DNA of 64,000 nt from Tubulanus polymorphus. Taxonomy: Eukaryota; Animalia; Nemertea. Under the pieces are notes generated by a model. It ran no database searches. It was not told where the DNA came from and saw only the letters and a list, made by a program, of their open reading frames with translations. Each line of letters begins with the position of its first letter. The stretch's first letter is position 1. This document shows, one piece after another, positions 1 through 64,000 of the stretch. Position numbers and translations under genes: made by a program. The DNA lies in assembly GCF_964204645.1 (NCBI RefSeq), contig NC_134033.1, forward strand, positions 12,594,655 through 12,658,654, written 5' to 3'.

Positions 1-3000
1 GTCACTACCACGAGAACGACAGAAACAGTCTACGGCAGCGATGATGTTCCTGATGGTGGAAACCAAATCGACGGATTTGGCCAGAGGCTATCAACTGACA
101 CAATACCGTACGACATAAGACAGGGCCCCGGAGAAAGACCACAGGGAGATGTTAAGAACCGGGATAGATTTGGTAATGTAGTCACTACCACGAGAACGAC
201 GGAAACAGACTACGGTAGAGACGATGCTCCTGACAGCAGAAGCCAAAACGATAGATTTGGCGAGAGGGCATCCACTGACACAATACCATACGGCATGGGA
301 GAGGAACCCGGAGATATCGATGGAAGACCACAGGGAGATAACAAAGAACTTGATAGATTTGGTAATGTAGTCACTACCACGAGAAAAACGGAAACAGTCT
401 ACGGCAGAGATGATGCTCCTGACAGCGGAAGCCAAACAGACGAATTTGACCAGAGGGCAACCTCAGGTGCAATACCGTATGGCATAGGGCAGGAAGCTAT
501 GGACACCGATGAGAGACAACAGGGAGGTACCAGGGACCTCGATAGATTTGGTAATGTAGTCACTACCACGAGAACGACAGAAACAGTCTACGGCAGCGAT
601 GAAGTTCCTGATGGTGGAAACCAAATCGACGGATTTGGCAAGAGGGTATCCACTGACACAATACCATACGACATTGGACAAGGCCCCGGAGAAAGATCAC
701 AGGGAGATGTTAAGGACCGGGATAGATTTGGTAATGTAGTCACTACCACGAGAACGACAGAAACAGTCTACGGTAGAGACGATGCTCCTGACAGCAGAAG
801 CCAAAACGATAGATTTGGCCAGAGGGCATCCACTGACACAATACCGTACGGCATGGGAGAGGGACCCGGAGATATCGATGGAAGACCACAGGGAGACAAC
901 AAAGAACTTGATAGATTTGGTAATGTAGTCACTACCACGAGAAAAACAGAAACAGTCTACGGCAGAGATGATGCTCCTGACAGCGGAAGCCAAACAGACG
1001 AATTTGACCAGAGGGCAACCTCAGGTGCAATACCCTATGGCATAGGGCAGGAAGCTATGGACACCGATGAGAGACGACAGGGAGGTACCAGAGACCTCGA
1101 TAGATTTGGTAATGTAGTTACTTCCACGAGAACGACAGAAACAGTCTACGGCAGCGATTATGTTCCTGATGGTGGAAGCCAAAACGATAGATTTGGCCAG
1201 AGGGTATCAACTGACACAATACCGTACGACGAAGGACAGGGCCCCGGAGAAAGACCACAGGGAGATGTTAAGGACCGGGATAGATTTGGTAATGTAGTCA
1301 CTACCACAAAAACAACAGAAACAGTCTACGGTAGAGACCCAAGAGTGACGGCAGAGCAGACATATAGCGTACTTACAGAACCTGAAACTGATAGATTTGG
1401 TAATATCATTACAACTACTCAACGTTCAATGACTACCTACGGAAGAGAGGAAGGCAAAGGGACAGATGAAGAATCTGGAAACGAACGAGACAAATTTGGA
1501 AATCTTGTTGTAACAACTAGAACTACTGAAACGATGTACGGTGGAGTTATATATCCCGATGAAACTGGTGGATTTGGCCAAACGACATCTACACAAGAAC
1601 CAATCGCCATGCATGGTATCAGCCAGGAGCCCAAAGATGATGCGACGGGTGAAATGAAACTGGGGAATCTAGAAGAGCCTAAAACCGATCGATTTGGTAA
1701 TATTATCACGACTACTACAACATCAAAAGCAATTTATAGTGATGGAACTTCTGCAAGAGAAAGGAAGGACCAGGAAGTGCCTGAGCGCGATCGATTTGGA
1801 AATGTTATACCAACTAGGAAAATCGATGGTTACGGGTACATTGAAAATGACGAAAATGATCAACAAGCACAGCCTGAGACTGATAGATTCGGCAATATTG
1901 TCACAAATCAAAAAATGTCCAGAAATGATAATGACGATAATAGTCCTGAAGAAGATGTAAAGGGCCGGGAGCAACCTGAAACTGTACGGGATAGATTTGG
2001 AAATGTTATCACGACAACAACAACGAAGACAATATCTGATCGGGGAAATCTGTCCACGGATATTGATCGATTTGGTCAAATTATCACGACAACGACCTCA
2101 ACATCTGAAACTACATATGACACTGAAGAACTTGAAGGGAAAGGAAGCGATCTTGGGCAACCAGGAACCAGAACCTTACGAAGCGACGATCAAGAACAGG
2201 AGCCTGAGCGGGAAAGACAGGAACAAACCGAAACTGAACGAGATAGATTTGGGAATATCATCACGACAACTAGAACTACAGACACAGTGTACGGCCGTGA
2301 AACGAGTCCCGAAAAAGAGAGGGAAGATACCGGTGGGTATGGCCGGAAACCTGATACAACTAGAACATTTGGTTCCACGTACGGTCCAGGTCAGGAACCT
2401 GAAGAAACTGTGGTTGAAGAGAAGAGACAAGTGGAATTCACAGAACCGGAAACTGATAGATTTGGTAATGTTATCACGACTACGCAAACTACACTAAGAA
2501 CCTATGGCATAGATCAAGACGTCGACGATCGTCAACAGGAAATATCTGAAACTGAAAAAGATAAATTCGGTCCAACGACAACTAGAACAACCCGTACTGT
2601 GGGTTCTATGTACGGCGGCGGTCAGGAACTTGATAAAACAGAACCTGAAACCGATAGATTTGGTAATGTTGCCACCGATACGCACCCATCTAGAAAAGAT
2701 GAACAACCAGGTCAAACTGAAATAGACAGATTTGGAAACGTGGCCCCCACTGGAACTACAGAAGCGGTTTACAGTGAGGAGAATAGCCAAGACGATCCAG
2801 GAAGGTTTGGCCAAACGACAACTAGAACAACCCGCACAGTGACTTCCATTGGCCAGGAACCCGATGAAACCGTTACTGATAAGACGCAAGATGTTCTAGC
2901 AAAACCTGAAGCTGATAGATTTGGTAATGTTATCACAGCTACAAGAACGACTAAAACAATTTATGATCGTGAAATCAGTCCTGAAACTGATAGAGAAGAA

Positions 3001-6000
3001 TGGGACCAACCTGAAGTAGACAGGTTTGGAAATGTAGTAACTAAGGCGAAAGCTACAGATGCAGTATATGGTAAAGAAAAGAGCTCAGATGAACCAGAAA
3101 GGTTTGGCCAAACTACAACAAGAACAGCTCGCACTGTCAGTTCTATGTATGGGATTGGTCAAGAACCTGAAGAGAGTGTGACAGCAGACGATGATCCAGT
3201 AGATATCACGGAATCTGAAACTGATCGATTCGGCAATGTGGTGACAATTACGACTTCCAAAACGGCTTATGGTGCTCGAACTTCAGGAGAAATTGAAGAG
3301 AATCAACCAGAGATTGAACGTGATAGATTTGAAAATGTAATAACAACTACACAAACAAGAACTGTATATGGACGAGAAAAGATGCCTGGAAATGAAGAAC
3401 AGGAACAACCTGAAACTCAGGGAGATAGATTTGGTCAGACGACAACGAGAACAACCCGTACTGTGAGTTCCGTGTATGGTATCGGTCAGGAACCCGAAGG
3501 AGCGGTTTATGACGAAAGAACAGAAGAGGAGTTCAAAGGACCAGAAACCGATAGATTTGGTAATCTTCTGACAACGACTCGAACTTCCCGAACTGTTTAT
3601 GATGATGTGATCCCTGCAAGCGACAGAGACCTCGAACAACCCGTAACCGAACGAGATCGATTTGGAAATATGGTTACGACGACCCAAACCTCCCGAACCT
3701 TGTCTGATCGAGAAGAAACACCTGACGGCTATGAAGATGATCCCCAACATTTATTAGGAACTGAACGTGATAGATTTGGAAACGTTGTTACAACAACAAG
3801 ATCTTTGGAAACAGTTTCTAATCACGGAAAGTTCTCTGGAGAGACAGACTCATCTGGCTTAACGACTAGAACAACCCGCACCGTTAATTCAGCGTACGGT
3901 ATTGATGGACAAGAACCTGAAGAAACAGGTACTGAGGAAATGACACAAGGAGATCTGACAGAAACTCAAATCGATAGATTTGGCAATGTTATTACGACTA
4001 CTATAACTTCTAAAACAATTTATGGTGCAGGAGTCCCTGAAGAAGATATAGTCCATGGGCAACCTGACAATGGCCGAGAAGGGTCTAGAAATGTTATCAC
4101 AACTATTAGAACTGCAAGGACTACCATTGGGGGAGAACAGATTTCTAAAAATGACGAAGCTTCACAAGATGACCAAGGATCTGAAGCAGACAGACTCGTT
4201 CATACTAAGAGTAAAACTATCTATGGCCGAGATGAGACTCCTGAAAATGAAGGACCCGAAACTGAAGGAAATAGACTTGGTCAAACTACAACAATGACAA
4301 CTCGCACTGTAAGTTCCATGTACGGTATCGACCAGGAACCTGAGGACACCGTCACCGAGGAGAAGAGAAACGAGCAGCTTACAGAACCTGAAACTGACAG
4401 GTTTGGTAATATTGTCACGACTACCACAACTGCAAGAACGTTTTATGATGTCCAAACGCCCGATGATGATAAAAACGAAGATAAACCGGAAACTGTACGA
4501 ATTAAATTTGGAAACGTGATAACCACAACTAAAACTATGCAGTTAGAACCTGATAAAGAAAATTCTCCCGACGAATTCGGTGAAAGGATAAGTGCAGTTT
4601 CCAAGGAACCAAAAGAAACTGTAGATAACGAAACTACACAAGAGGAATTCACAGAACCCGAAACCGATAGATTCGGTAGAATTGTTATCGAGACACCCGA
4701 GGCACCCGAGGATGACACAACGAGATCAAGAACAACTATCTATGGACGGGAAAGGGCTCCTGACAATGATGAACCGACACATCCAGAAACTGAGGTAGAT
4801 CGATTCGGCCAAACCACAACGAGAACAACCCGTACTGTGAGTTCGATGTATGGTATTGGTCAGGGACCTGGAGAAACTATTCCTGGGGAAATCACACAAG
4901 AGCAGCTCAGAGAACCTGAGACTGATAGATTCGGTAATATGATCACTACTACTACTACTTCCACAACTGTGTTCGGTGCTGAGATTCCTGAAGATGAAAG
5001 GGACCAGTTGCAACTTGAACCAGGGAGGGGTCGGTTTGGTACTGGGAGTTCTATGTACGGCGTTGGTCGGGAACCTGACGAAAACGTTACTAAGGAATGG
5101 ACAGAAAAACAGCTTACAGAACCTGAAACTGATAGATTCGGTAACGTTATTACTAGTACGAGAACGTCGAGAACGGTTTATGATTCTGAAACTCCTGATG
5201 ATGTTGGAGACCAAGAGCAACCTGTAACCAAACTGGACAGATTTGGAAATGTTATAACGACGACCAAAACTACACATGGTCGAGAGCAAACTCCTGAACT
5301 CGATGAACGAGAAGAATCCGAGACTGAGAGAGATCGATTTGGCCAAACAACAACTAGAACAACCCGCACTGTGAGTTCCATGTATGGTATTGGTCGGGAA
5401 CCTGAAGAAGGTGTTGCCGAGGGAAATGAATTTACAGAACCTGAAACAGATAGATTCGGCAACGTCATTACGTCCACAATTGTTGCAAATCCAGATGAAA
5501 CCGACAAGCCTCAACCTAGGATTGACCGTGATAGATTTGGAAATGTTAGAACAACTACACACACTACCAGAACTGTCTATGGACGAGAAAAGACGCCTGA
5601 AAATGATGAACAGGAACAAACTGAAACTGAGGGAGGTAGATTTGGTCAGTCGACAACGAGAACAACCCGTACTGTGAGTTCCATGTATGGTGTCGGTCAG
5701 GAACCTGAAGGTGACCAGGCGCAACCTGTAACTGAACGGGACAGATCTGGAAATGTAATCACGACAACAAGAACTACCCATGGCCGAGAACAGACCCCTG
5801 AAAATGATGAACAGGGACAAGCTAAAACTGATTCAGATCGATTTGGCCAAACGACAACCAGAACAATCCGTACTGTGAGTTCATTGTATGGCATCGGTCG
5901 AGAACCTGATGAAACTGTCACTGAGGAAAAGAGTCAAGAGGTTCTAGCAGAACCTGGAGGGACTGACAGGTTCGGTAATATAATAACTACTACAAGTTCC

Positions 6001-8439
6001 AGAACTGACTATGGTGTTGAATCCCAGGGAGAAACGGATGGGACCCAACCTGAGATTGAACGAGATAGATTTGGAAATGTAATAACAACTACCAGAACTA
6101 CAAGAACTATCTATAGCCGAGAAGAGACGCCTGAAAATGATGAACAGGAGAAACCCACAACAGAACGAGATCGATTTGGCCAAACAACAACAAAGACAAC
6201 CCGCACTGTGAATTCTATGTATGGTATTGGTCAAGAACCAGGGGAAACTTTGGCTGAAGGAACACACGGGGATCTCACAGAACCAGAAACTGATAGCTTT
6301 GGTAACATAATCACTACTAGAACTTCGAGAACGGTTTATGGTTATGAAACTCCTGAAGGTGGCCAGGAGCAACCTGTAACTGAACGAGACAGGTTTGGAA
6401 ATGTAATTACGACAACCAGAACTACCCATGGTCGAGAGCAAACTCTTGAAAATGATGGACGTAAACAACCTGAAAGTGATAGAGATCGATTTGGCCAAAC
6501 CACAACTAGAACAACCCGCGCTGTGAGTTCCATGTATGGTATTGGTCAGCAACCTGGAGAAACCGTTACTGGGGAAAAGATACACGAGGTTCTAACAGAA
6601 CCTGAAACTGATCGTTTTGGTAATATAATCGCTACCACAACTTCCAGAACTGTATATGGTGATCAACACCAGGAAGAAACTGGCAAGGATCAACCCGAGA
6701 TTGAACGGGATAGATTTGGCAATGTAATAACAACTACCAGAACCACAAGAACTATTTATGGAGAACAGACCCCTGAAAATGATGATCAGGAAAAACCTGA
6801 AACTGATAGAGATGGATTTGGCCAAACAACAACAAGGACAGCACGTGATGTGAGTTCTATGTATGGTATCGGTCAGGGAAGTGAAGAAACCGTTACTGAG
6901 GAAATTACACAAGAACAGTCCACCGAACCTGAAACTGATAGATTCGGAAATATTGTCACTACCACTAGAACTTCGAGATCTGTTTACGGTTTTGAGGCTC
7001 CTGACGAAGAAAGGGACCAGATGCAACCTGAAGATGAAAGGGATAGATTTGGTCAAACGACGACTACCACAACCCGCACTGTGAGTTCAATGTATGGTGT
7101 CGGTCAGGGACCTGAAGAAACCGTTACTGAGGAAATTACACAAGAGCAGCCCACCGAACCTGAAACTGATAGATTCGGAAATATTGTCACAACCACTAGA
7201 ACTTCGAGAACTGTTTACGGTTTTGAGGCTCCTGACGAAGAAAGGGACCAGATGCAACCTGAAGATGAAAGGGATAGATTTGGTCAAACAACGACTACCA
7301 CAACCCGCACTGTGAATTCCATGTATGGTGTGGGTCGGGAACCTGAAGAAAGTGTAACCGAGGAAAAGACGCAAGAGGAGTTTTCAGAACCTGAAACTGA
7401 TAGACCGGAGCGTGATAGATTTGGAAATATTGTCACAACCACTAAAGTTTCGTTAACAGGAGGTGATGAACCTGATGTAGACAGGGTTGGTAGAGCTACA
7501 ACAAGGACCACGCAGGAAATATACGGTATCACCGGAAATAAGCCGGATGTTAGCCAAACTGAACAAACTGTGATAGTTAAAACCGAACGATTTGGAAACA
7601 AAATCACCTCTGGTGGGGAGATAGACATAACAGAGTCCGATAGACGGCGCTATGGTGGCTTCGGAGAAAGTAGCACTGACGCCGATATTGCTTCCTCAAC
7701 GACGACCGTGACTACGAAAAGAATGTATGGCCTGGATGACAACGACAATGATGGCGATAAAGAGGGATATTCGGAAACGATAACTGAAACGCGCTACGGA
7801 ATAGAACAATCCGAAGTACCGAGTGAGGTTGTCGACGATGATAGATGGCGCAGTGATAGTGGCTGGCGTGATCGTAGAACGATCACTGAAACGTGGAAGA
7901 CAGAAGAGGGTGATGGTTCCAGACCGGACGACCTAGTAGCCAAAGATGCGGGAGATGATGAAAAATGGAAAACCGATAGAGGCTGGAGTGATACGCGCAC
8001 AGTCACAGAACGATGGAAAACAGGAACTGGTGATGATAGTGGTGATGGTGGTGTTGATGAGAGGAAGGAGGGTGGTGACGATGAGAAATGGAGAAGTGAT
8101 GGAGGATGGAGTGACACTCGTACGGTCACGGAGAGATGGAGAACAAGAGAGGCCGGTGATGGTGACGACGCCTCTGGTGGAGGTGCGGATTCCCGACGTG
8201 AGACTCGTCGTCTGGGTAGATCAGACTCGCAGACGGATAGAGATCGCGATGATCACGCCATCACGAAACGTCATTCATTCATAAAAGCCGGATTCGACGG
8301 CGGCGCTCAGCGACTAGAGATCCAAGTTCGAGCGCCCGAAGACAGTGCTTCACTGCAACAAGACTGGGGTGAAGAGAAGATGATTTCGCTCGGTGAACGT
8401 GAAGAAATGGAATTAGCTGAATCAGAACAAGTTTTACAG
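1..8439 (+). CDS. Giant internal coding exon (starts before the window) of a DRFG-repeat / plectin-repeat protein
   Basis: Frame 1 is open from base 1 (GTC ACT ACC = VTT). It encodes many ETDRFGN(V/I)ITTT..T(V/I)YG repeats. Donor CAG|GTACGC at 8439/8440 is phase 0; the ORF tail after 8439 is intron read-through. Confidence 0.88.
163..1340 (+). repeat. Near-identical 558-bp (186-aa) higher-order coding tandem repeat
   Basis: Equivalent GATAGATTTGGTAATGTAG positions at 163, 721 and 1279; each unit has three subunits of about 60-63 aa. Confidence 0.9.
6850..7330 (+). repeat. 231-bp (77-aa) coding tandem duplication
   Basis: Units start at about 6850 and 7081, with a partial third at 7312; nearly identical at DNA level. 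Confidence 0.85.
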
Positions 8440-8493
8440 GTACGCATTTCTATTTGTATGGGCAATGATAAAGTGAACATTCACAATATTTAG

Positions 8494-8592
8494 CGGGAAG
8501 TCAGGCCGTGGGTTCGAAACCCATACATTACCATAGTGTCCCCGGGCAAGACATTTAACCTTCAGTGCCTCTCCTCACCCAACTATAGAAAT
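8494..8592 (+). mobile_element. tRNA-derived SINE fragment (CORE-like)
   Basis: B-box GGTTCGAAACCC followed by GTGTCCCCGGGCAAGACATTTAACC...CACCC; a related copy lies at about 29790-29900. Confidence 0.6.
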
Positions 8593-8658
8593 TAAACTAT
8601 TCGAATTACTATCATTATCATTAATAACTTTCCTATTTTTCTTCTCTTTTTGAATTAG

Positions 8659-9513
8659 TCGAAGGGAGAGGTTACGCAAACGTTCTTTGTCGAGGCGGTA
8701 ATCGATCCGAGAAACGACGAAGCCATTTCGTTAGACGACGCTCGAGCGCTCGGCATAATAGACTCCGCTCATGGGCAATACGTGAATATCCAAACTGGGC
8801 GTCGAATCCCGATCCCTCAAGCGATGAGCGAACAGAAAATCATCATTACCTACGAAACGAAAAGCGAAACTGAAGAACCGTCGAAATCGTACGGAATCAT
8901 CAAGATCAAACACTTGCACGCCCGACCGGCGTCGAAATATAAAATACATCACGTGATACACCCGGTCACCAATCGAGTGCTGACGTTATCTGAGGCAACA
9001 GCGCAGAATGTCGTCGACGAAGCTTTGACTACTTATCGAAACCCGAAATCCGGCAACGAGATACCGCTTTCCGAGGCAATCGAGAAAATGAAGGTATTGG
9101 CAGACGAGCAAGACGAAAACGAACAGCCGAAGACGCCGCTTTCTCCCGGGCCGGACTACGAACCGGACAGCGAGAAGACTTACGTGGTAAGCGCTGTCGT
9201 CGATCGGTTACAAAAGCGACGCGTTTCGTTCCGAGAAGCGGCGAATATCGGACTACTGGATCAACTGAACGGAACTTTCAAGGACAACGTAACCGGAGAA
9301 TCGATGTTCATCGGCGACGCCATACATAAGGGTTTCCTGAAAGTTCGCGAACTCGACTCGAAAGAAACGTTGGATATCGATCCTACCAACCACGTCGTCG
9401 TATCGCGGGTTAACATGTTGAAAAAGAAGATTCTCAACCCTTTGAAAGCGATTCGCGCTTTCCGGTCGTCGAGACTGTCGACAACGCACGAAGACGAAGA
9501 ATCTCACGCTTAA
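8659..9513 (+). CDS. Terminal exon with plectin/plakin-type repeats, C-terminus of the giant repeat protein
   Basis: Polypyrimidine tract plus TTAG acceptor at 8658, in frame with ORF 8782-9513. Motifs VIDPRNDEAISLDDARALGIID, VIHPVTNRVLTLSEA and FKDNVTGESMFIGDAIHKGFL resemble plectin repeats. AATAAA at about 10801. Confidence 0.8.
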   Translation, partial: SKGEVTQTFFVEAVIDPRNDEAISLDDARALGIIDSAHGQYVNIQTGRRIPIPQAMSEQKIIITYETKSETEEPSKSYGIIKIKHLHARPASKYKIHHVIHPVTNRVLTLSEATAQNVVDEALTTYRNPKSGNEIPLSEAIEKMKVLADEQDENEQPKTPLSPGPDYEPDSEKTYVVSAVVDRLQKRRVSFREAANIGLLDQLNGTFKDNVTGESMFIGDAIHKGFLKVRELDSKETLDIDPTNHVVVSRVNMLKKKILNPLKAIRAFRSSRLSTTHEDEESHA

Positions 9514-11605
9514 TGAATAAGGAAAAAAATACTTTGTAAATTAAAAAGTTTATGATTAAGTTGGGGAATATGAATCTCGACACTTACTTGGGCTTAATGT
9601 CTACTACATCGGTTACTGTTTCTGCATCAGACCCCATACCCCTCCTTTATATCATTTTAAATAACGGCCAGGTCGAATGATCAGCAGGTCCAATTTTCTT
9701 TTAATCTATTACGGTAAATTAATGTTCAATGACCACTGACGATTGAATACTTAACCGTTTTATCTGCCCCACGGCGCTTGCGTGGTTATCCAGTGACCGG
9801 CCGTGGCTTCGACAGTAGCCTCTACTAGATTGCATGTATTTATATTTTTTCCTGAGCAGTCACAATTTTATGCACAATAGTTATTCCCAAGTAATTAAAA
9901 GAAACATGTAATTTCCGATTGCTTTTGTCACTACGTACACTCACTGCCTTATTAATTAGACTTCTTGTCATTAATCTCAATTTTGATGGATTCACCCCCT
10001 GTGAATTCTACAAACCATCATTTAGCCCTATTAATGCGATAAATGCATATTATACATTTATAAAGATTAGAAATCTAGGAACAAATAGATTTTCCCTCGA
10101 ACTATCAGAGTGCCAAATTCAAGTCTTTGAAATAGTGTATATTTACTGCTATGAATATTATTCATAATATACTCGTGCCAAATTTAATCCGAATGTGCTA
10201 AAATAACATATACGAATCGTTCACAATTTGTGAATCGTAATAGCCTTAAGCTGCTTGACTTAACAAGTTTATTCTCTTTTAAATCTATTACATTCAAAAA
10301 TGTGTTAATAACGTGATTTAATTCGGCGTCACTGTGTATCAGTGTCAAATCGAAGTCGATTATTTCAATGTACTGTGCTAAGTATCGCAATGCAACGCTT
10401 GAAATGCGTCCTTTAAACGATAGACATTGATTTTGATCAACATTTCTGAAAGTTAAACAGAGATCGGTGTATTTTCACTGGGACGATTGGGAAATTGCAC
10501 CGAATTCAGGGAATACGGAATCACCCACCGTGCTTGTGTTACGATCGTTTTGTTTTCTTTTTGTAAATAGATATTTCGAGTCGAATACGTAGATATTAAT
10601 TGATAGACGTTAAGTTTTATTTAGAAACGCGAATTTTTTTGCTTTAAAATCTGTTCGATCGTAAGAAATGTTTTCTTTGTTTCATATGATTCAAAATCAT
10701 TATAGAATATAAATCACTATGCAAACTGTATTTGTGTATTGTAAGACACATGTATAATCATTTTTTAAACTTGTTGGTATTTTGCGCTGTTCAGCTTATG
10801 AATAAAATGCGTTGTATAGAAGAATATGGAGGTTATTATTTCTCCTTTGTTAGTATTTCACCCCGCTATATCGGAGTACTCATTCTGACCTCAATGTACT
10901 CAGGTTCTTGTATTTCGATGCCCCAAACGGGCACAGATAGATCAGTTGCACAATTATGACCTGGGTCCAACGCGATATTAGCGTTTTAATAAGCAGAGAA
11001 TGAAGACTACTTTGGATCCAAGTCACACGACTCCATGCAGACGTGCCACTTCTATCATACGAATGAAGCAAATCTTTGTTTACCAGTGACATCCTTCTCG
11101 TTCTTTATAACTTCATTAATTCTTGGCAGTCCTCAACAAAATACCACAGGAAACAACAAGATCAAGAATGTATTCATTTATCACATGTATTGAATATACT
11201 TCATATTCATATTTTATTTCACATATCTGAAAAAATACTTGATTTTGGGAAGGGTTTTTATCACAGAGCTTATGTTGATTGTTTACCGAGGTTGTGGACA
11301 GTTATTAATGCGATAAAAAAAACTTAACAGGCTCCCTTACTAACGTCCCTTTGTGAAAACAATACGCCTCATGGACGGTTCCAAATTTCCCCAGGGTTAC
11401 ACCATGGATTCTTAAACAAATTCGTTTTCAGGGTCCATATAGTTAGATTTAGTGCCAAGTCAATATATATATATAGGGCTAGGATGTGTATTGCGGCATA
11501 ACCAAACTTCCACAGTTCTGATGTCCGATTCTTAGTCAAATTTGAATCGAACACTATGTGACCAGATCTTGGTGGACTTCGTTAAGGAGTTCTGTGACTT
11601 TGTTT

Positions 11606-13158
11606 TCATAGTTTAACTGTGGCTAGTAAAGTCGCTATGAACCCGATCATGGCTCCGATTCCGCTGATAATCCATAACATACTCGTATCCGTATTACTTT
11701 TAAAGCTGTTCACGATATCTTCCTGAAATGAGGGTAGAAGAAAGAAATAAGCCATTTATCAAACGAAAATAAAGTGTCGATAATTGATTTTTCTAAATAA
11801 ACTCTGCTTCCACTAACAGGTGAATGATGGTTCAAAGTTAAAAAAGAAAATATCAATAGATTCTTGACAATTAAAGTGACTTCCTTTCTTTGATCAACAA
11901 GTCGACAAGCTGCCAAGTCCTCCTCCCAATCCGTGGAAAACTTCCCAGATTGTCCCCATTATATCCAACGTTACTTTGCAATAATTTCAGTATACATGAA
12001 TACTGCACAGGACAAACAATATATCCTAGCAGAAATAACTTACCCATCCGCCTTGAATGGAGATCCAATTGGCTAAATTTCTATTTACGAATACTCCGAA
12101 ATGTTCTATCAGTTTGTGAACGTATTCAGGGTGACCTTGTTGCACGCAGTCGACAGCTATGCCACCTATTAGCGCGAACAAAGCGACGATTTTACCCCAG
12201 TGAATTTCGCCTTTCATCATGTATTCGCCGATCGATACGAACGTCTTTCTCACTATCTCCTCGTTGCTCATCGTAACGTTGATTTGACGCGAAATGCTTC
12301 GGTAAAGTTCGGGATAGATTCGCTCGAGTTCGGAGCCGATCAGCTGCACTTGATTCGAAACGGCCGAACATTCGTGAACTTCCGGCGCCGGTGGCAGTTT
12401 ACTGCTGTAATATAAACCGGAACGTTTAATCCGATTCAGGATGTAATCCCGGACTAGCTGTTTCGATTCTTCGGTTATCTGGTCCAAATCGGGAGTATCG
12501 ACACTGCTCAGATTTAAACCTGCAAAATACAAAAATCAGCATCCGTACGTGAAAATATGGTATCGCCTTTTCGGTCATACATCATGAATCGTAACCCCTT
12601 TTGCTATCACATTTCTTCTTATTGGGTTAACGCAAAAATCAAACGTTCAAAACAAATTGTAAAGAAACAAACCACTGACAAACTTGTAATTTCACCGGAA
12701 ATATTTTTTTCAATGCCAAAATTAAGTCTCTAAAACCATTTTTAAAACTTCACCACACAACCTGCAGGATAGTATTTAAACGGTCATCATAAAGCGGGGG
12801 GGGGGGGCACTTTTTGAAAGGGTCATAACCTAAGCGTATTCTTTGTACGATTGCCTTTGAAAATAGTTCCGACCCTTTATGAAACGACAATATACTTAAA
12901 AATACTCGACTACAGATATATAGTCTTGTCACCCCGGAAACTGTCGGTAGTCTCCGTATTGGTATTTGTACCTGTTATCACCGTCTGCGATAATTTTCGA
13001 GAGAGACGTTTTACGTTCGTCCTAGTTCGGGAATACGACGGAACCATGTCGGCAAGACTCGGCACTCTCCGCAAACGGATCGGTTTCAGCACGGCTATCG
13101 TCTCAACTGACTTGAATACGTCATCTTCGTTATCATCATAGATACGGTTTGCCGCCAT
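11606..13158 (-). CDS. BOK: Bcl-2-related ovarian killer-like protein; exons 13158-12972, 12519-12044, 11722-11606 (259 aa)
   Basis: BH3 IGSELE, BH1 HWGKIVALFALIGGIAVDCVQQG (the WGK form is typical of BOK), BH2 WISIQGGW and a C-terminal TM (MLWIISGIGAMIGFIATLLA). Splice sites are GT-AG and phases sum to 780 nt. Confidence 0.9.
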
Positions 13159-14470
13159 TATTTTATCCGTATTGAGATTGAGTATGTATTTAAATTCCAA
13201 TTACCAAAAGAAATATCTAGTTTTATATCTGAACATCTGTTCTTTTTCCAACAGATACTGAATGCAACGAGTTTTCAATTGTCAAATATCAATATCCACA
13301 ATACAGCAAAATCAGGTCCTTCCGAAGAGTTTCCACGCAATAATTCAAACGATATATATTTCCATGGAAGTATGAACTAACGATATTTCCAATTTACATA
13401 TTATATCCCCAAAGCCTGGCACTTTAATACTGGAGTCCTTTAAGCATTGACTGGTTTAGCTTATATATACGTATTTAGACTGTACATATATTATTTATAC
13501 ATATTCTATGCTTACGCGGAGCCTAGCTACAAAAACACTGACACGCGAAAATATTCGTCAAATTATCTACGCATAATTACATAGTATATGTCGATGAAAG
13601 AATTGAGAGAACGGCTGTAAATTACACATAAGTTCCACCAATTAGCAATTATGCCTTAATCAGATACGCCGATGAGTATTTAAGGTCGAATTCTCGAATA
13701 TAAATACCGCAGACTTTAAATACTAGTAAAAATACAATCCGGTTTTCGTTGTTCGTATCGCGACGCGATAAATAACAGATCAGTCCTATAGCGGCAGGTG
13801 CTAGTCCGGGCACCGGTTTTGATATGAATATTTCTCTGAAATTACGGCGATAGAAATTCATTTCAATGTCGATAATGTCGAAGCGTTTGTTTATTACTCG
13901 CGCGCCAGGGCTTGTTTTGAAGCAGTACTGGTGTCGCTACACCGCGGTGAAAAAGGCAAATGTCCTAACGAAACTGTTACTAAAGCCACATGCGCACTCG
14001 CTAGTTAGTCCGGTACCTTAGCCAGTACCTGAGACGTACCCGAACGCACGGCCGCTACGCGTTCACACAAGTTTTGGTCGTTCTTGGTTTCAAACGAAAC
14101 GACTGTCCGATTCAACCTGCTGTGTTGTTGCAGGTTCTCTCGAACCGATGCATCCGCTATAATGGATCCAGCAGTTTCGCAGTACTTTTTCTAGATTCAA
14201 GCGTCGATCGACAAACCCAAGCCCGACCGGGTTCCAAATAGGTTCCACAGTGCATTAACGAACGAAGATATTGAGAAACGATGTTACGAATTATTGAAAA
14301 TAATCCGAATTTGATAACATGAAGTCGAATCTTCAACCAGCAACAACACAAGAACAACATCCCGGAGCTCATGGGTTTTAAAACTGCGTAAAAATGAGAA
14401 GCAACTATCGAAGTATGAACTATTGCTTTCAATCAAACCGCTATCTGTGGTAGTTTTCTGGTGTATTTAC

Positions 14471-14528
14471 CTGTCGACTGCTTGCGAATTCCTTTCGTAT
14501 TCCAAAGAAAAACGCGTGACTGCGCCAT
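14471..14528 (-). CDS. Candidate alternative first coding exon of BOK (MAQSRVFLWNTKGIRKQST-G)
   Basis: ATG-initiated, 58 nt, donor CAG|GTAAAT, phase 1 matching the 12519 acceptor. Confidence 0.4.
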
Positions 14529-15685
14529 ATTTCTAAGTCACTGTATGTTATAGCAACCTGTAATGCAAACGTCTCCCAATCCATTAGTGTTGATGATGTT
14601 GACTGCGTGTTTATCATTACTATACGACCATTAAACGTTAACTACCAAGAGACGCTAATTACCCGAAAAGTTCATTGGTGAGGTCAAAATTTCCGCAGCT
14701 GACGATGATTGCGAGATTATCCACGACGCATTGATGGCCATAGCGGATATGACGCGTGAAAGCTGCAGAACGGAACGGAGGAGGGCTGCATATACGGGGA
14801 TCTCAGTGCACAACACCGTGAAGTAAACCGCGCCGCCATCAGACGCAATTACAGCAGCAGAAATTGAAATGAAATTGTATACTACACCGCGTATTAAAAC
14901 GGTAAAAGGTATATAGGACCACATATACATGGCTATTGATCCTGAAAACTTCAAAAATGTAGATTAAAATTTGTAAGAATTACGAACTTTTGAATGAGAT
15001 GAGCAATAATTCAAGTTGAATTATCGGGAAGACGATATCAATGTTTATAACTTCACCAGTGCGCATTGTTGCATTAACTTAACAAATGAGTGATATCGTA
15101 AAAAAGTTTATTATCAGCCGAGTTCATCGATATTTTTACTTTGTTTCTATCTTAATCAAATCCAGAGATATGAACGAAATAAAAAAATTAAACAGGAGAA
15201 AAATAGGGACAAAAAATTCAACAATGCGGACCCGGCGGGTACCCGAAAAATTGGCGCCTGGAAACTGTAAAAAGGCTTATTCGCTCGATTCAGTGAGCTA
15301 GACTTTCGATATATCAGAACGTACGTAGTTCAAGGGCCTTGAATTTAATTCGGTGTGAATCAGTGTGCACCAGTTTTGTGTGATCTGTTTACAGTTGTAC
15401 AATCGGTGACACTCTGGATCTAGGTCCATTATGTCGGTTTCAGTTGACCCATGACTCATAAATCCATTATATCATCCACTATATAGTACTATGCCGTTCA
15501 TATAAATGTTCTTTCTAATTGCTTTTCGTTGATTCCTTCTCTTTTTTATTTTCATATCATTGACAGTAACTTGATTATGGCGAAACTTAAACCTATCCAC
15601 GAAACGCCTCGTCAGATGTAAATTTTTGAACAAAAGTGATTTCATCCACAACGAATGACCGATCACGCTATTACATGTTACGTAC

Positions 15686-15857
15686 CTTTATAAGTGGCTA
15701 AAATGCATTTCTTCCAAACAAACCGAGCGATTTTTTCGCTACGTCTTTGAAAATGGTCGGCATAGTCGAGTTTGACGTATTTCTTCTTTTCCGCTTCCCT
15801 GAGAACTTCCAGAAACGCCGGTGCCCGAGACACCCTGCGCGTTCGCCCGAGATCCAT
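15686..15857 (-). CDS. Candidate alternative first coding exon of BOK (MDLGRTRRVSRAPAFLEVL...ATYK-G)
   Basis: Acceptor TTGACAG before 15879, ATG at 15857, 172 nt, donor AAG|GTACGT, phase 1; protein-like composition. Confidence 0.55.
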
Positions 15858-17851
15858 TGATCGAAATTCGTACTTTTTCCTGTCAACGAAAGGAAATACG
15901 AAATCTAAATACATTTCAAAGCTCAAATTCTTTCGAAGCGTTAATAAACTTCTATGGATACAACCGTTAACCCGTTTTATGGCTCAGATATCTTTAGTAA
16001 TCCATACAAACCGCAAATGTCATAAAAATCAGAACAACGCCAATGAGTCAATGAGAAATGCCGTCTGTTTTGAGTTGTTTCACAATAATGTTCTAATCCC
16101 CGAAACTTAATAATGATATTTGGAGAATTGTAGCCAAAAACGCAACCTGGCATGTCGGGAGAAGTACGAACGCCCTTGTGAAATGTGACATTCGATATAT
16201 CATACACGTACATTGGATCGGGAATCAATAACAGAGCTGGATCGATCTCGGTTTGTATTTCAAGAGATCGTGCGAAACGGGATCACAAGCGGCACGTGAT
16301 GACAACAACAGGCGTTCGATACAAATAACGCTACAATAAACCCAGATTTGTAGCCAATTGCGATCAATTCGAAGATTTACAAATCTATTTATCTATCGAT
16401 GACATAAAGAAAACTAGATTTAATATTCACGTTATACGTGTATATATTCAAGTAACGTACCTGGCGAATACCTCTAAAAGATGTGTACCGTTTATATGTA
16501 TTCGAAGTCCCGTAATGCTATCGTTTGGTATGCGACGTTTTTGCATAGATATGAGGAGAATATGGTGATAGTACACGCTAGATAGATATGTTTGATCAGT
16601 GCCGTATGACATGTGACCCCATTTGACGAACACTTGTCATTTTTCGCGCCATTTGACTACATAGGACAGTTACTCGTGAGAACTGTTACTCGTGGTAACA
16701 GGTTGGTATTGTAGGTCTATGTCGCGAAGTAACACGTGGATCTATACCCGCATTATGAGACTGGTGTTCTAATGAGCCTGGTTCTAATTGAAGAGAGAGG
16801 CGCTGAGAGGCGCTAACAAATAGAAGTTTTGCTTAAATCTAATTAGATCAACATATAGTTAGGAACAATTTCAATATCGCTGTTGTTTAAGTGATTTTTA
16901 ACACTAGCGAAATTCAAAGTTCTACTTTCTGGAGTTCCATTCTCGATAATCATCTCAAACCATAGGACCAACCAGCAGTTGACCCCTGTACCGTGGCAAA
17001 CCAACCAAAAATGGAGATATCCTTCCTAGGACCGACACGGATAGCTCGAAGTGTTAGTTCCAATCCTGATCCCCGCTGTCACAGATTGGGGAAGTCAAAA
17101 TATAAATCCTAAGATCGCTACGTGTTTCTGTTAGTCCCTGCTGGTGACAGATTGCGATCAGATTCGCGTGTCAACACAAATCGATATATCTGTGTATCAT
17201 AAATTGAACAGATTTTTTTATCTTGGTAGATCGACTGAGCGTATATCTAAGGCGGAATGAATAGCTCGCACGTTTTGTCTTTAATATCTGAACGAGAAGC
17301 TTGAAAATGATTCAAAAATACGTATTTTGATACGAATGAGGCTGAAGTGTTCCGGTAATGCTTTAGACAAGTTTTAATTACTTAAACAATCTGTAAAAGT
17401 ATGGCAAATATGGCATGTATATACGCAGATACGCGGTTTCTAGATTCCCGTGCGATTTTCTTTGAAAGAGCGACTAACGTGTATTCATTTTCCCTCCTTA
17501 TTGAACGCGCAACACTATTGAGCGTTGAGGTTATTTCAACATTTGGTTTTGTTGTTTCGATATTTGCCACAGCCTGCGCTCGAATATTGCATTGCGACCA
17601 TAACGCCATATGTCGCCCGCCAGACGATACGCGCGCGTTGGTTTCCCATTTCCTCACAAATCAAAAACTGTTTTCAATCACGCCCGTGCGGTGTATGTTT
17701 GTGCACAAACTACGCACTAGGAACTAGACGGAAATATCTCGTCAAAACAACGGGACTTTACTTTAAACCTCTACAACAAAGAAAGAAATAGGAATTGTAT
17801 AACTGGTCTGTATCTTTGCAAAATACGACGAAAGAGGGATTTGTTGAAAAC

Positions 17852-18826
17852 ATGTTTAGCATGACGAGGAAAGTGCGGTTGCCGGGTGTGTTGATTACAG
17901 CGCTGGTTCTAGTACTCATCATCGTTTTAATGATGTTCGGCCGAGGCTATTTAGACGCCGATGCCCTGGCGATTGTTTCCGAAAAAGAAGCCGTCATCGA
18001 AAGGCCGCTACCAGGCCGCGGACTGTTGAAGGAATACGTCACCGATAAAATGAAATTCGTCTCGCAAAACGTGTCGTACACGTTCGAGCCGGGTTTGAGT
18101 AGAGTCGAGAGAATGAAATACATTTCTCTGATAAAAACCATTCACGGTCTGCTGGTCGACAACCGTATCGAATACATGATACATTTCGGGACTCTGTTAG
18201 GCGCGTATCGCCATCACGGGTTCGTACCGTGGGACGACGATTTCGACGTGCTCGTAAAACAGTCCGAAAAACTTCGTTTGGTAGATATATTCAAGCGGGC
18301 GCCCACGGTGAGAGCCTACTATATGCAGGACGAACAGTTCTTCAGGGTATACATACGCGACGAGCCTGTCGTGAATCGTCGGCCTTATTCGTGGCCTTTC
18401 GTCGATGTTTTCATGTACGAAGAATTCGGGGATATCATCCACGACATCTCGAAAGTACAAAATCATTACTGGGCGGATAAGAAATTGATTTTCCCCTTGG
18501 TCGAAGTGCCGTTCGAAGAACTGTGGTTACCGGCGCCGAAATATATGTCGAAAGTACTGGATCTTATGTTTACCATGTCTAACTATAACGATTATTGCGC
18601 CCGAGGCGGCGAGAATCATAAAACGGGCGAAAATCGACATAAAATCAGGTTACTGTGCCACGAAGTGAAACCGCGTCACCCGTTTGTCATGCGCACCTGT
18701 CTAAACGACACCGTCACCGAATCTCTCGTGGTCGGCGATGTAGTTTTGCACAAGTGGAAATATTTGAAAAAGTCGAACGTAGTTCCGCAGGACGATTCGA
18801 TGGTTTGCGATGATGACGATGACTAA
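17852..18826 (+). CDS. LicD-family (fukutin/FKRP-related) phosphotransferase, type II membrane protein, intronless CDS
   Basis: N-terminal TM (VLITALVLVLIIVLMMF); LicD motifs GTLLGAYRHHGFVPWDDDFDV, PFVDVF and IFPLVEVPFEELWLPAP. Start could be 17852 or 17861. Confidence 0.9.
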   Translation: MFSMTRKVRLPGVLITALVLVLIIVLMMFGRGYLDADALAIVSEKEAVIERPLPGRGLLKEYVTDKMKFVSQNVSYTFEPGLSRVERMKYISLIKTIHGLLVDNRIEYMIHFGTLLGAYRHHGFVPWDDDFDVLVKQSEKLRLVDIFKRAPTVRAYYMQDEQFFRVYIRDEPVVNRRPYSWPFVDVFMYEEFGDIIHDISKVQNHYWADKKLIFPLVEVPFEELWLPAPKYMSKVLDLMFTMSNYNDYCARGGENHKTGENRHKIRLLCHEVKPRHPFVMRTCLNDTVTESLVVGDVVLHKWKYLKKSNVVPQDDSMVCDDDDD

Positions 18827-18843
18827 ATATGTATATGAATATA

Positions 18844-19089
18844 GCCTCGTCTACACTTGCTTCTTAGACCCGAGCTATGCATCTACAATACGCAAAAAAC
18901 ATGGGTTCAATGCATAGTTAACCGTAAAACCCGCATTGTAGAAACTCTTCTTGTCAAAAGAAGGACCACAACCCGCAGCATTAAACCCCACGTTCGCATC
19001 GGATGCATCTAGTTTACACGGTAAACCCGTGTTCAATGCAGCATGTTCGAAGAGCAAAATTGGTGTAATGAGCTAGTGTAGACGTAGCT
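18844..19089. mobile_element. MITE with TIR AGC(C/T)(T/A)CGTCTACACT, immediately 3' of LicD
   Basis: AGCCTCGTCTACACT ... AGTGTAGACGTAGCT inverted ends with internal subrepeats (TTCAATGCA, AACCCG). Confidence 0.55.
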
Positions 19090-20592
19090 TCTATATAATT
19101 AGCTCAATGCCATGATACAAAAAGGACTTAAAATGAAAATTTAAAACGCAGCTGCTCTCTCTCTCTCTTTCTCGTCACAGCTGTGAAGGGAAGGGTCGCC
19201 GAGAACTCGTTTGGTGATTACGAGGAAGCTGTGTCGACGGTCATGCTGGTCTCCCGCGACAGCTGTAAAAAGCCGAAGATGGTCACCAAGAGTCCAGTGG
19301 TCTATTTGGTCTCTCTCCTACACTGGTCCACCATGGACCCATGGTCATGTTACTAGGAAAACAGACATGTTCCAAGTGATTCAAATTATTACTTAGAATA
19401 TTTTTATCGTTCTCTGGGCTCCTTTTAGATGTGGTATTAGCAGGTCTTGTATTAATGTATGTATATATATATATATATGGACAGAGTAAGGATCGGGTAA
19501 GTATCACAGTTATGTTTATGTTTTATGATTTTGAGAGCGTGGAACGGATCCCTGTCTTTTTGAGATTATGGCAATTTCAAGGCTAACGTATGCGGGTTTG
19601 AATTCAGCTGTACTGTGACGGCTTGTCTTGCGATGCTGAGCACCGTTTCCCGAAACCCGCCAGCGACGGTAATCAGCGCACATTTCCTACCATGTTGAAA
19701 CCGATCGCGTCGTGTTCACACCGCTCTCAAGTAAACAGATCAGATCCAAGGGGAACTATATCATGTGAAAGATTAAATATATATTTGTTATTATATACCG
19801 TGTAATTAATTAATGTATATAAATATAATGAAATATAATGAAATTTTATTTTTTTTCCGGGATTTCCTTTAATACTTAGAAACACTATTATATAATTCAC
19901 AAGCAACTTATACGGGCCGGATAGTAAACATGTCAGACTCGAAGGGGACAATATCTCATGTTTTTTCTTTGCCGTTATTATTTAAAATTTTCTGAAAGAA
20001 AAGAATTTGTTATAAACATCTTTTGATCGGTGTGTAATTAGCCAGAGTTCAATAAAAAAAGTTTATCTAACGAGTTAATTTTTCACCAGTTTGATTTTCG
20101 GGTTTTTTCTTTTACACTCAGATACTCGCAAACAATCTACGGGACAGCGAAGTGTCGGAAATGCAGGATAAGAGAATAATTTTTGAACTTGGGCCAGACA
20201 ATGAACTTTAGTCCTGCCCCCGTCGGTTTCTGAAGCGAAAATCTAATAAGATATCTAGATTTTCAGCGACCAGATTCACAGAAAATATCACTACTAATTT
20301 GGAAAATTATTATCATTTAATTTTTGAGTTTGTAAAAGATACAAGAAATGACACACGCTAGTGCTTTTTTCCCAAACGAATTTTGTGCAGGCGGCGCAGG
20401 ACAGGCGACCAGTCTAATGCAGGTGGTACAGGCGACCAGTCTACCGCTGAGCCAGTTGAATAAGTGGGATTCGAACCTACTCGACACCGGCTTCAATTTA
20501 ATTCAATGAGGAATATATTGCTCAAGGAAAGAAGACGCCGGTGTGCACAATAATTAAAATTCATTACAAAGCCCAAATATTATAGATGCAAA

Positions 20593-23500
20593 ATGAATCC
20601 TATGAGGTAAGAAATTGAAATTTTAATCAATTACAAATTTCTAATCCATTGATAACGACTGCGATTTCGCGTTGTCGACGAAAATGAGCAGAAAAGACAA
20701 ATTTAAAAGAAACTTTATTACAAATCAAAGTGGCTCGTTTCTGAAGGGGGTGAACTGTAGCTTAGATTATCCCTGGTACTATGGATACTTGATGATCTAA
20801 GCTACAGTTCAACTTCAAACTCCAAACTTCAGATATGAGCCCATGTGACTGTGTTGTGTATAAATGAAATGACATTTAAGTGAACGAAAATGTCCAACAA
20901 ACACACACAGTACACACGACACGACACGGACTTGTCGCAATATGTTAATAGATGGATGGATGATATCAGATATGAGTGTCCTGGGTTCTAACCCTGGTGG
21001 CGACAGAGGTTTTTGGTCGAAGGTCTCATTCCCCATTGGGATAAAGAAACATCGAACCTGTTAATAATGCCCTGCGTGGCTGGCGCTTAGCGGCTTGAGG
21101 GTATTACAAAAAAGTGTCCCTGTATACCAACACCCGGTAGTCTGAATACCAGTCGTTGTTACGGATTCCCTACAACCCTTGTTTGTGGAACGACGGCTAG
21201 CACTACCCGGTATCACGTGAAGCTGGATCTGGAGGCTGTATTCCGCCCGCTCTTGTAGGCTATAGGGTCTATATGTATTGTTTGTTTTTTTTTTCTAGCA
21301 ATGTAAAAGGTATCGAGCGGATGAACAAGAGAGAACTAGATTTAGGGTTATCCGGTACGAGCACGTCGTGGCACGCTAAATATAAAGACAGCGCTTGGAT
21401 ATTCATCGGCGGGTTACCTTATGATTTGACAGAAGGCGACGTCATTTGTGTGTTTTCCCAGTAAGTAAATAGTCATCTAAGGGAGGATGCTGTGCTGTGC
21501 TGCATCTGAGCCAATTTTGAAACTGGGACTCAGGGTGACCCCCCCCCCCCCTGGGAAACTCAGAGAATCTTGAAAAATCTGGGAATTCTTAGAGATTTGG
21601 CAAATTTTACCAAAACCTAGAAAATCTCTGCGAATTTGGATAATACTATCAAGCGTGTGTCTCTTGATAAATATGCGATTTAATGTAAAATAAATGAATT
21701 GTAAAATTTTAACCTAGAAATTCCTTAGATTCACTTAGTAGATTTTGTTAATCCTAGTTTGCCCGAATTGAGCTTGGTTAACCGTGCTGTAGGGATTACT
21801 GAAATAAACAGGACACTCACATTTTAAATGTTCATCCGCGATTAAAGATTGTTTCTCTTCTTCCTTTTATCTAAAATCTGTCTAGGTACGGCGAAATTGT
21901 GAACATCAACTTGGTTCGCGATAAGAAAACCGGTAAAAGTCTCGGATATGGTTTTATTTGTTATGAAGACACACGTAGTCCAATACTGGCTGTCGATAAC
22001 TTTAACGGAATAAAGGTAAAGCCCGTATGAATGTAGAGTTTAGAATGTGCAGATCCATGGTTTGGTGAAAAAATGATATACCTTGTTTCTCATAATCGGC
22101 CGGGTCATTTTGTAAACCACGATAAGATTTGTAATCAGTTCATTTCTAGATCTGTTATGGTTAAATGATAAAATGCATTTCCACATCTGTTATGGTTAAC
22201 CTGATCATCATTTTAAGAAAGTTTATGTAGAGGATAGATAGGTGGCCGGCCGGGTCAACTTTTAGCCTCAGCAGAAATGAGAAACAAGGTATCAATGTTT
22301 TTCAGTCTTAAGACTATAAAGACAGAATTGGAAGAAACTTTATGGCACTTTCTTAAAATGAGGATTCTTCATATATGAACCGATTTGAGATTGTTTGAAT
22401 GATCTAGGACTTAAATCCTGAGCGGACTTAGGATCTGATTCAGGGTGGGGTGTACACTCAAAATAAGGGCATTTAATTAAAAGGACACCTCGAAAGAAAT
22501 CTCATTGGAAAACCTGGAAATACAGAACCAGCATATGAATTTAAACTTTTTAGGTAGCAATTTATTATTTTCATGACAAGTTGATATTTTTAGAGGTGCA
22601 TACTCCCTGCACTACACCCTCCCCATGGATCTGCACCGCTATTATATGGCATTCAGCTTTAGAACGCGCCATCAGAAATATGTCTAGCAAAGTTCTGAAG
22701 GGCATTTGAAGTTCCAGAAGATATCCTCCGGCAATAATGGCTTTTAATTTGTTGTACATTTTCTTTTCTCGCCCTGTTTAGTTGTTGAATCGCACGATCA
22801 GAGTCGACCACGTAGAGAATTACCGAGCGCCGAAAGAGGACGAAACGAGCACAACAGAATTGAAGAAACTGCGTCAGGACGGCTGCGCGCCTCAACTGAT
22901 CGTCGAGGAGGAGGAACCAGTCATTAAAAAACCCGTTAAAATCAAAGGTAGGTCCGATCGATTTTTTCGGGGAATGGGGTATCGGCACCACCAGATGTCG
23001 CAACGAAACGCTGGGTTATTCGTAGCGAAAAATCAATTCGCTTTCAATGATAATTGAACTTGATTTTTTTATGCTTCCGAATCTGAAAATTATCAAATGA
23101 ATCATTGGATCGATATAAGATTTCCTTTCTCACTCAGTGTATTGATTTCAATGAAAATTGATTTACCAATCAGAAAATATGACTCGAATTCGATTTAAGA
23201 TGTAGTAGAAATTGTAATAAAACCCCTCGAATTTTTGAAATTGTTGGTTCAGGAGGAACCCTGAGAACTGTACGGGTATCTGTGGTTGGTTGAGTTAAAT
23301 TTTTTCAAACGGAATATTTTTCAGTCGAAAAAGAGGAAAAGATTAAAAAGGAAAAGAAAGCCAAGAAGAAAAAGAAGAAACGTTCGTCGTCGCTGTCTTC
23401 ATCTGAAAGCATGCCGGACGAGAGTCGACACGCCAAACGGCGCCGTGGCACGCCATCGCCCCCTGGTGGCGGTGATCCAGTTCGAATAAAAACGGAAAAA

Positions 23501-23683
23501 ACAGATCGCGGATACGATCTGAATAGCGGACAATCGACGACGACGACGCGTGATTCACGGGGACGACCTGATTCCCGGACAGATCGGTCGCGCAGTTGTC
23601 ATTATTCACCGGAATATTCGACGAGTCACCGCTCTGCGAAACACGATAAATATTCTAAATCCGACAGACACAGAAAACGTTAA
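20593..23683 (+). CDS. RBMX2: RNA-binding motif protein X-linked 2 (Snu17/IST3, RES complex); exons 20593-20606, 21299-21460, 21886-22015, 22782-22947, 23325-23683
   Basis: MNPM(S)NVK...[50 protein letters not shown]...[18 protein letters not shown], then a Lys/Arg/Ser-rich tail; all junctions are GT-AG and phase-consistent. Confidence 0.95.
22067..22304. mobile_element. MITE with ~25-bp TIRs (TACCTTGTTTCTCAT core)
   Basis: TGAAAAAATGATATACCTTGTTTCTCAT ... ATGAGAAACAAGGTATCAATGTTTTTCA; a second copy lies at about 49455-49690. Confidence 0.65.
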
Positions 23684-23888
23684 TTACTGCCTGTTTAAAA
23701 TACACTTGTAAATACTAACTTACTAACTAACTGATTAAATGTCTTAGATGTTTAATTTTGTCGTTCATCTCTTTTTGAGCTCGGGGTTTGGAGAGAAATT
23801 GAGTTGTTCCACATCAATTTATTGGTTTGAATCCCATCTTTCAGTTTGTGCTTCTTCGTGGTGCTTTTTAGTACAACCCCTGGGTCTG

Positions 23889-23996
23889 GACCCAGTTTCA
23901 CAGTTGCGAGTTAGAGTTAACTCTAACTTAAAGTTAGTTCATTTTCAATAATGAGTTAACTCTGAGTCAAATCTTAACTCAGAACTGTGGAACTCC
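23889..23996. mobile_element. Harbinger-like MITE, CCAGTT(C/T)CACAGTT family
   Basis: Same TIR and internal GAGTTAACTC motifs as copies at 44574, 49557 and 61912. Confidence 0.65.
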
Positions 23997-24993
23997 ACTT
24001 CCGAATAGAGAAATAGATCTTCGTGGTTCGAACTCGTTTAATTCCATAAAACTAAAAATTACGAACACGATTCATTAATAAATTAATTACATATTTTATT
24101 ACATTAGAAAATATACAAGCTTCAATCAAACGTATCGCACACACGTTAATATATCTAACAAATGAAAACTTGAATCACCGGTTTATAGACTAGCTGACCA
24201 GATAGATTCATCTAAATATCATCGCCATGGCAATTGCTAGAATTATCAGCACCATAATTTATTCTCAGAATGAACAGGATTAACTTGAAACATTGGAAGA
24301 ACGACGGCCCTAGTACTGTGCTCAGGATGAATACTGTTAAAATATTGAATATTGTTAAAACGATAAATACCAGAAATTCGGATTTGATTTGATTGTAATG
24401 AATTTTTTGAAAAATGGCATGCAGAAATTTGTTGTACAATGAGCTTCCATTACAAGCCCTACAAAACAGGCACAAGATCTGAGAGGAGACAATGATCGAC
24501 CTAGTCCAACGTATCCTCCCTAAACAGGCCCATTGCACATGTGGGTGCTGTTTGACAAAACCAATCAAATTGCCTGTTCTATAGTAAATTCACGGACTGA
24601 ATGAATAGAATAAGAACCGAGCCTTAAATGACATTTGATACATGCGCTCTGGGTCTATTCAGGCTAGGGTTTCATTCACAAGTCAGGCACGAATATTTGC
24701 CAAATGGCAGCAAACCAGAGTTGCTACCAAAGAGTAGGCCTGCCATGGCCACATTACTTATACTAATATATTGCACATGTGTTGAGGACGAAGTTCAAAA
24801 ACGACTTGTGTGAAAATACTTTCAGTGTAAAAAATGTATTTGTTATCAAGTTACAGGGGATCAATTAACAACACTTACCAGCAGTTTACTGCTCAATACT
24901 TCAGAACATATGGCACTGTTTCTGAATGAAGTACATGTAATTGTATATTCTAAGCATAAACACTTCTTGCTAGTTAAAAAGCTCACAATAACT

Positions 24994-25411
24994 GGCCCAT
25001 AGCGCGAGGAATATGCGGGTGGGTTCGCTTTTAAACTGGTTTGAACAGAACGGGGTCCCCCAGAAAAATTTTGAGAAATTTGAAGCTCTGATATGGCATC
25101 CAAGTGATGCCCTTTGGTATAACGAAGGTTTGCTCAAATTTGATATAGAGTAAAATCTGCTCAATTCGGACCAAGAAAATTCATCCGGTTTATGGGAAAT
25201 CTGGGATAAAAGTAATTTTCTTATATACTAATGAACAAATGGACTGCAAATAGTGCCGGCATTAAACGAAAATCTGCATAAAGCCAATCCGAATTAAGCA
25301 GATATGTTTACATGTATTACGTTGTAGCGTAACGTTCCTGCTTAATATTTCCATTTGGGAGTGGGAGTAAATTTTCTCGGGCAGGGGTTTGACCCTCCCC
25401 CCGCTATGGGC
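24994..25411. mobile_element. Degenerate composite MITE in the ABCC5 3' UTR region
   Basis: Inverted ends GCCCATAGCG ... CGCTATGGGC. Confidence 0.35.
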
Positions 25412-25469
25412 TGGTATAAGTAACAATCAATACTGGCGCACACGCATCCAAAAACCAAATTAGTTATCG

Positions 25470-49019
<23,550 letters not shown>

Positions 49020-49454
49020 TTTGAGGATATTTTTGCGCTGAAAATAGATATGATATGAATATGAACATGGACCTCGAAACTGCATCCAAATCTCCAATCA
49101 CCTAAATTAAAACAACATTGGTTCCTTCGTCTTCAGTAGTCAAGCAACTGTATTTCAAATCGAAGAAAAACCCACAATTTGAAAAATAAAAAATTATGCG
49201 AGTAAAGATGTTTCGAGTGAATTCTATGAGCCATTTTTAAAACATCGAGATTGTTTTGATTTTTTTGGTTAGGGCCTATCTTTAATTGATCTATAGGAGT
49301 TAGGCTAATCCTTTTTGTGAAACAGGGCTTGGTGGCTCGAACCTACCACATTTCAAATTTCATATCGACAAATTCTGTTGCAATAAACTAAGTTGCCTAA
49401 AGAGAAATTAAAACCTCAGCTCATTCTCAAAAGTTGATGAAAGTTAAGGCTAAA

Positions 49455-49690
49455 TAATGATACCTTGTTCCTCCTAATCAGCCGGGAAACTTTTGTAAAC
49501 CTTTCATAAAAATTAATGTACAGAGTAGATAGGCAGCTAGCCGGGTGAACTTCTTGGGTCCAGTTCCACAGTTCGGAGTTAAGATTTAACTCATTGAAAA
49601 TGAACTAACTTTAACTCAGAGTTAACACTAACTCACAACTGTGGAACTGGGCCCTTAAGTTCAGCAGAAATGAGAAACAAGGCATTAAAT
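49455..49690. mobile_element. Nested MITEs: Harbinger-like copy (49557-49653) inserted in a copy of the 22067 family
   Basis: Outer TGATACCTTGTT...GAAACAAGGCATTA; inner GGTCCAGTTCCACAGTT...AACTGTGGAACTGGGCC. Confidence 0.7.
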
Positions 49691-50159
49691 CTTTTTAGCC
49701 TCACCATTGCATAAATAAACGCTTTATTTTCAATTGTTACTACATCAAATTCTAATCAACTGGCCCAGTTCTGATTTAGGCCTAAAACCAGTTAATTCTG
49801 TACCTTTGAACCCCAATTCAATAAATTAGATTAGTTCGGTGAAAAATCGATGTGCTATCTTTAAGTTTACATAAACATCAAGTTCAGCGTATATAACTAC
49901 AGTTAGGTAATTCTATATCTAACCAGACCTTGGCTGATCTAGTCCAGATTAAAGGGCCTATAGGCAAACACGTATTCAGGCCCCTCAGCAGACTTTCACA
50001 AAGAGAAAAGTACAAAGTTTGTTTGTTTTCACGCGTGGACATCGATCGAAATTCAATACCACGAATCACAAAGATTCTAAGGCCGACGTACCGAAATGCT
50101 TATATATAATCTTGACCAGTGACCTTAAACTTAAAACTGTAGAGGTTTTACAGAATCAG

Positions 50160-50298
50160 GGTCGAGTTTCACGAAAAAGTTTAAGCCAAAATGGTAAAGT
50201 TTGAATTGTTGTCCTCATTGAAAGCATGGAGTAACCAATAGCAATTAGGCCTAGGCCTACACCAAAAATTTGAGTTAACTTTTTTGTGAAACTGGGCC
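50160..50298. mobile_element. Harbinger-like MITE
   Basis: CAG|GGTCGAGTTTCACGAAAAAGTT ... AACTTTTTGTGAAACTGGGCC|CGG. Confidence 0.6.
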
Positions 50299-50453
50299 CG
50301 GAATGCTATTTAAGCGATGGTAAACTTGAATTCAAGATTTGGGCAACTGACCCCTCAATTAGTTTCACAGTGGTTTGATTGTTGAGCCAATCTAATTATA
50401 AAAATCTTGTGACACAAACAGGTTATACTGTAGTTACGCAATACAGGACTTGT

Positions 50454-50608
50454 CACAATTGATAGTGAATGAATAAAACCAGTATCAATGACCAACCCCA
50501 GTATCCCTGTCAGGACCCTGTATAATAAAAAAAAAACTATTATTATAGGCTACAGGGATACTGGGGTTGGTCATTGATACTGGTTTTATTCATTCACTAT
50601 CAATTGTG
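50454..50608. repeat. Perfect 57-bp inverted repeat with 41-bp AT-rich spacer
   Basis: 50454-50510 is the exact reverse complement of 50552-50608; imperfect pairing extends outward to about 50433-50638. Confidence 0.92.
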
Positions 50609-52141
50609 TATTTGTGACAAGTCCCTGTATTACGCAACAAACTGCAGTTTAAGTTTGTGGGTCAACTCACTCTGATTGAAGCCCCCCGAGTGCAAAGGAA
50701 ATACTAGTAGGCCTAGGCTGAATTGAAAAGTTGAAGAAAATGCAACATCAACAACTTTGAAAGCTATTGACAAATAGCAGAGGATTTCAACTGGTGTAAG
50801 CGTGAGACTGATGAGTGAGAGAGGAGAGGTTCGAGCGAGACCGACGAGTCGAGATGCCGGTCTGTTTTTTGCACGCCTAAATTTAACAAATTGACATGGT
50901 TACCTATGGTTTTAAAGATATTTCCGAAAATCACATTTTCAGCCCACTTATTCCATCCTCTTTATTTCCATACACGCAATATTGATATATCAAATATTGA
51001 CGACAGTAAAAAACAGAACCAGGAAATGAAGTAAATTTGACAGTTAGGATATTTCACGTACTCGAAAGGACGGCACGCTTCATTGTGCCCTTTATTGGGT
51101 TCGAATCCGGGTACATGAGTGAAATGTTTTACCAGACCGGTTGTCGGTTTCTACGTAGCGGATGCAGGTGGCGCGGATTTGGACAGGCAACCGGTCTAGT
51201 ACACGCTGGGTTGATCTCTTTTTTCAATCTATTTTTAATCCTTTTCTTCATTTAGTTAGTGTTGTCTGCGCGAAAGAATTAAATTTGGAAATCTCATATT
51301 GAAGCATTTGATATTTGGACTAATGGACCGGACAATTTATGAATAATGGAAAGGCAAAGCTCGGACACAAACCACGGACCTACACAAAGAGGCATAGGAT
51401 TAACTGAAAAACCGGTCTCGGATTAGGGGTTACGCTCAGGTACCGACCACGGTGCCCGGTACCTTGGAACGCCTTGGGAACACTTTGAAAGCCAACGTCA
51501 TATATCGAGGAGATAGTTATCAAAATTACTAGAATCATCGGCTAGAATGCATTAAAAAACCAAAGTTTAGTTCAACCGCCAGTCCTTTCTGAAGACGTCT
51601 ATCAGGTATCTACCACAAAGAAAAAATGATTGAGCTAGGCCACCCGGCCTGAAATGCTCTCAGCAGTCAAAAGTTGATTTAGATAGTACCACCCCGGTCG
51701 GGCCGCATACGCGAAACGCCTCAATTTTATCAATCATCTTTATTTTTCCCCTTGAATATGAATTGTTATGGGGCACTCGGTGTAATTCATCCAATATTCG
51801 ATTTGAAATCAGCAAGGGCTGACAAGGCTCCGCTAACTGGGAGAGGCACTGATTATTCATAATATCGACGAGAATCTCCTTTTTCCCATGGAATTTTGAC
51901 TATACTATGTATTGTTTTGAAATCGGACCCATTCGGTCAAAAGGACGGCCTACATCGACTGGCCAGCAGTACCAGGGGGAATCCTAACTAATAGTACCTA
52001 TTGGGGTCAAAAAGTTGATTATGTCCGGCCCCTGTGAGATCAAGGAAACATTTTCGGACTTAACATTATTTTCTCGTTATCATTGTGGGATTTTCTACAT
52101 AGCCTACATATCTTTCCAGGACATTTTACGATATGGTTATT

Positions 52142-53092
52142 TCATTCGAACCAAATACGACAGCGGATTCTCATACAGAAATATTCACGAATTTCCCTCC
52201 CCAATAAAAGATATATGTAGAAATTAACGACATAATTACACAATTCGAACTGAGCGGAAATGTCTAAAAGAATATGTGTCTGTCCCGGTGCGACTGGTAT
52301 GAATACGTTAATAGTGTTTGGAATTGTAAATATCGCAAATGCAAGTGAAACTGTTACAAGCATTATTGTTGTACGTTTTGATTTTGTAGTTTTCTGATCG
52401 GACGAAACCATTTTTGAACCTCCAAATAACTGTACCATTATTAAAGAATTTGATATTATAATCACCGATAAAGGCAGAACAAAAACGTACATAACATACG
52501 TCATAGAAAGTAGAAATTGATCAAACGGCTCGTTGTAACATCTAAAGATATCCACAAAATTCGTTTTCGCTGAATGATGAATGCCAATTACCAATACGTT
52601 CATTACAAAAATGATAACGATAGCGCATCTGGCGAATTTAGGTGTACATATCAAACGGGATTTGAACGGGAAGAGAACAACTCCCGCACGTTCTAGAGAT
52701 ATCGCTACTATCAACCAGGCACTACAAGCACCCATAGAATTCAACAGAGATTCATAAAATTGACAACTGATCAGCGAATTCACTAAGAATATCGGCCCGG
52801 TTTCTAGATGCAATAGAGCAAACTGTAATACGGGCATTAGTGTATAGCCGATACAGAAAACCAAGTCACTGAAAGCCAAAGCGATCAGATAGTTAGCGTA
52901 AGATAAACCGCGGAATCTGCGACTCATCATTACCAGAAAGGAAGCCGAATTCCCAAATGCTCCTAATAAGAACATGATAAGCAGAATGACCATTGACAGT
53001 AAGCGGTAGATTCCAGACTTGTTCATCAGAGACATAAGAACGATGTTACTGCTATAAGCAGGAAGAATCTGCATCTCTTGGGTAGAATTCAT
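52142..53092 (-). CDS. Intronless class A (rhodopsin-like) GPCR, FMRFamide-receptor-like or chemoreceptor-like
   Basis: Seven hydrophobic segments; TM1 GN, TM2 LAFSD, TM3 ISLERAG, TM5 LP, TM6 IP, TM7 NYVVNFYIY. Likely start MNSTQE (NST sequon); the ORF is open up to 53191. Confidence 0.88.
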   Translation of the reverse strand: MNSTQEMQILPAYSSNIVLMSLMNKSGIYRLLSMVILLIMFLLGAFGNSASFLVMMSRRFRGLSYANYLIALAFSDLVFCIGYTLMPVLQFALLHLETGPIFLVNSLISCQFYESLLNSMGACSAWLIVAISLERAGVVLFPFKSRLICTPKFARCAIVIIFVMNVLVIGIHHSAKTNFVDIFRCYNEPFDQFLLSMTYVMYVFVLPLSVIIISNSLIMVQLFGGSKMVSSDQKTTKSKRTTIMLVTVSLAFAIFTIPNTINVFIPVAPGQTHILLDISAQFELCNYVVNFYIYLLLGREIREYFCMRIRCRIWFE

Positions 53093-53326
53093 TAAAGTTG
53101 TAGCAAATCTAGATTCCGTACAGCGAGTTCCGAGTCTAATAAATGTATAGTCATATATGATAAAGGTAGACCCTATACGTGTATTCATCATTTTATTTGT
53201 AAACGAGATGAAAATTATGGTTTACTGCGAGGTTAAAATCAATTCTCACAAATCTAACACAATCAACTCAGATTTTGTCAAATGTTTTATTCTGTAGAAT
53301 TTAACTGAATCATTTAATGCCACCAA

Positions 53327-53468
53327 CGTAGAAATTTAGTAATATGATTACTGTATTCGGAGTTAGTGGAAATGTCTATTCGTAATTTTCTCTGGACAAA
53401 AGGGTTAGGTACTATTATAGCGATAGTGGTCGGAAGTCAAATATTGCAAATGCGAGTGAAACTGGTAG
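53327..53468 (-). pseudogene. Remnant of a paralogous GPCR (TM6-TM7)
   Basis: Translates as VSLAFAIF[frameshift]LPTTIAIIVP...IDIS..EY.N, aligning with 52217-52358 (VSLAFAIFTIPNTI...LDISAQFELCN). Confidence 0.7.
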
Positions 53469-56400
53469 GTTTTGATTTAGTTATTGGTCGCCAAGTCCGA
53501 TATACGGGTATAGTGCAATATATAGAGTTACTTTGGAAGTAAATCACGAAATTTGCGCAAGCTGAAATCTAAAAGAGTAGTAATATACGGAACTCAAATA
53601 AGCTCCATGAAAATAGATTGGGGATCAACTTCCACGAACCCCGTCCAAACCCGACACTTTCACATTCAGCTCTGAGTCGTCTCCAAAAACCATTCCAAAC
53701 CCTGGATGCCATTTTCAACTCCAAAACCTTTACACAAAACCGACGATTTGAAACTCATCATTAGGATCTCTAGCGACATATCGAGTCAAATTGGAAGATG
53801 TGCTTTACAGTTAAATCGATCTCTTGACCTTAAATCGAAACTCTAATGCGCGCAGTATATGGCGGATACTGAAAACCGTCAATGCGCTTCTAGGATCATT
53901 ACGCTTAAAATGGATTCTAAAATTCTCATTGAATCTAAAAAAAAAGATTCGCTAATGCGTGTTGAAGGGGGTCGTCGCTGTGCCCTATTGATCAGCAGCA
54001 CGAATAGCGCGGAAACTATGATTGCATGAGTTTTCTTATTTAATATCGAGTTTTCGGCGAGTCGGTTTTATAGCGCGCGCTCTGAGCAGACGACTCGGGT
54101 GGCGACCTGCGCCGCGAGAACTCACGATTTTACCATATCCAACACCGAGGCAATAGATAATCTTTTAAATTAGAACTAGATTACTGTCTATTACTACATG
54201 AAATATGTTTTATTCCGTTGAAAGATATTTGAATTCCAATTCAGTCGAGATTAATGTGTCCCTTCAAGATTTATTTTCTAACATAATTCTTTTTTTGTAG
54301 ATAAGAACATTTGATAAGGACTCAGTCCGGGTCCTTTTCTTCCCGAAAATTGATTTCTGATTAGTAATTCTTTTCGATGAATTGCATACGCTGCGATAAG
54401 TACGACTAAGAGTTTGCCCAGAAGGAGTAAAATCGTTTATTAGGGAATTTATGATTTATCATATGGACTCAAATTTCATATGAGCATTTGTGGACTCAAA
54501 TTTCATTCATATAATGCATTCTAGCCACTGTTCCGTTGTTAAGATCTCGTGTACGGAAGTTGCTCATCTTTGAAACGGGTTTAAAGTCTGAATCGTTATT
54601 TTCATCGAAAACATTAAGTAACCAATAGCAATTAAACAAGAAAATCTAAATCTGAATTTCTTCCCTAAAACTGATCAAAAAGTTATAAGCTATCAAAAAT
54701 GGTCTACAAAACAGTTGCGCGTACGTCTGACCCCAACGTTCAACTTGTCATGAATATATCTAAAGTTGAGAACCCGGTGCGTTAAGCATTAACGTATATA
54801 TTCAATATATTTAATGATATATAGCAACTGGTGGTTATTTTAGTATAATTATCATTTCGATTAGTGCAGGTTGAAATTACGGTGAGGCCATATGGTGCCC
54901 GGGTGCACTTGGAATATCAACTATTGTGAGTACAAATTAATTCTATCGAATTCCAACTCCAGACGTCGAGGCCGGACTCGACTCTTCAATTCGTCTCTGA
55001 TCAGTGGACATTTACGATGCGACGATCGCGAATATGTTAAGTAAGCTTTGTGTAATTTCATTCTAAATATAAAAAAAAAAAACCAGTTTGTTGATTGGAC
55101 TTTTAGTGCTTTAGGGTAAATCACGTTCGTTGTAGCCGGGGCTTTGTAAACTAGATCTAATCATGGCCCGTTTAAGATCATTGTCTAAAACCGTCGGGCC
55201 ATCAAAAAATGTAGAACGCCGATTCAATATCGCCACAATTTTACCTCATTCTTAAAAAAAAAAATTTCATTCATCGCTTAAGAAAATTGACTTGGCAGTT
55301 GTTTGGCTGCTAGTGCAAGAAACGAAGAAAGCGTTTAGCATTTAGTATATCCAATCTTATCACACACGGTTTATTACCTACATAGAATTTTTCAAGTGTT
55401 TTTTGATAATATTACGTAATATTCAAATTATTCAAATTCTTCAGCGATATTCGTCTCTTCATGTCTCTTCCGCTTTAAGGATTAAAACGTATCTTTACGA
55501 ATTGCCTAAAATCAAACCTATTACACTGAATTATTACAAGGAATACTATAACATTTTATATGATATATTATATGATACATACAACACTGCGTAATATGAA
55601 CGCTGTGTTTGTTAAACACCAGTTCAAAATATAACGGTTATCTGTCAGCAGCTGTCATTAGGAACCCGGTGATTACTGCTCTGGGAATATTAATTCAAAA
55701 TGCTAATTAGATCTCGCGGGGTTGTTAATTGCCGTTTACAATGCGAAACATCGAATATTAACTATCGTTTTTGTCGTGAATCAAAACCAAATGTAATATA
55801 GAGGGCTTTTAAGGGATATGTACGAACAGCCTATGAAAATTAAGTGGAAATTTATTACTGATGTGATCCGTAAGGATTGCCAGTCCGATTGCTAGTCCGA
55901 TTGTTCGTACCAAAATTGAAGATTCTTCTTCAAAAATTAATCGATGTTTTGTTAAAGATTATATATAGCTGCACGGAAAACCGGGGAACGCGTACTGAGA
56001 TATACGTTGTATCCTTCAGACAATCTTGATGGAACACCGCCCAGGTTTAAAAACGACAAAAATACGATAAGATCGCGCATTACGAAAGGAAAAATTAGTC
56101 CGAAAGGTTTTCTTATTTTACTAAATCAGTTATCAGACTGACCATCGTCCAGCAGAAATGAACTGCGTGCGTCCGCCGTTCAGTCTGATTAATCCAAAGG
56201 TTTATTTCAACCAAAAAACTGTTTCGACTTTATGCTAATAGTCATTTTCATACGAAGATACAACAGAAAAAACGGGTTTTCTGTTGATGACTATCGGAAT
56301 ATAGTCGGAACGTTAGAATAAGCTTAGGCATCGTTTTTCTTTATCGTTTTGCTGGATTTAACCGTCATCCTTCGGTTTATTCTTGTAGCGTGTTAGATAT

Positions 56401-59400
56401 TTATTTAAACCGTCGACGGAGTTTATCAAACAATCCCGAAAATCCCAAGTCAAATATGGCAAATATCAATCATATTTCATGTACCGACAGCGGGTAAACA
56501 ATCGTTTCGGCAGTTTTTTGAGTCAACACAAAATGGTCGAGAGATTTCGCACGTAATTCCAAATACACTGGTGTAATGTGGCTGTCACGTCTGACCTGAA
56601 TGCAATCCTACACTGATAAAACTACATTTTTCTTTTTATTTCAACCCGAAAGAGACTTCCTATGGTATATTGGAAATATCGGTGATTCACCTTTCGTAGA
56701 AGATTTAACCAGCTACAAGATAGGTAGTTATTATCAAACGTTGCATGGTCAATATTTTCGCAGTGAGTAAAAGTTTACGTAACTCAGTGTTTAACCACTT
56801 GTTGATCCCAGCAAAGGATTTCGTTCTGAATATGATAATCGATTTCTCCTTGATTCGGTATGATACCAAAATGTTTTTCATACGGATAGTTTTTTTAAAC
56901 AAAATCTTGGATGGTAACATTGAGGAAGCTTGAGGCTATGATCTATGAGACATTGACCTCTCGGCCCCTGGAATCGGCGATATTTTCGACCATTCATGGG
57001 TTTCAGGTGCTGTGGATGATGTTTACCAAAAATGCATATTTCATGCGTAATCGTCTTCGATTTCGCCTGGATAATATCTTCGTTTGGAACCGGAGACGTT
57101 TTTGCCATCGCTTAAGTTTCTTTAACGTTAATAAAAGTACCACCGATAACGAGGTATTATAGTTATCGAAGAAAACTAATATTGAAAATGCATATTTCAT
57201 CAGGTTTGTTTGTACAAACTCGGCTGATTGCAGACGTGCTCCCCGTCTGGCGTTCGATGCTAAGATATTCGAATATGAATATTTCATTACTTTGCATATA
57301 AGTGTTCGCACGTTCCTATACGGAAAAATCGTCAAATATGTGACATATGAAAGCGTTATTCGCTTGCGTACCGGGGCTTCGACTGTCGCGACGCACCGTG
57401 TAACTGATGATTCTGTTCGTTACATTAGAGTCTATGCTGTCGGGCAACACCATTTTTCTTCTTTTGATTGGATTAAAAACCACACACGAAGCGCATTTTG
57501 TGAGGTACGTTATTTTCGGTTATGTCATACTTTGAAATGCACACAAATCTCTCAGCGTATTTCGGGAAAAATCCTGAATTCTGGATTTTTCTACCTCATT
57601 CGTTTAGATCCTTTAAATGACCATTCATTTCGTTCTTTCCCCGATGTAGTCAAAGATAACCGAACTATTTCTTTTATTTCCCTTGTATCTACCGCCTTTT
57701 CATTAACGCGAAGGTCGTATGCTAGTTATTGGTCGGAGTCTATCAAGTAAAATCCGCTGAATTGTGGTTTCGTTGCGTCAAAGTTCTTTTTTTTCTTTTC
57801 ATCGCAGGTGAATTATTAATTAAAAAGAATCATTTCTCTTGAAATGCAACATTTCAAAATGTTATAGATATTACAAAGCGATATTAGGCAATAGGCAAAT
57901 TCGCCTACGAATTTGAAATGATAATTTTCAATCCCAAATTGTCATAATGCGCATATGTAATCGAAATGTGTCAATTAATGTTCTAATTCTATATCTGGGA
58001 TGTCAGTAGATTCGGCTTCCTTAGTTTCATTATCCAAAGTATCAGGGGATGGGAAACCTATCAACTGATGACTCGAAAATTCCTGTGGCATCTTACAGAT
58101 ACAACGGATGTGACTGCAAAGATATTCCGTGTAGGCCTGCGTCGTGTATTATAGATAATGCATTTATGTCGGAATGATAAAAGCCTGACTTTGATTCGAT
58201 GTGACGTGACTATAGATAGAATAACGGGGAACTCAAGTTTATTCTCTGTATCAGGGAACTAGAATATTTGTGTTTTCAGTTCCCGCCCACGAATACCTAA
58301 ACCACAAGCGATAATAGACTTACGTCAAACGTCAAAGGCAAGACCGGAGATTGTCTAATTCTACACTTCCGGTTAAAAAGACAGGAAATTCCTATTGATA
58401 ATAAACTATGGTACCGTAGTCATGTTTATAGTAGTTTGGAATCGTTTAATATCCTTGTTTTTAGATTGTTGATTGTACGTATCTATACTTTATCGGGAAT
58501 AAAAACCGATAATAAGCGTTAGATTGGTGCAAAATTAGTTTGGAATTGTTGGTAACACAATATAGGGATTACACGACAGACCATCGAAGGTTGTAAATCC
58601 CCTAATTAGCTTTACTTGTTTTATAGTAAGTCTCTTCAGCATAGGGGTTCAGTTCCTCAAAATCTGTTTAAATATAACTGGTGGATGCCACAGCGACAAC
58701 TGAAAACATTTTGGTTTCAATAAACGAGCGACCTGTCTAATGTCAATAAGTTGAAAAATCCAACAATAAGAAAGAAATCTAGGAGATAGTCTGACGTTTC
58801 GACTTTTTGAAAATGGCTCATAGATCTGAGTCACAACGTCAGACTATCTCTTTTTTTATAGTTTTTTTCTTACTGTGGGTCTTTCAACTGAACTGAAAAC
58901 ATATCACCCTCCTCCGTAGTATTTGTCCACCAGTCAACTCAGCATAAGCTTCAAAACTTGAGTTCGTACTTCGGGATCGACGTCACGTCGGTGGGTTCAT
59001 TAGCACACTTAAGATTCTATATACGCGGTTACTCGTCTTTCCTTTGGGAAAGCTGTCAACACGCACACCTGATGTCGTTCCAAAAACTCGAGTGTAACCG
59101 ATATAATATACCTTATTTACTGAAACCTACCACCTCATAATAATATACACGGCATCTGTAAAACACCACCGTTTATCGATATTTTACTTCTCATGATGAC
59201 AAGCAGTATTCCCCGTTCTCCATAGCGTTTAATGATAATGCGCATAAGAACTCGTTTGGAAGGTGTACTTATTAGGTTTTACTGCATTGTGCCGAATGTA
59301 CCTGATAAACGGGTTTCCTGTTTCCATAACCATTTTTCATTCATGGATAAAAAACAATCCGATCCGTACTCGCTCTAAATCTCATCGTGAACAGGTTGGA

Positions 59401-59484
59401 ATAATGTGCACTGAAATAATCAACACCTGGATTTCAAGACAGAAAAACGAATTTAGTTTCAAGACGTTACAATTTTAATATCTT

Positions 59485-59576
59485 CCCTCGGTAGCTCAGT
59501 TGGTAGAGCGGAGGACTGTAGTGGCATCTGCATAGCTGACTTCCTTAGGTCGCTGGTTCAAATCCAGTCCGAGGGC
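59485..59576 (+). tRNA. tRNA-Tyr(GTA) with intron of about 19 nt (59522-59540); possibly a variant or pseudogene
   Basis: CCCTCGGTAGCTCAGTTGGTAGAGCGGAGGACTGTAG-intron-TTCCTTAGGTCGCTGGTTCAAATCCAGTCCGAGGG; acceptor stem CCCTCGG/CCGAGGG; TTTT at 59587. Confidence 0.88.
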
Positions 59577-61447
59577 GAAATTCTTATTTTCCATGCATAA
59601 AATCCGTTTAACACAAACTACATTGTCGGGTATCCATAGATAATTGGCTCAAAAACCTAGAAAGGATAGTGGATTTTTTTGGCCAGGATATCGTAGACAC
59701 AAATGAGTCGGTGCTTAGTACCGTAGTTAATGACAGCATCCTCGGATAACCTAATTCAAATAATTGGGATTCAAAACTACAAATTGGTTGCTAGATTGGT
59801 TGCACTACCGAAATGCACCCTCATTATTTACCATCAAAGAAGGCCAGGCCTAGATGTACAGAGAGCCTGTTAGTTTAGATATTTAGTGTCTTTTCTGATG
59901 TAGGTACTTGAAGTACCTCTCATATATCACTTAAGGGGGGTGCCGCTATACTACAACGTAAGTCCTACTTTATGTCCCGGTTTTGTCTAAAAGTTTTTAT
60001 AAAATGATTTTTTTCTCTTTTTCTTGAAAATACTAGTGCGTTCTGTATCCATCTTTCTGGGCACTTTTACTTGTTCTAATTTCATTGCGGCGTGGATAGC
60101 TTAAACTGTTTTTGCTCTTAACATTAACCGTGCAACTAAATCCCTAACTAAGTTATTGCGCGATATTTCCTAAACTTACGATTGTTGCACTAAAACCAAC
60201 GAAAATAATCTTACATTATTCAAGGACGATTGAAGGCTAATTTGCTACAAGCATTGCTTACTATCCTCAGTGCATCATTGCATGTATGTTTGCAGAGTCA
60301 AAGATATTGTCTCCTCACTGCGCTGATCACTGAGGAATTATTCGCATTCTCGCAGTTACGACTGATAACGGTTTGTGTGCGCCGGGATTAAATTTGTAAA
60401 TGTACAACTGCACTCGTCTTGCATTCGCAATAGTATTTTTTCTTGCGTGAGATGAAAAACCGCCTTGTCTCAACGAACGACTCGATGATAGAGCGATAAA
60501 TTAAAAGCTTTTATCGGTGAATTTCGCGTCGAATTGATGACACACAGGGCCCAATAAAGAGACGGAGAGAATCGACTGAAATTTTTGACTAGTGAGAGGC
60601 CTTACATTAAAATACATTTGCGGTTTTTAAATCTTCTTTTGGGTTGAAGACACAAACTATTGGTAATAGACTTATTTCTACTCCGGAAAGCAAGGAGTAT
60701 CTTATACAGATATCATCATTTGTTTAAATGCCAATTCCGCAGTTCCGGATTAAGATCTGACTTGAAAACCTGAAATTGATTAAATTGAATCGTTTGAAAA
60801 TAAACTTATTTCATCCCCAGAATCAGAATAGGATTCATTCCGTAGAGATGTTTATTCCAGTCGAAGTTGGCCCAACGCAGTTCTCCCGGCTTTGAAAACC
60901 TGAGCAATCGAATTTCGTCGATTTAATTCTCAGGTTTAGATTTCGAATTTATTGCTCCAGGAATTATAAAAACAATTTCAGTACAGGATAGAAGAAAATA
61001 AACAGCCAAGTTTACAGTTTTGTTACGGTTATTCCAGATTTTATGAAATTCATCAATATATACGCAATTAAGCGTGCACAACGATGAATACATGAGACTG
61101 TCTGCCTTTTTTTATAAATACTACAGCTTCCCTAAGATGTTTGGGTTTTGTGATGTAAAAAGATTCACAAATGTTCTTAATTCGGGGAGAGTTACCAGGT
61201 GTTGCGTCGTCTAAGAAAAAAGTGTAAGAAAAAGTATTAAAAGTGGTATTAATCGCCGTTTCTCTGAATCATAGATGCAATTCTAGTGGCAATCGGTTCT
61301 TTTAGTGCGAGGAACCTCTTCAATAGGAATGCACATACAAATAATTGTATGTGCTATAAATTTTGCTGCCGTTAAGCACTACCAATCAGAGGTTGTGCTT
61401 TTAACTGAAATATCGCATATGCATGACACGAGTGGACGACGGAGATC

Positions 61448-61488
61448 TATAAATCCATGTGTTTTTTTTATCGTTCTGTAGTCAATCA
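61448..61488 (+). promoter_or_regulatory. Possible TATA box plus initiator (or a 3' splice site) of the downstream gene
   Basis: TATAAA at 61448 and TCAATC about 34 nt downstream; the same position also follows a pyrimidine tract plus TAG. Confidence 0.3.
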
Positions 61489-61556
61489 TCGGCAAACGAC
61501 AAGAGCCACTTCACCGTCACTGACTGAATCAGATTCACGTTCACTCGTAGCGAATA

Positions 61557-62310
61557 ATGTCCGACGGTAAGAACGAACGAACCCCGCGCTAGCAATCGCT
61601 CTTTATACACATTTGAATAGCAACATTTGCCGTATGGTTCAGCGGCCTGAATGGTCGTGTATTCCTAGTGCGTCTCACCACAACCACTCAACCACAAAAT
61701 GAGGATTGGCAACACAAAGCCTGCGGATGGTGGTAGATTTTCTTGGTCGATGGTTTTCCTCCGGTCCCTCTCCGATAAGAGGGTATTAGGCGAAACCTCG
61801 AACATCGCCGGAACAAATTCCACAGTTTCTGAGTTAAGATTTCACTCGGAGCTTACTCATTGAAAATGAAATAACCCAGAGTTAACTCACAACACAGGTA
61901 CTGGAGTCCTGGGCCCAGTTCCACAGTTCTGTGTTAAGATTTGACTCAGAGTTAACTCATTGAAAATTAACTAATTTCAACTCAGAGTTCACCCTAACTC
62001 ACAACTATGGAACTGGATGCTGAGTGATAAGTGATCGAATGTAAAATCATATATGGTGAAATCTCTTCAAATAAAATCTTAACTCTTCAAATTTCTCCTT
62101 TAACAGCTTTGAATCTTGAATTTCTTTTCTTTATCCTCCGCCACGCAGCTATAGCTTTGACGATATCGCGGAACGATTATGCGGCGTCTTTGCATCAGCC
62201 CGTTCCGTCGACGGTCAGGATCGAGCGAACTAACCACGTGGATAAAGACTCTGTTTTGTACCGTGCCGAAGGACCATTCAGCGGTATTACGATCAACAAA
62301 CGTGTCCAAA
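61557..62310 (+). CDS. Probable first coding exons (61557-61566, 62149-62310) of an unidentified gene continuing downstream
   Basis: ATG TCC GAC G|GTAAGA; strong polypyrimidine CAG acceptor at 62148; open phase-1 exon ending A|GTGAGT. Gives MSDAIALTISRNDYAASLHQPVPSTVRIERTNHVDKDSVLYRAEGPFSGITINKRVQ. Confidence 0.55.
61815..62019. mobile_element. Harbinger-like MITE (61912-62019, CTG duplication) preceded by a decayed tandem copy
   Basis: CTG|GGCCCAGTTCCACAGTT ... AACTATGGAACTGGATG|CTG. Confidence 0.75.
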
Positions 62311-62676
62311 GTGAGTATCGATCGCCCGTAGTGTCTAGAACTTTTAGGTGCTCCCTATTAGCTATAGAAGAGATGATTAGAAGATGATTGATGAAATTGT
62401 CTTACCGGGCCCGCTCCCCGGGGAGCGCATCTGCGAAGTAAAACCCCAATACTACGATGAAAACCTTTATAGGTTTTTAGCTTTTCGACTCGATTCTATA
62501 CGAATCATTTTCAAAACTGGCTCATATAGATTTCGATTGAAATGTACCCCAAACAACTATTTTTTCTTCATGATTGTGTGTTGTTTCGACGGAAACTGAT
62601 GTCGGGCCTAACGCAGACGACGCAGGGAAACGCGGAAACACGAAACAGAACAAGTTTCCGAGCGTTTCCCCGGTAG

Positions 62677-62870
62677 TAATGGGGGAAGTGTTTTTTCATA
62701 CCAGAGGTCGAAAGGTCGAGCTCATTTATTATATAATTTTTTTAATTAAAATTGATTGAAAGGTTGAGTGAGTAAAAAATAATAAATTCGAGCGTGTGAG
62801 AATTTTTATTTTTTATTTTTTATAAGCTCGACCTTTCGACCTCTGGTATGAAAAAACACTTCCCCCATTA
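62677..62870. repeat. Perfect 46-bp inverted repeat around an AT-rich spacer (foldback/MITE-like)
   Basis: TAATGGGGGAAGTGTTTTTTCATACCAGAGGTCGAAAGGTCGAGCT at 62677-62722 and its reverse complement at 62825-62870. Confidence 0.9.
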
Positions 62871-64000
62871 TTCCTGGTTCGGACGTGTGGGTTTACGAGA
62901 AACACGTTTTCGGTAATAACAACGTGCTCAACAAATTGATTCCCTGTTTCTCTGCGCCGTGTGCAAAACCAACTGCGCGTTTCGGACGAATCGGGTACAT
63001 CGGTCAAAATACTTGTATTAAAAATTGTATCAACGTCAAAAATGTCCGCGGTATTTCATATGAAATAATCGGCTTGTCGATGTAATGAAAACCAGAGCAC
63101 GAGTGAAGAGAGACACTAAGTGCGTATATAATGTAAATACGGGTAGGATTGACTTTCAAGCGCCGGATGCAATTAGTTAAAAGCGTTTCGGTCATCCATC
63201 ACGATCGTGTCAACCCCGACGCAGATTTCGTCTGATCTAATATCGTTAAATCATCAACTAATAATGCCGATCTACGGCCCCGCCTGCCAGGGCTGAATTC
63301 TATCAACCACAAAACAACTGGGATCATCTTAGAGAAGACCAATCTCCGACTCCACTTACCAGGGCTGGAATCGACTACGTAGACTGGTCGCCGGTCTCTA
63401 TTTTCAAATCGATTTTATATTCTGACTGATGTGATGCATGTTGGTGCAAAATTCCAAAAGAAACCAGTCTAAAACTTATGAGACCGATCCATCCAAAGCG
63501 TCAACCGCTAAGGAGGCCGGATTCATCCAACCAAATAAACTTGTGATAAAATTGTCGTTATTCTTTTCTAATTTGTTTTTGATTAAAGGTTTACAGAAGA
63601 AACATAACGTTCCAGATGTAGTTCTAGACTTCACGTGTTTTATACTGAAAAATTCCGATTTCAACAAACAAATCAAGGTATAATTATAGGCTTCAGTTCC
63701 AGGCATACGTAGAACGTAAAGTTTCAAAATAAATTGGCAGTCGTTATCAAAATGAAATTCTTAATAAAAGCTCATTCAGGCTTTCGGAAAAATTTCATAA
63801 TAGAATAGTTTTGTACGTTTTGAAGGAACGACGCCAGTTGTGTTTTTGGTTTGAAAATGGAACGCTGTACAGCGAAAAGAACGAAAAGGCGAACCGGTTT
63901 TTAGTCGAGTTACTAGATCCGGAAACTTTCCCGCAAGGTAAAACCGACATTTTTAGATTCTAGGGAGCTTTTCTAAATTATCAATTGTATGTATCATTAG

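Follow-up and report, generated by a model that had tools for sequence, protein, structure and literature searches.

A giant exon of DRFG repeats spliced to a plakin-repeat tail: a predicted gene of the ribbon worm Tubulanus polymorphus

The window, a stretch of 64,000 nucleotides from Tubulanus polymorphus, opens inside a predicted gene, here called the DRFG gene after its repeated motif. It runs as far as 9513, and the neighbour that follows, on the opposite strand, belongs to the Bcl-2 family. On the 5' side lies a Ras-family gene, and the true first exons would fall in the 27 kb downstream of it. The features of the DRFG gene in the window are collected in Table 1. Positions 1-8439 are the 3'-terminal three quarters of a single giant coding exon, which starts near -2444 in window coordinates and amounts to ∼10.9 kb and 3,627 amino acids in all. 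The same frame has no stop back to -2555, giving 3,665 sense codons in a row in a genome of about 40 to 45% GC. The full protein is predicted to be ∼4,170 residues long, and an automated database gene model, P0001, has 4,169; for the 5' end, that model is the only source. Searches were run exon by exon or on P0001, and only one P0001 query spanned the junction between the giant exon and the terminal exon.

Table 1. Features of the DRFG gene in the window
Feature	Position	Strand	Basis
Giant coding exon, window part	1..8439	+	Open frame 1, 2,813 codons; equals P0001 residues 1073-3885
Sub-array 1: DRFGN units in alternation with DRFGQ units, each of about 29-34 aa	1..1342	+	Tandem Repeats Finder periods of 189 and 369 nt, 77% matches; motif spacing
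Irregular, further diverged DRFG units	1343..2430	+	Motif list, profile matches
Sub-array 2: higher-order repeats of three units (about 106-109 aa) or two units (77 aa)	2431..7479	+	Tandem Repeats Finder periods of 327 and 231 nt; alignment
Three Trp-rich units, ∼41 aa, DDEKW..D.GW.D.RT.TE.W.T	7834..8145	+	Trp positions, sequence
Charged linker running up to the splice donor	8146..8439	+	Translation
GT-AG intron, 219 nt, phase 0	8440..8658	+	Sequence
Dispersed-repeat (SINE-like) fragment in the intron, 87 nt	8495-8581		At least 40 genomic copies, 79-87% identity
Last coding exon, 284 aa and a TAA stop	8659..9513	+	Pfam, BLASTP, alignment
ATTAAA, candidate polyadenylation signal, 27 nt past the stop	9540..9545	+	Sequence read

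The giant exon encodes no cysteine and is rich in T (16.3%), E (10.4%), G (10.3%), D (10.1%), and R (8.8%). Its net charge is -315, with a charged-residue fraction of 0.32 and a mean hydropathy of -1.2, and no transmembrane- or signal-like hydrophobic segment was found (the maximum 19-residue Kyte-Doolittle mean was 1.25). Frame and composition thus bear out a preliminary description of the locus, which had reported a single exon of >8.4 kb encoding >2800 residues of Cys-free, acidic, Thr-rich sequence.

Each repeat unit consists of an acidic linker, the core D-R-F-G-(N/Q), a stretch of the form [VI][VI]-T-T-T-(R/T)-T-T-x-T-[VI]-Y-G, and an acidic/Pro linker, with F and Y regularly placed at unit positions +2 and +16. 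The whole exon contains 59 exact DRFG motifs (44 DRFGN and 13 DRFGQ), or 66 if the motif is written D[RKE]FG. When a profile built from 60 units was applied, 76 units scored at least 5 bits in the whole exon and 63 in the window; the same profile found no unit in 20 shuffles of the protein. The earlier count of 70 to 80 motifs therefore suits the whole exon, and it was slightly high for the window part. Higher-order periods of 189 and 369 nt (1-1337) and of 327 and 231 nt (5786-7404) were detected by Tandem Repeats Finder. Sub-array 1 has higher-order repeats of 63, 123, and 186 aa and extends upstream beyond the window; each repeat of sub-array 2 reads TEPETDRFGN..., then ERDRFGNVITTTRTT..., then ERDRFGQTTTRTTRTVSSMYGIGQEPEE. 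The Trp-rich units downstream may be diverged DRFG units. Across the invariant D-R-F-G cores, R is encoded by AGA (40), CGA (10), AGG (4), and CGT (3), and G by GGT (27), GGA (15), GGC (14), and GGG (1); the linkers between the cores vary. Retention of D-R-F-G through so many synonymous codons shows constraint on the core at the protein level.

The intron that follows has the donor CAG/GTACGC at 8439/8440, and a polypyrimidine tract precedes the AG/TCG acceptor at 8658/8659. P0001, an independent automated gene model, splices at exactly 8439/8659. With a canonical phase-0 GT-AG intron and the same junction in P0001, the in-frame splice to a plectin-like exon proposed in the preliminary description appears sound. 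ARAGORN found no tRNA in the dispersed repeat of the intron.

In the terminal exon, three double plakin-repeat modules span residues 4-233 (nt 8668-9357), and a short basic tail comes after them. A Pfam search of 8659-9513, as had been suggested, gave a Plectin match above threshold (PF00681; E 1.1e-12, 48 bits against a cut-off of 20.5). The exon also matched the desmoplakin C-terminal subdomain (1lm5; E 1.9e-4) and, by BLASTP, invertebrate plakin-repeat arrays (E down to 6e-24), with which all three modules align colinearly. These matches establish the terminal exon as a true plakin-repeat module. Plakin-repeat domains hold intermediate filaments via an electropositive groove (PMC4782060). 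The net charge of the DRFG tail is about -5, so such a filament-binding groove is not evident from its sequence. Plakin-repeat tails are cytoplasmic in every case known to us; a secreted or mucin-like reading of the protein was rejected, given this tail and the lack of a signal- or transmembrane-like segment.

Three paralogues in the genome, at C9:5.78, C9:10.09, and C9:5.55 Mb, share the overall design of the DRFG gene, but their central regions have no sequence relation to the DRFG array. At C9:5.78 Mb, an acidic ORF, of which at least 1,724 aa were read (a 2,147-aa open frame is listed), runs without an intron into a three-module tail; this tail is 29% identical to the DRFG tail (E 1e-23), with all three modules colinear, including the SYG[IL]I spacer. 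The second locus has a 5,431-aa acidic ORF that continues directly into the start of the plakin repeats, and the third is a further gene with a giant acidic exon and a plakin-repeat tail. The single continuous frames at C9:5.78 and C9:10.09 Mb support the view that giant exon and tail belong to one protein. There is no second copy of the DRFG array in the genome, nor were paralogues of the array, the N-terminus, the pre-tail linker, or the Trp-rich units found anywhere in it. The spectraplakin-like locus of the genome lies on another contig (C2:23.14 Mb), where SH3_10 is accompanied by plakin-repeat ORFs of 4,320 and 4,750 aa.

Whether the gene is a plakin, spectraplakin, or ankyrin isoform had been left as a question, and the upstream exons show no spectraplakin or ankyrin signal. 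Among the features of the plakin family, the plakin-repeat domain is present (PF00681, 1lm5, and the alignment of residues 4-233). The N-terminal plakin domain (spectrin repeats SR3-SR9 with an embedded SH3) was not found, and neither was a central coiled-coil rod, the centre being rich in T, G, D, E, R, and P. No signal for a plakin domain, SH3_10, spectrin, CH, or ANK was obtained in the upstream exons; PF17902 (SH3_10) occurs at three loci across the genome, the nearest 2.8 Mb away. Searching the 40 kb upstream by tblastn with six plakin-repeat proteins, some of them spectraplakin-like, gave nothing, and Pfam gave no match to the model N-terminus or the upstream ORFs, where small unrecognised exons may remain. 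A PDB sequence search for a plakin/SH3 head was equally negative, and a low-confidence AlphaFold fold of the N-terminus retrieved generic helical bundles only in Foldseek. CH, spectrin, EF-hand, and GAS2/GAR domains were found neither in the P0001 pieces nor in the 40 kb upstream, and P0001 has no Pfam domain of the ANK-repeat or ZU5-UPA-death type. Because these searches for plakin-domain, SH3, spectrin, CH, and ANK parts found none, we conclude that the gene is an isoform of neither a spectraplakin nor an ankyrin. Likeness of the repeat to the obscurin-binding segment of ankyrins, also suggested earlier, could not be reproduced: ankyrins are absent from the HMMER matches (1.84e9 proteins) and from the PDB unit-profile matches, and the ankyrin string quoted in its support was not found in a literature search. 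On the sequences compared here, the DRFG gene is a gene in its own right, built to a "giant acidic exon + plakin-repeat tail" plan that has expanded locally. Its repeat is real and new, but the protein probably represents a lineage-specific version of a cytoskeletal linker of known type.

The repeat had been thought to belong to no named family, and this was upheld; it has no detectable relative among 1.84 billion representative proteins. An HMMER scan of that set with 1,200 aa of repeats returned the protein itself and two bacterial proteins only. The latter (P0014 and P0015, Ig/FN3-type repeat proteins) were rejected as homologues, the common part being only xDRFG(N/E)xxT. A word-index search of protein sequences, queried with residues 1200-2400 of the repeat region and limited to proteins of 0.55-1.75x the query length, returned only self. 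An ESM Atlas feature search yielded no usable match for 861 aa of repeat sequence, and a literature search on DRFGN produced nothing relevant. Pfam matches of the array to Pox_TAA1 and Cas_Csa5 are motif or composition artefacts, in which no stretch passes alone or the score is below cut-off. For SAM_HAT_C (PF20257), zero stretches pass alone and the best reach profile positions 3-32 of 84; the unit-profile search of PDB sequences matched the SAM hydrolase 2f4n (E 0.06) over 10 residues. The SAM hydrolase C-terminal domain and the bacterial Ig-like repeats resemble the array in the short string DRFGN[ILV][IV]T, but only 10-30 of 84 model positions are matched. The summed SAM_HAT_C E-values arise because the motif is repeated, and the resemblance is not homology. 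T. polymorphus is a palaeonemertean ribbon worm, and the DRFG array is an orphan of this single species.

The giant acidic region is predicted to be disordered. AlphaFold2 modeling of three higher-order units (332 residues) gave a mean pLDDT of 29 with no residue above 50, which, from a 10-row internal-repeat alignment, is a weak test of disorder. No helix was predicted in this segment; the only strand pairs are 2-6 residues long and mostly flank DRFG motifs, all with pLDDT of <50. The earlier proposal that each motif is a β-hairpin docking element is not borne out by these values. The strict five-residue core and the β-prone T/V/I/Y stretch would also suit elements that fold on binding.

Our preferred reading, to which we give about an even chance, is that the locus is a single-copy gene for a cytoplasmic plakin-repeat protein whose disordered, multivalent array serves as a tail-anchored tether. 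Such a protein would begin with a short N-terminus, mostly helical and without a recognisable domain, and continue into the 3,627-aa region, the Trp-rich units, and a plakin-repeat C-terminus on its own exon, four parts in all. The tail would dock the protein on intermediate filaments or on another cytoskeletal or junctional structure, and the polyanionic array could reach out from it, either as a brush or as a long and flexible tether. The evenly spaced F/Y/R/T-rich units may serve as multivalent short linear motifs for partner binding or for weak, reversible self-association. During evolution, the usual plakin head and coiled-coil rod would have been swapped for a lineage-specific repeat array. 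We put forward as a doubtful elaboration that the DRFG unit might be a new selected module, either a hairpin that folds on binding or a "sticker" that attaches reversibly. Its ∼76 filament-anchored copies would then make up a cytoskeletal element of a kind not described before, a multivalent docking rail or an elastic, energy-dissipating linker, within a family of tail-anchored giant disordered proteins expanded in ribbon worms.

Several other explanations were weighed against the tail-anchored tether. The DRFG units could fold on binding as β-hairpins onto a folded partner, for example of the Ig type, in the manner of ankyrin and obscurin, making the protein a filament-tied docking scaffold. 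An invariant core under protein-level selection would agree with this, as would the short paired strands that flank several motifs in the low-confidence AlphaFold model and the occurrence of DRFGN[IV][IV]T in folded SAM hydrolases (2f4n; SAM_HAT_C positions 3-32) and of VLDRFGNLVT in the bacterial Ig-like repeats of P0014. HMMER searches, however, found the unit in no ankyrin or other eukaryotic protein, and pLDDT is <50 throughout; we regard docking by hairpins as unlikely. We think it rather unlikely that the array is instead a sticker-and-spacer or elastic domain, with FG, YG, and Arg about 15-20 residues apart as in FG nucleoporins or PEVK, forming an energy-dissipating linker for a stretchable worm. 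The regular F and Y positions, the predicted disorder, the 3,627-aa length, and the sub-threshold Nucleoporin_FG matches are consistent with such a domain, but the net charge of -315 works against homotypic condensation, and membership in Pfam Nucleoporin_FG was rejected at a best score of 24 bits against a cut-off of 32.2. To our knowledge, an invariant D and R beside FG is no feature of FG nucleoporins.

The two remaining alternatives concern the gene itself. The giant exon and the plakin exon might not, or not always, make one protein, if the retained intron gave a tail-less DRFG protein or if the tail belonged to another transcript. At 219 nt the intron is a whole number of codons long, with an in-frame stop at 8491-8493, 17 codons past 8439. 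Set against this are the consensus-like donor, the polypyrimidine acceptor, phase 0 and the junction shared with P0001, the paralogues that carry giant ORF and tail in one unbroken frame, and the lack of a start context or upstream exon of a separate tail gene within the 219 nt, so that two separate products seem improbable. Lastly, the array could be a non-functional runaway expansion, or the gene could be decaying, with no selected function for the repeats. Its orphan status and its recent tandem duplications (77-88% DNA matches) might be read in this way, but 3,665 uninterrupted sense codons, a motif kept despite extensive synonymous change, and intact splice sites, stop, and candidate poly(A) signal make it very improbable.

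If the gene is expressed as modeled, a plakin-repeat tail can be paired with centres that differ greatly from the head and rod of classical plakins; in this case the centre is a 3,600-residue polyanionic, predicted-disordered array of an orphan motif on which selection is clear. Judging by the paralogues on the same chromosome, giant disordered proteins anchored by such tails seem to have radiated within the lineage of this very extensible animal. Such a radiation would be a natural system for studying giant disordered linkers in tissue mechanics and plakin-repeat binding in spiralians.

The conventional plakins (envoplakin, desmoplakin, plectin, and BPAG1e) share with the DRFG protein the C-terminal plakin-repeat module and the layout of head, very long centre, and tail, with the centre on one giant exon and the tail on the last exon; the rods of plectin and desmoplakin are single large exons. 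They have a plakin domain with SH3_10 and a coiled-coil rod, whereas neither was found in the DRFG protein, which carries an acidic, predicted-disordered array of ∼76 units; its tail consists of three double-repeat modules, compared with a vertebrate 4.5-repeat domain. By sequence, the nearest plakin-repeat arrays are those of spectraplakin isoforms (Drosophila Shot, C. elegans VAB-10A, and MACF1b/dystonin), and giant exons are found in both. The DRFG tail matches the C2:23.14 Mb locus of its own genome at 36% and a Solemya velum protein with SH3_10, spectrin, EF-hand, and GAS2 domains at E 6e-24, but the DRFG gene stands at a separate locus and shows no CH, spectrin, EF-hand, or GAS2 domain in P0001 or in the 40 kb upstream. 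Plakin-repeat isoforms of Drosophila Shot are found at adherens junctions (PMC2173965), and invertebrate plakin repeats therefore need not bind intermediate filaments. In the way they may work, and in that respect only, AHNAK, titin PEVK, and FG nucleoporins are also comparable, being long single-exon arrays of short units with spaced aromatic or charged residues that are predicted to be non-globular; the DRFG array is unrelated to them in sequence, is much more acidic, and ends in a plakin-repeat tail.

The reading frame of the giant exon is uninterrupted for 2,813 codons from the start of the window (positions 1 to 8439, frame 1) and, in 40 kb of upstream sequence, remains open as far as position -2555; the exon starts near -2444, preceded by a pyrimidine-rich stretch and AG, and is therefore ~10.9 kb long, encoding 3,627 residues. 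An automated model of the gene on the same contig, P0001 (4,169 residues), was already present in the protein database; its residue 1073 is the first codon of the window, and it is spliced exactly at 8439|8659. In this model a giant repeat exon is joined to a short terminal tail; single exons, or P0001 itself, served as queries in the searches below. The gene is bounded, since Ras-family exons on the same strand lie 5′ of it and a Bcl-2 family gene on the opposite strand lies 3′.

Features of the DRFG gene, its surroundings, and one related locus (negative positions lie upstream of the window)
Feature	Position	Strand	Basis or remarks
Ras-family small GTPase exons (Rab-like by eye)	L012:7163-7372, L011:2672-2914 (upstream pieces); window -32837 to -27086 (~-32.8 to -27.1 kb)	+	Pfam PF00071, E 7.5e-7
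P0001 N-terminal part, 258 aa	small exons, -4393 to -2686		P0001 model
P0001 residues 259-3885	giant exon		P0001 model
P0001 residues 3886-4169	terminal exon, 8659-9513		P0001 model
Sub-array 1: alternating N- and Q-type units; higher-order repeats of 63/123/186 aa	1-1342, extends upstream	+	TRF periods 189, 369 nt
Sub-array 2: tri-units (106-109 aa) or bi-units (77 aa)	~2431-7479	+	TRF periods 327, 231 nt
Three Trp-rich units, ~41 aa each (DDEKW..D.GW.D.RT.TE.W.T)	7834-8145	+	translation
Intron, 219 nt, phase 0	8440-8658	+	donor CAG|GTACGC; acceptor polypyrimidine tract and AG
Dispersed repeat, 87 nt, inside the intron	8495-8581		at least 40 copies, 79-87% identity, many contigs
Stop codon TAA	9511-9513	+	sequence
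ATTAAA 3′ of TAA	9540-9545	+	sequence
Bcl-2 family domain, single ORF, directly downstream of the DRFG gene	12029-12532	-	Pfam PF00452, E 8e-24
LicD/fukutin-type nucleotidyltransferase ORF, intronless	17858-18826	+	Pfam PF04991
Scattered exons resembling ABCC-type transporter	~27600-45000	-	one ABC_tran match, 24 bits vs threshold 25, just below
661-aa ORF: ~20 tandem 10-aa units, then non-repetitive C-terminal half	41115-43100	+	
Rhodopsin-family GPCR, intronless	52145-53191	-	Pfam 7tm_1, E 1e-18
Giant acidic low-complexity ORF, 1,259 aa	G000:C9:5550003-5553779	+	

Elsewhere in the window, the LicD-family ORF is 34% identical to its nearest non-self relatives and 32% identical to a paralogue on the same chromosome. 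The 661-aa ORF gave no Pfam match, and an ORF at 27644-28162 with the 10-aa repeat PSQTICC(V/L)Y(L/S) is probably intronic.

The preliminary description of a Cys-free, acidic, Thr-rich giant exon holds: it contains no Cys, carries a net charge of -315, and consists of 16.3% T, 10.4% E, 10.3% G, 10.1% D, and 8.8% R. DRFG occurs 59 times in it (44 as DRFGN, 13 as DRFGQ) and D[RKE]FG 66 times, against ~0.1 DRFG expected from composition by our own arithmetic. A profile built on an alignment of 60 units, applied to the protein with a minimum score of 5 bits, detected 76 units, against none in 20 shuffled versions; the 70 to 80 motifs previously estimated by eye for the exon in the window thus fit the whole protein, but only 63 of the 76 lie within the window. 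Each unit runs from an acidic linker through an invariant D-R-F-G, N or Q, [VI][VI]-T-T-T, and R/T-T-T/S-x-T-[VI]-Y-G to an acidic or Pro linker. The Trp-rich units, with three Trp apiece in a protein otherwise almost free of Trp, may be diverged DRFG units. The invariant Arg is encoded by AGA (40), CGA (10), AGG (4), and CGT (3), the invariant Gly by GGT (27), GGA (15), GGC (14), and GGG (1), and the Thr positions use all four codons. So many synonymous codons at invariant residues indicate that the copies are old and that purifying selection acts on the peptide motif, making a non-functional expansion very improbable.

As far as sequence searches reach, the repeat is an orphan, in keeping with the earlier view that it belongs to no named family. 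P0001 was the sole match in a word-index protein search, and a HMMER scan of 1.84 billion representative proteins, with 1,200 residues of the array as query, added two weak, coincidental matches (E 4e-8 and 6e-4), both bacterial Ig/FN3-type repeat proteins sharing only strings of the VLDRFGNLVT or SDRFGES type. The ESM Atlas gave no usable match, and within the genome the repeat was confined to this locus; the N terminus and pre-tail linker had no paralogues there either. Pfam SAM_HAT_C owed its large summed scores to repetition of a 10- to 30-position match, no stretch passing alone, and in a PDB profile search a SAM hydrolase shared the same coincidence over 10 residues, IDRFGNIIT (E 0.06). 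The suggested likeness to the obscurin-binding segment of ankyrins was not borne out: ankyrins appeared in none of the searches, and the quoted ankyrin string was not found in a literature search.

The terminal exon encodes plakin repeats, as first proposed (Pfam Plectin, E 1.1e-12, 48 bits vs a cut-off of 20.5). It matched the desmoplakin C-terminal subdomain 1lm5 (E 1.9e-4), its residues 4 to 233 aligned with invertebrate plakin-repeat arrays (best E 6e-24), and the tail alignment resolved three double-repeat modules. The gene appears to have no recognizable head, which, with no ankyrin match, speaks against a plakin, spectraplakin, or ankyrin isoform. Pfam found no domain in the P0001 N terminus or upstream ORFs, a PDB sequence search returned nothing, and six plakin-repeat proteins, some spectraplakin-like, had no tblastn match in the 40 kb upstream. 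Single-sequence AlphaFold predicted four helices in residues 1 to 262 (pLDDT 50-77), matching generic helical bundles only. Pfam SH3_10 matched three genomic loci, none closer than 2.8 Mb; the spectraplakin-like locus, at C2:23.14 Mb, combines SH3_10 with plakin-repeat ORFs of 4,320 and 4,750 aa. A truncated plakin/SH3 head for the DRFG gene thus finds no support.

The genome of this palaeonemertean contains many plakin-repeat loci, several of which pair a giant acidic exon with a terminal tail, so that the DRFG gene belongs to a local expansion of this design; its central array is unique among them. The locus at C9:5.78 Mb (G000:C9:5779001-5784174, minus strand) has an acidic ORF, read over at least 1,724 aa in a 2,147-aa open frame, that continues unbroken into a tail whose three modules are colinear with those of the DRFG gene (29% identity, E 1e-23). 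At C9:10.09 Mb (G000:C9:10080033-10096325, plus strand), a 5,431-aa acidic ORF with its own ~27-aa repeat (SRDQTTDKSIELTPGDTQTED...) leads directly into a plakin-repeat start. Separately, a 14,113-aa open frame at G000:C1:13347533-13379164 (plus strand) holds at least 20 near-identical 1,503-nt plectin-repeat units, a huge and very young array.

The intron before the tail has a length divisible by three and an in-frame stop at 8491-8493; its retention would give a DRFG protein lacking the tail. The dispersed repeat within it resembles a fragment of a tRNA-derived SINE, but ARAGORN called no tRNA there. Giant exon and tail are predicted to form one protein, with indirect support from the paralogues whose acidic ORF continues unbroken into the tail, and we consider separate or tail-less products improbable.

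AlphaFold2, given three higher-order units and a shallow alignment of internal repeats, and hence a weak test, returned a mean pLDDT of 29 with no residue above 50. Because of this low pLDDT, a charged-residue fraction of 0.32, and a mean hydropathy of -1.2, the array is best regarded as an intrinsically disordered region with a weak propensity for hairpins. The β-hairpin proposed for each motif survives only in the 2- to 6-residue strand pairs, mostly flanking DRFG motifs, that were the sole structure in the model. These pairs are what a specific docking array of units folding on binding could build on, but with no residue above pLDDT 50 we regard such an array as unlikely. A cohesive or elastic sticker-spacer domain is a somewhat more doubtful proposal. 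In the favoured reading, the polyanionic array would project as a long tether or brush, and its F/Y/R/T units, which recur at regular intervals, would serve as short multivalent motifs, either binding a partner or forming self-contacts that are weak and reversible. A tail-anchored polyanionic tether or brush bearing multivalent motifs is, taken as a whole, the reading we adopt, with about even confidence.

In such a tether, the tail would hold the protein on intermediate filaments, to which the plakin-repeat domains of vertebrates bind by way of an electropositive groove (PMC4782060). Alternatively, it might attach to junctional structures, to which the plakin-repeat isoforms of Drosophila Shot are anchored (PMC2173965).
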